Shown here one piece after another: positions 1 through 64,000 of a DNA stretch of 64,000 nucleotides. The notes below the pieces were generated by a model. The model was not told where the DNA came from, searched no databases, and saw only the letters and a list, made by a program, of their open reading frames with translations. The stretch spans positions 14,936 to 78,935 of the forward strand of contig CAZFCQ010000010.1 in assembly GCA_964517845.1 (NCBI GenBank), given 5' to 3'. A program made the position numbers and the translations under genes. Position 1 is the stretch's first letter; every line of letters begins with the position of its first letter. The stretch is from an uncultured Thermoprotei archaeon (GTDB taxonomy: Archaea > Thermoproteota > Thermoprotei > QMSL01 > B3-G16).

Positions 1-396
1 AGACGAAGATCTGGTGCTTTAGAAGCTCTATTAGAGGCTAAAGACTCAGGTATGATAAAGTATATAGGTGTTTCTACTCATAAGGCAGAAGTCGTTAAGT
101 TTCTAATCGAAATTCCTGAAATTGACGTTATAATGGCTAAAGTTAATAAGATAGGCCATCGTACTGAGAGTCCACCAGAAATGATGTTAGAGGCTCTACA
201 AGAGGCTTATAACGCTGGAAAAGGCATCTGCATAATGAAGATTCTAGCCTACGGAAAGCTTAATATTAGAGAAGCCCTTGAATGGGCGCTAAGTTTACCT
301 TATGTCCATTCGATATGTATAGGAATGAGAACCATACAGGAAGTCGAAGAGAATCTAAGAATTTACAATGAGCTTATAGAAGGTCTATCTGACTGA
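1..396 (+). CDS. Aldo/keto reductase, C-terminal part (5' end cut by window edge)
   Basis: The frame is open from base 1 (RRRSGALEALLEAKDSGMIKYIGVS...). The ...G.IRYIGVS... pattern and the C-terminal region look like the AKR family. Confidence 0.7.
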   Translation, partial: RRRSGALEALLEAKDSGMIKYIGVSTHKAEVVKFLIEIPEIDVIMAKVNKIGHRTESPPEMMLEALQEAYNAGKGICIMKILAYGKLNIREALEWALSLPYVHSICIGMRTIQEVEENLRIYNELIEGLSD

Positions 397-495
397 TTTT
401 TTAATTTAATATACTGATTATTCGGAATTAAGAGATACCCTCTTTATAAGGAAGTTGAAAAAAGCTAGGTAATTAAAACATGTTGTTAAAGATAG

Positions 496-1608
496 TTATA
501 TAACATCCATTAGGAACTTTCCATTCTCATAGACTAACTCTCCATCAATATATACCTTTCCTCTATGCATATCCTTAATCATATCCCAATGAATTGCTGA
601 TTTGTTGTTGCTTCCTGTTACAGGATATCCTGCACCCAAAGCTATGTGAATAGTTCCTCCTATTTTTTCATCGAAGAGTATCTGTTTAGTGAATCTATTT
701 ATATTATAGTTCAATCCAAAAGCTATCTCCCCCACCCTTCTAGCTCCTTCGTCTACATTAATTATTTTTTCAAGGAATTCTTCGCCTTTTGTAGCTTTTG
801 CTTCTACTACGCTACCTTTTCTGAAAATTAATTCCACATCTTCTACTGCTATTCCCCTCCAAATCGCTGGATAAGTGAACCTTATCCTTCCTTCTACACT
901 ATCTTCAATAGGTCCCGTAAAGATTTCTCCTCCGGGAATGTTCTTTTTACCATCATCAATTATCCATCTTCTACCATCAACTTTTATGAAAAGATCTGTA
1001 TCCTCAGCTACAATTCTTATTTCACAGGCTTTAGAGAGAGCTTTATCTTTAATTTTCGTTAATTTCTCGGTAAATTTCTTCCACTCCTCTATAGGGTTCT
1101 CTTTATCTACCATACACGCTCTATAAACAAATTCCTCATAATCTAACAGACTCATTTCAGCTTCTTGGGCTAATGCCTTAGTTGGGAAAGGAGCTACGCA
1201 CCATTTCAAATTCCCTTCTTGATCTCTTCTCATAAAAATTTCAGTTAACTCTCTCCTTGCAGCGCTTCTAATTTGTAATTTTTCAGGCTTCATAGAGGAT
1301 AAATACCTTGTATGTGTTGAGGAGAATATGCTAATCCTAGCGTCTATATTCTCCATGATGTATTTTTCAATAGGTGAGACATGAGAAAGCACTTCTTCAT
1401 CAGCGTACTTCATGAAAGTTTCCTCTATCTCTTCCTCTGTGATTATTATGATTGGATATCCTTTCTGAAGAACTGTTGCTTTTACTAATTCCTTTATGAG
1501 CGGTAATGCTGTATAGGTTCCTGTAATCAACACTTCATTATCCTTCTTAACTTCAATTGAGTAGTTTACTATGAGATTAGCTAACCTAGCAATTCTCAGA
1601 TCTCTCAT
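496..1608 (-). CDS. Aminopeptidase, M29 (AmpS/PepS, aminopeptidase T-like) family
   Basis: 370 aa ORF. Family-like blocks include VDEGARRVGEIAFGLN and DEKIGGTIHIALGAGYP. Confidence 0.8.
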   Translation of the reverse strand: MRDLRIARLANLIVNYSIEVKKDNEVLITGTYTALPLIKELVKATVLQKGYPIIIITEEEIEETFMKYADEEVLSHVSPIEKYIMENIDARISIFSSTHTRYLSSMKPEKLQIRSAARRELTEIFMRRDQEGNLKWCVAPFPTKALAQEAEMSLLDYEEFVYRACMVDKENPIEEWKKFTEKLTKIKDKALSKACEIRIVAEDTDLFIKVDGRRWIIDDGKKNIPGGEIFTGPIEDSVEGRIRFTYPAIWRGIAVEDVELIFRKGSVVEAKATKGEEFLEKIINVDEGARRVGEIAFGLNYNINRFTKQILFDEKIGGTIHIALGAGYPVTGSNNKSAIHWDMIKDMHRGKVYIDGELVYENGKFLMDVI

Positions 1609-1834
1609 CGAAATAGGCTTACATGAATGGTATATTAAAAACTTCGCAATAACGCATTTTACATGTTTTTTATGGCTAAGTAATGGGGAGGAATGCTACT
1701 TATACAATAGTGATTTCATAATTCTAAACCATTGTTATAACATTAAAGGCTAGGGGATGTCTCCTGAAACTCCTTAACATAAAAATACTTAAAAATATCT
1801 TCTCTATTTGTGTGATTATAGCGTGGTGTATAGT

Positions 1835-2155
1835 ATGGTCAAACGTACTCATGGATATAGATTCAAATCTCGAAAACTGCTTCGTAAATCTCCTAGAGAA
1901 AGAGGAAGACCTGGACTAAGTAGGCTACTCTATGAATATAAAGTGGGAGATATTGTTCATATAGATATAGACCCCACTTTTATTAGAACTGCTCCACATA
2001 GGAGGTATCAAGGAAAGACTGGAAAGATCATAGGTAGGCGTGGACGTGCTTATCTAATAGAAGTTTACCTAGGTGATAAGCGTAAGATTTTAATCACGAC
2101 TCCGGAGCACTTTAAGCCAGCTAAAGTTACTACAACTTCTACACAAGCTGTATGA
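1835..2155 (+). CDS. rpl21e: 50S ribosomal protein L21e
   Basis: MVKRTHGYRFKSRKLLRKSPRERG... is the canonical L21e N-terminus. I placed the start at the internal ATG at 1835 rather than the ORF-track start at 1808. Confidence 0.9.
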   Translation: MVKRTHGYRFKSRKLLRKSPRERGRPGLSRLLYEYKVGDIVHIDIDPTFIRTAPHRRYQGKTGKIIGRRGRAYLIEVYLGDKRKILITTPEHFKPAKVTTTSTQAV

Positions 2156-2425
2156 AAAGTTCCTTTCTGTCGCCCCGCCTACCGCGGCCTGCCTCATAAT
2201 CATAGGCATAAATGCCATCTCAGCAGGCTGTGAGAGGGCGGGGCGGGCTCAGACTACCTGCCCTTTCATCAACAATCAGAGTCGCCTGAGTTCTTCATTA
2301 CCAAGATTTAATATAATTAAGAGAGGTTAATGAATTTTAAGTAATGTAGAAGAACCCCGCGGTTGGACCTTCCTCATTCTCATTCGCCCAATAGGGGTCG
2401 TAACTGGAAGGTCCCAGTAATTAAT
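2150..2425 (-). ncRNA. GC-rich structured RNA; candidate compact RNase P RNA (boundaries approximate)
   Basis: This is a non-coding GC island in an AT-rich genome. The minus strand carries GAGGAAGGUCC (2365-2375, CR-I-like, one mismatch to GAGGAAAGUCC), UGAAAGGGC (2260-2268) and CGACAGAA (2165-2172, CR-V-like), in the order expected for RNase P RNA. Long complementary stems pair 2171-2179 with 2237-2245 and 2365-2373 with 2406-2414. Confidence 0.45.
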
Positions 2426-2584
2426 ATTCTGAATACAAGTTAATAACTATAACTTTCTAAGAGGTTAGCTCAATAAGTTACTCACTGTGTACTTAAGTAA
2501 AGATAACATTATTCTCACATCATCTTTTAAAGCTTATAATACTTTAGTAGGTAATAACTTTTCTTGGGGGGCTTCTTGCAATCG

Positions 2585-3499
2585 ATGATTACTGTAGTAG
2601 GCTCTATTCATATGGACTTCTTCATACTTCTAGAGCACTTGCCTATACCTGGTGAGACTGTCTTAGGTAAGCGTTTTGTTATGCAACCAGGAGGTAAGGG
2701 TGCAAATCAAGCTGTTGCAGCTGCTAGGCTAGGAGCTAAGACCTACATGGTTGGTCGAGTTGGTAATGATATCTTCGCTAATGAGGTTATAGAGAACTTC
2801 AAAAGAAATAATGTTAAGGTAGATTACGTAAAAAGAGATCCTGAGACTCATACAGGTGTAGCCTTCATATTCGTTGATGCTAAGGGAGAGAATATGATAG
2901 CAGTAGCCTCAGGAGCAGATGCCCGAGTATCTCCCTCTGATGTAGATGATGCTATGGATATCATCTCTAAAAGTGATGTTCTTCTTCTTCAATTAGAAAT
3001 TCCAATAGAGACTGTAGTTTATGCCGCTCGAAAAGCTTATGAGAATAATGTTAAAGTAATCCTTAACCCAGCACCAGCACGTTCACTTCCTGAGGAGATA
3101 TTTAAGTACATTTACATATTAACACCCAATAGAGTCGAAGCACAAATGCTCTCTAATGTTGAGATAAGATCTACAGAGGATGTATTAAAAGCAGCACGAG
3201 TCCTTATGAGTAAAGGAGTTAAGAGTATAGTAGTCACCTTGGGTGCTGAGGGTGCATTACTTATATCAGGTGATCGTGAGATTCACATACCTGCATTTAA
3301 AGTTAAACCTGTAGATACTACAGGAGCTGGTGATGCTTTTAATGCAGCTTTAGCCGTAGCAATTGCTGAAGGCAAATCTCTTGAGGAAGCTGTTAGGTGG
3401 GCTAACGCGGCCGCTGCAATAAAAATAACAAGAGTAGGAGCTCAAGCAGGATTACCCTACAGAAAAGATCTCAAAGAATTCTTAAATGAGAACTTATGA
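2585..3499 (+). CDS. rbsK: Ribokinase (PfkB family)
   Basis: Motifs GGKGANQAVAAARLG and DTTGAGDAFNAALA are present. The N-terminus MITVVGSIHMDF is typical of ribokinases, so I used the ATG at 2585. Confidence 0.85.
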   Translation: MITVVGSIHMDFFILLEHLPIPGETVLGKRFVMQPGGKGANQAVAAARLGAKTYMVGRVGNDIFANEVIENFKRNNVKVDYVKRDPETHTGVAFIFVDAKGENMIAVASGADARVSPSDVDDAMDIISKSDVLLLQLEIPIETVVYAARKAYENNVKVILNPAPARSLPEEIFKYIYILTPNRVEAQMLSNVEIRSTEDVLKAARVLMSKGVKSIVVTLGAEGALLISGDREIHIPAFKVKPVDTTGAGDAFNAALAVAIAEGKSLEEAVRWANAAAAIKITRVGAQAGLPYRKDLKEFLNENL

Positions 3500-3590
3500 A
3501 GCACACAGTACTCTACAAGAATTATACAGAAATAAAATATAAATATTTTAATTCTGTTATCTTAACAAGAGGTTAGTTTATATCTAGGTT

Positions 3591-3941
3591 ATGATAATGC
3601 CTTATAATAAGCATCATGAAAAACACTTAAGGCCTAAAACTCCGTTCTTTGGTATAATGCCCTTAGTTATTCTCAAGGTTCTTTCTTCAAGATCAATGCA
3701 TGGTTATCAATTAGCTGAGGAGCTTACAAGAATTTTCGGAAGAGAGATTCCTAAACCCCTAGTCTATGTAACGCTTAAGAGACTTGAGGAACGAGGACTA
3801 GTAGTATCTAGATGGGAGATGGGTGAAAGTGGTCTACCTCGTAGAATTTATCAAATCACAGATAAGGGCACCAACGTATTAGATCGAGGACTTAAAAGAG
3901 TAGAAAAATTCAAAAGAGTTCTTGATTTTCTATTAAGTTAA
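3591..3941 (+). CDS. PadR-family winged-helix transcriptional regulator
   Basis: MHGYQLAEEL...VYVTLKRLEERGLV...RRIYQITDKG matches the PadR pattern. Confidence 0.8.
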   Translation: MIMPYNKHHEKHLRPKTPFFGIMPLVILKVLSSRSMHGYQLAEELTRIFGREIPKPLVYVTLKRLEERGLVVSRWEMGESGLPRRIYQITDKGTNVLDRGLKRVEKFKRVLDFLLS

Positions 3942-4042
3942 ATCTTATACTGTGTTAAATAATAATATTAATTAATTCCATAAGTTATCGAAAAATATAT
4001 AAAGATGCTATCTACATTAATTATCTCTTCTTTGGGGATTAA

Positions 4043-5302
4043 GTGTCGAGCTCGCATACTAAGGCAATTATCGCTGGTCTTCTAATAGATGGCACTGGAA
4101 ATGAACCTTTAGAAGACGTCGTAATATTAATCAAAGGTAATACCATAGACTCTATACATAAACGTAGCGAAATCTCCCTTCCTTCTAATGTTGAGGTAAT
4201 AGATGCTCATGATATGACAGTAATGCCTGGGCTTATTGATGCTCATATTCACTTTACAGGTGCTAAGAGCGATAGATTCATGGAACGCTTAATAAGGCCT
4301 TGGCCTCTAAGTCTTATAAAGTCTGTATTTGATGCCAGGGCCTTACTTGAAGCTGGCTTCACTACTGTTAAAGATTGCGGTAGTAGAGCAGGAGTTTACT
4401 TAAGAGAAGCTATCAAAGAAGGCACTATGGTAGGTCCTAGAATTGTAACGGCAGGTCCAGTATTAAGTCAAACCTTTGGACATGGTGATAGACATTTCCT
4501 TCCAATAGAGTGGGTTAAGGATCGACGTTATAGTTTTACTATAATCTGTGATGGCGTTGATGAATGTATAAGAGCAGCTCGATTAGCATTAAGAGAGGGT
4601 GCTGATTTTATAAAGGTTTGTGCTTCAGGCGGAGTTATGTCTCAGAGGGATAGACCAGAGCATGTACAATTTACCTTAGAAGAACTTAAGGCCATTGTAA
4701 GAGTAGCCAAAAATGCTGGAACTTTTGTTACGGCTCATTGTCAATGTGCAGAAGGTATGAAGAATTGTATACTTGCAGGTGTAAAGACTATAGATCATGC
4801 TATTTTCCCTGATGAAGAAGTAATCGAGATGGCCCAAGGTAAAGATGTAATCTTTGTCTCAACACTCTCTATTGCTAAGCTTATAGTAGAAAAAGGAGAG
4901 AAGGTAGGCATGCCTCCATGGGGTGTCCAGAAAGCAAAAGAGGTCTATCCTGCTATGGTCAAGAACATACGTTGGCTTTATGAATCAGGTATGACTATGG
5001 CAGCTGGAACAGATTTTGGAGGGACTCCTACACTACCACACGGTGAAAACTCCATGGAATTAGAATTACTAGTTAAAGAATGCAACTACACGCCTATGGA
5101 CGCCATAATAGCAGCTACAAAAAATGCCGCCAAAGCATGCGGGTTAGAAGACAAAATAGGTACCATCGAGAAGGGAAAACTTGCTGACATTATAGTCGTT
5201 AAAGGTAATCCACTTAAAGATATAACAGTATTAAGGAATAAAGATAACATACTAATCGTCATGAAGGATGGAAATATTGAAGTCAAACGTAATATAGAGT
5301 AA
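4043..5302 (+). CDS. Metal-dependent amidohydrolase (imidazolonepropionase-like superfamily)
   Basis: The PGLIDAHIHF metal-binding motif is present, with TIM-barrel amidohydrolase-like blocks. The start codon is GTG. Confidence 0.8.
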   Translation: MSSSHTKAIIAGLLIDGTGNEPLEDVVILIKGNTIDSIHKRSEISLPSNVEVIDAHDMTVMPGLIDAHIHFTGAKSDRFMERLIRPWPLSLIKSVFDARALLEAGFTTVKDCGSRAGVYLREAIKEGTMVGPRIVTAGPVLSQTFGHGDRHFLPIEWVKDRRYSFTIICDGVDECIRAARLALREGADFIKVCASGGVMSQRDRPEHVQFTLEELKAIVRVAKNAGTFVTAHCQCAEGMKNCILAGVKTIDHAIFPDEEVIEMAQGKDVIFVSTLSIAKLIVEKGEKVGMPPWGVQKAKEVYPAMVKNIRWLYESGMTMAAGTDFGGTPTLPHGENSMELELLVKECNYTPMDAIIAATKNAAKACGLEDKIGTIEKGKLADIIVVKGNPLKDITVLRNKDNILIVMKDGNIEVKRNIE

Positions 5303-5355
5303 TACTATCAAAGAATTGAGCAAATTTTATATCCACTTAAAGCCTTTTTTCTATC

Positions 5356-6519
5356 ATGCCATACACATTCTCTTTCTATTTACCTACAAAGATAATCTTC
5401 AGAAGAGGAAGTTTTAATGAATTAGGGAAGGAAACCAAGTCTTTAGGCGATAGAGCAATATTCGTATGTGGAAGAAGATTTGCGCAAAAGTCTGGATACT
5501 TAGATAGGGCTAAAAAGCTCTTAGAGAAGGAGGGAATAAGAGTCACAGTATTTAATAAGGTTGAACCTAATCCTTCATTTGAAACAGTAGAAAAAGGAGC
5601 TGAACTGGCCAAGAAAGAAAGAATTAATGTAGTCATAGGCTTTGGTGGCGGGAGTGCAATGGATGCTGCTAAAGGAATTGCAGTCTTAGTTTCCCAAGGA
5701 GGAAAAATTACCGACTATATCTTCCCTAATGAGGTTAGAGGTAGTGTTATACCTATCATAGCTGTACCTACAACCTGCGGTACAGGAAGTGAAGTAACAC
5801 GATATGCTGTTTTCTCAGATCTCAAGAATAAGAAAAAAACTACTATGCTTGGCTATCCTATAATACCTCGTGTCTCGATACTCGACTCTGAGGTGTTGAA
5901 TTATCTCCCTCCATCGCTTACTGCATATACTGCATTCGATGCACTTTCTCATGCAATGGAGGCTTACCTATCTAAAGCAAGCCAACCACTCTCAGACCTA
6001 GTAGCATTAGAAAGCATTAGAGTAATCTTTGAGAATCTTGAGAAAGCATACAAAGGTGATCTAGACGCTAGGGAAAAGATCTTCTATGCAAGTATGTTAG
6101 CTGGTATAGCAATAAACTGCACTGGAACTATTATAGTACATGGTATGGGATATTACCTAACCATGTATCATGATGTACATCATGGATTAGCTAATGCTCT
6201 CCTCCTTCCATTTGCATTAGAGTATCTGGCTCCCTCTATTCCTGAAAAAATAGTAAAATTAGCTAAGACCCTAGGTATAAGCAAGGATGATCCTTCATTA
6301 GATGCAGAGACATTATTTAACGAAATATGTAGACTAGAAAACTCTACAGGCATACCAAGGAGCCTAAGAGATGTTGGCGTTATAGATGAAAAAGAGATAG
6401 ATGTCATGACTGAAGAGGCATTAACGTATAAGAGAAATCTCCTAAGAAGTCCTAGAGAGCCATCAAAAGAAGACCTACGAACAATATACTTAAAGGCCTT
6501 TAGAGGCCGGCCAATATAA
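5356..6519 (+). CDS. Iron-containing alcohol dehydrogenase
   Basis: The GGGSAMDAAK motif and conserved His residues (HGMGY, HHGLANA) are typical of the Fe-ADH family. Confidence 0.85.
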   Translation: MPYTFSFYLPTKIIFRRGSFNELGKETKSLGDRAIFVCGRRFAQKSGYLDRAKKLLEKEGIRVTVFNKVEPNPSFETVEKGAELAKKERINVVIGFGGGSAMDAAKGIAVLVSQGGKITDYIFPNEVRGSVIPIIAVPTTCGTGSEVTRYAVFSDLKNKKKTTMLGYPIIPRVSILDSEVLNYLPPSLTAYTAFDALSHAMEAYLSKASQPLSDLVALESIRVIFENLEKAYKGDLDAREKIFYASMLAGIAINCTGTIIVHGMGYYLTMYHDVHHGLANALLLPFALEYLAPSIPEKIVKLAKTLGISKDDPSLDAETLFNEICRLENSTGIPRSLRDVGVIDEKEIDVMTEEALTYKRNLLRSPREPSKEDLRTIYLKAFRGRPI

Positions 6520-6533
6520 CGGAAAAGTACGTG

Positions 6534-7277
6534 TTAACTCTTACAGGCATGAAATACTAGAACAGGAGAATCAGGAAAAGCTACACTTTCAACTTTAAGC
6601 TTAAGAGACTTCAATATTTTATAAATTTTTTCTTGCCAATATTTGTTCTTACCGGCGAATATAGATATAGTTCCATTATTTTTAATTAGATTAACCAATC
6701 GTCTGATAAAACTGTACGCGTATAGAGATGGATTTCTATTAGGATTTGGTCCTCCATCATGAATTACATGATCAAAAAAGCCTGATGGTAAGACGCTTAT
6801 AGCTTTAATGGCATCACAAAGACATATCTTCACACAGGGATTCATTAACGCTCTCCTATACGCTTCTACAGGATTCCTATAAAGAGCAATAGCTATTATC
6901 TCTGGGGATATATCTATCGTTAAATAAAGGGAAGGTTTACTCCATGCAACTACCGCATAACATGTTCTACCAATCCCAGTTCCTATTTCTAGCACCTTAG
7001 CATTTACTTTCACTACTTCAGGCCAGGCTATAAGAGAACCACAATAAGAAATCCTTATTATATTGAAATCTCCTTTACGATACCCTAATCCTCCTGTTAT
7101 TTTATCCATCAGAGAGAATACTTCCTCCTCACTTAGTTTAGAGACTTCTTTTTCAAAAACACGTTTAGCATATCTTCTACTGAGAATATCTGCTTCATTA
7201 AATAACCTTCTCGAGATTTTATGAATTACTAAACTCTCTATTTCATCAAACTTCATATCCTTATGTTGTGTATTCAT
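6534..7277 (-). CDS. Putative class I SAM-dependent methyltransferase
   Basis: Motif I-like VLEIGTGIGR is present. The substrate is unknown. Confidence 0.5.
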   Translation of the reverse strand: MNTQHKDMKFDEIESLVIHKISRRLFNEADILSRRYAKRVFEKEVSKLSEEEVFSLMDKITGGLGYRKGDFNIIRISYCGSLIAWPEVVKVNAKVLEIGTGIGRTCYAVVAWSKPSLYLTIDISPEIIAIALYRNPVEAYRRALMNPCVKICLCDAIKAISVLPSGFFDHVIHDGGPNPNRNPSLYAYSFIRRLVNLIKNNGTISIFAGKNKYWQEKIYKILKSLKLKVESVAFPDSPVLVFHACKS

Positions 7278-7312
7278 GATACCTTTTAAGTCAGATTCCC
7301 TATCATGTAAAT

Positions 7313-8182
7313 ATGGCGGTTAAGATGGGGCTATTTAAATACTCAGTATTTACTGTAATGACCCCCGATTTAACGGTAGAGGAAGTTCCTAAGGTGCTTG
7401 CTGAACTTGGATACGAAGGAGTAGAGTGGAGAGTGGCACAAGTTCCTAGTGAGATTAAGGAAATAAATTATTGGCGAGGTAATAAGGCAACACTCGATGT
7501 TACTAAATTACTTGAAGAAGCTAAGAGAGCTAAAAAACTATGTGATGATTACGGCCTAAAAGTATCAGCGCTAGGGACCTATTTGCGTTGTAATTCAGAC
7601 CCAGATCAAATAATTAATGCTATGAAAGCTGCGCAGATACTAGAATGTTCCCAGATAAGGGTTGGTGTACCAAGATATGACGGTAGTATTGACTATAATA
7701 AGCTCTTTTCTAAAGCCTTAGAGGAATATAAGAACGTAGAAAAGCTTGCTAAAGAGTATGGTGTAAAAACCAACATAGAAATACATATGAGAACAATATG
7801 TCCAAGTGCTAGTTCCGCATATAGATTTGTATCAAACTTCGATCCTGAGTACGTAGGCGTAATATACGATCCAGGTAATATGGTACATGAAGGTTTTGAG
7901 AACTGGCAGATGGGTCTAGAACTAATAGGATCCTATTTAGCCCATGTACATGTTAAAAATGCATGTTGGTTTGTGATTAGTGAAGAATACGGTGCTAAAA
8001 GATGGAGACCCATGCATAGTCCTCTACGGGAGGGAATGGTTCATTGGAGAGATGTGTTACTAGCATTAAGAAAAATTGGCTATAGAGAATGGCTCTCTTT
8101 CGAGGACTTCTCTGCAGGAGATACTATATCCAAACTCAGAGATAATATACTATTCATGAAGAGCCTTGAAAGAACTCTATAA
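7313..8182 (+). CDS. Sugar phosphate isomerase/epimerase (xylose isomerase-like TIM barrel)
   Basis: The pattern GYEGVEW...IRVG...IEIH...HVHVKN...SFE is typical of the AP endonuclease 2/xylose isomerase-like fold. Confidence 0.75.
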   Translation: MAVKMGLFKYSVFTVMTPDLTVEEVPKVLAELGYEGVEWRVAQVPSEIKEINYWRGNKATLDVTKLLEEAKRAKKLCDDYGLKVSALGTYLRCNSDPDQIINAMKAAQILECSQIRVGVPRYDGSIDYNKLFSKALEEYKNVEKLAKEYGVKTNIEIHMRTICPSASSAYRFVSNFDPEYVGVIYDPGNMVHEGFENWQMGLELIGSYLAHVHVKNACWFVISEEYGAKRWRPMHSPLREGMVHWRDVLLALRKIGYREWLSFEDFSAGDTISKLRDNILFMKSLERTL

Positions 8183-8437
8183 CCTCAAAGTCCTTATTTA
8201 TTATCTCCAATCATTCGATATTTCTTTCATTTTACACGTTATTAACTTATTCTACACTGGTTTAGATATAGTTGACTAAATCCTATCATATTTTTTCTTC
8301 TAAAGTTTAAAATATCTATTTATTTATTCTCAAATATGTAGTCTTAGCTATTTCATTATTTTTCCATAAAGTTATCTTAGAAGATACCTTTAAATCTGAT
8401 CTTAAATCTCAGTAGATACTTGAGGTGTCATTTTAGA

Positions 8438-10375
8438 ATGCATAAAGATAACATGCCGAGCAGATACACGAAGAACCCTAGTATAACTTATAATGAGAAA
8501 CTGCCTGAAATTGCTAAAATTGAGAATACATATTTAGATGAAGCAGTATGGGATGTCAAAGAGAATGCAAACGCTAATATATCCTACAGCAACTTTCTAG
8601 GATTTCTTTTAGATAAGGTAATAAAAAGAAGGGAAGTACTTAATTGGTATCTTCCTTCAGATGTCGTAGATTCTTATTTTAAAGGTGATATTCATATTCA
8701 TAAGTTACCCCATTCGTTATGGATTCCATACTGTGCTGGATGGTCTCTACAGAAGTTGTTAATGATCGGATTAAAGACCCCTACGATATTCTCTAAGCCT
8801 GCGAAGCATCTTGATACCGCAGTCTCTCATCTTGTTAATTTCTTCTTCTTAACTGCTCAGGAATGGTCAGGTGCTCAGGCTGTTTCAGGTTTTGACATAT
8901 ACATGGCTCCTTTCATTAACATAGATGACCTTGATGAACATGCTATAAGTCAGGCTATGCAACGTTTACTCTATGAGCTAAATTATCCATCAAGAACAGG
9001 CTATCAAAGTCCCTTCTCTAATATAACATTAGCAGTTGATACTGTAAAGCAATTCCTAGAATCTCCTGCTATAGTTGGAGGTAAAATAGTTGGTCAAGCT
9101 AAGGACTATATCGATGAGATAATAACTCTTGACAGGATATTATTTGAATTATACTTGCGAGGCGATGAAAAGGGACAGCCTTTCACTTTCCCAATTCCCA
9201 CTATAATGATCACTGAGAATTTTGATTGGAATGGGCATCGATGGGGAGAACTATCAGATTTGATATTTGAGGCACTAGCTAAGCGTGGAGTAGCTTATAT
9301 AATGAATGGATATGCTACAAATGTAGAAGCCCTTTATGCTATGTGTTGTCGCTTAACGATTAATGTCTCTAAGATAAATAATGGACTCTTCCTAAATGGT
9401 ATGACTAATGGTGGTAGATCTCATAATCCAAGGGGTATATGGGCAACTCCTGATGCTACTGGCTCTATAGGTGTCATTACACTCAATTTACCAAGGCTTG
9501 CTTATCTCTCAAAGGGCGAATGGGACACTTTTGAAGAGCTCTTAAGACTTTATTGTGAAAAAGCTAGAAGACTATTATCAATATGGCGTGAAAGGTATAC
9601 ACGAAACATTATGTGGGGACTTATGCCTATGACCAAGAAATACTTAGGCCATTTAATGAACCATTACAGTACAATAGGAATTATTGGTCTTCCAGAGGCA
9701 GCTGCTAATTTCTTAAGAAATCCAAATCTATGGCTTGAGGATTCTACTAAGGAGATGAGGCGCGCTGTAAGTACGATGAAAAAGATGGTAGCTTTAATCA
9801 GAGAGATAACTGAAGAATATGAACGCATAGATAAAGTGCCTTACAACGTTGAAGAGATTCCAGGTGAATCTACTGCTTACCGACTAGCATCTCTCGACTG
9901 TAGAATATTTAAAGACATCGTGACTAAAGGTGAGTGGGCTATGCCTACTGTAGATGGCACTCCATTTTACTCTAATAGCATAGTACCATACTATACGGAT
10001 GTACCTCTGACATATAGAGCTGAGTGGGAGGGAGAAGTTCAGCAAGAATTTACAGGAGGAGTAATGATGCACCTCTTCTTAGCAGAACTCCCAGAGGTAG
10101 ATGCTCTTAAGAAATTCATTTACAATCTCGTCAGGAGTACTAAAGTTGTATACTTTAGCATAACCCCTGCCATTAGTGTATGTAATAAGTGTTCATGGAG
10201 CAGTGTAGGCATATACGATACATGTCCTAGATGCGGTTCTAAAAAAGTCGATGTATGGAGTAGAATCGTTGGGTACTATAGGCCTCTTAAGAGCTGGAAC
10301 ATCGGTAAAATCGCGGAATTTAAATCTAGAGTTCACTATAAAGAACTACTTGAGCATGCTACTATAAACTTATAA
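8438..10375 (+). CDS. nrdD: Anaerobic ribonucleoside-triphosphate reductase (class III)
   Basis: A C-terminal Zn ribbon (CNKCSWS...CPRCGS) is followed by the glycyl-radical motif SRIVGYYRP. There is no N-terminal ATP-cone. Confidence 0.85.
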   Translation: MHKDNMPSRYTKNPSITYNEKLPEIAKIENTYLDEAVWDVKENANANISYSNFLGFLLDKVIKRREVLNWYLPSDVVDSYFKGDIHIHKLPHSLWIPYCAGWSLQKLLMIGLKTPTIFSKPAKHLDTAVSHLVNFFFLTAQEWSGAQAVSGFDIYMAPFINIDDLDEHAISQAMQRLLYELNYPSRTGYQSPFSNITLAVDTVKQFLESPAIVGGKIVGQAKDYIDEIITLDRILFELYLRGDEKGQPFTFPIPTIMITENFDWNGHRWGELSDLIFEALAKRGVAYIMNGYATNVEALYAMCCRLTINVSKINNGLFLNGMTNGGRSHNPRGIWATPDATGSIGVITLNLPRLAYLSKGEWDTFEELLRLYCEKARRLLSIWRERYTRNIMWGLMPMTKKYLGHLMNHYSTIGIIGLPEAAANFLRNPNLWLEDSTKEMRRAVSTMKKMVALIREITEEYERIDKVPYNVEEIPGESTAYRLASLDCRIFKDIVTKGEWAMPTVDGTPFYSNSIVPYYTDVPLTYRAEWEGEVQQEFTGGVMMHLFLAELPEVDALKKFIYNLVRSTKVVYFSITPAISVCNKCSWSSVGIYDTCPRCGSKKVDVWSRIVGYYRPLKSWNIGKIAEFKSRVHYKELLEHATINL

Positions 10376-10410
10376 AAAAGAAAATTGTATTGTTTTAAAA
10401 TACATTTTCT

Positions 10411-11745
10411 CTAATCTGAGAGTGTAGATTCACCTATTATCACTGTTGGTGTTAATACACTATACGAGGTCCATCTTGCATCATTCGCAGCAGTGAATTC
10501 CCTCTTGAATGATCTATATATATTACCAGCAAATGTAAGTTGCCTTAAGGGAGTCTCTATGTCTCCATTCCTTATCAAATATGGATTTGTTACAACTACA
10601 CTATAATCTCCTGTTACAGTGTTTACTGTATGAACACTTAACAGCATACCGTCTAGGAAAATTCCTTTATCTAATGATGATATTAACTTCTCTCTACTTT
10701 TACTTCCTCTTGAAACTATCAAATTAGTCGGCGATATGCCAGTACCAGCCCTTGTTGCATTACCTGTACTTCTAACGTTTTCTCGTCTAGCCGTATATGT
10801 ATTGTATAAGAATGACTTTAATACCCCTTTCTCAAATATTACTGTCCTTCTTCTAGGAACTCCTTCACCATCGTAGAGACTAGTTCTAATTCCTCCTGGT
10901 AGTGTTCCATCATCTATTAGTGTGAACTCTTTCGAGAAAACTTCTTTATTTCTCTTACCCCTTAGTGGACTTAATCCCTCTTGGACACTACTAGCTAAGG
11001 TAGCAGGTATTAAAACGTGACTTATTAGACTAGCAAAGATCTCTGGAGAAAGGACTACTGGTCCTGAGTATTTATCCTTAAAAGGTACTGCTTTTAATCC
11101 ATCTCTTGCTAACTTAATAGCTCGCTCTATCATTGGTTCGAATTCAATTACTAGACTTCTTGAAACAACATATCCATATCCTGTAGACTCTTTATTGGAC
11201 TCTTTACCTTTTACATACGCAAAAGCATGCATATTCGTTCCTTTATCCTCAGCATATAATCCATGGTTATTGGCTATAACCTCCCATGATATTCCTAGAC
11301 CTACTTCTGCTCGCGCAACTTTAATTCTATCATCATATTGCGATGCTCTTCCTACAAGTTCTTTAACAAAAGCTATTAGGTCTTGGATATTTAATGTAGC
11401 TAGTCCTTCATCATACCCCACCCAGGAGTGTATCGGCTTCTCAGGGTCTGGAAGTCCTTGCCAGAAGGGATCCTCCTCTGAAGCTTTTGCTATTTTAATC
11501 GCTGCCTTTATCGAATCGGACAATAATTCCTCGCTTAAGCTTGTTATGTATGTTATTCCTACTCTTTTCCCGATAGCCACTCTTATAGAGCCTTGTTCTA
11601 TAGTCTTACTCTCTCCACGTACCTCTAATCCTTCCGATTTAGCATTCCTTGTTATGCCTTTAGCTAGACATATCTCTATTTCCTCAGCTCCTAACTTTTC
11701 ACCATAATGTACTCCCTTTTCAACTAGCTTATCTAACTCACTCAC
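10411..11745 (-). CDS. PmbA/TldE-family metalloprotease subunit
   Basis: The sequence looks like the TldD/PmbA family but lacks HExxxH. It overlaps the upstream TldD gene by 8 nt. Confidence 0.8.
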   Translation of the reverse strand: MSELDKLVEKGVHYGEKLGAEEIEICLAKGITRNAKSEGLEVRGESKTIEQGSIRVAIGKRVGITYITSLSEELLSDSIKAAIKIAKASEEDPFWQGLPDPEKPIHSWVGYDEGLATLNIQDLIAFVKELVGRASQYDDRIKVARAEVGLGISWEVIANNHGLYAEDKGTNMHAFAYVKGKESNKESTGYGYVVSRSLVIEFEPMIERAIKLARDGLKAVPFKDKYSGPVVLSPEIFASLISHVLIPATLASSVQEGLSPLRGKRNKEVFSKEFTLIDDGTLPGGIRTSLYDGEGVPRRRTVIFEKGVLKSFLYNTYTARRENVRSTGNATRAGTGISPTNLIVSRGSKSREKLISSLDKGIFLDGMLLSVHTVNTVTGDYSVVVTNPYLIRNGDIETPLRQLTFAGNIYRSFKREFTAANDARWTSYSVLTPTVIIGESTLSD

Positions 11746-13129
11746 GTCTACCCCCTACCATTAACCTTGTTACTCGAAGAGTAGGTCCTCCAAGTCCTAC
11801 AAATGCCCTTTGACCCCATTTACCACATCCTCCAAAAGGTGAAGTAAATATTTCGACATCCTTTGAAGCTGCATCTACATATTTGAGCATTTCAAGTATG
11901 TTTCCGGCTAGGACTACATCTCTTACAGGCTCTTTTATTTCGCCATTTTCTATGATGTACCCTCTAGATGCAGTAAATGTAAATGTACCATCTAGGTTTA
12001 CTTGTCCACCTCGTGGATCATCTAGAAAAAGTCCTCTCTTAGTCTCACTAATTATTTCCTCTTTATTCCACTCTCCTTTATCAAAATATGTATTCCTCAT
12101 GCGTATTATGGGCTCATATCTGAAATCTTGTGAACGAGCATTTCCAGTACTTTGTGCACCAAGTAATGCTGCACTTTCTCTACTATGCAAATATCCCTTT
12201 AATATGCCCTTATCAACTAGAACTACCTTACGGGTTATTACACCTTCATCATCTACAGGAATGAAATATCCTCCATTAGTAACTATGCCTTCATCTATTA
12301 TAGTAACAGCATCGCTTGCTATTTTTTCTCCTACCTTCCCAGTTAGTGGCGAAACACCGCTTACTATATTGTCTGCCTCGCTTAAATGACCAAAACTTTC
12401 ATGAGCAAAGACGCCTGCTAGACGTGGGGCTATAATTACTGTTTGTTGACCAGGTGATGTATACTTAGCTTTAGCCTTTTCTAAGGCCTTCTTGTACGCT
12501 TTACTCCCTATTTCCTCTGGAGTTTTGCTTTTAAAAAGCTCTAATCCTTTACTTGCTCCTACAGTCTCTGCTCCATCCCCTGTCTTTCCATTTATTTTAG
12601 TTACTGTGAATGTTCCCAGACCTATCAATAGTGGTTTAAAGCAGGTACTATAACCTTCTATGTTATAGAACTCTATCAATCCATAGTATGCTGCATATCT
12701 TGAAGTAGTGCTAACTGCTTTATCTCCTCTAGCAGCCTCATATACTCTCTTTGTTAGATCTATCTTATAGTCCCATTCGACATTCCCAGGATGTTCCTTT
12801 ACGTTTTCTAAGGAAAACGATCCTTTGGAAGGTTCCTCTTTAGAAAACTTAATTCTTCCTTTTCCGATAGCTTTTGCAATACTGATAGCTTCTTTAAGTG
12901 CTTTAACTAACTCCTCTTTTGATAAAATAGTTGTTGAAGCGAAGCCTACTGAACCATTTATAACAACTCGTATTCCAGCTCCACGCATTCTAGTATGGCC
13001 AATACCAAGTATTCTTCCATTAACATATGTAAGGGACTCATAGATAGTATCTTCAAATCGTACCTCAGCATAATGAACTCCAAGGGATGTGGCCTCTCTC
13101 ATGATATATTCTGCCTTATCCTCGAACAA
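11738..13129 (-). CDS. tldD: TldD-family metalloprotease
   Basis: The HESFGH (HExxxH) motif is present, and the gene is paired with a PmbA-like gene. Confidence 0.85.
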   Translation of the reverse strand: MFEDKAEYIMREATSLGVHYAEVRFEDTIYESLTYVNGRILGIGHTRMRGAGIRVVINGSVGFASTTILSKEELVKALKEAISIAKAIGKGRIKFSKEEPSKGSFSLENVKEHPGNVEWDYKIDLTKRVYEAARGDKAVSTTSRYAAYYGLIEFYNIEGYSTCFKPLLIGLGTFTVTKINGKTGDGAETVGASKGLELFKSKTPEEIGSKAYKKALEKAKAKYTSPGQQTVIIAPRLAGVFAHESFGHLSEADNIVSGVSPLTGKVGEKIASDAVTIIDEGIVTNGGYFIPVDDEGVITRKVVLVDKGILKGYLHSRESAALLGAQSTGNARSQDFRYEPIIRMRNTYFDKGEWNKEEIISETKRGLFLDDPRGGQVNLDGTFTFTASRGYIIENGEIKEPVRDVVLAGNILEMLKYVDAASKDVEIFTSPFGGCGKWGQRAFVGLGGPTLRVTRLMVGGRRE

Positions 13130-13222
13130 TTTCTCACCACATGTATCTCTTTATACATATCTAACATTATGTACTAATATTTTAATTTCAATTTTGCTCT
13201 CGCTATTAAGGGGATAAAATTC

Positions 13223-14605
13223 ATGAATGACCTGAAATGGAGCTTCAGAGATAATATTCCCGTAGCTATGACAATTGCAGGTAGTGATTCCTGTGGTGGT
13301 GCTGGAATTTCTGCTGACTTAAAGACCTTTGCAGCTTTAGGTGTTTATGGAACTTTAGTTATAACTGCTGTTACAGCACAAAATACGTACTCTTTATTAA
13401 AAATGCAAATAATAGACGCTGACCTTGTTGAGAAACAGATGGAGGCAATACTACAGGATATTTCCGTTAATGCCGCGAAAACAGGTATGCTTTATTCTCC
13501 TGATATCATTGAGGTTGTAGCTAAGGTATTACGTCAATACCATATCCCTCTAGTAGTAGATCCTGTAATTAAAGCTAAGTGTGGTGCTACTCTGCTTCTT
13601 AAAGAAGCTATAGCATATCTCAAAGAAGAACTATTACCATTAACCACTGTTATAACACCTAACATAAAGGAAACTGAGATATTATGTGGACGTAAGGTGA
13701 AGACATATGAGGATATGATAGTTGCCGCTAAAGAGATTCATAACATGGGTCCAAAAGCGGTGCTTATAAAGGGTGGACATTTACCAGGAACAGAAGCAGT
13801 CTTAGATGTACTTTATTATGAGGAAAGAATATGGAAATTTAAGTCTCCTCGTCTTCATGTTAAGACAACACATGGAACGGGATGTGTTCTCTCAGCCGCC
13901 ATAACTGCAGAACTAGCTAAAGGTAAAAGTATAGTTGAAGCTGTAAGAGTAGCTAAAGAACTTATAACTTCAAGTATACGATTTGGATTAAACATAGGGA
14001 AAGGCTATGGCCCAGTAAATCCTATGGTAAAGCTCTATAAAGATGCTGCTAAATATAAGGTTCTAAAGAATGTTGAAAAAGCTATGAGATTATTGATTAT
14101 GCACACCCTTAGTGAGAGGATAGCTCCAGAAGTTGGTATAAATCTAGTAGAAGCTATACCTTATGCAGAATGTTTAAAGGATGTAGTGGGCATACCTGGC
14201 AGATTAAGAGCTACAGGAAGAGGGCTAAAAGCGGCTTTACCTCCAGATTTTAACGCCTCAAGTCATTTAGCTAGGTATGTTCTTAAGCTTCAAGAATACT
14301 CTCCTAATATAAGAGCTGCGGTTAATATTCGATTTTCCGAAGAACTATTAGAAATAGCTAAGAAATTAGGCTTCTCTATCTCTTACTATGATAGACGAGA
14401 AGAACCAGCTGAGATCAAGAAGAAAGAGGGTATGAGTATACCCTGGGGAGTGGAGCAGGCTATAAAACGTATAGGTAAAGTTCCAGATATAATTTATCAT
14501 AAAGGCGATTGGGGTAAAGAGCCTATGATTGTTATACTAGGCAAGAGTGCTGAGGAGGTTGTTAGAAAATTACTAAGTATATTAGATTACTTAAAAGAGA
14601 AATAG
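13223..14605 (+). CDS. thiDN: Bifunctional ThiD (HMP/HMP-P kinase) + ThiN (thiamine-phosphate synthase), archaeal ThiDN
   Basis: The N-terminal ThiD half carries GGAGISADLKT. A C-terminal extension of about 190 aa is typical of ThiN. Confidence 0.85.
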   Translation: MNDLKWSFRDNIPVAMTIAGSDSCGGAGISADLKTFAALGVYGTLVITAVTAQNTYSLLKMQIIDADLVEKQMEAILQDISVNAAKTGMLYSPDIIEVVAKVLRQYHIPLVVDPVIKAKCGATLLLKEAIAYLKEELLPLTTVITPNIKETEILCGRKVKTYEDMIVAAKEIHNMGPKAVLIKGGHLPGTEAVLDVLYYEERIWKFKSPRLHVKTTHGTGCVLSAAITAELAKGKSIVEAVRVAKELITSSIRFGLNIGKGYGPVNPMVKLYKDAAKYKVLKNVEKAMRLLIMHTLSERIAPEVGINLVEAIPYAECLKDVVGIPGRLRATGRGLKAALPPDFNASSHLARYVLKLQEYSPNIRAAVNIRFSEELLEIAKKLGFSISYYDRREEPAEIKKKEGMSIPWGVEQAIKRIGKVPDIIYHKGDWGKEPMIVILGKSAEEVVRKLLSILDYLKEK

Positions 14606-14728
14606 ATTATATACTATAATAATAATTTCAATTCAGTAATATCTTAATTATTTTCTCCAACACTACTAATCAAATATTTAAGATAACTTTCGATACTACA
14701 AAATAGATGTGGTAAAGAAGTACTCCCA

Positions 14729-16081
14729 ATGTGTAGATCTATGAGCAATGATAAGTTAAGTCCTAAGTGGTTCAGATCTTACAAGAAGCTAGTCTATTTC
14801 TTAGACAAACATGATAAAGATAGAAAATTTGCATTTAAAGGAGAGACTCATGAGAAATTCTTAGAGTTAAGAGAGAAATTCAGAAATGAATTCGTCAAGA
14901 GTGAAATAGGAAAGGAAATTAACATAGCTAGGCGTTGGGTTCTAAGATTCAAAGAAGAGCTTACTGTTACTAAAGAAGTGCTCAACATCAAGGGTATATC
15001 TTTATCTAAGGAACTGCGAGATTTTGTAGAAGACCCCTTTTCACACTTAAAGAAGAAAATATTTAACTATATGTATGATCTGCTAAGAGGTAAGATAGAT
15101 ATTGATTCCTTTAAACGTAGCGCTAGCGCTGCTGTAAAGACATCCTTCAGAACTAACTTGAGAAATTTATATCAATGTTGGGTTCTAATATCCATCCTAA
15201 AGCTCCTAGGTAGTTTAGGAGCTAAGATCATTTATCCTGAACATGGTTATTTATCACTAGAGAGATTAGGGAAGCAAAAGACTGGTGGCATACCTCCTAA
15301 TTGTATAATGTACATTCCATCTGCTGGATTTCTAAGCTTCTTCTTAGAGGCTCCTAGACCTATTAGCTGGGAGGATTCAGAAGACCTAAGAAAAATATGG
15401 AGTCTATATACAGCGTTAAGGCCTGATATACTAGTTTACGGGGGCAAAGTTGTGGACATAGTCTCTCTAGAGAGTAATCCTCCGATTAAACGACCAGACA
15501 TAATAATAGAATGCAAAGAACTAACTGACTGGTATCTTCGTGTACGAGAAATACGAGGACCATTAACTAAACCACTCACAGCTGAAGAATGGCGAAGTAA
15601 ATGGATAAATGGTTTATGGGAAGGACTAGCCGATATACTAGGAGTAAAACGATCTGAGGCTATAACAACAGTAGAGGAGAGAAAGGCTATAAGGTTAAAA
15701 GATTTACAGATAGTAACCCTCTACCATTCTCTCTATCAGCCTAAATACATGGTAGTAATCTCGAGAACTAGGGTTCCAGAGGAAGTACGTGACTATCTAA
15801 TAAATCATGGTATCGACTTAATAGATAGTGTAGGCTTTAATTCTAAGAGACTTAAACCCTTAGTCGATAATATTTCATCTTTCGCCGGAATGGAAGCACA
15901 ATTCGAACTTCTTGAATTAAAAAGCGATATGCTTGATAAGCTACGTTCTTTACAAGAAATCCTAAGAAAGAAAAACATAAACTTGCCTATAGAGAAAATT
16001 ATCAAGTACTCATTACTTTTCGCTTTAGATAATCTAAATGATTATATGTCTTTCATTTCTAATAGGGAAGAATTTTCATAA
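14729..16081 (+). CDS. Hypothetical protein with PD-(D/E)xK nuclease-like core
   Basis: The 450 aa ORF contains LRPDILVY (D233), then about 27 aa, then RPDIIIECKEL (E261-x-K263), which fits a PD-ExK signature. I recognise no other domain. Confidence 0.45.
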   Translation: MCRSMSNDKLSPKWFRSYKKLVYFLDKHDKDRKFAFKGETHEKFLELREKFRNEFVKSEIGKEINIARRWVLRFKEELTVTKEVLNIKGISLSKELRDFVEDPFSHLKKKIFNYMYDLLRGKIDIDSFKRSASAAVKTSFRTNLRNLYQCWVLISILKLLGSLGAKIIYPEHGYLSLERLGKQKTGGIPPNCIMYIPSAGFLSFFLEAPRPISWEDSEDLRKIWSLYTALRPDILVYGGKVVDIVSLESNPPIKRPDIIIECKELTDWYLRVREIRGPLTKPLTAEEWRSKWINGLWEGLADILGVKRSEAITTVEERKAIRLKDLQIVTLYHSLYQPKYMVVISRTRVPEEVRDYLINHGIDLIDSVGFNSKRLKPLVDNISSFAGMEAQFELLELKSDMLDKLRSLQEILRKKNINLPIEKIIKYSLLFALDNLNDYMSFISNREEFS

Positions 16082-16292
16082 TTAATGTAAACATCATCTT
16101 GTTTAAATATCGCTTATATGTACAAAGTTATTTAACAGAATGATAGAAAATTTTAAGATAGACTCTTCTAAACTATACTTAGCTCAATTAGTTTTTTGCA
16201 TAGTTATCTTTCACATTTTTACTTAAACATAATGAACTACCTAATAGAAATAGCTATATATCAATTGATTAAAAAAGATTACATGATCAGAT

Positions 16293-17690
16293 ATGAGTTC
16301 ATCAGTAACCCAAGCTGGGATTAGAGCTCATGTAAAATGCATCATAGCAATGATTATAATAGCAATAATATGTGCAAGCATAGCATGGGTTCTAGCTCCA
16401 GGTAAAGAGCGTGTAGTAAAGGTTAAAGTTACCCCCACTATACCGCAAGTTGAAAATTTCGTCACTGCTATCAAAGGGTTAGCTAAAAGTTTCGGTACCT
16501 CTATAGAGGTACCTACTACTAGAGAGGGTAAAGTCAATATAACAGAGTTTATACCTAAGACTATACCTATACTTGAGAAGGCCAAGAACTTCGTTATGAA
16601 AAATCTAACAGTTGGCTTTATTTATATTGGTCCTGTAATGGACTATGGATGGACTTATGGTCATGATAGAGGTCGTAGGTATATAGATGCTAAATTCCCC
16701 TGGGTGAAGACTATTGCTATAGAGCAGGTCGGAGAGGGAGAGTGCTTAAGATATATCGATAGATTAGTAGAGCAAGGCTGTCAGGTTATATTCACTACCA
16801 GTTTCGGATTTATGGATGCAACTATTGAAGCCGCTAAAAAGTATCCAGATGTTGTATTCTTCCATTGTTCTGGATATAAGAGAGCCAAAAACGTTGGAAC
16901 TTACTTTGCCGAGTTCTATCAGCTATATTATCTGAATGGTCTAATGGCAGGAGCGCTCACTAAATCGAATAAGATAGGATATGTAGGAGCACATCCCATA
17001 CCTGAAGTTATTCGCCACATCAATGCTTTTGCTCTTGGAGTTAAAGAGGTCAATCCTAATGCTAAGGTTTACGTTAAATGGATTCATGCGTGGTATGACC
17101 CTACTAAAGCTAAAGAAGCTGCAGAGGCATTAGTAGCTGAAGGATGTGATGTAATAGCCTTTACTGAAGACTCTCCCACTATAGTTGAAGTATGTGAAGA
17201 CCACTTCAAGAAAGGTAAGCCTATCTACACTTTTAGCCATTACAGTCCTATGCTAAAGTATGGTCCAGATGTAGTTGTAAGTGGGCAATTAGTTCACTGG
17301 GAGAAAATATACGAGGATATTCTCATAAAGGTATATCTCGGAGTCTATAATACGACTAATCTTGAAAACGTAGATTACTGGTGGATGTTAAAAGAAGGAG
17401 CTGTTGAATTAGGTGCAGACTATGGTGTTCCAATAAACCCCAAGTTTATACCAATACTTAACTCAACATACGTTCAAGATCCTATACTTGGTAATATTTC
17501 AGTGTATCAATTAATCATGATTCGCTTAAAGCAAATGAGCGAGGAAGTTCCAACTTTTGACCCATTTACAGGTCCTATATATGATCAAAATGGAGAACTA
17601 AAAGTTAGACCTGGTGAAAGGCTTGGACATGATGCTTTATGGTCTATAAACTGGTTCGTAGACAATATCGTAGGATCACCTAAAGGTTAG
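16293..17690 (+). CDS. BMP-family (PnrA-like) ABC transporter substrate-binding protein, membrane anchored
   Basis: An N-terminal TM segment is followed by BMP-like blocks (GFIYIGPVMDYGWTYGH, GYVGAHPIPEV). Confidence 0.85.
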   Translation: MSSSVTQAGIRAHVKCIIAMIIIAIICASIAWVLAPGKERVVKVKVTPTIPQVENFVTAIKGLAKSFGTSIEVPTTREGKVNITEFIPKTIPILEKAKNFVMKNLTVGFIYIGPVMDYGWTYGHDRGRRYIDAKFPWVKTIAIEQVGEGECLRYIDRLVEQGCQVIFTTSFGFMDATIEAAKKYPDVVFFHCSGYKRAKNVGTYFAEFYQLYYLNGLMAGALTKSNKIGYVGAHPIPEVIRHINAFALGVKEVNPNAKVYVKWIHAWYDPTKAKEAAEALVAEGCDVIAFTEDSPTIVEVCEDHFKKGKPIYTFSHYSPMLKYGPDVVVSGQLVHWEKIYEDILIKVYLGVYNTTNLENVDYWWMLKEGAVELGADYGVPINPKFIPILNSTYVQDPILGNISVYQLIMIRLKQMSEEVPTFDPFTGPIYDQNGELKVRPGERLGHDALWSINWFVDNIVGSPKG

Positions 17691-17712
17691 TGAGTCTAAA
17701 GAGGTTACTATC

Positions 17713-19296
17713 ATGAAGTATAATTATCCTACTTTTTTTGATCCCCCCTCTTCCATGAGAGAAAAAGATAATCAAATAGCTATATTAATGAAAGGTATAA
17801 CTAAGCGTTTTCCAGGTGTCGTAGCTAATGATCATATAAACTTTGAAGTACGTATAGGTGAGATTCATGCTCTATTAGGTGAAAATGGAGCAGGTAAGAC
17901 TACATTAATGAATATATTGTATGGACTTTATCAACCTGATGAAGGTGAGATATACGTCTGGGGAAAGAAAGTTAAGATACGCTCACCACGTGACGCTCTT
18001 AAACTAGGCATAGGCATGGTACATCAACATTTTAAACTAGTGGACTCACTAACTGTAGCTGAAAATATAACTCTTGGTTTAAAAAATGTAAGAATAATAC
18101 TACCACTTTCTAAAGTTAAGCACCTCATTAGAAATTTCTCAACTAAGTTTGGATTAAAGGTAGATCCCGATGCTAGGGTATGGCAGCTCTCAGCTGGTGA
18201 ACGTCAGCGTGTTGAGATACTGAAAGCATTAATACATGGTGCTAGAATCCTGATACTGGATGAGCCTACTACTGTTTTAACACCTATTGAAAGAAATGAA
18301 CTATTCAAAATATTACGCCGTATGAAGAATGAGGGATGTTCCATAATATTCATAACACATAAACTAGAGGAAGTCTTTCTAATAAGTGACCGAGTAACGA
18401 TCTTAAGACATGGTAAAGTAGTAACTACACTAGATACAAAGAATACTACTCCAGAGGAGCTCTCTAAGTTAATGATAGGACGAGAATTAATAGTAGAGAA
18501 CATTAATAAAAAGATATACCCCAAATATAACTTTAAAGATAAGAAGCCGATACTCAAAGTAGATGACCTTTATGTTCTTAATGATAAAGGAGCCCTAGCA
18601 GTAAGAGGTGTCTCCTTCTCTATCTATCCTGGAGAGATATTCGGTATAGCAGGCATCTCTGGTAATGGCCAAAGAGAATTAATAGAAGCCATCGTTGGAC
18701 TTAGAAAAGTTAAGCAAGGCCACATTTACATAATGAACAAAGAGGTTACGAATTCTTCTCCAGGTAAAATTCTGAGAAAAGGTATCGCTTACATTCCTGA
18801 AGATCGTATTAATGTTGGTATAATCCCAGATATGAGTATCAAAGAAAATCTATTGCTTAAAAACTATTGGAAGTATCCTTTTTCTGGAAAAATATTCATT
18901 AATATGTCCTATGTTGATGAATGGTCTAAAAAGTTAATTAATGAATACGGTATTGTAGCGCCGAGTAATGAAACTCCTGCTAAATTACTCTCTGGAGGTA
19001 ATATCCAGAGAGTTATCCTTGCTAGAGAACTTTCCTCTAACCCACATCTAATAATAGCTGTTCATCCTACTTATGGGCTTGATATCGCAGCAACGCAATA
19101 TGTTCACTCCTTACTCATAGAGCAGAAGAAGCATGGATCTAGTATCCTCCTAGTCTCTGAAGATCCTGAAGAGATATTAAAATTATGCGATTATATTGCA
19201 GTCATGTTTGAGGGACATTTTATTAATGTAATGTCTGCTGAGGATACTACACTAGAGGATATATACTTAATGATGTCTGGTGTTAAAAGAAAATAA
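17713..19296 (+). CDS. ABC transporter ATP-binding protein (duplicated ATPase domains)
   Basis: The ORF carries GENGAGKTT, LSAGERQRV, ILDEPT and a second degenerate NBD (GISGNGQ, LSGGNIQRV). Confidence 0.9.
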   Translation: MKYNYPTFFDPPSSMREKDNQIAILMKGITKRFPGVVANDHINFEVRIGEIHALLGENGAGKTTLMNILYGLYQPDEGEIYVWGKKVKIRSPRDALKLGIGMVHQHFKLVDSLTVAENITLGLKNVRIILPLSKVKHLIRNFSTKFGLKVDPDARVWQLSAGERQRVEILKALIHGARILILDEPTTVLTPIERNELFKILRRMKNEGCSIIFITHKLEEVFLISDRVTILRHGKVVTTLDTKNTTPEELSKLMIGRELIVENINKKIYPKYNFKDKKPILKVDDLYVLNDKGALAVRGVSFSIYPGEIFGIAGISGNGQRELIEAIVGLRKVKQGHIYIMNKEVTNSSPGKILRKGIAYIPEDRINVGIIPDMSIKENLLLKNYWKYPFSGKIFINMSYVDEWSKKLINEYGIVAPSNETPAKLLSGGNIQRVILARELSSNPHLIIAVHPTYGLDIAATQYVHSLLIEQKKHGSSILLVSEDPEEILKLCDYIAVMFEGHFINVMSAEDTTLEDIYLMMSGVKRK

Positions 19297-20392
19297 CTTG
19301 GTGAGTAATTTGAAGATACGTATTAGGGTCGAGAAACGACCCATTACTTCAAGGTGGTTAGAGGTCTCTATATCGTTAATATCGATCTTATTTTCATTGA
19401 CAATAGCTGCCTTGTTTTTCTTACTTCAAGGTGTAGATCCTTTAATAGCATATAGAGCCATTTTCATAGGTTCCTTTGGTTCTTTAAGTGGTTTAGCACA
19501 TGTAATATCTAAGTCTATACCTTTACTCCTTTGTGGTATTGGCCTCGTTCTAGCTTTTAAAGCTAATCTCTCGAATATAGGTGCTGAAGGACAGCTTATA
19601 ATGGGTGCTATAGCAGCTACTTGGATAGCTCTTTTTGCTATGCCCTCAGCTCCCTCTTTCATAATTATCACATGTATGTTTATCGCTGGCTTCCTAGCTG
19701 GTGGTCTTTGGGCTTTAATACCTGCTATACTGAAGAGCAAGTTTAACGTAAACGAAGTCATAGTTACACTCATGATGAATTACATAGCATTTAAAGTAAC
19801 TGAACATTTAATCTATGGCCCTTGGAGAGGGAAATCTACATGGGGGTTCCCTCAGACAGAGATTTTTCCTCAATCTGCTTGGCTTCCTTGCATCCCCTAT
19901 ACTTATATTCACTATCCCACTTTAATCATAGGAATATTTCTAGCCATACTTTCTCAGATACTCGTCTCTCGATCAAAAATAGGATATGAATTAAGGGTCT
20001 TTGGGTTAAATCCCGAAGCTGCTAGATATGCTGGAATAAGCTATGTAAAAATTTCAGCGATAGTCATGTTCTTAAGTGGGGGCTTAGCGGGTATTGCTGG
20101 TGTTGGAGAAGTCGCGGGCATTCATCATAGATTAAGATATCCTTGGTCTATTTCCTGTGGATATGGCTATACTGCAATAATAGTGGCTTGGCTTTCTAGG
20201 CTGAATTGCTTAGCAACGATACCTGTCTCACTTCTACTAGGTGGTTTATTAGTAGGTGGTGATGCTATTCAAGTTATATTGAGATTATCAGTTAATGTAG
20301 TGCATATATTCAATGGGTTAATACTTCTATGCTTAGCTGGAGGAGAAATATTAACAAAGTATAGGGTGAAGATTGTAAAGGAGGGGAGCTAA
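19280..20392 (+). CDS. ABC transporter permease (BMP/sugar type)
   Basis: The product is polytopic and hydrophobic, and the gene is translationally coupled to its neighbours. Confidence 0.85.
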   Translation: MLKENNLVSNLKIRIRVEKRPITSRWLEVSISLISILFSLTIAALFFLLQGVDPLIAYRAIFIGSFGSLSGLAHVISKSIPLLLCGIGLVLAFKANLSNIGAEGQLIMGAIAATWIALFAMPSAPSFIIITCMFIAGFLAGGLWALIPAILKSKFNVNEVIVTLMMNYIAFKVTEHLIYGPWRGKSTWGFPQTEIFPQSAWLPCIPYTYIHYPTLIIGIFLAILSQILVSRSKIGYELRVFGLNPEAARYAGISYVKISAIVMFLSGGLAGIAGVGEVAGIHHRLRYPWSISCGYGYTAIIVAWLSRLNCLATIPVSLLLGGLLVGGDAIQVILRLSVNVVHIFNGLILLCLAGGEILTKYRVKIVKEGS

Positions 20393-21327
20393 TGGATATT
20401 TCATGGATCATACCTCCCATAAGAGTTGCTATACGTGCAAGTACACCCTTAATATTCGCTGCACTCGGAGAAGTTTATACTGAAAGGTCTGGAGTCCTTA
20501 ATCTAGGCTTAGAGGGTATGATGCTAATAGGAGCAGTAGTTGGTTTCATCGTAAGTTTACTTACAAATAATCCCTGGTTAGGTATACTATTCGCATCGTT
20601 AGCTGGAGCTTTACTAGCCTTAATTCATGCATTTGTTAGTATCACACTTCGTGGTAATCAGATAATATCGGGTCTAGCACTCACTATGCTAGGGATCGGT
20701 ATCAGTGGTCTTGTAGGAAGAAGGTATATAGGTATTCCTTTAAGAAGTAGGCTTCCTATAGTGCCTATACCTTTACTTAGCAAAATCCCAATAATAGGTC
20801 CTTCTCTCTTTGAACATGATGTAATAGTTTACCTCTCATATTTAGCCTCAATATTCTTATGGTTTGTACTACATAAAACCAAGATAGGCATATATATTAG
20901 AGCTGTCGGAGAAAATCCTGCAGCAGCTGATGCTGCAGGCATTAATGTATATTTTATTCGATATGCTTGTACAATCTTTGGAGGATTTATGGCTGGATTA
21001 GGAGGTGCGTATCTTTCTGTCGTATACATCCCCATGTGGATAGAGAATATGACTGCTGGCAGAGGATGGATAGCTCTTGCATTGGTAATCTTCGCTTTAT
21101 GGGATCCATTACGTGTACTCTTTTGCTCATATATCTTTGGTACTCTTGAGGCACTACAATACTGGCTCCAACGTTATGGTTTAAATCCTTATCTTCTTGG
21201 AGCCTTACCATACTTAGTAACAATTATCGTTCTACTAATCATAGGCGCTAGTGAAAGTTTAAGAAGAAAAATGTCAGCTCCTTCAGCTCTAGGTAAGCCT
21301 TATACTCGTGAAGAGCGTACAATTTAA
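20392..21327 (+). CDS. ABC transporter permease (second subunit)
   Basis: The product is polytopic and hydrophobic. Its ATG overlaps the stop codon of the previous gene. Confidence 0.85.
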   Translation: MDISWIIPPIRVAIRASTPLIFAALGEVYTERSGVLNLGLEGMMLIGAVVGFIVSLLTNNPWLGILFASLAGALLALIHAFVSITLRGNQIISGLALTMLGIGISGLVGRRYIGIPLRSRLPIVPIPLLSKIPIIGPSLFEHDVIVYLSYLASIFLWFVLHKTKIGIYIRAVGENPAAADAAGINVYFIRYACTIFGGFMAGLGGAYLSVVYIPMWIENMTAGRGWIALALVIFALWDPLRVLFCSYIFGTLEALQYWLQRYGLNPYLLGALPYLVTIIVLLIIGASESLRRKMSAPSALGKPYTREERTI

Positions 21328-21342
21328 ATTAAGAAGGATCTT

Positions 21343-22293
21343 TCATTCTTCCTTCAGGATAACTGTTGAATCATCAAGATCGTATACTAATACTTTTCCG
21401 TGTTCTAATCTCTCTTGTAACTTCATCTTTACATCATCTGCTTCGCTTCTATCTACAAGTAGATGTAAAGCGTTACCCAACATATTTTGTGCATATCCTA
21501 TTATCTCTAAGTTAAGTTCCTCTATAACTTTAATGGCTCTCTTTAAATTCTCTGTAATAAAGCCAGATTTAACAGCGAATTCATAGGAATATCTTAAAAG
21601 GTTTTCGGGTGAGGGTTCTTTTAGTAGCTTACTTAATGTTTCCCATCCTGCCTTGTTCACTCTATCACGTACTGTGGGATCAGTAAGTATATCTCTAGTT
21701 AACATAGGCCCATAATAAATCACTATGATTTTGTATTTACTTGAATCTAGTGGGATAGAATCTACGAGTCCATAACCTATAGCGCCTGGTTTCCTTGTAA
21801 CAATACAGGAGCCTGCTGTAACTAGTGCTCCTACTGTACCTAATCCTGTCTTAGCCTCAACTTCTGCTTTATGTGCTATTTGAGCTAACTCCATAGTAGT
21901 TAATTTGAGTTTTAAAGCCCTAGAAAAAGCTATAGCAAGTGTTATAGCTCCAGCACCACTTGTACCGAATCCGGATCCTATTGGTTGTGGTATATAATGT
22001 TCCACCTTTATCCTTAAGGGATTATCTACTTTAGATCTCCTTAGTAATTCCCTAATAACGTTTCTAGATGTTATAGCATTGGATACTGCTTTACCGTTTA
22101 TATATATTGTAACTTCATGATTTGTAGTCTCTTCCACTACTACTCTTGTTTTAATTCTTGGAGAGAGTTTAAATCCTCCTCCTATAGCTCCAATTCTAAG
22201 AGGATCCCTTATTAAGTTTCCTTCTCTATCTTTATCACATATTGCAAAAAAGCTAGAAAGACCCGCAGGGCTAGTTGCCTCTACTACTTTCAT
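21343..22293 (-). CDS. GHMP-superfamily kinase, probable archaeal pantoate kinase
   Basis: The GHMP motif PIGSGFGTSGAGA is present. Size and N-terminus resemble the archaeal COG1829 kinase group. Confidence 0.6.
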   Translation of the reverse strand: MKVVEATSPAGLSSFFAICDKDREGNLIRDPLRIGAIGGGFKLSPRIKTRVVVEETTNHEVTIYINGKAVSNAITSRNVIRELLRRSKVDNPLRIKVEHYIPQPIGSGFGTSGAGAITLAIAFSRALKLKLTTMELAQIAHKAEVEAKTGLGTVGALVTAGSCIVTRKPGAIGYGLVDSIPLDSSKYKIIVIYYGPMLTRDILTDPTVRDRVNKAGWETLSKLLKEPSPENLLRYSYEFAVKSGFITENLKRAIKVIEELNLEIIGYAQNMLGNALHLLVDRSEADDVKMKLQERLEHGKVLVYDLDDSTVILKEE

Positions 22294-23022
22294 TTAGCTC
22301 TCCTCCTTAGCGAAACTTAGTCCAGCTCTTTCTAGAGCTTCAGCTATAGGGGGAGCAATGAGAAGTAAGAATGGTATTTCTGTACAATATACCCATAGCA
22401 TCCATGCTAATGAAACAATGAAGGGTAGATACTGTTCGCCAGTAGGTAAGACAAAGAACTGGCTAAAAAGCCAAACTGTTATACCTATCCATGAAGCACC
22501 TATTAAGAGCCCTAGTGATGCCATTCCATAGAACCATGCCCATTTTCTAACTTTAATTAATGAAGCTAACGCTATAGCTAATGAAAAAATAGTAGCCCCT
22601 ATGTAGATCATTGATAGTGACCACGGTACAGTATTAAGACTAGATCCTATTATGCAAAGACTAACTACTACTAAATTAGTTCCTAGGAATGGTACGATAC
22701 TATGTACGATCTTACGTTTAACTTTTAACCCTGATATGAAGAAGCAGAGGAAATTAGCTGGGACACCAGCTATTAGACTTAATAAGGCATTTCCATGAAT
22801 TAACATATCGCTAATGAAGATGCCTATAGCAGCTCCTAATCCTCCTATCATTGGTCCAAATGCTACAGAGAATACTGCTGGAACAAATACTGGAGGCCAA
22901 AATCGAACTACACCTATAATTGGCGTAAAGAGGCCTAGGTAGGTAGCATAACCTAGAACTGCATATAATGCAGCGCACATGGCTATTAACGCTATTTTGA
23001 GAGCTATCGATGTAGCCCTCAT
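22294..23022 (-). CDS. Polytopic membrane protein, ECF-transporter S-component-like
   Basis: About 6 TM segments. The glycine-rich helices and size resemble ECF substrate-capture subunits. Its stop abuts the kinase start codon. Confidence 0.4.
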   Translation of the reverse strand: MRATSIALKIALIAMCAALYAVLGYATYLGLFTPIIGVVRFWPPVFVPAVFSVAFGPMIGGLGAAIGIFISDMLIHGNALLSLIAGVPANFLCFFISGLKVKRKIVHSIVPFLGTNLVVVSLCIIGSSLNTVPWSLSMIYIGATIFSLAIALASLIKVRKWAWFYGMASLGLLIGASWIGITVWLFSQFFVLPTGEQYLPFIVSLAWMLWVYCTEIPFLLLIAPPIAEALERAGLSFAKEES

Positions 23023-23109
23023 CTAGATCCCGCTTTTCTTTTGAGACCTTATGAACTTAAAGGTTATTTTAAAAGGCTTAATAGTCTTAAAAGAAATAAT
23101 ACATGCAGT

Positions 23110-24084
23110 ATGCACTCAGAGATTAGACGTTTAATAGAGATTAGCGGCTCTTACTATGTAGCTATACCTAAGCCATGGGCTAGAGCATTAAGATTAAATA
23201 AAGGCTCGAATGTCGAAATCTTCATAAGTAAAGAAGGTCTTATAATCAGACCATACGTAGGCAACAAAGAGCTATCTAAACCTAAGTGTATAAGGTTAAG
23301 AGCTTATGAGGGAATTGAAAGACGCATAATAGCAGCTTATCTAAAAGGCTATGATATAATCGAAATTATGCATGAGAAGAATATTCCTCTTAAATATAAA
23401 AAGAAGATCGACAATATCACTAATCTTCTAATAGGCCTTGAAATAGTTAGAGAAGACTCTAAAACTATGCTCTTAGAATGCTTATGGATAAAAAAGGAGG
23501 ACGTATGGGGCTATATTAAGCGCATGGACTATATAGCTCGTTCCATGTACAGAGATGCTATCATAGCTCTCATAAACCGAGATAAGGAATTAGCTCAGGA
23601 GGTAATAAAGAGAGACGATAAAGTGGATAAGCTATATTTCTTAGTAGTAAGGATGATAAGATCTCTGATCTCTGACATTGGATTCCTACTGAGCAGATCT
23701 TTAGATCCTATTAATCTTCTAGATTATCGATTAATTGCAAGAAACATAGAGGAAATAGCTGATTACTCCGAAAATATAGCTTCGAAGGTATTATCTATAA
23801 TAAGCGGAGATTACCACTCTATTTCATCCCATATAGACAACCTTAAAGAAATGATCGAGAAACTAGAAAGACTTGAAATCAGCGTATTAAGAGCTTATGA
23901 AGAATATGATACATACAAAGCTATGAAAATTACAAATACAGCCGAAGACATAAGAGTACATCTTGCCAACTTTATATATAATCTAGTCTGTAGTGAAAAG
24001 CCTAAAGCTATCTTAGTATCTTTAGTGGACGATTTACTAAGGATAGTAGACTTATTGTCAGATATAGGCGACCTAATCGCTTAA
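23110..24084 (+). CDS. PhoU-domain regulator with N-terminal AbrB/SpoVT-like DNA-binding domain
   Basis: YYVAIPKPWARALRLNKGSNVEI looks like an AbrB-type swapped hairpin. It is followed by PhoU-like helical repeats (DDKVDKLY...). Confidence 0.7.
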   Translation: MHSEIRRLIEISGSYYVAIPKPWARALRLNKGSNVEIFISKEGLIIRPYVGNKELSKPKCIRLRAYEGIERRIIAAYLKGYDIIEIMHEKNIPLKYKKKIDNITNLLIGLEIVREDSKTMLLECLWIKKEDVWGYIKRMDYIARSMYRDAIIALINRDKELAQEVIKRDDKVDKLYFLVVRMIRSLISDIGFLLSRSLDPINLLDYRLIARNIEEIADYSENIASKVLSIISGDYHSISSHIDNLKEMIEKLERLEISVLRAYEEYDTYKAMKITNTAEDIRVHLANFIYNLVCSEKPKAILVSLVDDLLRIVDLLSDIGDLIA

Positions 24085-24134
24085 TTATTCCTCACTATAA
24101 TCATAATCTTAAGCTATAGAGAATTAACGAATAT

Positions 24135-25136
24135 ATGGGATTTACTATGAGCTATGTGATAGGTATTGATCTTGGTGCTACCAATCTAAGGGTAGTTATC
24201 GCTGATGAGGATGGTCACTTCATAAAATTAGTATCCGAGAAAACCGCAAGAGAAGGAGATGCCCTAGTAGTAAGCAAACAAATAGTACATATGATCCAGA
24301 GAGCTTTATCTAAAGCTAATCTTACTTTAAAGGAAATAAAAGCTATAGGTGTAGGTTCCATAGGCCCACTAAACCTAAAGGAAGGTGCTATAGTCAATAC
24401 GCCTAACTTACCATTTAATTACATACCAATAACTAAACCTCTAAGAGAGTACCTAGGGAAGCCTGTATTTTTGCTTAATGATTGTACTACAGCTGTCATA
24501 GGTGAGAAATACTTTGGAGCTGGTAAAGGATTAGAGAATCTAGTATACGTAACGATTAGTACAGGTATTGGTGGAGGAGCATATGTTGATGGTCATCTTT
24601 TATTAGGAAAAGATGGCAATGCAGCTGAAATTGGACACATGGTTGTTGATCCTCTTGGAAGACTAATATGTGGTTGTGGAAGGAGAGGACATTGGGAAGC
24701 TTATTGTTCAGGATCAGGAATTCCTAAATTTGTAAGGTTTTTCTTAAAGGAAAAACTCAAGGAGGGAAAAATTAGAACATCTCTACTTGATATAGTACAA
24801 GGTGATATAGACCGAATAGATGCTAAAGTTTTCTTCAAAGTAGTACGTGAAAATGATGCGCTAGCTCTTGAAATACTAGATATTATAGGTAGATATAACG
24901 CTGTAGGTATAGCTAACATAATAAACGTTTATGATCCAAGCCTAATAACATTAGGAGGCTCTGTCGTACTATATAATAAAGAGTACATCTTACCTTACAT
25001 CTCAAAATACGTCAAAGACTATGCCATTAATAGAGTTCCAAAAATAGAGGTTACCCCTCTAGGGGGTAACGTTGTACTTTATGGTGCTGTAGCGATGGCT
25101 TTAGGTTTAGAGAAGATAGAACCTATACGTCCTTAG
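24135..25136 (+). CDS. ROK-family glucokinase
   Basis: Motifs are IGIDLGATNLR, GIGGG and the zinc motif GHMVVD...CGCGRRGHWE. Confidence 0.8.
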   Translation: MGFTMSYVIGIDLGATNLRVVIADEDGHFIKLVSEKTAREGDALVVSKQIVHMIQRALSKANLTLKEIKAIGVGSIGPLNLKEGAIVNTPNLPFNYIPITKPLREYLGKPVFLLNDCTTAVIGEKYFGAGKGLENLVYVTISTGIGGGAYVDGHLLLGKDGNAAEIGHMVVDPLGRLICGCGRRGHWEAYCSGSGIPKFVRFFLKEKLKEGKIRTSLLDIVQGDIDRIDAKVFFKVVRENDALALEILDIIGRYNAVGIANIINVYDPSLITLGGSVVLYNKEYILPYISKYVKDYAINRVPKIEVTPLGGNVVLYGAVAMALGLEKIEPIRP

Positions 25137-25909
25137 CTCCCCTTTATTAAAGTCTTAAGGAATTTGACAGCTCTCGGTACTGCTGTTTTAGGATCTTCCT
25201 TGCCCTCATATTCTATTGATAAGTATCCCTTGTACCCTACGTCATTCAATATCTCAATTATTTTATTATAGTCTAATATTTCATCGTTTCCTTTAGGACC
25301 TACTTGAAGGAACTTAGCATGAACATGCACTGCATAAGGAGCTGTCTTTCTTATGTCTTCATAAGTGTTCTGTCTATAGTTGCCTAGGTCTAGGTTTATA
25401 CCAAACCATTCAGAACTAACGGCATTAATTATTTTTAATACCTGATCTGCGGTAGATGTAATACCTCCATGATTCTCTAAAGCTATTACGATACCACTTT
25501 TACTAGCGTATTCTACGCATTCTTTTAAAGCATCAATGGTCCATTGAAATGCATCCTCTTCTGTATGACCCTTTGGAACTCTACCTGCAAATACTCTAAC
25601 ACAAGGAGCACCTATTTTAAGAGCTATATTGACCCATCTCTTTACCCTCTCTATTTCTTTCTTCCTTAAACTAGAATCTGGAACTGTAAACCTATTACCT
25701 ACAGCAACAGCTGAGATATCAAGCCCATATGATAACAGAAGCTTTTTTAATTTGTAGATGTACGTATCTTCAAGCGAAGGGAAGTAGTATTCTGTGAGCT
25801 CTACACCATCAAGACCTAGCTCCCATCCGATTCTTATGAAATCTTCTAGCGTCATTGATTTCTCAGTTAGGTATTTTCTATATGAATAAGCCGCACAACC
25901 TATTCTCAT
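25133..25909 (-). CDS. Sugar phosphate isomerase/epimerase (xylose isomerase-like TIM barrel)
   Basis: MRIGCAAYSY...GLDGVEL...VRVFAG...ALENHGG...HVHAK...SIEYEG. It is a clear paralog of 37929..38726. Confidence 0.75.
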   Translation of the reverse strand: MRIGCAAYSYRKYLTEKSMTLEDFIRIGWELGLDGVELTEYYFPSLEDTYIYKLKKLLLSYGLDISAVAVGNRFTVPDSSLRKKEIERVKRWVNIALKIGAPCVRVFAGRVPKGHTEEDAFQWTIDALKECVEYASKSGIVIALENHGGITSTADQVLKIINAVSSEWFGINLDLGNYRQNTYEDIRKTAPYAVHVHAKFLQVGPKGNDEILDYNKIIEILNDVGYKGYLSIEYEGKEDPKTAVPRAVKFLKTLIKGS

Positions 25910-26164
25910 ATTTAACCCCAAGACATATCTTCTCATAATTTATTGATAAGCTTTCATAATGAAAATTAATTTCAAGTTAATTTAATGAGCTTTAACTATT
26001 CATTAAGAATATAAAATATTCTAAAAGTAAAGTCTAAGACAATAGCTCATCACGGATCTAGCTCAGGCCCCCGTAGTCTCAGCATTAGTCTCTCAGTACT
26101 ACACCAGATAGTTTCCCCTAGCCTCCTTATTACTTTTATTCTCCAGCATGAGCAACCGCTTCCC

Positions 26165-26551
26165 TTACTCCTCGCTCTTATGATATTTGAGAGCCATAAG
26201 AGAAGGAGGATATTGAAATTCTTGTCTAGTAACTTCTCTACTCTGAACCCTCTCACTTCTAAAAACTGGCAATATCCTTCTCCTTCTCCAAAGCTTATAC
26301 TCTATTGTCACTATCACTAATAATATACAGATTAATGGTAACATTATGACAAGGATTATGAATTCCATAAACGATATCGGATATCCGAGTAGTATCATAA
26401 ATACAGGTAATTTAATAGTCACCTCTGTAACTTGTCCTCTCTTCTTTCTAATTATTGAAGACTCCTGACTTGAATAGCTAACTAGTACGGTAAGGAGTAA
26501 TATACTTATCATAATAACGATTATCATAAGACCTTGATACTTCTTCATCAT
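26165..26551 (-). CDS. Small membrane protein, hypothetical
   Basis: The product has two strongly hydrophobic segments and a basic WRRRR stop-transfer. No family was recognised. Confidence 0.4.
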   Translation of the reverse strand: MMKKYQGLMIIVIMISILLLTVLVSYSSQESSIIRKKRGQVTEVTIKLPVFMILLGYPISFMEFIILVIMLPLICILLVIVTIEYKLWRRRRILPVFRSERVQSREVTRQEFQYPPSLMALKYHKSEE

Positions 26552-26684
26552 TTAGATTTTCCCTTTCCTAGAATTTTAAGATGACATTTAATTTAGCCTA
26601 TTACCTCTTTAAAAAAGATAAGTAAGCACCATAATGCATAAGTTTTAGTTTATATAGTGATTGGTAAATGAAGATTAATAGCAA

Positions 26685-26978
26685 ATGGAGGGAAGAGTTA
26701 CGAAGACTATAAAAGTTAAAGTACGTTTTTATGCTAAGCTAAAAGACGAACTAGGTATTGATGAGATCTCTATTCCTATAAATGAGCGAAGCTTGTTTGC
26801 GTTGTTAAGGAAACTAAATACCATACTTAAGGATAAGTTACCTGAGCCTATAGACTCATTAATAGAAAATACACTTATTGCTGTTAATAATGAATTAGTT
26901 AGGGAAGATGATTTAAAAGACTTAACGCTTAATAATGGTGATATCGTGGATATAATGCCTTTACCTTCTGGTGGTTAA
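26685..26978 (+). CDS. moaD: MoaD-family beta-grasp sulfur carrier (C-terminal GG)
   Basis: The 97 aa product ends ...MPLPSGG. The gene is directly coupled to moaE. Confidence 0.8.
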   Translation: MEGRVTKTIKVKVRFYAKLKDELGIDEISIPINERSLFALLRKLNTILKDKLPEPIDSLIENTLIAVNNELVREDDLKDLTLNNGDIVDIMPLPSGG

Positions 26979-27402
26979 AATGAAAACTAAGGTTAATCAT
27001 AAGCTAGATTCGCTTAGTGATTTAATATCGGAAATTAAGAAGAAAAGCGATGAAATTGGAGCCATTATAATCTTTATAGGTATTGTTAGAGGTAAATCGC
27101 AGGAAGGAGAACAAGTGCTTAGATTAGAGTATGAAGCTCATGAGACTCTAGCCATCAAAGTGCTCAAGAACTTAGTAAAAGAAGTCATTAGTAAGCATAA
27201 TATAATCGATGGGATAGCTGAACATAGAATTGGTCAGGTTAAGGTAGGAGAAGATATAATGTACATCCTTGTTGCTTCAAAACATCGTAAAGAAGGATTT
27301 AAAGCATTGGAGGAATTAGTTGATAGAATTAAACGTGAGGTGCCTATATGGAAAAAAGAAGTAACGGAGAAAAGGTCCTACTGGGTAGAAGAGAGAATAT
27401 GA
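26971..27402 (+). CDS. moaE: Molybdopterin synthase catalytic subunit MoaE
   Basis: Blocks are IIFIGIVRG...LEYEAHETLA...HRIGQVKVGE...HRKEGF...PIWKKE. Confidence 0.85.
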   Translation: MVKMKTKVNHKLDSLSDLISEIKKKSDEIGAIIIFIGIVRGKSQEGEQVLRLEYEAHETLAIKVLKNLVKEVISKHNIIDGIAEHRIGQVKVGEDIMYILVASKHRKEGFKALEELVDRIKREVPIWKKEVTEKRSYWVEERI

Positions 27403-27632
27403 AGAATGCTAGAGTCAACAATGAAGTTATCGTAAAGTTAATAATTGTCCCTAGTAATGAACCTACAATAGTTAAAGTCCCTCAAGGTACAACTGTTGAA
27501 AAATTACTTAATTTAATGAATATCAATCCAGAAGAAGTAGTAGTACTTAGAGATAAGATTCCAATAACAGAAGATGATATTGTACATGATGGAGATTTAC
27601 TCGAAATTATCCGTGTGGTCTCAGGTGGTTAA
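27399..27632 (+). CDS. ThiS/MoaD-like ubiquitin-fold protein (C-terminal GG), second copy
   Basis: The 77 aa product ends ...IIRVVSGG. Its ATG overlaps the moaE stop (ATGA). Confidence 0.65.
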   Translation: MKNARVNNEVIVKLIIVPSNEPTIVKVPQGTTVEKLLNLMNINPEEVVVLRDKIPITEDDIVHDGDLLEIIRVVSGG

Positions 27633-28792
27633 AGTATCATTATTCTAATCTTCTCTAGGATCTTCTTAATTATACCATCTATATCTATATCTTCAAAAAT
27701 GCTCCTTAAATAATCCTTAGCATGGGTTTCTGGGTGCTTAGGAGCCAGCTTACATGTTCCTACATCTACACATACTGCATCATACAATCCTATCTCACGT
27801 GCTTTTTTAATTATTTCTTCCTTATCGAAGCCTATTAGTGGTCTATGAATAGGAATTTTTATCCAGTTTGAGAGGAAATACAAATTGTCTAATGTCTGCG
27901 AGGCTACTTGACCTAAACTTTCTCCTGTAATAATAGCGCTCGCTCTTTCTTTAATTGCTATGCTCTCTGCTATTTTATACATAAGTATCTTACACAGTAA
28001 ACACCTATACCTGTCTTCAATCACATGTTGAGTCAGTATATGGGCTTCGCCTAGGGGTACTATGTATATCTTCCATTTTTCCTTAGGTACCCAGTCCCTA
28101 AGCCATTGAAGAGCTTCTTGAACTCTTTTCTTAGCTCTTTCACTATAAAAAGGTCCCATATCGCAGTGTATAGGTACTACATCACATCCTCTCTTCATCA
28201 TCATCCATGATGCAAGTGCACTATCTACTCCTCCTGAAAAAAGAGAGACTACTTTTCCTTCAACAGCATAGGGTAGTCCACCTACGCCTCTTACTATTTT
28301 AGTAAAGATATACGCTTTTTTACTCCTGACCTCCACGTATATAATCTTATCAGGGTGCTCTAAGTCTACCTTGAGTTTCATTCCTGTCTTATTGAGAACT
28401 AATTCTCCTAATATCCTCTCTATGTCCTTACTTGTAATAGGATAACTTTTAAGCCTGCGTGCCCTAATAGCAAAGCTCACACCATTCTTCAATTCTCTTT
28501 TAGCCACTCTAATCACAACATCACTTATGCTCTCTAAATCATTAGCCACCTCTATAGCAGGACTCGAAGAAACTACTCCGAAGACCTTTCCTAATTCATA
28601 GGCTACTTTCTCTGGCTCTTTGGTGTAGATTATTACTCTTCCGCCTTCCTTTCTAATATCCTTCAAATGTAGTCCCTTTCTCTCTATTCGCCACTTTATT
28701 GATCTTATGAGCGCTCTTTCCATTCTCCTCCTTACTCTAGGTGACTTTAACGTAATTTCTCCATATCTAACTATGACTGTATTATTACGCAT
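27629..28792 (-). CDS. thiI: tRNA 4-thiouridine synthase ThiI (THUMP + PP-loop, no rhodanese domain)
   Basis: The N-terminus is VIVRYGEITLKS and the PP-loop is LFSGGVDSALAS. I chose the ATG at 28792 as the start. Confidence 0.85.
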   Translation of the reverse strand: MRNNTVIVRYGEITLKSPRVRRRMERALIRSIKWRIERKGLHLKDIRKEGGRVIIYTKEPEKVAYELGKVFGVVSSSPAIEVANDLESISDVVIRVAKRELKNGVSFAIRARRLKSYPITSKDIERILGELVLNKTGMKLKVDLEHPDKIIYVEVRSKKAYIFTKIVRGVGGLPYAVEGKVVSLFSGGVDSALASWMMMKRGCDVVPIHCDMGPFYSERAKKRVQEALQWLRDWVPKEKWKIYIVPLGEAHILTQHVIEDRYRCLLCKILMYKIAESIAIKERASAIITGESLGQVASQTLDNLYFLSNWIKIPIHRPLIGFDKEEIIKKAREIGLYDAVCVDVGTCKLAPKHPETHAKDYLRSIFEDIDIDGIIKKILEKIRIMIL

Positions 28793-28850
28793 AAATATCC
28801 ACATTAAGGAAAGATTATTACCCTCCATATTAAGTCTTATAGAGGTGAAT

Positions 28851-29072
28851 ATGCCTCGAGTCACTATAACATACAGTAATGAAACCCCTCCTAGAAGATT
28901 ATCCATTGATGTACCTCATGGAATTAGTATAGCTGAACTTCTCTATAAGCTAGGTATCAGATATGATAGTGTCGTGATCGCTTACAAGGGAGAAATTCTG
29001 CAAGATCTTCAATCCTTCAAAATTGAACATGATATAAATCTCGAATTATTAGTATTAGCTGATGGTGGGTAG
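28851..29072 (+). CDS. ThiS/MoaD-like ubiquitin-fold protein (C-terminal GG), third copy
   Basis: The 73 aa product from the ATG at 28851 ends ...LVLADGG. GAGGTGA lies just upstream of the start. The gene is divergent from thiI. Confidence 0.55.
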   Translation: MPRVTITYSNETPPRRLSIDVPHGISIAELLYKLGIRYDSVVIAYKGEILQDLQSFKIEHDINLELLVLADGG

Positions 29073-29078
29073 CCCCCT

Positions 29079-30206
29079 TTAATAATGATTACTTAATAAC
29101 CATATATTACCTATATGAACGTTCCTCAATCCTTCAGCTTTTGCTATCTCTAAACATCTCCTAGCATGACTTATACTAGTAACTGGTAGATCGTACATCA
29201 TGTATTCTGGATGGAATGCTAATAGGGTAAAGGGAATTTCCGGATCTATGCTAGCTATAAATCTCGCAATTTGTGTTACCTCTTCTTCATCCACATATCC
29301 TGGAACCAATAGTGTACTGATTACTATCAGAGGAGGGTCCTTTCGCTCAGAGATCCAATTTGAAGCAAACTTTATGTTCTCAAAGACAGCAGTATTATCT
29401 ACTCCGGTTAATGCTTTATATACAGCTTTATTCCAGGCTTTTACATCAAATTTTATACATCCTCCACTCATAAGCGAAAATTCTACTGCTCTCTTGAGTA
29501 AGCTTCTATTCATTAATCCATTGGTCTCCCAGCAAATCCTGAATATTCTTCCTTTAGTTCTCTCAAGCATTTCTTCACATGCTATAATAGCATGTGGCAT
29601 CTGAGGAGAAGGATCACCACCAAAATAGCATACACAAGAAACCCGTTTATGAACTTTTAAAGCTAACTCTTTTGCACTCATAACAGGATGCAACATATGT
29701 GTTAACTTTCTATAATGCCAATTTTGACAAAATAAACAATCTAAGTTACATGCGCCATAGAAAACCGCTAGATTATAATATCCCCGCTCAGGACCTGGTC
29801 TGTAGGCATATCGAGGATATCCTCTTCCAGTGCAACCTGGGCATACCCACTCGGCTACACAGTTTGTAGGTAATGGGTCATAATACCATTCTAAGATGCC
29901 TAATTCTGATGTTCCTGCTAATCTAATTAGCTTTCCTTGTTCATTCCTTACTAATCCACAAAAACCATACTGATTTTCACCTATTTTACATTCATTTGCA
30001 CATACATTACATGTGATACCTCTTGGATCCCTAGGAGGTTCTGGAGGTAATCCATAGGCTCCTCGACTTCTTTTATGTCCCTCCATAGCGATTTTAAGAG
30101 CTTCATTAGGTACCTCTCTAAGGCACTCTACACAAACTCCTATTACTTCTGATATCAAGATACTTTCTCTGCCACAAATTTTACACTTTTTAGATTTAAT
30201 TCTCAA
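29079..30206 (-). CDS. Radical SAM enzyme (PflA/AmmeMemoRadiSam-like activase family) with N-terminal Cys-rich region
   Basis: CNLDCLFCQNW carries the CX3CX2C motif. The N-terminus has CKICG...CVEC. Confidence 0.8.
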   Translation of the reverse strand: MRIKSKKCKICGRESILISEVIGVCVECLREVPNEALKIAMEGHKRSRGAYGLPPEPPRDPRGITCNVCANECKIGENQYGFCGLVRNEQGKLIRLAGTSELGILEWYYDPLPTNCVAEWVCPGCTGRGYPRYAYRPGPERGYYNLAVFYGACNLDCLFCQNWHYRKLTHMLHPVMSAKELALKVHKRVSCVCYFGGDPSPQMPHAIIACEEMLERTKGRIFRICWETNGLMNRSLLKRAVEFSLMSGGCIKFDVKAWNKAVYKALTGVDNTAVFENIKFASNWISERKDPPLIVISTLLVPGYVDEEEVTQIARFIASIDPEIPFTLLAFHPEYMMYDLPVTSISHARRCLEIAKAEGLRNVHIGNIWLLSNHY

Positions 30207-30297
30207 GATTAGTACCCTAGATAAGAATGTACTTAGGGAGTGATATCCTTTAAGTTAATTTATTTTTCATTGTTACTACTTCTATATAGTGGTTCTT

Positions 30298-30819
30298 ATG
30301 GATATATTAAAGGTAATAAAGAGTAGAAGAAGCATAAGACGTTTTACTAATGATCCTATTCCCAAGGAGGATCTAATGCAAATATTAGAAGCGGCTATAT
30401 GGGCTCCTTCAGCAGGGAATTGTCAGCCTTGGGAATTCATAATAGTAGAAAATGAAGAGACTAAAAGAAGAATTGCTGAAGCTGCATTAGCTCAAATGTG
30501 GATAGCTTCAGCACCTGTAGTCATTGTAGTATGTGCTAATATACCCAGAACTTCTTGGCGATATGGCAAGCGAGGAGAAACCCTCTACTGTATACAGGAT
30601 ACGGCGGCTGCAATTCAGAATATGTTACTAACCGCTCATGCATTAGGCTATGGTACGTGCTGGGTGGGTGCATTTAATGAGGAGGCCATAAGGTCAGTAC
30701 TAAGTATACCTAGACATGTACGTCCAGTTGCAATAATACCCATAGGTAAGCCTGCTGAATCTCCCTCCCCGCCACCTAGAATTCCGTTAACGAAGGTTAT
30801 ACATAGGGAAAAATATTGA
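30298..30819 (+). CDS. Nitroreductase-family flavoprotein
   Basis: Blocks are RRSIRRF, APSAGNCQPWEF and GYGTCWVG. Confidence 0.85.
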   Translation: MDILKVIKSRRSIRRFTNDPIPKEDLMQILEAAIWAPSAGNCQPWEFIIVENEETKRRIAEAALAQMWIASAPVVIVVCANIPRTSWRYGKRGETLYCIQDTAAAIQNMLLTAHALGYGTCWVGAFNEEAIRSVLSIPRHVRPVAIIPIGKPAESPSPPPRIPLTKVIHREKY

Positions 30820-30833
30820 GGTGATAGTACATT

Positions 30834-31574
30834 ATGACTTCTATACTCCTTCATGAACTTACCTGGTGTAAAGCTGATAAACTACTTAAAAAGATAGAGA
30901 TTGCCCTATTACCAGTAGGCTCTATAGAGCAGCATGGGCCTCATAACCCTCTAGGCACGGATTATTTAATTGCGTATGCATTAGCAAGGGAAGCATCAAA
31001 AAGGACAAATGTACTATGCCTACCTTGCGTGCCTTTTGGTATAAGTAGCCATCATAGGCATTTTCCAGGGACTATAAGTGTAAGCCCTAAAGCTTTACGA
31101 GCTTATGTTAAGGACATACTATACTCACTCTACAGAAACGGAATAAGAAAGGTAATAATAATAAACGGACATGGAGGTAATCTTAACGCTCTTTTAGAAA
31201 TAGCACGTGAAGTAAGGGAGCGTAAGAAATTATTCGCTATAATATTTCAATGGTGGGATGCATTAAAAGGAGAATACCCATCTGAAGAATGCGGTCATGC
31301 AGCTGCTCTTGAGACATCCCTCAATCTCTACTTACATGAAAACCTAGTAGATACTAGTAGTATTGTAGATGAACGCACAGCTCCTATCTTCGGTAATGTA
31401 AGAGGAATATACTTACCTTGGGAAACACGAGATTTAACCAAAAGCGGTGTAATGGGGGTTGCTACCACATCTAATAAGGAGAAGGGAAAAGAAGTTTTTG
31501 AGAAAGCTCTTCAACAGCTATGCTTACTGATAGACCTCCTAAAGTCTAAAGACATCTCTGAATTACTTGAATAA
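30834..31574 (+). CDS. Creatininase-family amidohydrolase
   Basis: Blocks are LPVGSIEQHGPH, INGHGGN and HAAALETS. Confidence 0.8.
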   Translation: MTSILLHELTWCKADKLLKKIEIALLPVGSIEQHGPHNPLGTDYLIAYALAREASKRTNVLCLPCVPFGISSHHRHFPGTISVSPKALRAYVKDILYSLYRNGIRKVIIINGHGGNLNALLEIAREVRERKKLFAIIFQWWDALKGEYPSEECGHAAALETSLNLYLHENLVDTSSIVDERTAPIFGNVRGIYLPWETRDLTKSGVMGVATTSNKEKGKEVFEKALQQLCLLIDLLKSKDISELLE

Positions 31575-31578
31575 TGCT

Positions 31579-32691
31579 TTAATGAGCATAAAACTCCCAT
31601 TTAAAGATCTCTTTGTAGTAATTTTTCGAAACATATTTTCTTATTAATGTAGCATCTATAGGATATGTGCCATACTTTCTTGCTACTTCTATCATTCTCT
31701 TAAAGTTTTCAGGTTTAACTGAAGGATGAATGCTATTACTAGAGGAGAGTATATATCTTCCCCCAGGAGCAACTTTAGCTATAGTCTCCTTTACCACCTC
31801 TTCTACTTCACTTGGTGTTCTTAGTGGTAATAGTACTGAGCAATCTATATTACCTATAACGCATATTCTAGTACCATATCGCTTCTTCACTTCCATGATA
31901 TCCATTCCTGCTGCTGGCTCTATTGGATGGAGTCCGTCTATTCTAGTACTGACTATCATATCAATTATACTCCATATATTACCATCAGTATGTTTAATAA
32001 AGGGTAATCCTCTCCTCTTAGCTATATCAACAGCTCTTTTGAGATAGGGTAATATGAACTTACGGAACATACTGGATGATACGAAAGGTCCCTTTCTATT
32101 AGCATAATCATCGCCTGTAAGCAATATATCTGCACCAACTATAGCAGCTCTATCTAATACACGACACTTATACTCGCTTATCATATCTGAGAGTTCAAAT
32201 ACGAAGTCCGGATCCTTGAAGTACATATAAAGTAGTCTATTTAGACCTCCAAGCAAGTAGTGGGAATACTCAAATGTTTCATGACCGAGAAAGACTATTG
32301 CTCGCTCACCCTTGAATCTATCAATAGCCTTCTCAAGGTTTTCTAACCTATAAGAAGCATCTGGATCGGGAGGACTATACTTTTTTAAGTCTTTTTTACT
32401 CTTGATAGGTCCCTTAAGAGGATAGCTTAATCCATTAGGTTCTACACCCCAGATTATTCCCCACTCATCACGATAACTCGTTGAGCTAATCCATTCTATC
32501 TTCTGATTTTCCCCCACGGTTATTCCATCCATGTCCATTATCTCTATAAAGTCCATGTAAGAAATATCACCACAAAGGGCTTTTATCACCGGTTCATTTA
32601 TTATTAGTTCCCATATGGGGATTTTATCAGGCTCACCTTTCCCTAAAAGTGCCTTCAAGAACCTATCTCGAGCTCTCACATTATCACTCAT
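31579..32691 (-). CDS. Uroporphyrinogen decarboxylase-family (URO-D/MtaA-like) protein
   Basis: The N-terminal RFLKALLGKGEPDKIPIWE and overall length resemble the URO-D-like family. Confidence 0.7.
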   Translation of the reverse strand: MSDNVRARDRFLKALLGKGEPDKIPIWELIINEPVIKALCGDISYMDFIEIMDMDGITVGENQKIEWISSTSYRDEWGIIWGVEPNGLSYPLKGPIKSKKDLKKYSPPDPDASYRLENLEKAIDRFKGERAIVFLGHETFEYSHYLLGGLNRLLYMYFKDPDFVFELSDMISEYKCRVLDRAAIVGADILLTGDDYANRKGPFVSSSMFRKFILPYLKRAVDIAKRRGLPFIKHTDGNIWSIIDMIVSTRIDGLHPIEPAAGMDIMEVKKRYGTRICVIGNIDCSVLLPLRTPSEVEEVVKETIAKVAPGGRYILSSSNSIHPSVKPENFKRMIEVARKYGTYPIDATLIRKYVSKNYYKEIFKWEFYAH

Positions 32692-32929
32692 TAGATATAT
32701 CAACAATACTGCGCTATAAATTACTTTTCAGATCATCTTACTATATAGGAGATTGAGAATGTAGCCAACAAAAGAGAATAATCTTTCTTAGGGAAAAAGT
32801 CTCACCCTCATAGAGAATTTATGTTATACTACCACTACCTTCATCATAAATGCGCACACTATTTACCTTCATTACGATACATCAAATAAAAAGCAAGCTT
32901 TAATTATACTTATCCAGGTGTGATCGGCT

Positions 32930-33682
32930 ATGTTTGGAATTGAAGAAGAACCTTTTCGAATACAAGGCAAAAAGTATGCCTTAGCGGCTTATAAGCATGT
33001 TCCTCTCAACAGAAAGAAATCATCGGTAGTATTAATGTTACATGGCTTTACTGGTAATAAAGTAGAAGCTTGGAGACTTTTTGTTGACATAGCAAGAGAG
33101 CTATGTAGAAACGGCTTTATAGTTATTCGCTTCGACTATAGAGGTCATGGTGAAAGTCCAGGTGATTTTGAAGATTTTAAACTAGAATGGGCATTAGAGG
33201 ATAGTGAATTAGCATTAAGATATTCTCTGAGTATGGGTGAATACGTAGGACTTATAGGCTTAAGTTTAGGAGGAGCTGTAGCAATATACCTAGCATCTAT
33301 TCTGTCGAACTTTATTAAGGCTATTGTCTTGCTCTCTCCTGTTATTAATTTTGCAGAAGTCCTTAATAGAAGAATGGATAACTTCAAGAAAGGAGTCTAC
33401 AGTTATATTGGCCCTCTTAGAATCAAGCTTGAAAACCTAATGAGCTTAAAATCCTTTAACGGCTTCGACTATGTCACCAAGATAAAAGCTCCCACATTGA
33501 TTATACATTCTAAAGATGATTCCATAGTACCTTACTCTCAAGCATTACGATTTTATAAAAACCTAGCTGTTAAGAAAGAGCTTTTATTGCTAGAGAAAGG
33601 TGGCCATACCTTTAATACCTATGAGGCTCGTATAACTGTTATAAGTCGTATAGTAAAGTGGTTCCTAGGCAATTTAAAGTAG
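32930..33682 (+). CDS. Alpha/beta hydrolase
   Basis: HGFTGNK, the nucleophile elbow GLSLGG, and a C-terminal D and H (SKDDSIVP, GGHTF) are present. Confidence 0.8.
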   Translation: MFGIEEEPFRIQGKKYALAAYKHVPLNRKKSSVVLMLHGFTGNKVEAWRLFVDIARELCRNGFIVIRFDYRGHGESPGDFEDFKLEWALEDSELALRYSLSMGEYVGLIGLSLGGAVAIYLASILSNFIKAIVLLSPVINFAEVLNRRMDNFKKGVYSYIGPLRIKLENLMSLKSFNGFDYVTKIKAPTLIIHSKDDSIVPYSQALRFYKNLAVKKELLLLEKGGHTFNTYEARITVISRIVKWFLGNLK

Positions 33683-33757
33683 CGATATTTTAAATTACGT
33701 TTATATTAGAGAAAATATTTTTACCTGAAAAATCGTTCTTTTATTTGTGATTATTAG

Positions 33758-34729
33758 ATGAAGGTAGTAACAGTAACTTCGGGAAGCCGAGGAGGTACAG
33801 GAAAGACCACCATTCTACTAAATGTTGCCCTATTACATGCCTATGTAAGCTATATTAACAATAAGAACTACATACTCTTAACGGATGCTGAATTCCAAGA
33901 AGGTACTGCAACATATAGAATAAGCCCTGAACTCTCATTAAAATATAAAGAGGGGAAAATAAAGAGTCTAATAGATTTTATCCTAGACGAAGCCGATATA
34001 CGTGAAATAATAAAAGTAGCTGTCTTTAAGCCTGATAAAGATACAAGGTTTCCAGTACTCCTGACCTCAGCAATGACCTTACCTTCTAAATATAAGGCCC
34101 TCCAAAAAATGGATCTTGGACAGATTTTAGATAGGCTTGAACTACTTATCAAAGAGCTATCCAAGTTACTACCTATTGAAGCTATTTACATAGATATGCC
34201 TGCTACCAGGATACATGAAACATTCAGTATAGCTCTATTTGCTTTAAGTGACTTTATAATCCCTATAGGAGTACCTGATCCTACGTCTTTACTTACATTA
34301 TATACAACAGTAACAGCTATACGAGACTATATCAAGCCTCCTCCTACCATAAATGTAGCTGTAGTGAATAGGATCACCATTGAAAATTCCATAGAGCCCC
34401 ATACAGGAAAGAGATATACTGATCTCTATAGAAAGTTACTAGGTGTCCGTTTTGTAGTAGCTATTCCTGATGATCCTAACCTTAGTGCTACTAGTGCTGC
34501 AGGAATGATTGAGATATTATCAGAGAGATTAAAGAATGTAAGATCAATTAAACGATTAAAGAAACTAGCCTCTTATGTAATTGAACATGAATTAGCTCAT
34601 GTACCTAAGCGCGTCATTAACCTTGAATATATGCATAAATTCCTCTCCTTAGGCTATAAAACAAATGAAGAAGCTGAAGCAATCCTCTTAGCCTTATATC
34701 GTGCAAGGAGGCGAATACCTATTGAGTGA
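33758..34729 (+). CDS. SIMIBI-class P-loop NTPase, MinD/ParA/CpaE-like with deviant Walker A
   Basis: The Walker A is VTSGSRGGTGKTT, where the signature Lys of KGGxGK is Arg. The Walker B-like element is AIYIDMPA. There is a C-terminal extension of about 80 aa. Confidence 0.6.
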   Translation: MKVVTVTSGSRGGTGKTTILLNVALLHAYVSYINNKNYILLTDAEFQEGTATYRISPELSLKYKEGKIKSLIDFILDEADIREIIKVAVFKPDKDTRFPVLLTSAMTLPSKYKALQKMDLGQILDRLELLIKELSKLLPIEAIYIDMPATRIHETFSIALFALSDFIIPIGVPDPTSLLTLYTTVTAIRDYIKPPPTINVAVVNRITIENSIEPHTGKRYTDLYRKLLGVRFVVAIPDDPNLSATSAAGMIEILSERLKNVRSIKRLKKLASYVIEHELAHVPKRVINLEYMHKFLSLGYKTNEEAEAILLALYRARRRIPIE

Positions 34730-35093
34730 AATTACGTATGTACTAACGGCTATTATAATAATTACACTCTCTTTCAGTATCTTTCAAGGTACTATGCTCA
34801 CATACTTGAACATGAATCTATACGAGAAATATATGAGTGCGGTAGCTTATTTAATAAAGTATGAAGTTGAATATATATCATCAAGCAATATAGAATCAAG
34901 CATAATATTATACATATTTGTACCTCCTCCTTGTATTTTAGTTATATGTAACAATACGATATATGTTTATAAAAATAGAAGTCTCCTTCTAAGGCTACCA
35001 CTTAACGCCAATGTGAACTCTACTTTATCATTAACGTTATTAAATAGGGTAGTTATTAAGAAAACATTAGAAGGGGTGCATATAAGTGGCTGA
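34701..35093 (+). CDS. Membrane-anchored hypothetical protein (N-terminal TM, beta-rich remainder)
   Basis: The gene overlaps the ATPase stop. The alternative TTG at 34722 is preceded by AGGAGG. The TM segment is ITYVLTAIIIITLSFSIF. Confidence 0.5.
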   Translation: MQGGEYLLSEITYVLTAIIIITLSFSIFQGTMLTYLNMNLYEKYMSAVAYLIKYEVEYISSSNIESSIILYIFVPPPCILVICNNTIYVYKNRSLLLRLPLNANVNSTLSLTLLNRVVIKKTLEGVHISG

Positions 35094-35298
35094 AGAAATA
35101 ATTGATCTAGATGAATTGCTTAGGACACGTAAAGCTATCAAGAAGGAAGTTTCTTCAATATCCCCCAAAGAAGGAGACATTTATTCTCTAGTAGAAAAAA
35201 TTGTAAGAAAGGTACTTGATGAGAGGCTTATCTCTATTGAAGAGAAACTAGATAAAATACTAAAACTTCTTGAGGAGGTTAAGGATGAACATATTTAA
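35086..35298 (+). CDS. Small charged helical (coiled-coil-like) protein, hypothetical
   Basis: 70 aa. The GTG start overlaps the upstream stop (GTGGCTGA). The sequence has heptad-like L/I spacing. Confidence 0.5.
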   Translation: MAEEIIDLDELLRTRKAIKKEVSSISPKEGDIYSLVEKIVRKVLDERLISIEEKLDKILKLLEEVKDEHI

Positions 35299-35521
35299 TT
35301 TCCTAAAGAATCGAAAAAGGAAAAGTTCTTCCTCAGTTGAAATATATAAAAAAGGTACCACAAGCCTCATTCTTAGAGACTTCCTCTCCTCTCTGAAGAA
35401 GATAAGAAAAGAAGATGAATATGCTCTCGAAATAGATGACTCTGATGAAATGGAGGAAATTACGGAAGATGTAGAAAGCTTTATGCATAAGTTGATAGAG
35501 TCGTTACATGAGGACGATTAA
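35285..35521 (+). CDS. Small protein with amphipathic basic N-terminus (MNIFNFLKNRKRK) and acidic C-terminus; MinE-MTS-like
   Basis: The ATG at 35285 is preceded by GAGGAGG and overlaps the upstream stop. The N-terminus resembles E. coli MinE MALLDFFLSRKK. Confidence 0.45.
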   Translation: MNIFNFLKNRKRKSSSSVEIYKKGTTSLILRDFLSSLKKIRKEDEYALEIDDSDEMEEITEDVESFMHKLIESLHEDD

Positions 35522-35564
35522 TATATTAGAGTAAATTTCGATTAAATTAAAACAGGCGTGGTAA

Positions 35565-35870
35565 ATGGTCCGTTTAAAGATATCGCAAATTAAATCAGGT
35601 ATGGAGAATATAGAAGTAGAAGGAGAAATTATCAGCATAACTAGTCCTCGTCAAGTTTATACGAAATATGGTCCTGCAAAGGTAGCTACTGCTATTCTCC
35701 GTGATGAAACAGGAAGTATCAGGCTAGTTTTATGGAGAGGACAAATAGACAGAGTACGTAGAGGAGATTATATTCGTATAACTGATGCCTATACGCGGGA
35801 ATTCCGTGGTAATCTTGAATTGTATATAAGTCGTAGTGGTAAAATAATAGTGATACGCCGTTATAGATGA
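35565..35870 (+). CDS. Single OB-fold nucleic-acid-binding protein (SSB/RPA-like)
   Basis: NIEVEGEIISI...ATAILRDETGSIRLVLWRGQ...GDYIRITDAY...G.LEL is the classic OB anticodon-type pattern. Confidence 0.7.
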   Translation: MVRLKISQIKSGMENIEVEGEIISITSPRQVYTKYGPAKVATAILRDETGSIRLVLWRGQIDRVRRGDYIRITDAYTREFRGNLELYISRSGKIIVIRRYR

Positions 35871-36634
35871 TACCTGAGCATTCTCGAAATCTCCTCTGGT
35901 TCCCAATAAGACCTAAAACTCATATCTCCTATAGAAACTATAGCTATTGTACTCATGTAGTGTTCTTCCTTATAATGTGGAGTGTATATCTCTACTTTTA
36001 CTTCGCTCTTTGCGCTCTCTACAAGTAGCATTAATGTAATTGCTATACGTATAGTACATCTAATGAACTCCGTAAGTTCTCCTAAATCTGAAGGAAGCAT
36101 ATTACTACTAGGTATTCCAATAACCTCTCCCTCATACCACGGTGCGAAATACGAGAACCATACACCTTTCTTATTATCAACTACTATCCTTTCACCTAAT
36201 TCCCTTTCTGTCGTAGCAAGATCTACCCAATAATTAGTCCTACTTGATAGAAAGTATAACCAACTGGAGATTCTGAGCAAGGAAATAGTTCCCCAGATTC
36301 CTGCATAAGGAATTCTCAAGCATGTTACTCTAATGTTATCTCCTTCCTTTAAGACGCTGATACTAGTTAACGTGTCAAACTGAAGTCTTCTCTCCTTTCT
36401 TTTAATTACACTAAGTACCTTATCGACTAAGCCTATAATAAGCCTCTCTTTTGCTACATCTTTTACAAAGTTCACTTCACGTCCCTGTTTGAGTATTATA
36501 CTCCATAATCTAGTTAATGGATCCTGGCGGAATTCTAAGGATTTATAAGAATGCGATAAACACTTCACTTTCTTAAAGATAATCCTTCCCTCTCCTTTCT
36601 CAATGCTTACTAGGGCATCTACTTCATCTAGCAT
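35861..36634 (-). CDS. Hypothetical protein (weak GalT/HIT-like N-terminal resemblance)
   Basis: 257 aa. EFRQDPLTRLWSII recalls the R.DPLTG.W motif of GalT-type nucleotidyltransferases. I see no HxH active site. Confidence 0.35.
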   Translation of the reverse strand: MLDEVDALVSIEKGEGRIIFKKVKCLSHSYKSLEFRQDPLTRLWSIILKQGREVNFVKDVAKERLIIGLVDKVLSVIKRKERRLQFDTLTSISVLKEGDNIRVTCLRIPYAGIWGTISLLRISSWLYFLSSRTNYWVDLATTERELGERIVVDNKKGVWFSYFAPWYEGEVIGIPSSNMLPSDLGELTEFIRCTIRIAITLMLLVESAKSEVKVEIYTPHYKEEHYMSTIAIVSIGDMSFRSYWEPEEISRMLRYHL

Positions 36635-37196
36635 AATGACTCTCCTGCTGGATAACTCTTCTTATTATGTGGAAATCTCTCTCCAATAGAATCTTAATCT
36701 TAGGGTTGTACATAATTGCAGCTGGATGATATGTCGGGATTAACGTAGTTCTTATCCCTAATATCGAAGCCCTATATATGTTACCATGGATATTACTAAG
36801 AGATTTGAACACCTTACCAATCTTACCTAATAGATACTGTGTAGAAAGCCTTCCAAGCGTTACTATTACCTTGGGTTTAATTATCTTTATCTCTTGATCT
36901 AAGTATGGACTGCAAAGGGCAATTTCCTTAGGTTTAGGCATCTTCCCTGGAGGTAGTTTACATTTAATTAAATTAGTCAAATAGACTTTATCGCGCACAA
37001 TGCCTATCCTTAATAAAAGTTCCTCCAAGATTCTACCACTAGGTCCTACAAATGGCCTATATCCATGGTTGCTTGGAGATTCCCCTATTATAAATAATCT
37101 AGCATCTAGGTCCCCTTCTCCAGGTACAGGTCTTCTATCTTCGCGAAGCCGTATACATTTACGACAATGTAATATCTCACAATATAGGACCTTCAT
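36624..37196 (-). CDS. udg: Uracil-DNA glycosylase, family 4/5 (Fe-S type)
   Basis: Blocks are CRKCIRL, FIIGESPS, GPSGRILEELL and YHPAAIMYN. I chose the start at the MKVLYCE ATG (37196). Confidence 0.8.
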   Translation of the reverse strand: MKVLYCEILHCRKCIRLREDRRPVPGEGDLDARLFIIGESPSNHGYRPFVGPSGRILEELLLRIGIVRDKVYLTNLIKCKLPPGKMPKPKEIALCSPYLDQEIKIIKPKVIVTLGRLSTQYLLGKIGKVFKSLSNIHGNIYRASILGIRTTLIPTYHPAAIMYNPKIKILLERDFHIIRRVIQQESHYAR

Positions 37197-37337
37197 AGCT
37201 ATACCTTTAGAAGGAAAGGCCCTTCTCGAAAACCTTAAAGTATGTACCTTATTCAACACCCCTTTTCTAATAAAGCTCAGATATGATAGCTTATAACTTA
37301 AACTCATTATGGCTCATTCACCTTTAGACTTTTTCTT

Positions 37338-37356
37338 CTAGCAAAAATTTTGCTAG
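37338..37356. repeat. Inverted repeat CTAGCAAAA-A-TTTTGCTAG in the divergent udg/JAMM intergenic region
   Basis: The 9 bp arms read directly from the sequence. The repeat could be an operator or a hairpin. Confidence 0.5.
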
Positions 37357-37464
37357 CGAATATTTTTAAAATATTTACTCTAGTGAAAAATCTGAAATTC
37401 TCTGAAAAACTTCTTAAGAAGTTAATGAATATAAGCCCAATCTGACATAGATAATGACGGAATC

Positions 37465-37896
37465 ATGAAATATCTCTTAATACCCAACTCGATTTTATTG
37501 AATATAATACGTAATGTCCAGAGATCATATCCCTATGAAGTAGCAGGTGTTCTTTTAGGTTCAGAGTTTCGTGATTTTTATAAGGTTAGAACAGTTTATC
37601 ATTTCAAGAAGTGTCGCATCACTGAGTACTCCTTTAACTTCGATATTATGGAATGGATGCATGTTATCACTAACGGTAGACGGTCTGGTCTAGCGTACTT
37701 AGGGTTATACCATTCTCATCCAAATGCACATGCAATACCTTCAAATATCGATATTCATAGAATGATCGAGTGTCCAGGTGAAATCTGGCTAATAATCGCA
37801 TTACCTGAAGCTAATACCATAGAGTATGCAGCTTATACGGTATTAGACCCCGCTTCAGCGCTCTTAAAGCTAAATATCATAATATCTGAGAATTAA
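37465..37896 (+). CDS. JAMM/MPN+ metalloprotease (stand-alone)
   Basis: The motif is complete: EVAGVLLG (Glu) followed by HSHPNAHAIPSNID, which is H-S-H-x7-S-x2-D. Confidence 0.8.
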   Translation: MKYLLIPNSILLNIIRNVQRSYPYEVAGVLLGSEFRDFYKVRTVYHFKKCRITEYSFNFDIMEWMHVITNGRRSGLAYLGLYHSHPNAHAIPSNIDIHRMIECPGEIWLIIALPEANTIEYAAYTVLDPASALLKLNIIISEN

Positions 37897-37928
37897 CTGT
37901 ATATTAAATAAAATGGGAGGTACGATAT

Positions 37929-38726
37929 ATGCGATTAGGTATCGCTAGTTATTCATACCATCGAAATATTCGAAAGGGTAGAATGAGCATAGAAGACTTC
38001 ATAAAAAGGGCATTTGAACTTAATGTTGATGGTGTAGAATTGAATCAGCTATTCTTTCAACCAGAGAGAGATCGTTTAAAGAGCATAAAACGCCAACTTC
38101 TATCTTACGGTTTAGATCTATCTTGCATAACTGTTGATAATAACTTCTGCTTGCCTGATGAAGTAGAACGACGTAAGCAGGTAGAATGGGTAAGAAAGTG
38201 GGTTGATGCTACAATATTTCTTGGAGCTCCTATCATGAGAATCAATGCAGGCTGGCCTCCTAAAGGTGTCGAAGAATCGAAGGCTTTCACTTGGGCGGTA
38301 GAGTGTATAAAAGAGATATGTAAATATGCAGAAGACTTCGGCCTAATGATTACTGTAGAGAATCATGGAGGGATTACGACCACTGCTGATCAAATCTTAA
38401 AATTAATAGATGCTGTAAATTCTGATTGGTTTAGAGTTAACCTTGATGTAGGTAATTTCCCTCAGAATATATACGAGAATATAGAAAAAGTTGCTCCTTA
38501 CACGGTACACGTTCATGCAAAAGTTCTTGAACTAAAGTTATCATGGCAAGGTCTTAGAAGTTACTGGAGTGAGGCTAAATTAGACTATAGACGCATAATG
38601 GAAATACTTTATAGAGTAAACTATAACGGATACCTCTCACTAGAGTATGAAGGAAAAGAAGACGAAGAAGTAGGCGTCTCTAGAAGTATAAAATTCCTAC
38701 GAGAACTAATCTCCTCAGCCCCTTGA
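37929..38726 (+). CDS. Sugar phosphate isomerase/epimerase (xylose isomerase-like TIM barrel), paralog of 25133..25909
   Basis: MRLGIASYSY...VDGVEL...MRINAG...VENHGG...HVHAK...SLEYEG. Confidence 0.75.
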   Translation: MRLGIASYSYHRNIRKGRMSIEDFIKRAFELNVDGVELNQLFFQPERDRLKSIKRQLLSYGLDLSCITVDNNFCLPDEVERRKQVEWVRKWVDATIFLGAPIMRINAGWPPKGVEESKAFTWAVECIKEICKYAEDFGLMITVENHGGITTTADQILKLIDAVNSDWFRVNLDVGNFPQNIYENIEKVAPYTVHVHAKVLELKLSWQGLRSYWSEAKLDYRRIMEILYRVNYNGYLSLEYEGKEDEEVGVSRSIKFLRELISSAP

Positions 38727-38821
38727 GTGAGTTGCAGATATTATTTAAATTTATACATAACCTTAATCTCATCTTTTGGATATAGTCTACAACATCTAAT
38801 AAACACTTAATGATGACCTAT

Positions 38822-39688
38822 ATGAAGATCATACCTATAGCTTTTGATTCCTTAGGAGTACGTTCTATGGCAACCTTTATTGAGACTGATGATACTACAG
38901 TATTTATTGATCCAAGTGCCGCTCTAGGGCCTAGGCGCTATGGCTTACCTCCTCATCCACTAGAATTCGAAGAACTTGAGAAAGCTTTGGAGAATATAAG
39001 ACTTACCATTGAAAACGCTGAAATCGTAGTGATAACGCATTATCATTATGATCACCACAATCCAAGTGCACCTGAGCTACTTGATCGAAAAATAGTGTAC
39101 ATAAAACATCCTACTGATCATATAAATGTAAGCCAAAGGATTAGAGCTGCCAGATTTCTAAAATTACTAAGGAATAATGCAAAACCACGTAAAATAGAGT
39201 ATGCTGATGGCCGAGAATTAAGAATAGGCAATACTTTCATTAAAATATCTGATCCATTACCGCATGGAATTAACGATCGATTAGGCTATGTAGTGATGGT
39301 AGCAATTAAATCTGATAATGAAAGTTTCCTTTTTACATCAGATGTTGAAGGACCACCATTAATTCATCAAGCAGAAGCGATATTGCAGGAAAATCCTTCG
39401 TTATTACTTCTTGATGGTCCTATGACCTACATGCTCGGCTATAGGTATCCTTCGGAAGCACTACAAAACTCTATATCCAATATAAGGCGTATAGTAAGCG
39501 AAACAAATGTCAATACAATAATAATAGATCATCACTTCATGAGAGATCTCAACTATAGAACGTATATTGATGAGATAATAAATGCCCTACCTAGACCCGT
39601 CAACATTCTCTCAGCAGCAGAATTTATAGGTAAAAAGCCCAACCTTCTAGAGGCTAGGAGAAGGGAACTTTATGAACTCTTTCCATGA
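38822..39688 (+). CDS. Metallo-beta-lactamase-fold hydrolase (archaeal UPF0282-like)
   Basis: The product carries the ITHYHYDHH motif and an N-terminal MKIIPIAFDSLGVRSMA. Confidence 0.7.
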   Translation: MKIIPIAFDSLGVRSMATFIETDDTTVFIDPSAALGPRRYGLPPHPLEFEELEKALENIRLTIENAEIVVITHYHYDHHNPSAPELLDRKIVYIKHPTDHINVSQRIRAARFLKLLRNNAKPRKIEYADGRELRIGNTFIKISDPLPHGINDRLGYVVMVAIKSDNESFLFTSDVEGPPLIHQAEAILQENPSLLLLDGPMTYMLGYRYPSEALQNSISNIRRIVSETNVNTIIIDHHFMRDLNYRTYIDEIINALPRPVNILSAAEFIGKKPNLLEARRRELYELFP

Positions 39689-39878
39689 AGTTTAGTACTA
39701 ATAGCGTACTATAATATCGACACTATGAAAATGATTTAGAGGATCCTAACTGTAGCTCATCTATTATCTTTTTAAGTTCTATTTTACCACTATCTTGATA
39801 GTTAATCACTGTATGATCACCAGTAATATCTCTACCGTCAGTTAATTATGATAACCACAAGATGCTCCAATCTAGTAG

Positions 39879-39904
39879 ATAACTAATGCATATGCATTAG
39901 TTAT
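39879..39904. repeat. Perfect 26 nt palindrome ATAACTAATGCAT|ATGCATTAGTTAT followed by a T-run
   Basis: Read directly from the sequence. It lies between two convergent genes, so it could be a bidirectional terminator hairpin or a dimeric-regulator site. Confidence 0.6.
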
Positions 39905-39988
39905 TTTTGATCACTATTTATTGACATCAATCTAAGAAACCCTTATGAAGCATCTATCCTGAAGAAGTTACCGCCTTACTTATATCAT

Positions 39989-40354
39989 TTAAGAAGGTTC
40001 TCCTTCAAAGAGCTTATACATTCTCTTGTATGTTTCGTCAAGGTTAATACCTCTCTTAACTAACTCTTCACGTAATTTTAATAAGTCTTGTATTACCTTA
40101 CAAGGTTCCTGCTTTATTCTCTTTATGAGGCTAATTTCTTCGTTTATCAGTTTTTCAACTATTTCGTGTACTCTAAGATATCTTTGTAATGAGATGTAGA
40201 GCTCTAGGTTTCCAGCTATTATAGCTATAGCGAACGTGAATATAAGGTTAAAGGTAGGATCGCCTAGTTCCTCTAGTCTCTCTAATTCGTATTTCGAGAG
40301 TTCTTGAATTAAGGAAATGCCAATAAAGTGTGTGAGACTAAGTATTATACGCAT
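39989..40354 (-). CDS. Hypothetical all-helical protein with an Rx4H motif (weak HEPN-like)
   Basis: 121 aa. The motif is QRYLRVHEI (R58-x4-H63). A hydrophobic stretch FNLIFTFAIAIIAG argues for caution. Confidence 0.3.
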   Translation of the reverse strand: MRIILSLTHFIGISLIQELSKYELERLEELGDPTFNLIFTFAIAIIAGNLELYISLQRYLRVHEIVEKLINEEISLIKRIKQEPCKVIQDLLKLREELVKRGINLDETYKRMYKLFEGEPS

Positions 40355-40670
40355 ATACTGATCATGTTCTCTTGGACAACTATACCTGCCCTCAGTTAAT
40401 GTCTCATCCTAGCTATAGATGATAAATTGACACTCATAAACCTTAGTATCGGTATGCATGATAAGTTATACCGATTACCTATTATAAGAACCTCTTTTTG
40501 CTAATCCTTAATGAAAGTGAAAGCATCAGCAATACAGCTATAACCAAATAAGAATCTAAGAAATAAGAAAAAGAAAGATACCTTGACAATTAATAATAAG
40601 GAAAAACTTTAAGTTGATATCATCTGGATTCTAGTGTAGGTGATACTCATAAGAGGATTCGTCTTCTGAA

Positions 40671-40871
40671 ATGGAGTTAGAAACTATATTTAAAAAGATA
40701 CTTAACGTATTTGCTGAAATAGGCGAAGAATTCTGGAAGTTATGTAAGAAGCCAGAAGTAGCATTACTACTTATCTTAGTGGGATGGGCAATACCTTACT
40801 TAGGATCCTTCATAGAGTCCTCTTTAGTGGCATTTGCATATAGACAACATAAGAAAAAAGAAATCAAGTAG
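40671..40871 (+). CDS. Small membrane protein, hypothetical
   Basis: 66 aa with one hydrophobic segment (VALLLILVGWAIPYLGSFI) and a basic tail. Confidence 0.3.
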   Translation: MELETIFKKILNVFAEIGEEFWKLCKKPEVALLLILVGWAIPYLGSFIESSLVAFAYRQHKKKEIK

Positions 40872-41107
40872 TCTTTCTTTTTATCATCTACAAATACCTA
40901 TATAACCAAGAGTGTATGATGCCTAATTTCCATAGGTTATTAAGTGAATTATGAATGAAAGATGTACTTAATCATAAATCTACATCAGCAACCTACCCTC
41001 TCATCACTTTTCAGCATCGGGTTGGCTTCATCATACACCTAACTCTTCTTCATTTAAAGATATCGTTTTTACGGAACTTTAGTTTAACTTCTCATGAGGT
41101 AACTATA

Positions 41108-41728
41108 ATGTCCTCTAATAAGGAAGAACTCATGAAAAGACTTAAGGAAAGGATAAGGAATTGCAAGAAGTGCCACCTATGGGAAACTCGCACAAATGCA
41201 GTACCAGGTAACGGTAATCTCTATTCTGAAATAATGTTTGTAGGCGAAGCACCTGGTTATAATGAAGATGTGCAGGGTAAACCTTTTGTAGGAGCTGCTG
41301 GTAAGCTCTTGAATGAACTCTTGATTAGCATAGGACTTAAAAGAGACGATGTATATATAACTAATGTTGTAAAATGTAGGCCTCCCAATAATAGAGATCC
41401 TAAGAGCGATGAGATAGCCATTTGTTCTCCCTACTTAGATGAAGAGATCCAGATTATAGCTCCTAAGGTAATAGTAACGCTTGGCAGGCATTCTACAAAG
41501 TACCTTTTGTCAAAAGTTGGTTTAAAATCCATTTCGATAAGCAGAATTCACGGTAGAACATTTAATATCAGCTCTAATAATTTAAAAGTTCTCGTCATTC
41601 CTACTTTCCATCCTGCTGCAGCCCTCTATAATCCTCGTCTTAAAAATATCTTAGTCAACGACTTCAAAATAATAGGCTCTATAATAAGAGGTCCAAGGAG
41701 ACAGAAACTTCTTGACGATTTCTTCTAA
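41108..41728 (+). CDS. udg: Uracil-DNA glycosylase, family 4
   Basis: Blocks are CKKCHLW, MFVGEAPGYNED, GKPFVGAAGKLL and FHPAAALYN. I chose the start at the ATG at 41108 (MSSNKEEL). Confidence 0.85.
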   Translation: MSSNKEELMKRLKERIRNCKKCHLWETRTNAVPGNGNLYSEIMFVGEAPGYNEDVQGKPFVGAAGKLLNELLISIGLKRDDVYITNVVKCRPPNNRDPKSDEIAICSPYLDEEIQIIAPKVIVTLGRHSTKYLLSKVGLKSISISRIHGRTFNISSNNLKVLVIPTFHPAAALYNPRLKNILVNDFKIIGSIIRGPRRQKLLDDFF

Positions 41729-41808
41729 AAGGCTTACAAATTCCGCTCCGATGCTGCCCGCTTCTTCATAAATCCGCTATAACGGTAATATCTTCATCGC
41801 GGTAATTT

Positions 41809-41970
41809 CTATACTCTATCCTGTAATTTAACACCTACCCTAAATATAAATCCACAGTAAGGACATTCATAAACCCTATTTATCCATCTTTTAAACCTAT
41901 ACTCCTTAACTGGCTCAGCATCAAACTCTCTATTACATTTAGGGCATCTCACTTTTCCTTTTTCGCTCAT
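41809..41970 (-). CDS. Small zinc-ribbon protein (53 aa), below the size cutoff of the ORF track
   Basis: My own translation of the minus strand gives MSEKGKVRCPKCNREFDAEPVKEYRFKRWINRVYECPYCGFIFRVGVKLQDRV. It has two CPxC knuckles. Confidence 0.5.
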   Translation of the reverse strand: MSEKGKVRCPKCNREFDAEPVKEYRFKRWINRVYECPYCGFIFRVGVKLQDRV

Positions 41971-42134
41971 TCTAAGTTAATCCCCTCCATCACCTCATAT
42001 GTTCCATTATAAGAATGATACAGAGATAAATAAATGATTTCTCTCAGAAGCAGTTAATCTAATATAAGTCTGGTGCTAAAGTATACCTCTTCCTCCTTAC
42101 GGCAAGAGTTATAACCTATAAGTTAACTATTCTA

Positions 42135-42749
42135 ATGCGTATGTCACGTAATGAAGCACCACTAAGATTTACAGATACAGAGAGAAAAATTCTTCAGTAC
42201 CATATAATGGGTTTATCCCCTAAGGAGATTGCTAAAAAAGTTAACTGCTCTGTTAAGACTGTCTATAAGGCTGTTAGTAAATATCGACGTGCTCTGAGAG
42301 AAGGTTATCCTGTAGAGAAATTACATTCATTAATCATGAGCAATAATATTGACAGAATAATGCCATTACTTCAAAATGGAATACCTTTTATTCAAATCCA
42401 TGATCAGGGATCCTCAGCTAGGGTATTCATGACTCCTTTGATTACTCTGCCCTTAAATGACATCTTAGAGATCAATTCATTTTTAAAAGAATTGATAAAT
42501 TGCATAAGAATTCTAACAGAGAATATTCGTGAAGTAAAAGAAGAGCTCTCAGCCTTAAGATATACTATGATAGATATAGAGCGCAGGCTTATCACTACTT
42601 CTAAGCCTTCATATACTACTCTAAGCAAAGTCAGTAATGTACAGAATCGTGCGCCTCTATATGGAAAGCTTCCTTCATATCTAGTAGATAATCCATGGCT
42701 TAAAATACTAGCGTCTTATGGTAGTCAACAAGATGAAGTTCCTAGCTAA
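42135..42749 (+). CDS. HTH transcriptional regulator (LuxR/sigma-70 region 4-like HTH) with C-terminal coiled coil
   Basis: The HTH region reads TDTERKILQYHIMGLSPKEIAKKVNCSVKTVYKAVSKYRR. Confidence 0.55.
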   Translation: MRMSRNEAPLRFTDTERKILQYHIMGLSPKEIAKKVNCSVKTVYKAVSKYRRALREGYPVEKLHSLIMSNNIDRIMPLLQNGIPFIQIHDQGSSARVFMTPLITLPLNDILEINSFLKELINCIRILTENIREVKEELSALRYTMIDIERRLITTSKPSYTTLSKVSNVQNRAPLYGKLPSYLVDNPWLKILASYGSQQDEVPS

Positions 42750-43497
42750 TGTTCCATATTATTTTAAGGAGAACCATGATCGCTACTAATGTCAAGATAA
42801 TCAAAGTAACGATATAATCAGTTTTACTAAATTTAGCTTCATAGAGAAAAGTCCGTTTTTTTGGTAGACCGAATCCTCTACTTTCCATTGCTTCCGCTAT
42901 CTGAAAACTTCTCCTTATCTCATAGACCATTAGTGGTACTAATATTGGTATAAAGTTTTTAACTCTCTTAAGGAAACCACCTTTCTCAAGTTCTAATCCC
43001 CTAGCTCTCTGAGCATCTATGATTCTCTGTAAATCCCGAGCTAAGGTTGGTAGAAATCTAACGGCCATAGTAAATGCCAGTGTAAATTCATAAGGTACCT
43101 TCATCTTGATTAATGCCATGGCTAGGCTCTCTGGTGATGTAGTTAGAAAAACTACAGAAAATGTTGATGAAAGAGCAAGAAACCTCAAAGTCATAGAAGT
43201 AGCATACTCAAGTCCATTTATATTTGGAGAGAAGAGAAAGTTCACTACAAATATGAAAACTAGAAGAGGAATTAACCCCCTTATCATATTTAACCATCGC
43301 TTTATAACTCGGCCTAATAAGACTAAGGGTATACTTGTAGTAAGAATTAGCATTAATACGAAGATGTTTACAAAGAGAAGACTAAGCACAAGCATACAGC
43401 ATGAATAAAGTAACTTAACACGAGGATCAAGTCTATGTATGGGACTATCTAATTCTCTAAATTCAAATCCTTTCATTATTCTCATTATTCCATTCAA
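42742..43497 (-). CDS. ecfT: ECF transporter transmembrane (T) component, EcfT/CbiQ family
   Basis: The product is polytopic. The C-terminal coupling-helix region reads ARGLELE...I.RSFQIAEAMESRGF. Confidence 0.8.
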   Translation of the reverse strand: MNGIMRIMKGFEFRELDSPIHRLDPRVKLLYSCCMLVLSLLFVNIFVLMLILTTSIPLVLLGRVIKRWLNMIRGLIPLLVFIFVVNFLFSPNINGLEYATSMTLRFLALSSTFSVVFLTTSPESLAMALIKMKVPYEFTLAFTMAVRFLPTLARDLQRIIDAQRARGLELEKGGFLKRVKNFIPILVPLMVYEIRRSFQIAEAMESRGFGLPKKRTFLYEAKFSKTDYIVTLIILTLVAIMVLLKIIWNIS

Positions 43498-44321
43498 CCC
43501 ATGGCCTCAGCTATGCACTTAACGAAATTTTCAACCTTAAGGTAATTTCCTGTAAAATTTACTTTTCCTTTAAGATACGTTGCTGCTTCAGCTAACTGGG
43601 GCAATAATAGGCGTGCTTTCTTCATGATTGCTTCATTAGTAAGCAATTTTTCTACTCTTCCTCTTGCTAATATCCTACCATCTACCATTATTATTATATC
43701 ATCAAAGAATTCTGCTACGAACTCGGTATCGTGCGTCACTACTATTAGAGTTCTCCCCTTAGCATTTAGCCTCTCAATTATCCCACCTAATACTTGTTTC
43801 TGTTTATAGTCTTGCCCTGTGGTTGGTTCATCCATAATTATTATCTCTGGATCATAGACTAGCACCGAAGCTAGGGCTAATCTTTTTTTCTCTCCACCGC
43901 TTAATGAGAATGGATTCCTATCTCTGTACTCATATAAGTTCATTTCTTTAAGGGCTCTCTCTACGCGAATTCTTATTTCCTCCTTATCATATCCGAAATT
44001 CCTTAATGCAAAAGCTACCTCTTCCTCTACTGTTTCCGCGAATATCTGATGTTCTGGATTCTGAAATACTAGTCCTACAAATTTAGCTAATTCTGCTACG
44101 CTAGCTTCTCGTGTATCTATTCCTTTTACTTTAACATACCCTCTTATTGGCTTAAGTAAACCATTAAAATGTTTTATTAATGTTGTCTTTCCTGCTCCGT
44201 TCTCGCCCATTATGGCAACAAGTTCCCCCTCTTCAATATCTAGATTTATACCCTTGAGTACCCACTCTCCCTCTTCATATCTGAACCACAAATCCCTAAC
44301 TTCTATGGCTTTCGAGGGCAT
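43494..44321 (-). CDS. ecfA: ECF transporter ATPase (EcfA2-like)
   Basis: Motifs are GENGAGKTT, LSGGEKKRLA and IMDEPT. Confidence 0.85.
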   Translation of the reverse strand: MPSKAIEVRDLWFRYEEGEWVLKGINLDIEEGELVAIMGENGAGKTTLIKHFNGLLKPIRGYVKVKGIDTREASVAELAKFVGLVFQNPEHQIFAETVEEEVAFALRNFGYDKEEIRIRVERALKEMNLYEYRDRNPFSLSGGEKKRLALASVLVYDPEIIIMDEPTTGQDYKQKQVLGGIIERLNAKGRTLIVVTHDTEFVAEFFDDIIIMVDGRILARGRVEKLLTNEAIMKKARLLLPQLAEAATYLKGKVNFTGNYLKVENFVKCIAEAMG

Positions 44322-45156
44322 ACATCACTACCTCTGCGAATTCTCTTGAATTCAATGGTACCCAATCCTCCTCTCCAAAAAGTTCCCTATAGGCTTTAAT
44401 TACCTTAGGTATTTCTATTCCTATTACTTCAGCTTTTTTACTGCCTAGTATAACACGAGGATTTCCTTCAGCTATTATTTTACCTTGATCCATCAGGACT
44501 ATACGATCTACTTTATCCGCTATAAGGCTTAGTCTATGTTCAACTAATATGATGTTTATCTGCATTTTTGCCCTTAACTCCTGAAGCAATTGCAAGATTT
44601 CAGCAGAACTTGCAGGATCTAGATTAGCTGTAGGTTCGTCCAATACAAGAACCTTAGGCTTTAATGCTAAAACAGAGGCTATTGCAACTTTTTGTTGTTC
44701 CCCTCCAGAAAGCTCATAGGGTGCTCTCTTTCTTAGATGTCTTATGTTCAAAAGATCGAGAACCCATTCTATACGTTCTATTATTTCCTCCCTAGGAATA
44801 CCTAAGTTCTCAAGCCCAAACGCTATTTCACGCTCAACACTCGAAGTTATTAGCTGTGATTCAGGATCTTGAAAAACCATCCCTACATACTCTGCTAACT
44901 CATAAGGCTCATGATCCTTTACCCTTATCCTATCTAGTATATAAACATCTCCTTTGTATTCACCCTCATAAAAATGTGGTATTAGTCCATTAATACAACG
45001 GCAGAGAGTTGTCTTTCCACAACCGCTAGGGCCTGTTACCAATATGAACTCATTATCTTCTACTAAGAGATTCACATTATACAATGCCCATCTTTCACTT
45101 CTAAAGTACCTGAAACATAGGTTTTCTATTCTTACTAGACTTCCCATTTTGCTCAT
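44296..45156 (-). CDS. ecfA: ECF transporter ATPase (EcfA1-like)
   Basis: Motifs are GPSGCGKTT, LSGGEQQKVA and VLDEPT. Confidence 0.85.
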   Translation of the reverse strand: MSKMGSLVRIENLCFRYFRSERWALYNVNLLVEDNEFILVTGPSGCGKTTLCRCINGLIPHFYEGEYKGDVYILDRIRVKDHEPYELAEYVGMVFQDPESQLITSSVEREIAFGLENLGIPREEIIERIEWVLDLLNIRHLRKRAPYELSGGEQQKVAIASVLALKPKVLVLDEPTANLDPASSAEILQLLQELRAKMQINIILVEHRLSLIADKVDRIVLMDQGKIIAEGNPRVILGSKKAEVIGIEIPKVIKAYRELFGEEDWVPLNSREFAEVVMYALESHRS

Positions 45157-45171
45157 CTCTGCTGGCTCTTT

Positions 45172-46389
45172 TTAGCTTCTACCAACGACAATTTTAATTA
45201 TATCCCTATGTTTTAGCTTATAGTCTGCACCTAATCTTTTTCGAGTCCTAACATCTATAGCAAACATGAACTTCTCTCCTAATTCACTATGAATTTTATA
45301 GGCCAAATCTAACACTGTACTTCCTTTAGGCATCAGGAATACGTCAGGAAGCACGTTACCACTATGATCTATTAATCTATTCTCGTCTTCTACGGGGAAT
45401 ACTGCTACCATACCTAATGCTTCAAGAAATGCTATGTTTATTAATCTCTGAACCCCTGTAGAACCCCACTTGTTAATTACATTTTCTCGTATATACTCTA
45501 ATGCACGTCTTTGTCTCTGGCTAAGTTTTTCTGGTCTTACTATATCAAAATCTCTATCTCCTGGTAGGTACCTTATTAATCCTGCTTTTGCGGCTTTCCT
45601 TAAGGCTAACTCAGCCTCGGCACTTACTGGTATGACTCTATATCTCTTTCCAAACGTTTCTTCCAATGCCTCTACATAATCCTCTGCTGTAGGTAAATCT
45701 ACCTTATTAGCCGCTATGATCATAGGCTTGCTTTTCTTTCTTAACGTATTTATGAACTTAAAGATATCCGCATCTTTCCATGTATCAACTCTCTTCGATT
45801 CTAATGAAGTCTCGTTTAATGCATCAACTACATGTTCCATAGTAATCCCTAGTCCACTTAACTTCTCGAAGAGTACCTGCTTTAGATCCTTTCTAGCAAC
45901 ATTAACTAACTTAACTATATGTTCCCAGTCATCCTTTATTATTTGATAAATCCACATATCTATTTCTCTCTCAAGAAATTGAACATCATCACAAGGATCG
46001 TGAGATCCAGGCTTCACCTTTCTACCTTCAGAATCCGTTGTACCGCTTGCATCCACAACTAAGACTAGTATGTCTGCTCTTCTTACATGATCTAAGAATC
46101 TATTTCCTAATCCTCTACCTTTCCAAGCTCCTGGTACTAAACCAGCGATATCTATGACCCTTACAGGAATGAACCTATTACCTCTTATACAAAGAGAATT
46201 TCTAGGATTGTCTTTAACGTTCATCTCTTTACAAACACAAGGTATTCTAACATAGCCTATACCTACATTCGGCTCTATAGTAGTAAATGGATAGGGGGCT
46301 ATCTTAACATCGAGCAGTGTTAGAGCTGAAAAAAGCGTAGATTTACCAGCATTAGGAGGTCCTACCAACCCTGCTAAGGGGGCACTCAT
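45172..46389 (-). CDS. OBG/YchF-DRG-like GTPase with C-terminal TGS domain
   Basis: Motifs are [15 protein letters not shown] and NKVD. The C-terminal beta-grasp region reads ...KHRDIIKIV. Confidence 0.8.
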
Positions 46390-46399
46390 ATTCTCTCCC

Positions 46400-46996
46400 T
46401 TATGTATACATTATCAAAAGGATCTCTAAGACCGCTGCTAAATAAAGGAAAATTATAGCTATTAGGTACATGTTCCCTAAATCTGATAATGTAGCAAGTA
46501 ATGCCTCTCTTCTATTAATGTCTTTACCAAAAATGATGCTGGGTTTAATTAAGCATATCCCGACATCCAACGCAGCAGCAGTAACTAGAATATAGCTTAC
46601 ACTTTCTAATGCTACCGTTAATAATACCCTAAATGAGGTAGTGAGGTCTTTTAATAACTTCATACCTGCTAGGTAGACTCCCAAGCTATGTGCTTGAAAT
46701 AGTAAAATCACTAGATTAAGACCTGGAATGAAGCCTAGAATTGATAGGTAAATGAAGATTACTATTATAAGGTTGGCTAGGAAGACTAGCTGAATTGCCA
46801 TATGGTAATACTTCCTATACATAAGCATATTGACAAGACGTATGATGGGGTTATACTCCATTTCTGTTCTCAGTATTACTTCAGCTATAGGACTACCGCT
46901 ATACGCTATGAAAGAAACTACTATGTCTAAGTAGAATAGGACTGCTACTATGGAAATCTCTTTCCATTTTTTGGTTATAAGATTTAAGGGATCCAT
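46400..46996 (-). CDS. Polytopic membrane protein, hypothetical (SpoIIM/DUF95-like size and topology)
   Basis: 198 aa with 5-6 hydrophobic helices. Confidence 0.45.
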   Translation of the reverse strand: MDPLNLITKKWKEISIVAVLFYLDIVVSFIAYSGSPIAEVILRTEMEYNPIIRLVNMLMYRKYYHMAIQLVFLANLIIVIFIYLSILGFIPGLNLVILLFQAHSLGVYLAGMKLLKDLTTSFRVLLTVALESVSYILVTAAALDVGICLIKPSIIFGKDINRREALLATLSDLGNMYLIAIIFLYLAAVLEILLIMYT

Positions 46997-47074
46997 TTTC
47001 TTTCAGTTCCCGTGTAGTTGAAAAGTTATTTAATTTTATTCCCCTTTCCTTAATGAAAGTGAGGAAGTCAAACT

Positions 47075-48154
47075 ATGACAGAGTTAGTAGAGATAGATGG
47101 CTCTTATGGAGAAGGAGGAGGTCAGATACTACGCTCTTCAATCGCTTTATCAGCCCTTACTCTAAAGCCAATACGAGTTTTCAATATACGAGCGAAGAGA
47201 TCAAATCCAGGACTAAGGCCACAACATATGACTGCTATTAAAGCTGTAGCAACCCTAACTAAGGCTAAAGTGAAAGGCCTCTATAAGGGGTCTATGGATA
47301 TAACCTTTAATCCAGAGAAAAGGCTTGGTGGTTATTTTAGATTTGATATAGGAACAGCTGGTAGTATCTCGCTTGTGTTACAAGCTTTACTACCTGCGGC
47401 AGCCTTCGCTATACGACCATGTACCTTTGAGATAATAGGCGGTACTGATGTCATGAAGGCTCCACCAATAGACTATGTAAGATTTGTTTTATTACCCTGG
47501 CTTCGTAAGTTTGGCTACGAAGTTAGCATAGAGTTAAGAAGGCGTGGTCATTATCCCCGTGGAGGAGGAAGAGTTATTGTCAGAACTATGCCTGTTAAAG
47601 TGCTTAAAGCTATAAGAGCTACCGAAAGAGGTAGTGTGGTACAAATTAAAGGGATTTCTCATGCAGTTCGCTTACCATCTCACGTAGCTATTAGGCAAGC
47701 AAAAGCAGCGGAGGATATCCTAAAGAAGGCTGGATATGATGATATTGAAATAAATATAGAATGGTATCCACCAAATAAGGACCCCCATCTAGGTCCAGGA
47801 AGTGCTGTAGTCCTATGGGCCATAACGGATAGGGGCTTTATCTTGGGAGCTGACTCTTTAGGAGCACGAGGAAAACCTGCTGAGGTAGTAGGTAAGGAGG
47901 CTGCAGAAAAATTACTTAGTGAACTTAAAACAGGAGCATGTGCCGATAGACATATGGGAGATATGTTAATTCCATTCATGGCGGTTGCGAAAGGTACTTC
48001 AGAAATAAGCGTAAGTTCCTTAACTTTACATACTATAACTAACATACACGTAACTGAGAAAATCTTAGGTATAAAATTTGATATTCATGGTAAAGAGGGA
48101 GAGCCTGGCCGAATTAAAGTTCATGGTTTAGGTCTGATGAATAAGTCCTCCTGA
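47075..48154 (+). CDS. rtcA: RNA 3'-terminal phosphate cyclase
   Basis: Blocks are IDGSYGEGGGQILRSSIALS and the ...GLRPQH... pattern. Confidence 0.9.
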   Translation: MTELVEIDGSYGEGGGQILRSSIALSALTLKPIRVFNIRAKRSNPGLRPQHMTAIKAVATLTKAKVKGLYKGSMDITFNPEKRLGGYFRFDIGTAGSISLVLQALLPAAAFAIRPCTFEIIGGTDVMKAPPIDYVRFVLLPWLRKFGYEVSIELRRRGHYPRGGGRVIVRTMPVKVLKAIRATERGSVVQIKGISHAVRLPSHVAIRQAKAAEDILKKAGYDDIEINIEWYPPNKDPHLGPGSAVVLWAITDRGFILGADSLGARGKPAEVVGKEAAEKLLSELKTGACADRHMGDMLIPFMAVAKGTSEISVSSLTLHTITNIHVTEKILGIKFDIHGKEGEPGRIKVHGLGLMNKSS

Positions 48155-49202
48155 AGCTTTTCTATTTAGAGCAATTTTTATTGCATCTTTAATTAGCTTA
48201 TCCAGATTAACGCCTTTAGCCGCTGAGATCTCATAAAGGTTAATTCTTTCAAAGACTTTAAGTAATTGTTCTTTAGCTATCCTTATCTCATCATGTTTAG
48301 CAATATCTATCTTATTAATAGCTATTACGATTGGGATCTCCTTAAAGTTAGCCTTTATCTCTTGTAACACTCTTAATTGATAATCGAGAGGATACCCTGA
48401 ATGATATGTAGGGTCTATCAAAAATATTATGACATCTGCTAGGTATTTAAGTGCAGTTACTGCTTGTAGTTCTATAGGGTTCTTTTCTGAGAGAGGTCTA
48501 TCTAATAGCCCCGGCGTATCCATTATCTGGATTATGTTCACCTCATCTATTTTTATGTGTCCCAATATAAGATTCCTAGTAGTGAACGGATAAGGGGCTA
48601 TCTCTGGCTTGGCACTAGAAACTTTTCGAACTAATGTTGACTTCCCGACATTAGGTACTGCTGCTACGATTATCGTAGGCTTTTCAGGATCTATATCTGG
48701 TATTCTTGATAACTTCCTATTTGCTTCTGAAAGTAACTTAAAATCATTCCCTAATCTCTTAATGACTGAAGATACGCGACCTAGGTACTCCCTTCTTAAC
48801 CTCGAGATCTCTTTTTTAGACATAGCACTCCTTACTTCAACAATATACTCCGCTGAGAGCCTCTCTACAATTCTTATTCCCCGCATTATGTGCGATAAAC
48901 TTCTTTTTAGATTCTCTAAACCGATTAGTACTTCAACTAATTCCCTATAGAAAGGGATGAAGCTCATCTAACCGAGGATATCCGAAGCATATATCCCGTA
49001 GTCTCCTCCGTACATAGTTACGGATAGTCTTAATACGAGCTATCTCCTTAGCTTTAGCCTTCTCAATAGGTGAACCTTTGATTTTTATACTCGAAGCCTT
49101 TTTATTTCCTCTTCTAAAAGCTACTTCGATGATTTCACTAGGTGATCTAGGAATATAGGGGAGATCAACAAATGGTTGCATATTTTCACTTGAGGAAGGC
49201 AT
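48128..49202 (-). pseudogene. NOG1-family GTPase interrupted by a +1 frameshift (two ORFs: 48945..49202 and 48128..48967)
   Basis: The upstream ORF ends ...YPRLDELHPFL*. The downstream ORF begins MSFIPFYRELVEVL. Skipping one base at 48950 gives RLDELHPFYRELVEVL, which matches the conserved Nog1 LDDIHPFYADL block. The GTPase motifs AVPNVGKST, DTPG and NKID lie downstream. Confidence 0.7.
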
Positions 49203-49235
49203 CTTAAATAAAATAAGAATTCTTACTTATTAAAT

Positions 49236-49808
49236 GTGCTATCCTTTAGAGTAAGAGGGAAGTTTGTATCGTTTATTGGAATAAAATGCGATCCCATCTC
49301 TCATGTTGAGAAACTTTTTGTTGATATTAACCGTACAGCTAAGGAATACAACATACTCATAATTGCTTTAAATGCAATACATATTCTGAACTGGAGAGTC
49401 CTACTTAAAGCAGTTGAACATGCTATAAGAGCCTTCGAGAGAGGAGTTAATATCTCAAGAAAAATACCAATTGAAGTAATGCTATACCTCTCAGGTAAAC
49501 GTCAGATAAACGAAGCTCTCTCCATTTTTGGACTAAAACCCAATATCACCGAGATAGTCGTAGTTCTAATCTCTGAAGAAGTCATTTCTGAGGAGCTTAT
49601 TAATACTATCATAAAGCTTTTCCCTAATGCAAGAATTTCAGATAATCTTCTATTTCCTTCACAAGAAAAACTTCAGGCTATTCAGGAACTTTACGATATT
49701 CATGAAGAAGAACTGAATGCGTCTATAATTAAAGGAAACGAACTACTTGAGGAGTTGATTGAAAAGATAATTCTTTCAAGAATTGCTCTATTTGAATGTA
49801 AAAAGTAG
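49236..49808 (+). CDS. cgi121: KEOPS complex subunit Cgi121
   Basis: LSGKRQINEALSIFG and the C-terminal EKIILSRIALFECKK parallel archaeal Cgi121 (ASGQRQIHEAIKIIG ... EKIALIELKK). Confidence 0.75.
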   Translation: MLSFRVRGKFVSFIGIKCDPISHVEKLFVDINRTAKEYNILIIALNAIHILNWRVLLKAVEHAIRAFERGVNISRKIPIEVMLYLSGKRQINEALSIFGLKPNITEIVVVLISEEVISEELINTIIKLFPNARISDNLLFPSQEKLQAIQELYDIHEEELNASIIKGNELLEELIEKIILSRIALFECKK

Positions 49809-49812
49809 TCCC

Positions 49813-50358
49813 CTATTCTACTCCTAACTTCCTCTTCAACTTAACTATTGAAAGGATATCCTCTTGCCTTAGAACAGAAATACCGGTAACGCTTCCTAGA
49901 ATCTCTATCTCGACTATTTTATCTGGATTTTCTAGATTAACCTTCCTATTTATACCTGCTGCTATGGCATCTATTAACTCACGTCTACTCATAGCCGTGA
50001 ATCGCTTATTAACAGTTATCCTGTATGTTTCTTTTTCAGTAATCTTAGCAAGAGCAAGCCTCTGAGCCTGTTCTACTATAGTATTGAAATCTGTTTCTAC
50101 TACGATTTCTATAGGAATTACCTTTAACGTATACCTTACTTCCCAAGGTCTTTCTTTGACAAGTTCCTTTAGCTTATCTATCACTTCAAAAGGATTCAAG
50201 CTTGTTTTAGCTGTTACTAAACCTGGAATGCCTATCGCTCTTACTTGCGCTTTTTCATCGCCAAATTCACTAAGTATATATTTAAATTCAGACCTGCAAT
50301 CAAATTCACGGAATCTTCTTGTAGAAATTAGTAGGTTAAAGTCTCTACTCTTTCTCAT
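49813..50358 (-). CDS. THUMP-domain RNA-binding protein
   Basis: The product resembles the ferredoxin-like plus THUMP arrangement and has no catalytic domain. The gene overlaps the sua5-like gene by 4 nt. Confidence 0.65.
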   Translation of the reverse strand: MRKSRDFNLLISTRRFREFDCRSEFKYILSEFGDEKAQVRAIGIPGLVTAKTSLNPFEVIDKLKELVKERPWEVRYTLKVIPIEIVVETDFNTIVEQAQRLALAKITEKETYRITVNKRFTAMSRRELIDAIAAGINRKVNLENPDKIVEIEILGSVTGISVLRQEDILSIVKLKRKLGVE

Positions 50359-50990
50359 AATAGCTTCTCACCCAATACTCTCTCTATCAGACTTTTAGTA
50401 ATAGCTCCTTCCCTTACTAATCTAGGAGGAACCGTAGTTAAATCTATACATGTGGATGGGATACCCAAAGGAGCTTTACCAGAATCTATTACTAAATCAA
50501 CATTTCCTAATTGAGAAACTGCCTCTTCTGCTGTAATTGGTGGTTTCCTACCTGAAAGGTTAGCGCTAGTACCAATAAGCATTCCATTATTGATATTGAT
50601 TATGGCTAAAGCTATTTCATGATTTGGCATTCTTATTCCTATAGTATCTTTATTTCCTGTGACTACATCTGGTATTATCCTCTTTTTCTTTAGTATTAAT
50701 GTTAAAGGGCCAGGCCAGAATTCTTTTGCAAGTTCCTCTGCTAATTTATTGAAGTATGCTATCCTTTTACCAATCTCTAAATTACTTATAAGCACAGGTA
50801 AGGGCTTTTCAAGCTTTCTCTTCTTTAACTTAAAGATCTTTATTACAGCTCTCTCACTTAGAGGATCACAGCCTAAGCCATAAACCGTGTCTGTAGGGTA
50901 TATTATCAATCCTCCCTCCCTTAGTACCTCGCGCACAATTGTGCTAACGTTCCTAAACTCGTCAATTTTATTTATCCTAATAACTCTCAT
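50355..50990 (-). CDS. tsaC: L-threonylcarbamoyladenylate synthase (Sua5/YrdC/TsaC family, YrdC domain only)
   Basis: Blocks are YPTDTVYGLGCD, WPGPLTLIL and TSANLSG. Confidence 0.85.
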   Translation of the reverse strand: MRVIRINKIDEFRNVSTIVREVLREGGLIIYPTDTVYGLGCDPLSERAVIKIFKLKKRKLEKPLPVLISNLEIGKRIAYFNKLAEELAKEFWPGPLTLILKKKRIIPDVVTGNKDTIGIRMPNHEIALAIININNGMLIGTSANLSGRKPPITAEEAVSQLGNVDLVIDSGKAPLGIPSTCIDLTTVPPRLVREGAITKSLIERVLGEKLL

Positions 50991-51063
50991 AGTTTCATAA
51001 TTGATAAAGTGAGGTCAACATTTATATTCCTAAAGTTGAGTCGTTATTAATGTAGGTGAGTTT

Positions 51064-51804
51064 ATGTCCTCACCCCAAGAGGTTGTTGTCAAAGCAGTGG
51101 ATTTACATAAGTATTATTTCCTAAAAGGCGAGACTGTTAAGGCTTTAAGAGGTATAAATCTAGAGATATTTCGTGGAGAGTACATATCGATTCTAGGCCC
51201 TTCTGGTTCAGGTAAAACTACCCTCTTCAATATGATAGGTGGATTAGATAAACCTACTAAGGGTACTGTGTTCCTTGAAGGCTATGAACTTTCTAAGCTT
51301 AATTCAGCTCAATTAGCATGGATACGTTGTCATCGTGTAGGCTACATTTTCCAGACTTTCAATCTAATACCTATATTAACAGCTCTAGATAATGTTGCTT
51401 TACCAATGGTATTCGCAGGTATATCTCGTAAGGAGCGCTATGAGAAAGCAAAACGTCTTCTTGAGCGTGTTGGTTTGGGTGATCGACTTTACCATAGACC
51501 TGATGAGCTTTCTGGTGGTCAGCAGCAACGTGTCGCTATTGCTAGAGCATTAGCAAATGATCCAGCAATAATACTAGCAGACGAGCCTACTGGTAATCTC
51601 GATCTAAATACTGGACTTAGGATAATCCGTATGCTTAAAGAGCTTAATCAAGAGCAAGGAGTGACTGTTATTACTGCAACACACGACCTAAAAATGATAG
51701 ACGTAAGCGACAGAATAGTATGGATAAGGGATGGTCAAGTAGAACATGTTGAGAAGAGAATGGGTGTAGAGCTTAGCGAAGAGGAGTTAAAATTAGAGTT
51801 CTAG
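51064..51804 (+). CDS. ABC transporter ATP-binding protein (MacB/LolD/FtsE-like), no adjacent permease
   Basis: Motifs are [24 protein letters not shown] and ADEPTGNLD. Confidence 0.85.
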
Positions 51805-51946
51805 AAACACTTTTTTCATAAAACACTATGATAAATTAGTTAACACCATAAACTGAAGACTCAAAATGTCTGATCATAAGTTATATCAAAGTATGATTTA
51901 TTAACCCCTATTTTACTACCCTTACGGGAATAAATGGGGGGTAATC

Positions 51947-52228
51947 TTGAGATTTTGTCCCAAATGTGGCCATCTATTAATACCTAGAAAGATTAGTAAT
52001 AAGGTATATCTCGTATGTACTGCATGTAATTATAAACGCTCCATAGGCAAGGAAAAGATGATTATAGTCAATAATATACCCAGCGAGAGGAGACATAAAA
52101 TAGGCATTATTGAAGTTACTGCTAAGAAAGGTATCTCTAGAGAAGAGCGCGAAACTTATCAGGAAGAATATTATAGCGTCTTTCTTGATACATATGCTGA
52201 AGAATATGAAAGTTCTTCAGAGGATTAA
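51947..52228 (+). CDS. Zinc-ribbon protein resembling the N-terminal ribbon of RpoM/TFS, with an acidic tail and no C-terminal ribbon
   Basis: The N-terminus is M(TTG)RFCPKCGHLLIPRK...LVCTACNYK. The C-terminus reads EEYYSVFLDTYAEEYESSSED. Confidence 0.5.
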   Translation: MRFCPKCGHLLIPRKISNKVYLVCTACNYKRSIGKEKMIIVNNIPSERRHKIGIIEVTAKKGISREERETYQEEYYSVFLDTYAEEYESSSED

Positions 52229-52903
52229 GTCTTCCATGAAAGCTATTACTCTATATTCATTTTTGATTCTTTCTTCACTACTTATAATAACATGTATGTT
52301 CTCATAACCCTCCATGATCTTACCTTCAATCCTACCAGTAAGTCTTACCTTATAATGCGCTGGTAGTTTAAACTCTACGTTAATAGCCTTTCTAGGCTGA
52401 TTGTATATTAAGAAGTAAAGTTCGCCATAGCCTTTTATTCCCCAATGCTTTAATATACCTCCATTAACCCTCTCTACTTGGACTATTTCAGGAAAAGGAC
52501 CTAAGACGACTTTATACTCTTCCAAACCATAAAAGCTGAAGTCATAGATTACCTTAATCCTTCTATCCTCTTCTAAATCTTCTTGTCTTAGATCTATTAT
52601 CCTATAGTCAACATAACTATAAGGAAGAAGGCCATCAGCTATCATTGAAGCACTATATATGTACTTACCTTCATTTCTCCTTCCTCTCCTCTTAGGGTAA
52701 AGTATCCACTTATACTCATCATTATTAACTAAGTATGGCTCAGGGCTAATCCTACTTAATCTCAAAGGAATATCGCTAAATTTACAAATCATCTCAATAG
52801 GTGGTGGTATTTCTAAAGACTCTACTTCGTAGACGAAGGAAATTCTCCTTAATCGGAATTTATCATACGCATCTCCTTCTAGAAAGCATTTAAGAATACT
52901 CAA
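52217..52903 (-). CDS. Hypothetical protein (228 aa), no recognisable domain
   Basis: This is a long ORF with no competing frame and a beta-rich composition. Confidence 0.5.
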   Translation of the reverse strand: MSILKCFLEGDAYDKFRLRRISFVYEVESLEIPPPIEMICKFSDIPLRLSRISPEPYLVNNDEYKWILYPKRRGRRNEGKYIYSASMIADGLLPYSYVDYRIIDLRQEDLEEDRRIKVIYDFSFYGLEEYKVVLGPFPEIVQVERVNGGILKHWGIKGYGELYFLIYNQPRKAINVEFKLPAHYKVRLTGRIEGKIMEGYENIHVIISSEERIKNEYRVIAFMEDLIL

Positions 52904-52977
52904 GTCCTCCTCCCTTATACATATAAGGATTATACCAGATAACTTTTATATTGTTCGTTTTATTTAGGAGTTTCGCA

Positions 52978-54765
52978 ATGGTAAGAATTGCTGTAATAGA
53001 TCATGACCTATGTAAGCCTAAAGAATGTTCATTAGAGTGTATTCGTTTTTGTCCTCTCGTTAGGACAGGTACTAAAGTTATAGAATTTAATGAGGCTATA
53101 GGAAGGCCTATTATAAAGGAAATTCTATGTTTAGGTTGCGGTATTTGTGTAAAGAAATGTCCTTTCCGCGCTATCAGTATTGTAAATTTACCAGAAGAGC
53201 TAGAACGTTTTTGCATCCATCGATACGGACCTAATGGCTTTAAGCTCTACAGATTGCCTATTCCTAAAAAAGGTAAAGTCCTAGGAATAATCGGTCCTAA
53301 CGGCGTAGGAAAGAGTACTTCTCTAAAGATTCTAAGTGGTAAATTAAAACCAAATTTAGGAAGAATAGAAAACCCTCCTGAATGGGATGAAGTGATACAA
53401 ATCTTCCGCGGTTCTGAGTTACAGAACTATCTAAAAGCACTTTCAAATAATAAACTTAAAGTAGTTCTAAAACCTCAACATGTTGACCTCATTCCTAAGA
53501 CTATCAAAGGAACTGTAGGCAAGATCTTAGAAATAGCTGATGAGAAGGGAATAAAAGATGAAGTTAAAGAGCTACTAGATCTAAGTACAATATGGAATCG
53601 TAATGTTTCAGAGCTATCGGGTGGTGAATTACAAAGATTAGCTATAGGTATCGTTATGTGTAAGAATGCTGACATATACATATTTGACGAACCTTCTAGT
53701 TTTCTAGACGCCTTCCAAAGGCTAAAAGTAGCTAAAATCATACGTAATTTAGCTAAAAGAGGCCATACCGTTATTGTAGTTGAACACGATCTAGCAGTAT
53801 TAGACTACATATCTGATCTGGTCTGTATAATATACGGCGAGCCAGGTGTTTACGGTATAGTCTCTTTACCAAAAGGAGTAGGTGCGGGAGTAAATGAGTA
53901 CCTTGATGGTTATCTCTCGGGAGAGAATATGAGAATACGTTCCTACCGTATCTCGTTCAACTTACGCCCCTTAGAGCGTACATGGAAACCTGAGGAAGTG
54001 TTAATAACCTGGTCTAATATGGTTAAGCATCTTGGAGGTTTCACGCTCACTGTAGAACCAGGTAAAGTTCATAAAGGTGAAGTGATAGGCATCTTAGGCC
54101 CTAACGGAATAGGAAAAACGACGTTCATAAAACTACTCATCGGAGAGCTATCTCCAGATGAGGGATCACCTCCCTTAACCAGCTTATTAAAGCTCAGTTA
54201 CAAGCCTCAATATATATCGCCCGACTTTGATGGTACAGTATCCCAATTCTTAAGACAAGAAGGAAGTCCTGATGCATTAAGCTCATGGTTTATGAGTGAT
54301 GTATTAAAACCCTTAAGAGTAGATAAGTTACTCCAAAGACCCCTTAAGGAACTGTCTGGTGGTGAATTACAGGCAGTCTACGTATCGGCTTGTCTAGCTA
54401 AACCCGCTGACATATACCTAATAGACGAACCTATGGCATATCTCGATGTAGAACAAAGATTAGAGGTATCAAGAATCATTAGACGCTTAATCCAAGAACG
54501 TGAAGTTGCAGCTTTCGTGGTTGAACATGATATAATAGCTCACGATTTTATAGCAGATAGTATAATGGTTTTCGAAGGTAATCCAGGAGTTAAAGGCCAT
54601 GCTCTGTCACCAATGAAACTTAAAAATGGCATGAATAGATTCCTAAGAGAAATAGGGATAACATTTAGACGAGATAAACATAGTGGAAGGCCAAGAGTAA
54701 ATAAGGAGGAATCGTATTTAGACAGGTATCAAAAGTCTATCGGGGAGTACTACTTTATTGAATAA
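52978..54765 (+). CDS. abcE1: ABCE1 (RNase L inhibitor homolog), ribosome recycling ATPase
   Basis: The N-terminus has CKPKECSLECIRFCP and CLGCGICVKKCP (2x[4Fe-4S]). There are two NBDs (GPNGVGKST, GPNGIGKTT). Confidence 0.9.
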   Translation: MVRIAVIDHDLCKPKECSLECIRFCPLVRTGTKVIEFNEAIGRPIIKEILCLGCGICVKKCPFRAISIVNLPEELERFCIHRYGPNGFKLYRLPIPKKGKVLGIIGPNGVGKSTSLKILSGKLKPNLGRIENPPEWDEVIQIFRGSELQNYLKALSNNKLKVVLKPQHVDLIPKTIKGTVGKILEIADEKGIKDEVKELLDLSTIWNRNVSELSGGELQRLAIGIVMCKNADIYIFDEPSSFLDAFQRLKVAKIIRNLAKRGHTVIVVEHDLAVLDYISDLVCIIYGEPGVYGIVSLPKGVGAGVNEYLDGYLSGENMRIRSYRISFNLRPLERTWKPEEVLITWSNMVKHLGGFTLTVEPGKVHKGEVIGILGPNGIGKTTFIKLLIGELSPDEGSPPLTSLLKLSYKPQYISPDFDGTVSQFLRQEGSPDALSSWFMSDVLKPLRVDKLLQRPLKELSGGELQAVYVSACLAKPADIYLIDEPMAYLDVEQRLEVSRIIRRLIQEREVAAFVVEHDIIAHDFIADSIMVFEGNPGVKGHALSPMKLKNGMNRFLREIGITFRRDKHSGRPRVNKEESYLDRYQKSIGEYYFIE

Positions 54766-54770
54766 AGTAC

Positions 54771-55550
54771 TTAATAAAGTTCTTCTAACCTTCTAGCCCT
54801 TGCTCTTCTTAAGAACTCTAAGAAATGCTCTACCCATAAGTGATTGAAATACTCTAGATAACCCTTCACGTACTCATTTCCATCAACTTCTATTCCTAAA
54901 AAATTTTCCCCCTCCTTTATACATAATGATAAGAACATCTTCCTTGAATCTATTAAGACTATATTCATTGGAGGCGCCGTACGTGTATATCTAATCTCAA
55001 TATTCCCCTGTAACTCTCTACCTTCTCTAATCTCTAAAGGCTCTCTAAGTAAAAGATGTACTCTCTTTCCTTCTCTAGCCCTATTGAGACACTCTCTGAC
55101 TATGTTACCTAAAAGCCACTTTTCATATATCAAAGCCCTAATTTCATTATTAGCCCTGTTTATTTCCTCGCTGAGAGTATAAACAAATCCCCTTCTATTT
55201 AAGAAGATATTGAAAGGCGGCCTCTCTGTATTAGTAGCCTCTTGTAATAGCTTTTTATAACCCTCCTCTAGTTCACTTATTACTCTATTCTTTAGCGGAG
55301 CAAGAATCTTCGTAGGATTCAAAATAGTGTAAATGCGCGGTCTCCCAACGCTAACTGTTATTAAACCTTTCTCAAGTAACCCTCTCAAAGTCTTATAGAC
55401 ATGACTATCAGGTATCCTTGCATGCCTCATTATCTCTTTTGCAGTAGCTGACTTCATCCTTAAAAGTGCAAGATAGACTTTAGCCTCCTCAGAATTAAAG
55501 CCCATCATCGTTAGTATTCGATAAAGATTTTCATTCATATTTTCTACCAA
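54771..55550 (-). CDS. TrmB-family transcriptional regulator
   Basis: An N-terminal wHTH (EEAKVYLALLRMKSATAKEIMRHARIPDSHVYKTLRGLLEKGLI) is followed by a C-terminal effector-like domain. The gene is divergent from fbp. Confidence 0.75.
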   Translation of the reverse strand: MVENMNENLYRILTMMGFNSEEAKVYLALLRMKSATAKEIMRHARIPDSHVYKTLRGLLEKGLITVSVGRPRIYTILNPTKILAPLKNRVISELEEGYKKLLQEATNTERPPFNIFLNRRGFVYTLSEEINRANNEIRALIYEKWLLGNIVRECLNRAREGKRVHLLLREPLEIREGRELQGNIEIRYTRTAPPMNIVLIDSRKMFLSLCIKEGENFLGIEVDGNEYVKGYLEYFNHLWVEHFLEFLRRARARRLEELY

Positions 55551-55591
55551 TCGTAGTAGAGAGAAGCGTAAACTGTAAATATATTTCCTTT

Positions 55592-55602
55592 ACTTTATTA
55601 AA
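55592..55602 (+). promoter_or_regulatory. Putative TATA-like element (CTTTATTAAAA) upstream of fbp
   Basis: An A/T box is centred about 28 nt upstream of the fbp ATG. That spacing fits a leaderless or short-leader archaeal transcript. This call rests on position only. Confidence 0.3.
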
Positions 55603-55624
55603 AGGAGGAAGTTGGGGTTATATC

Positions 55625-56725
55625 ATGAAGGTAACAGTCTCTCTAATAAAGGCGGATATTGGTTCAATTGCAGGCCACCACCGTGTCTATAAGGATCAGT
55701 TAGAGTTTGCAAAGAAGAAATTGGAGGAAGCTAAGGAATCAGGACTTTTAATTGACTACTTCGTGTTCAATGCAGGAGATGACTTGGAATTATTAATGAC
55801 TCATACTAAAGGTGTTAGTAACCCAGAAATTCATAAACTAGCATGGGATACATTTAAAGAAGTAACTGAGAAAGTATCTAAACCATTGAAACTCTATGCT
55901 GCAGGCCAGGATCTCCTAGTAGAAGCTTTTTCAGGAAACATTCGAGGTATGGGACCTGGAGTAGCTGAGATGGAATTTGAAGAGCGTCCTAGCGAACCTA
56001 TATTAATCTTTGCTGCTGATAAAACAGAGCCTGGCGCTTGGAACTATCCATTATTTAAGATCTTCTCTGATCCATTTAATACCGCTGGACTAGTTATAGA
56101 TCCAAGAATGCATGAAGGTTTTGACTTCGTAGTACATGACGTAATGGAAGGAAAGGAAGTAACCCTACACTCTCCTAGTGAAATGTACGACTTACTAGCA
56201 CTCATAGGTACTGTTGGTCGTTACGTAATTTCCAGAGTCTATAGACACTCTGATAAAGAAATAGCTGCTGCAGCAAGTGTTACTAGGCTGAGCTTAATTG
56301 CTGGTCGCTATGTAGGAAAGGATGACCCAGTATTAATAGTTCGTGCTCAGCATGGTCTTCCTGCTGTAGGTGAAATCTTAGAAGCATTTGCCTTCCCATA
56401 TTTAGTACCTGGCTGGATGCGTGGCAGTCACAATGGTCCATTAATGCCTGTTCCCCTCAAATATTCACAATGTACCCGATTCGACGGTCCACCGCGTGTA
56501 GTTGGCTTAGGATTCCAGCTATGTAATGGTAAGCTAGTAGGTCCAGTAGATCTCTTCGATGATCCTGCCTTCGACACTGTAAGAACACAATCAGCTCAAA
56601 TAGCTGACTACATACGCCGTCATGGTCCATTCATGCCACATAGACTTGGACCTGAAGAGATGGAGTACACCACACTACCTGCCGTATTAGAGAAATTAAA
56701 GAATAGGTTCAAGGAAGCTAAATAA
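55625..56725 (+). CDS. fbp: Bifunctional fructose-1,6-bisphosphate aldolase/phosphatase (class V FBPase)
   Basis: MKVTVSLIKADIGSIAGHH is the hallmark N-terminus, and the 366 aa length fits. Confidence 0.9.
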   Translation: MKVTVSLIKADIGSIAGHHRVYKDQLEFAKKKLEEAKESGLLIDYFVFNAGDDLELLMTHTKGVSNPEIHKLAWDTFKEVTEKVSKPLKLYAAGQDLLVEAFSGNIRGMGPGVAEMEFEERPSEPILIFAADKTEPGAWNYPLFKIFSDPFNTAGLVIDPRMHEGFDFVVHDVMEGKEVTLHSPSEMYDLLALIGTVGRYVISRVYRHSDKEIAAAASVTRLSLIAGRYVGKDDPVLIVRAQHGLPAVGEILEAFAFPYLVPGWMRGSHNGPLMPVPLKYSQCTRFDGPPRVVGLGFQLCNGKLVGPVDLFDDPAFDTVRTQSAQIADYIRRHGPFMPHRLGPEEMEYTTLPAVLEKLKNRFKEAK

Positions 56726-56771
56726 GAAGCATTTTTTATCTATTTCTTTTAAATCTTGTTAAAAACTTTAA

Positions 56772-57485
<714 letters not shown>

Positions 57486-57549
57486 CGAAATTCTGATGTA
57501 AGATAAACCTAAAAGCCTCTTTTTTATATCTTATCACCTAGGTGAAGAT

Positions 57550-58440
57550 ATGTTTCGCGAAATTATACTTATGTCACTACTTACACTACTACTTATGGGA
57601 GTTGGAGCTTTAGTAGGTGCGGTATTCGGACTCTCAGCTCTTGATACAGCTTTTACAGCTCTTCTATTATCCATACCTCTAAATCTCTTCGTATACTTCT
57701 TTAGTGATAGCATAGTACTCGCTATGAGTGGAGCTAAGATAGTCTCAGAAGTTGATGCACCTAAACTCCATAGAATTGTAGAACGTGTTGCTGCTAACGC
57801 TGGAGTACCCAAGCCTCGTGTTGCTATAGTCCCTACTAACGTACCGAATGCTTTTGCTACTGGTAGAAGTCCTTCTCACGCTGTAGTAGCTGTAACAAAT
57901 GGAGCCTTATCTCTATTGTCAGATGAAGAACTTGAGGCTGTTATAGCTCATGAACTTTCACACATCAAGAATAGAGATATGCTAGTCGCTACAATGGCAG
58001 CAGTTCTAGCCAGCGCTGTAAGCTGGTTAGCTTATATGGGCAGATGGGGAGCTATCTTCTCAGCATACAGTAGAGATAGAGAAAGTGAAGGATCCATAAT
58101 CACCATATTCGCTATGCTAGCAGTAGCTATTATAGCTCCAATAATTGCTATGATAATCCAACTCGCAATATCACGTGCTAGAGAGTATAAAGCAGACGAA
58201 GGAAGTGCCTTCATAACTAAGAAACCTCAAGCACTAATTAGCGCATTAACTAAAATAGAAAACTTCATTAAATCAAGAAGAGGATCAATAAATGTAAATC
58301 CCTCCACAAGCATGCTATGGATAGTAAATCCCTTTAGAGGTTCTACACTAGTAGAACTATTCTCTACACATCCCCCAGTATGGAAACGCATAGAAAGACT
58401 AAAGAGAATAGCTAGAGAACTAGGAATATTCATAGAATAG
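57550..58440 (+). CDS. htpX: HtpX-family M48 membrane protease
   Basis: The [10 protein letters not shown] (HExxH) motif lies within a polytopic protein. Confidence 0.85.
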
Positions 58441-58463
58441 CAACATAGCTAAATTACACAATA

Positions 58464-58541
58464 GGCCCCGTAGCTCAGTTAGGATAGAGCATCGGCCTCC
58501 GGAGCCGAAGGTCCCGGGTTCAAATCCCGGCGGGGCCGCCA
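58464..58541 (+). tRNA. tRNA-Arg (anticodon CCG), CCA encoded
   Basis: Manual cloverleaf: acceptor GGCCCCG/CGGGGCC, D arm GCTC/GAGC, anticodon stem TCGGC/GCCGA with loop CTCCGGA, T arm CCGGG-TTCAAAT-CCCGG. Confidence 0.9.
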
Positions 58542-58737
58542 CACCATATTAGAGACTCTTCACGAATTAACTTTGTAACTTTTAATAATATGACTCATGA
58601 GGTCTAATAATCTTTAAACATGCTTTTATTTCATCATCATAGCGTATTGTTTTTACTCATCAGATTATATATGCAGCTATAAGCTCACTAATGCATATTA
58701 AAATATAAAAATATAATAAATTAAAGGCGGCCTGTAA

Positions 58738-60018
58738 ATGGTCGATCCTAATAAGATAAACCTGAAGGCAATAGATGATGAGACTAGATATCGCATATTC
58801 ATGTATTTATGGAATAAAGGTATAAGATCTAGAGTACTGGGCTATGATCCTACTACTCTTAATAGGGTTAAGAATAGAAGGATTAGAGTCTCGGATAAGC
58901 TACTAACTAAGTTACTTGAATGCTTAACAGTTGATGAATTTGCAGCATTAATAGTAGGTAGAGAGCCTGAAATTAAAGCGATTAGTGAACCAAAAGATAT
59001 AAGCGAGGCTATTATCCAGATAGACCGAGTAACAGCTCATCTAAAGAATATAATTAGAAAATATCCCTTATTATCTTCATATGCATATCAGAAGTTATCA
59101 AGTATCTTATCGCAAGTAAACGTAAGCATATTAGTTACTAAAGATATGATAGAGAAATTTGAAAAATTGATTAGCAATAGAAGTAAGAAGACTGTAAGAG
59201 ACCATTTAAGATATCTGAGGAAAGCCTTAAAGGAGTTAGACTTTGAGCTATCAAGTGATAGGCTACCAGAATACATTCTAGAATTAAAAGAGCGTGAAGG
59301 AGAGAATGTTGCTAGACACACTACGAAAGCGTTAAAGCTCTTTATAAGATTAGTCATTAAAGACCCAATATTATATAATTCATTTAAGGTAATTAGTACC
59401 AGATCTATAGCTCCTAAAGAGATATTAACGTTAGAGCAAGTGAGAACAATCGCTAGGCTAATTCAGCATCTTGGTGCTAAAGCATACTTCGTTTTACTAG
59501 TAGAGACAGGATTAAGGCCTGGTGAAGTATTAAGCCTAACCCTAGACCAAGTAGACTTAGACAATAGAGTTATCAGACCATCAAAGGTCAAAGAGACTAA
59601 AAGGGCTTACATAAGCTTCTTTAGTGAGAAGACCAAGGAATTCCTAATTAAAGAATACCTATCTTACAGGAAGAAGTTCATTAATCGCTTCGAAATAGCA
59701 TTAAGGAATTTAGGCTATGATGAGGTTTATATCAAGCATTGGAGGAATAAACTATTCCCATTCAAGGGTTATGAATTAAGGCAGGAGATCTATAGGGCTA
59801 GTGAGAAGGCTATAGGCAGGCGGATAAGGTTATACGACCTAAGGGCATTCTTCGCCTCATACATGAGCCTAAAAGGAGTGCCAGGTCAAGTAATAGACTT
59901 ATTACAAGGTCGTACACTACCTAGAGAATTTGAAGTTCTCCAAAGGCACTACTTGACTACATCAATAGAGCAATTAAGAGAATTATACGACAAAGCAGAA
60001 CTCATAGTCTTAGACTAG
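58738..60018 (+). CDS. int: Tyrosine recombinase/integrase
   Basis: The C-terminal catalytic domain has ETGLRPGEVLSL (Arg), RLYDLRAFFASY and LQRHYL (Tyr). The gene lies about 200 nt downstream of the tRNA. Confidence 0.85.
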   Translation: MVDPNKINLKAIDDETRYRIFMYLWNKGIRSRVLGYDPTTLNRVKNRRIRVSDKLLTKLLECLTVDEFAALIVGREPEIKAISEPKDISEAIIQIDRVTAHLKNIIRKYPLLSSYAYQKLSSILSQVNVSILVTKDMIEKFEKLISNRSKKTVRDHLRYLRKALKELDFELSSDRLPEYILELKEREGENVARHTTKALKLFIRLVIKDPILYNSFKVISTRSIAPKEILTLEQVRTIARLIQHLGAKAYFVLLVETGLRPGEVLSLTLDQVDLDNRVIRPSKVKETKRAYISFFSEKTKEFLIKEYLSYRKKFINRFEIALRNLGYDEVYIKHWRNKLFPFKGYELRQEIYRASEKAIGRRIRLYDLRAFFASYMSLKGVPGQVIDLLQGRTLPREFEVLQRHYLTTSIEQLRELYDKAELIVLD

Positions 60019-60236
60019 TCCTCTGACTCTAAATTTAATGCTGTCTTGTTAACCCAGTCAATTAAGATACTGAATATCGTTCCAGAGGTTAATACATCAT
60101 TCCAAGGATGGAGTTATCTTCTATTATACTTCAAAAATGTCTGTAATTTTATGGATAAAGTTAAAAGCTACTTGAAATTTTACTGAAGATGTACTTTTGA
60201 TAGTAATGTTTATCTTTTTTAAGGTAGCATGACCAA

Positions 60237-62780
60237 ATGGGTGTTAAAAATTTGAGATCAGATAAGCTGTCGTTATATCTAATTATCATTCTTCTTTTTA
60301 CCTCCTCTTTTCCTGTGATTTTAAATGCATCTAAACCTAATGCTCGACTCTTCCCTGAAAGCCCTATTGTTGACCTTGTCATTATGACTCCAATGTGGCC
60401 TACAGTTGCAGGTGGCCCAGAATCGTTTAGTTTTGATAATATACAACCAGGGGGTATAGCTACTGATGGGTATTATTTGTACGTTGCAGATACAATGAAT
60501 CATAGAGTTTTAGTCTTTGATGTAAAGTCTCTAAAAGCTGTGAAAATCATTGGACAGAAGGACGCTTACTCGAGGATACCTAGTGATGATAAGTATGGCC
60601 TAAATTGTCCTGGTGGCATAGATACTGATGGTAAATGGTTATTCATAGCTGATAGAGCCAATTTTAGGCTCGTTGTGTACGATTTAGAGAGTTTTATACC
60701 GATTGTAATCATTCTGCCTTATAATGAGATATGGGATCTTGCTTGGGATGGGAAGTGGCTCTATACTACTATTAAGTCCTTACACATAGTGGTAGTGTAC
60801 ACGAATATAAGCCGAATTCTTAATGGAGATTATAAACCAATTGAGAGGAGCGAATATATAATCTTGGGAGAGGAAGGAGTTGGAGGTTGTTCAAGAACGC
60901 TTATGGATGAGCCAGTAGGCATAGATGTTGATGAGGAGTACCTATATGTCACTGATAGGAGAAATGGTAGGGTATTAATTTGGAGTAAGAAAAATCTAAG
61001 AGATCACGTGCCTGCAGATTATATTCTAGGATATAAAGACCCCGAATGTAAGATGCCTGTAGAGAATCCTGCTGGTATAATCCGAGAAACATACGATGTA
61101 GCATCAAATGAAAGATATATATTTGTTCACGATACCAATAGAATATTGGTCTTCGATAAAAATGAACTTGCAGATGGTGCATTAGCAAAATACGTTATAG
61201 GTAAGGAGAAATTTGATGACTTCACTCCAACTCGTAATCCTACTAAGAATACGCTAGGAGGTAATCCAAGGGGATTAGCAGCAGACGAAAAATTTCTCTA
61301 TGTAGTAGAGAAAGGATTCTATGTTCAAGCTATCTTACGCTTTAACCTAACTGAGCTCAGAAGCGGAATAGAAGCTGATCGCATATTGGGTATTCTTTGG
61401 CATAGGAATCCGAAATACGGCTTAGAAATAGCTAATGGTAAGATGTTCGTAGCGGGTCAGGAATATTTAGGAGTTTTCAACAAAATACCTGATGAGAACT
61501 ATGCATATCCTGATTTCTACATCCCTATAGGTGCAGTTGAAGTTAGTAGTGACGGACAACATCTCTGTGTGATAAGCAAAAGTGGAGAGATAGCTATATA
61601 TAATGAGATACCTAATGAGGCGAGAGAACCTGATATAATTATAAATATTCCCGGAGTGACTGGAGGGGGTGCAGCATCCGGGATTTCATGTCATGATGGA
61701 AAGCTTGCAGCAACTAACTCATTCTGGGAACAAAGTAAAGTCTTAGTTTGGAAGTCCATTCCCACAAGGAATAATCAGCCGCCAGATGTAATTTTAACAG
61801 AATTTAATGGAGAGCGTATTACTGAACCATTCAACGTTTACATATACCAAGATGTACTATTTATAGCGTTACATATTGGATCTAAAGTCCTCATATACAA
61901 GAACCTGGATAGACTATCAAATGAATCTAATCCAGATATCATACTAGGAGAACCTGAGGGACTATATGGAGGGATCCGCGATATCTACTATGATGGAAAG
62001 TACTTATTCGTATCAACTGGATCGGGTATATACATTTACCATGGCCTACCAGAGTCCCCAAGGAAAGCTGATGAAGTTATAAGCGAAGTCAATATAAGCG
62101 GTGTACGCTTTAAGCTTGATCCATGGGGCATATATTTCGATGGGGAGTATCTATGGGTCTTTAATGGTTGTTCAGAGCATTACTCATTTATAATCAGAAT
62201 CCCAATATCTAAGACTAAGCCTGTATATCCTGATAAGCTTATTAGAGATGACTTTAAAGAATATCTGGAGAAGGGTAGCAGTATACTAAGCCAATGCTTA
62301 GATCTAATGGCTTCAGGACTATCTCCAGAAGAAATCTCTAACCGTTTAATGGGTGAAATACCTGAATTCCTGAGGATATTCTGGGAGATTAACTATCTAC
62401 CGTTAATAGAGAAGTCAAAGGAGCAAATACCCCATACAGAGGAAAGAATACCGAAGGAATACGAGGAATTAAGTAGAGCTTATCATGAACTCCTCAAGAA
62501 ATATGAAGAAGTAAATTTAACCTATTGCATGTTGAAAAAAGAATATGAGAATTTAAGAGAAAGTTATGAGTCACTTAAGCTAAGCTATAACGAAACCCTC
62601 AACCAATTAGAAGTATTAAAACAGAGGAACAAAGCGACTACTCAGAAGCTTAAAATCATGATGAACGAGTTACTCCTTTACAAGAATCTAACATACGTAT
62701 TTGCTACATCAACCGTGATATTAGCTGTATTTACATTCTTACAAGTCATGAAACGACTGCGCTCTTCTAAGCAAGGATAA
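60237..62780 (+). CDS. Secreted NHL-repeat beta-propeller protein with C-terminal coiled-coil stalk and TM anchor
   Basis: A signal-like N-terminus is followed by repeated G(I/V)(A/D)(T/V)DG.(Y/W)L(Y/F)(V/I)AD..N.R(V/L)(L/V)V(F/Y)D units. The coiled coil runs EYEELSRAYHELLKKYEE...LEVLKQRN. The terminal TM segment is VFATSTVILAVFTFL. Confidence 0.75.
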   Translation: MGVKNLRSDKLSLYLIIILLFTSSFPVILNASKPNARLFPESPIVDLVIMTPMWPTVAGGPESFSFDNIQPGGIATDGYYLYVADTMNHRVLVFDVKSLKAVKIIGQKDAYSRIPSDDKYGLNCPGGIDTDGKWLFIADRANFRLVVYDLESFIPIVIILPYNEIWDLAWDGKWLYTTIKSLHIVVVYTNISRILNGDYKPIERSEYIILGEEGVGGCSRTLMDEPVGIDVDEEYLYVTDRRNGRVLIWSKKNLRDHVPADYILGYKDPECKMPVENPAGIIRETYDVASNERYIFVHDTNRILVFDKNELADGALAKYVIGKEKFDDFTPTRNPTKNTLGGNPRGLAADEKFLYVVEKGFYVQAILRFNLTELRSGIEADRILGILWHRNPKYGLEIANGKMFVAGQEYLGVFNKIPDENYAYPDFYIPIGAVEVSSDGQHLCVISKSGEIAIYNEIPNEAREPDIIINIPGVTGGGAASGISCHDGKLAATNSFWEQSKVLVWKSIPTRNNQPPDVILTEFNGERITEPFNVYIYQDVLFIALHIGSKVLIYKNLDRLSNESNPDIILGEPEGLYGGIRDIYYDGKYLFVSTGSGIYIYHGLPESPRKADEVISEVNISGVRFKLDPWGIYFDGEYLWVFNGCSEHYSFIIRIPISKTKPVYPDKLIRDDFKEYLEKGSSILSQCLDLMASGLSPEEISNRLMGEIPEFLRIFWEINYLPLIEKSKEQIPHTEERIPKEYEELSRAYHELLKKYEEVNLTYCMLKKEYENLRESYESLKLSYNETLNQLEVLKQRNKATTQKLKIMMNELLLYKNLTYVFATSTVILAVFTFLQVMKRLRSSKQG

Positions 62781-63560
62781 AACCGAGCTATTCGAAATTA
62801 ATAGCCCTAAGTATTGCTTTATGTTTTTCTTAATTAAAGACAGTAGTAAATTAGCCTTCAGTAATGGCTTCAGAATAGGAATAGCCATTATCTTATTACT
62901 AAATTAGGTGAATAAGATTACAGTAATGATCCATTTAACAGGCTTATTATTGAACATCTTAACATTTAGATGCAAGAGTAAGCCAACACCAGCAAGTGCT
63001 TTGCCTTTCTTCATCATGATTAAAGGTTTCTTAAAGTTAGCTTAATAGCTAGACTTCACTTTCATCGAAAAACTCTGAATATTCAGAGAAAAAGTGCCCA
63101 TTTCTCATTTCTCCAGTAAGCCTAAGATCACTACAGATGCAGGAAAAGTAATTAAGGAGATGAGGAGCCATAGTTTGTCAACTCTCAGGCTGAGTAGTTC
63201 AGTCGCCTTACCAACGGGAATTCTATCACTAAGTAGGAGTCTAGGTTACGCGGGTCTTGCATAGTTGACGCTGGATTTTATGAACTGCTGCATGCTAATG
63301 AGGATTTAGTTTAAATTTAATCCTAGTTTTTATAGTAAGTTTAAGAGTTAGCTAGTAAGTTTCTTGCTAGGAAGCTTTACTGTTCTTCAGCAGAACGGTA
63401 TTACTGACATTTATAAGGAGTTTTCGTACCTTACAGTACGGGAAGCAATACAGGATATAAGGAAGCTATTAGCGATAAAATCTAATTACGTAAGATTTAG
63501 GTCTGGCATTTTTGATAACTTTATGATTAGTGTAATAGCTCTATTATCCTTGTAAATGTA

Positions 63561-63821
63561 TCAAGGATCTTCTCTAATTGAGAATCCCGCTAAGAGACCA
63601 GCTAACCATTTTAAAGATTTCTCCCCCTTAGCTCTCTTTAATCTGTTAATAAGTTCGTCATAGTGATTCTCGATCATATGATCCCTCAATCTTCTCTTAA
63701 CTTTTTCATAATCACCACCAGCAAATTCAGTATTACAGAAAGGGCACTTACCCTTATAGTAACCTTCCACAATCCTCACCTTACAAGCTCTTATACCTCT
63801 TACCTCGATAGAAGTTCTCAT
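63561..63821 (-). CDS. Small C2H2-like zinc-finger protein
   Basis: The 86 aa product contains CPFCNTEF...RRLRDHMIENH (C-x2-C ... H-x4-H). This kind of protein is common on crenarchaeal viruses and plasmids. Confidence 0.5.
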   Translation of the reverse strand: MRTSIEVRGIRACKVRIVEGYYKGKCPFCNTEFAGGDYEKVKRRLRDHMIENHYDELINRLKRAKGEKSLKWLAGLLAGFSIREDP

Positions 63822-64000
63822 TAACTTATTACATAGTATCGAATACTACAAATCCTTATGAATAAATTAATGAAAATTTACATCTTGAACTCTATGTACC
63901 TTTTTTACTTACTATAATCTAAGCATATTATTTAAGGCTTAAGTACTTCATTATCCCAAGTACAGCAAACATATTAAGCTTACTAACATCCAATTCAAGA

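Follow-up and report, generated by a model that had tools for sequence, protein, structure and literature searches.

ParA/MinD ATPases organize many bacterial machines. Among archaea, MinD has to our knowledge been studied in Haloferax only, and we know of no experimental work on it in Thermoproteota or on any of the archaeal pilus-associated FleN/MinD-like ATPases. In the ParA/MinD superfamily, partners as a rule act through their N-terminal regions, and MinD-like members bind the membrane via C-terminal helices (PMC11407121). Haloferax MinD4 controls archaellum placement (PMC11588486). In Thermoproteales, whose type IV filament systems evolve very fast, dedicated FleN/MinD-like ATPases accompanied by small alpha-helical proteins were predicted in pilus systems in 2016, and the genes of such archaeal ATPases often lie at a distance from the core genes, sharing an operon with genes for small membrane or intracellular proteins (Makarova et al. 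2016, PMC4858521). The co-occurrence of 4G and MinD was repeated in a 2026 preprint (TFF subsystem 4G; bioRxiv 10.64898/2026.04.22.720090). Here, we describe a four-gene operon located in a 64-kb stretch of DNA, which we call the window, from an uncultured, heat-loving Thermoprotei archaeon. The original prediction did not recognize this operon as a characterized system; this is fair as far as experiments go, but the kind had been described computationally before (PMC4858521).

The four ORFs had been claimed to overlap at every junction, and this was borne out when the coordinates were checked on the sequence (Table 1). The lengths of all four products were reproduced by a public gene call made independently on this sequence. 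The GGAGG-like element attributed to each start was found for ORF2, ORF3, and ORF4, in the window as well as in three orthologs of the operon, but ORF1 has a weak GTGAT only. ORF1 is probably the first gene of the transcript, and the A+T-rich segment preceding it probably serves the operon as promoter and 5' leader. A 15-nt motif from this segment (repeat family D6) recurs before the next gene, SSB, which thus seems to be preceded by a promoter-like motif of its own. The neighbors of the operon in the window are housekeeping genes, the region shows a slight local G+C dip only, and no RNA family was found in it.

Table 1. Features of the four-gene operon and its flanks (positions in the window)
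Feature	Position	Strand	Length	Remarks
Candidate promoter and 5' leader (probable)	33690..33757	+		A+T-rich; TATA-like TTTATATTAGAG
15-nt motif, first copy	33702-33716		15 nt	TATATTAGAGAAAAT
ORF1	33758-34729	+	323 aa	Stop TGA 34727-34729
ORF2	34722-35093	+	123 aa	Start TTG 34722, 8 nt before ORF1 end; alternative start GTG 34701 gives 130 aa
ORF2/ORF3 junction	35086-35093			GTGGCTGA
ORF3	35086-35298	+	70 aa	Start GTG
ORF4	35285-35521	+	78 aa	Start ATG 35285, 14 nt before ORF3 end
15-nt motif, second copy	35522-35536		15 nt	Before SSB

The same four-gene operon was present in three other Thermoprotei lineages, L004, L016, and L017, with ATPases 59 to 68% identical, products of 323/123/71/76, 323/123/70/66, and 323/118/75/68 aa, respectively, and junctions that overlap or abut. 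Because the arrangement recurs in three further lineages, two of which (L016 and L017) have flanks unlike those of the window, it is more than chance and represents a genuine unit. The proposed survey of gene order thus established that the four genes are kept together in four lineages, but the next-closest relatives (38 to 42% identity) retain the ATPase and ORF2 only and lack ORF3 and ORF4. Profile hidden Markov models (HMMs) of ORF3 and ORF4 gave no significant match beyond the four lineages in any of the loci fetched (a 76-aa helical protein of L008 scored E = 1.3), and a scan of metagenome contigs yielded no additional lineages. Among the loci compared, ORF3 and ORF4 are therefore confined to the four-gene lineages.

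As judged from its motifs and a structure model, ORF1 is a highly diverged MinD/FleN-type ATPase of the ParA/MinD superfamily. Both motifs named in the original prediction are present, namely, a Walker A motif (SGSRGGTGKTT, residues 8 to 18) and a Walker B-like AIYIDMPA (residues 142 to 149), and a switch I DAE lies at residues 43 to 45. An alignment of the ORF1 family shows no variation at Lys16 of the P-loop or at D43 and D146, and ORF1 has the deviant Walker A motif together with the switch I and Walker B Asp residues that mark the superfamily. The replacement of the signature Lys by Arg stood for the window and the other four-gene lineages (P0002 to P0004), but the relatives P0005, L009, and L020 have Lys. 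By score, ORF1 does not qualify as MinD proper, since it fell below every curated family cutoff in Pfam and NCBIfam: it gave subthreshold matches to Pfam AAA_31 (E = 3.5e-5) and CbiA, and it scored 31.9 bits (E = 7e-8) against minD_arch (TIGR01969; cutoff, 201.75) and 17.3 bits against minD_bact (TIGR01968; cutoff, 212.9). The AF2 model had an overall pLDDT of 64.6, with residues 1 to 170 confident. When this model was compared with the PDB by Foldseek, a check that had been proposed from the outset, the MinD/ParA fold was returned, with archaeal MinD 1hyq as the best match (6e-10), followed by Aquifex MinD 4v02 (7.5e-10) and ParA 3ea0 (1.2e-8), at target-normalized TM-scores of 0.58 to 0.60; further matches included FleN structures, 3q9l, pNOB8 ParA, and Soj. 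The predicted structure is thus of the MinD/ParA alpha/beta fold, and its nucleotide motifs are intact. ORF1 also carries a C-terminal extension of ∼60 aa that ends in a conserved AEAILLALYRARRRIP. The pattern AE.ILLAL.R.R.R.P is kept at the C terminus of all homologs, with a hydrophobic moment of ∼0.5 and with hydrophobic residues that are contiguous and not clearly amphipathic. The family is small, with 5 clusters among 5.8 billion proteins and 32 of 1.84 billion representatives at E values of ≤1e-3. PHROGs gave a generic ParA match only and PADLOC gave none, which leaves both a viral and a defense reading unsupported.

The original prediction had offered, as an alternative to a patterning module, the localization of a pilus or surface structure, and the comparative context supports this alternative, since relatives of ORF1 adjoin type IV filament, T2SSE, or T2SSF genes. 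Outside the four-gene clade, the nearest relatives, L001/L008, L009, and the L020 fragment (42% and 38% identity), keep the ATPase and ORF2-like genes, which in each case lie head-to-head with a filament operon. Besides several small membrane-anchored proteins, the facing operon encodes a T2SSE-like ATPase (Pfam T2SSE, 4.9e-6 and 0.003) and a polytopic ∼490-aa membrane protein, and a gene for a pilin with a class III signal adjoins the filament cluster (RRKG|VINISLPLII; NRRA|FISLNYL, with Pfam Class_IIIsignal at 0.0058). When a pilus ATPase of the window's own lineage was sought with the T2SSE-like ATPase of L008 as the protein query, only 2 homologs were close (99% and 45%), and the others were remote, at ∼26%; the one remote match that was inspected, P0039, is encoded on a contig that also carries efflux and ABC transporter genes of bacterial type. 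Among remoter relatives, which have an SGxKGGTGK P-loop, L013 and L034 show the order MinD-like protein, small helical protein, and T2SSE ATPase (Pfam, 3e-13), and in L035 and Vulcanisaeta distributa (L021) the relative is adjoined by a T2SSF platform gene. Several remote relatives (L010, L011, L012, L014, and L015) are solitary. Filament genes thus adjoin the ATPase in seven loci of the wider family and in none of the four four-gene lineages. In the 64-kb window itself, no gene for T2SSE, T2SSF, or a pilin with a class III signal was found, either by a regular-expression scan for the signal or by tblastn and phmmer searches for which the relatives supplied T2SSE, TadC-like, and T2SSF queries. 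The ORFs at 10411-13129 resembled an ATPase/platform pair by size, but from a reading of their sequences they are probably TldD/PmbA-type proteins.

An ORF2 ortholog directly follows the ATPase gene in L004, L016, L017, L008, and L009, and ORF2 is the constant partner of the ATPase. Near its N terminus, Ser-Glu is followed by a hydrophobic helix (residues ∼4 to 26), a VPPP motif, and predicted strands. The protein had been described as membrane anchored and beta rich; the N-terminal hydrophobic helix is indeed there, but the beta-rich part comes from a low-confidence single-sequence structure model (pLDDT, 45) that is not usable. ORF2 matched nothing in Pfam, NCBIfam, or the PDB profile search, and a search of the 5.8-billion-protein set returned a truncated copy of ORF2 itself and nothing else, so ORF2 evolves too fast for word-based search. 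Paralogs of ORF2 were nevertheless detected within the filament loci, immediately upstream of the T2SSE-like ATPase gene, in L009 (E = 1.2e-5), L008 (0.008), and L020 (0.015), and hhalign of ORF2 against the in-locus paralogs gave an E value of 1.5e-4 and a probability of 51%. A paralogous relationship of ORF2 to proteins encoded within filament loci is thus moderately supported by these alignments. ORF2 was rejected as a class III signal pilin: M-S-E directly precedes the helix, where a class III signal would have a charged leader and a [KR][GA] cleavage motif, and neither Pfam Class_IIIsignal nor Pilin_N was matched. The true pilins of L008 and L009 do carry the class III signal motif. ORF2 is better described as a putative pilus-locus-associated, membrane-anchored accessory protein than as a pilin.

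The two remaining products are small. ORF3 is probably a charged, helical or coiled-coil, cytoplasmic protein. Of the earlier description of it as a charged helix, the charge held up, and the helix stems from composition. Alignments of the four lineages revealed conserved ends, MAExIxDLDxLL at the N terminus and LEERLxxIExKLDKILKLLE at the C terminus, and the weak matches of ORF3 concerned coiled-coil segments only (Pfam Seryl_tRNA_N, 0.022; paramyxovirus phosphoprotein oligomerization domains, 0.017). ORF4 orthologs have in common a basic N-terminal run and the block SSV[ED]I..GGT[TS]..L[RK][DE]F; the C-terminal half of ORF4 is acidic, with a net charge of -13 over the last 40 aa. An amphipathic start of the MNIFNFL type occurs in two of the four orthologs, those of the window (MNIFNFLKNRKRK) and of L004 (MTSLFAFLRRVLRRK, with a high hydrophobic moment of 0.84). 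The orthologs of L016 (MIKRKKSSVEI) and L017 (MIKGIKRRK...; MIKGIKRRKHSSVDI) do without it.

With evenly balanced confidence, we favor the reading that the operon encodes a module with an accessory or positioning role in a type IV filament system and that this module has, in the present lineage, become separated from the core pilus genes. What we observed is the gene structure and its conservation, the MinD/ParA fold and nucleotide motifs of ORF1, the pairing of the ATPase with ORF2, the adjacency of the relatives to filament genes, and the paralogy of ORF2 in those loci; the fold, the adjacency, and the paralogy speak for this reading, as do the pilus-associated ATPases described before (PMC4858521) and the superfamily rule on partners and C-terminal helices (PMC11407121). 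Because the four-gene operons do not lie beside pilus genes, the filament link is one of guilt by association, drawn through relatives of 25 to 42% identity; we infer from sequence both the function of the operon and its target in the host, which would be a pilus machine encoded elsewhere. Mechanistically, ORF1 would be expected to form an ATP-sandwich dimer, as other ParA/MinD ATPases do, with Arg11 (Lys in the relatives) taking the role of the signature residue. It may act at the membrane, held there by ORF2, by its own C-terminal helix (AEAILLALYRARRRIP), or by both. ORF4, with its basic N-terminal segment and acidic tail, and the putative coiled coil ORF3 would be lineage-specific cytoplasmic partners that, by analogy with other ParA/MinD partners, could bind the ORF1 dimer, modulate its cycle of ATP hydrolysis, or connect it with a cargo. 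The output would probably be control over where, when, or whether the pilus assembly platform, made of the T2SSE ATPase and the TadC-like protein, gets built, comparable to the control which TadZ/CpaE, FlhG/FleN, and haloarchaeal MinD4 exert over their own machines.

The absence of filament genes next to the operon in all four lineages that bear ORF3 and ORF4 would also suit an autonomous ParA/MinD-type positioning module with a nonpilus cargo, such as the division machinery, a cell envelope complex, or another membrane assembly. ORF2 would then be the tether, ORF4 and ORF3 would be a newly evolved activator and adaptor, and the pilus link would have been lost on relocation. Such a functional shift is compatible with the joint appearance of ORF3, ORF4, and the Lys-to-Arg change in the four-gene clade only, and the basic N-terminal segment of ORF4 is typical of ParA/MinD partners (PMC11407121); further, other remote relatives are solitary or lie in unrelated islands. 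However, no linked cargo candidate was found and the flanks vary between lineages, type IV filament genes are the sole recurrent neighborhood in the wider family, and the kin of ORF2 are encoded inside filament loci, so we regard this explanation as rather doubtful. A more specific proposal, which we judge unlikely, is that, in this small Thermoprotei clade, an ancestrally pilus-associated ATPase and its membrane partner were freed from the pilus locus and gained two new cytoplasmic partners, to form a self-contained membrane positioning system in which ORF4 acts as an N-terminal-peptide activator and ORF3 as a coiled-coil adaptor. If true, no such ParA/MinD system would have been described in Thermoproteota before, and a MinE-like role would have been invented independently by an unrelated protein.

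The original prediction had likened the start of ORF4 to the membrane-targeting sequence of MinE and had proposed a self-contained MinD/MinE-like patterning module. In such a membrane oscillator, ORF1 would stand in for MinD and ORF4 for MinE, and the amphipathic N-terminal helix of ORF4 would bind the membrane while the following segment stimulates the ATPase. MinD is indeed the closest structure to ORF1, which has a conserved hydrophobic and basic C-terminal helix, and the ORF4 starts of the window and L004 are amphipathic. However, ORF4 had no MinE match in Pfam at E values of ≤1, its profile found no MinE among PDB chains at E values of ≤10, and hhalign against E. coli MinE gave a probability of 0.6%. 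Together with the unconserved start, which is missing in L016 and L017, these results speak against ORF4 as a MinE homolog, and the operon does not reveal a MinE in archaea. Moreover, the sister lineages L008 and L009 keep the ATPase without ORF4, no match to minC or minE was found among ORF2, ORF3, ORF4, or the neighboring genes, and there is no FtsZ-linked gene; as far as we know, cell division in Thermoproteota of this kind does not generally involve FtsZ. With the MinE analogy failing and with ORF3 and ORF4 missing from the next-closest relatives, we consider the oscillator very improbable. A ParA/SegA-like role in DNA segregation of the chromosome or an integrated element, with one of the small proteins as a centromere-binding partner, is hardly credible, for although the PHROG match of ORF1 was "ParA-like partition protein" (5.3e-5, a generic assignment), Foldseek also finds pNOB8 ParA and Soj, and SSB follows the operon in two lineages, ORF2, ORF3, and ORF4 matched no DNA-binding family (HTH, RHH, or ParB) in Pfam, NCBIfam, or PDB profiles, the constant partner ORF2 is membrane anchored, neither the operon nor its surroundings contain an array of centromere-like repeats, no integrase, mobile-element gene, or PADLOC match accompanied the small G+C dip, SSB is unlinked in L016, the L017 locus compared ends at ORF4, and SSB seems to have a promoter-like motif of its own.

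Returning to the favored filament module, we compared it with the known systems. Bacterial MinD/MinE shares with the operon the MinD-like fold of ORF1 (1hyq, 4v02, and 3q9l) and a small partner with a basic N terminus, amphipathic in two lineages, but differs in that ORF4 is not MinE-like and its start is unconserved, there is no MinC, and ORF1 scores far below the MinD cutoffs. FlhG/FleN, which govern the number and placement of bacterial flagella, and Haloferax MinD4/MinD2, which position the archaellum and the chemosensory array, are likewise of the MinD type and serve motility or surface machines instead of the divisome; however, ORF1 has no archaellum or chemotaxis context and is equally far from the MinD cutoffs, and the FlhG partners FliM and FlrA are unrelated to ORF2, ORF3, and ORF4. 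TadZ has an N-terminal receiver-like domain before its atypical ATPase domain, whereas ORF1, with its Walker A motif beginning at residue 8, has no such domain. ORF1 also retains the P-loop Lys in its canonical position, is not specifically close to TadZ in sequence, and is encoded outside any pilus locus in the window; the genes of L008, L009, and L020 are adjacent to such loci but divergent. The likeness to TadZ/CpaE of bacterial Tad pili would be one of concept, in that a type IV filament machine has a MinD-like ATPase of its own, which it needs for localization or assembly (PMC11407121), and the gene order MinD-like protein, small protein, and secretion ATPase in L013 and L034 mirrors tadZ-tadA.

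Closest to the operon are the described families arCOG05608 (Thermoproteales clade 4G) and the broader arCOG00589. ORF1 is set apart from them by its conserved C-terminal extension, its Arg at the signature position, and its strong divergence, and ORF2, ORF3, and ORF4 are without detectable homologs beyond a small clade. The lengths listed for arCOG05608, 234 to 237 aa against 323 aa for ORF1, also differ, in a comparison made by description and length. These systems likewise occur in Thermoproteota and combine a single-domain MinD/FleN-type ATPase with small helical cytoplasmic proteins, to which ORF3 and ORF4 might correspond by analogy, and the relatives of ORF1 have as neighbors, as there, a TadC-like protein, a T2SSE ATPase that is diverged, and small pilin-like proteins that evolve fast. 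Set against them, the operon would illustrate the detachment of such modules from core loci and the gain of new partners, and it offers a compact, conserved, and translationally coupled set, an ATPase with its membrane partner and two possible regulators in the cytoplasm, that is tractable for reconstitution.

The original prediction described four overlapping genes, a MinD/ParA-like ATPase (ORF1), a membrane-anchored protein (ORF2) and two small partners (ORF3 and ORF4), with a GGAGG-like element before each start. All four genes were found in the window, and an independent public gene call on an identical contig gave products of the same four lengths, confirming the coupled operon. At the ORF1/ORF2, ORF2/ORF3 and ORF3/ORF4 junctions, the genes overlap by 8, 8 and 14 nt. 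A GGAGG-like motif stands before each of ORF2, ORF3 and ORF4 but not before ORF1, which has only a weak GTGAT downstream of an A+T-rich TATA-like stretch; an alternative GTG start of ORF2 at 34701 lacks an upstream ribosome-binding motif. ORF1 is preceded by a 15-nt motif, TATATTAGAGAAAAT (33702-33716), and a copy with one mismatch, TATATTAGAGTAAAT, is found at 35522-35536, just 3' of ORF4 and upstream of the next gene, encoding an OB-fold SSB. The two copies probably represent a common promoter element of the TATA/BRE type, and the motif's recurrence before the SSB gene suggests that the four genes form a separate transcription unit.

Features of the operon and its surroundings (window positions unless a related locus is named)
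Feature	Position	Strand	Length	Remark
ORF1	33758-34729	+	323 aa	
ORF2	34722-35093	+	123 aa	TTG start
ORF3	35086-35298	+	70 aa	GTG start
ORF4	35285-35521	+	78 aa	ATG start
ORF2-family N-terminus	34722-34740			
ORF2 family or in-locus paralog	L008, 9550-9885	-		
ORF2 family or in-locus paralog	L009, 8797-9141	-		
ORF2 family or in-locus paralog	L020, 1134-1466			
SSB-like protein	35565-35870	+	101 aa	Single OB-fold; directly 3' of the operon in the window and L004, not in L016
257-aa ORF	35861-36634	-	257 aa	Overlaps end of upstream UDG-like gene (36624-37307); same place in L004 (247 aa)
UDG and UDG-like genes	36624-37307; 40955-41728	-; +		
JAB/MPN protease	37465-37896	+		
MoaE	26971-27402	+		
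450-aa ORF	14729-16081	+	450 aa	Between a thiamine-biosynthesis-like gene (by reading alone) and a Bmp/ABC transporter operon
tRNA-Arg (CCG)	58464-58541	+		Sole RNA gene detected in the window

ORF1 has few relatives: among 5.8 billion protein clusters, a search matched only 5, namely, its own and those of homologs at 68, 60, 59 and 42% identity. In a filter-free search of 1.84 billion representatives with the ORF1 HMM, only 2 proteins had E values under 1e-30 and only 32 under 1e-3, and genome and metagenome scans added one lineage (38% identity) and remote relatives. When gene order was surveyed in these relatives, as had been proposed, the block proved to be kept in all three homologs at 59 to 68% identity (L004, L016, and L017, from other Thermoprotei lineages), with gene content and order unchanged, overlapping or abutting junctions, SD-like motifs at the internal genes and near-equal lengths. 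The hosts are uncultured Thermoprotei from hydrothermal metagenomes. L004 shares the flanks of the window (hydrolase upstream, SSB downstream). The upstream gene of L016 differs and looks, by reading alone, like a BNR-type protein, with a UDG-like gene directly downstream of the operon; that of L017 is different again, a 568-aa polytopic protein that looks FeoB-like, also by reading alone. Since the same four genes stand amid differing flanks, they travel as a block, and the operon is a real, conserved unit.

The neighbors of the operon are housekeeping genes (among them radical SAM protein, nitroreductase, creatininase, URO-D, hydrolase, SSB, UDGs, JAB protein, ABC transporters, GTPases, RNA cyclase, and KEOPS/Sua5). 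We found no integrase, viral or defense signatures in the surroundings and no repeat arrays or RNA family at the operon region, where G+C dips only slightly. The SSB-like protein scored well under the NCBIfam SSB equivalog cutoffs. The 257-aa ORF had no match in Pfam, NCBIfam, PHROGs, or PADLOC, and the 450-aa ORF had none in Pfam at an E value of ≤0.001. One window gene was confirmed in the UDG superfamily, and the second, UDG-like, was assigned via its L004 ortholog alone. The window also has JAB/MPN protease and MoaE genes, and the MoaE region of L004 carries ThiS/SAMP-like genes as well, suggesting that a SAMP-type ubiquitin-like system lies nearby.

ORF1 matched only generic P-loop families, all below curated cutoffs: Pfam AAA_31 (24.3 bits; cutoff, 27), Pfam CbiA (19.2; 25.4), and NCBIfam minD_arch (31.9; 201.75). 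Against all PDB sequences, its family profile reached no better than E = 0.046, for Archaeoglobus MinD. An AF2 model averaged a pLDDT of 64.6, with a confident N-terminal stretch of ∼170 residues and a poor C-terminal third. Foldseek matches of this model included MinD (1hyq, 6e-10; Aquifex MinD), a Chlorobium ParA-family protein, NifH, BcsQ, pNOB8 ParA, FleN, McdA, and FlhG, a spread that places the modeled fold in MinD/ParA and does not discriminate the subfamily. The alignment showed an invariant P-loop (GGTGK[TS]T), switch I (DAE), Walker B (YxDxPAT), and family-specific C-terminal extension ending AE.ILLAL.R.R.R.P. The predicted replacement of the signature Lys by Arg (residue 11, 33788-33790), at the dimer-interface position preceding GG, is correct and specific to the four-gene lineages, the residue being Lys in the relatives at 42 and 38% identity beside filament loci (L008, L009, and L020). 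The change is conservative; its coincidence with ORF3 and ORF4 may reflect coevolution of the ATPase with new partners.

ORF2 orthologs directly follow the ATPase in 6/6 lineages at ≥38% identity and share a hydrophobic helix at the N terminus (in most cases after an acidic residue at position 3 to 5), predicted strands, and a VPPP/LPP motif. No match to ORF2 was found in Pfam, NCBIfam, or PDB, and its single-sequence structure model (pLDDT, 45) was unusable. ORF3 has conserved ends (MAExIxDLDxLL and LEERLxxIExKLDKILKLLE) and weak matches, all to coiled-coil segments. In ORF4, a basic run is followed by SSV[ED]I..GGT[TS]..L[RK][DE]F and an acidic C-terminal half. The HMMs of ORF3 and ORF4 found nothing beyond the four-gene lineages.

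In the closest relatives outside this clade (L001/L008, 42%; L009, 38%; L020, an L009-related fragment), the ATPase and an ORF2-like gene stand head-to-head with a second operon. It encodes at least one small membrane-anchored protein, a diverged T2SSE-family ATPase with a Walker A motif (Pfam, 4.9e-6 and 0.003), a ∼490-aa polytopic membrane protein at the TadC position and, where the contig reaches, several further small membrane-anchored proteins. In L008, a pilin bearing a canonical class III signal (RRKG|VINISLPLII) is encoded past the far end of the cluster; L009 has another (NRRA|FISLNYL; Pfam Class_IIIsignal, 0.0058), encoded 3' of its ORF2-like gene. These clusters constitute type IV filament loci. 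The ORF2-family HMM detected the small protein encoded just before the T2SSE-like ATPase in 3/3 loci (E = 1.2e-5, 0.008, and 0.015), and a profile-profile comparison of ORF2 with the in-locus small proteins gave an E value of 1.5e-4 (probability, 51%; 91 columns), which makes ORF2 a likely member of a filament-locus protein family. ORF2-family proteins and their in-locus paralogs, with starts such as MSEI, MNEL, MEIQEI, MNLTEV, and MDLSEP, carry the acidic residue straight before the helix and lack a leader peptide. This start is reminiscent of Glu5 in the mature type IV pilins of bacteria, but the ORF2 family lacks a cleavable class III signal.

Among remote relatives with the P-loop SGxKGGTGK, L013 and L034 have the order MinD-like gene, small coiled-coil protein, T2SSE ATPase (Pfam, 3e-13), and small membrane proteins, and a T2SSF platform gene adjoins in L021 (Vulcanisaeta distributa) and in L035, the draft genome of a relative; in other remote relatives the ATPase gene is solitary. 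P0044 (723 aa), a match to the L008 T2SSE-like ATPase, naturally fuses a MinD/ParA-like domain (Pfam CbiA, ParA, and AAA_31), without specific relation to ORF1, to a T2SSE ATPase; in the Rosetta-stone sense, this hints at cooperation between ATPases of the two types.

The very diverged filament locus of L008 (4114-9888) and L001 (114-5888) lies directly beside RNA polymerase genes (Rpb5/RpoH and Rpb2), and a set of 5.8 billion proteins contains no more than two close homologs of the L008 T2SSE-like ATPase. Atypical filament ATPases linked to RNA polymerase have been noted in clade 4D (Makarova et al., PMC4858521). Elsewhere, two distant ORF1 relatives, P0012 and P0017 (320 to 325 aa), lie ∼5.7 kb apart on contig SRR21418557_28694 (L022/L023), in an island of small unannotated genes that adjoins a MoxR-DUF58-VWA set and a gene for a CARDB protein. 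In P0012, the P-loop Lys is missing (GGGTGATT). The island may represent another uncharacterized envelope system using MinD-like ATPases.

The filament loci beside ORF1 relatives favor the pilus/surface-structure alternative of the original prediction, and we see an even chance that the operon is an accessory or positioning module that serves a type IV filament system but has become detached from its core genes. No T2SSE, T2SSF, TadC-like, or class-III-signal pilin genes were found in the 64-kb window. The main rival reading, held about half as likely, is that the same machinery was repurposed for a cargo other than a filament system. As a filament module, ORF1 would act as a membrane-associated MinD-type ATP switch with ORF2 as its membrane partner, and ORF3 and ORF4 would be lineage-specific cytoplasmic proteins modulating this switch.

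The proposed MinE analogy was unsupported: ORF4 gave no Pfam MinE hit at an E value of ≤1, its profile retrieved no MinE chain from PDB at an E value of ≤10, hhalign with E. coli MinE gave a probability of 0.6%, and ORF4 is missing beside the nearest ATPase relatives outside the four-gene clade. The MinE-like amphipathic start holds for the window (MNIFNFLKNRKRK) and L004 (MTSLFAFLRRVLRRK; hydrophobic moment, 0.84) but not for L016 (MIKRKK) or L017 (MIKGIKRRK), whose N termini have no hydrophobic face. As ParA/MinD partner proteins generally act via N-terminal regions (PMC11407121), the basic N-terminal segment of ORF4 is a plausible ATPase-interacting element.

In a survey by Makarova et al. 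(2016; PMC4858521), FleN/MinD-like ATPases were the commonest predicted regulators of type IV pilus systems in archaea; those of Thermoproteales come with small alpha-helical proteins, and such ATPases often lie away from the core genes. Subsystem 4G co-occurs with a MinD-like ATPase according to a 2026 preprint (10.64898/2026.04.22.720090). With its MinD-like ATPase, membrane protein, and two small helical proteins, all encoded at a distance from the core genes, the operon closely matches the 2016 description (PMC4858521). The partners of ORF1 (ORF2 to ORF4) have no detectable homologs elsewhere, and membership of ORF1 (323 aa) in arCOG05608 (members of 234 to 237 aa) is not demonstrable. The nearest functional analogs are TadZ/CpaE (Tad pilus localization), FlhG/FleN, and Haloferax MinD4/MinD2 (archaellum positioning); ORF1 differs from TadZ in lacking its N-terminal domain and does not reach the MinD family thresholds. 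Altogether, the ATPase operon is a new, very diverged form of a kind already recognized computationally and, though no categorical surprise, offers a compact, testable protein set.
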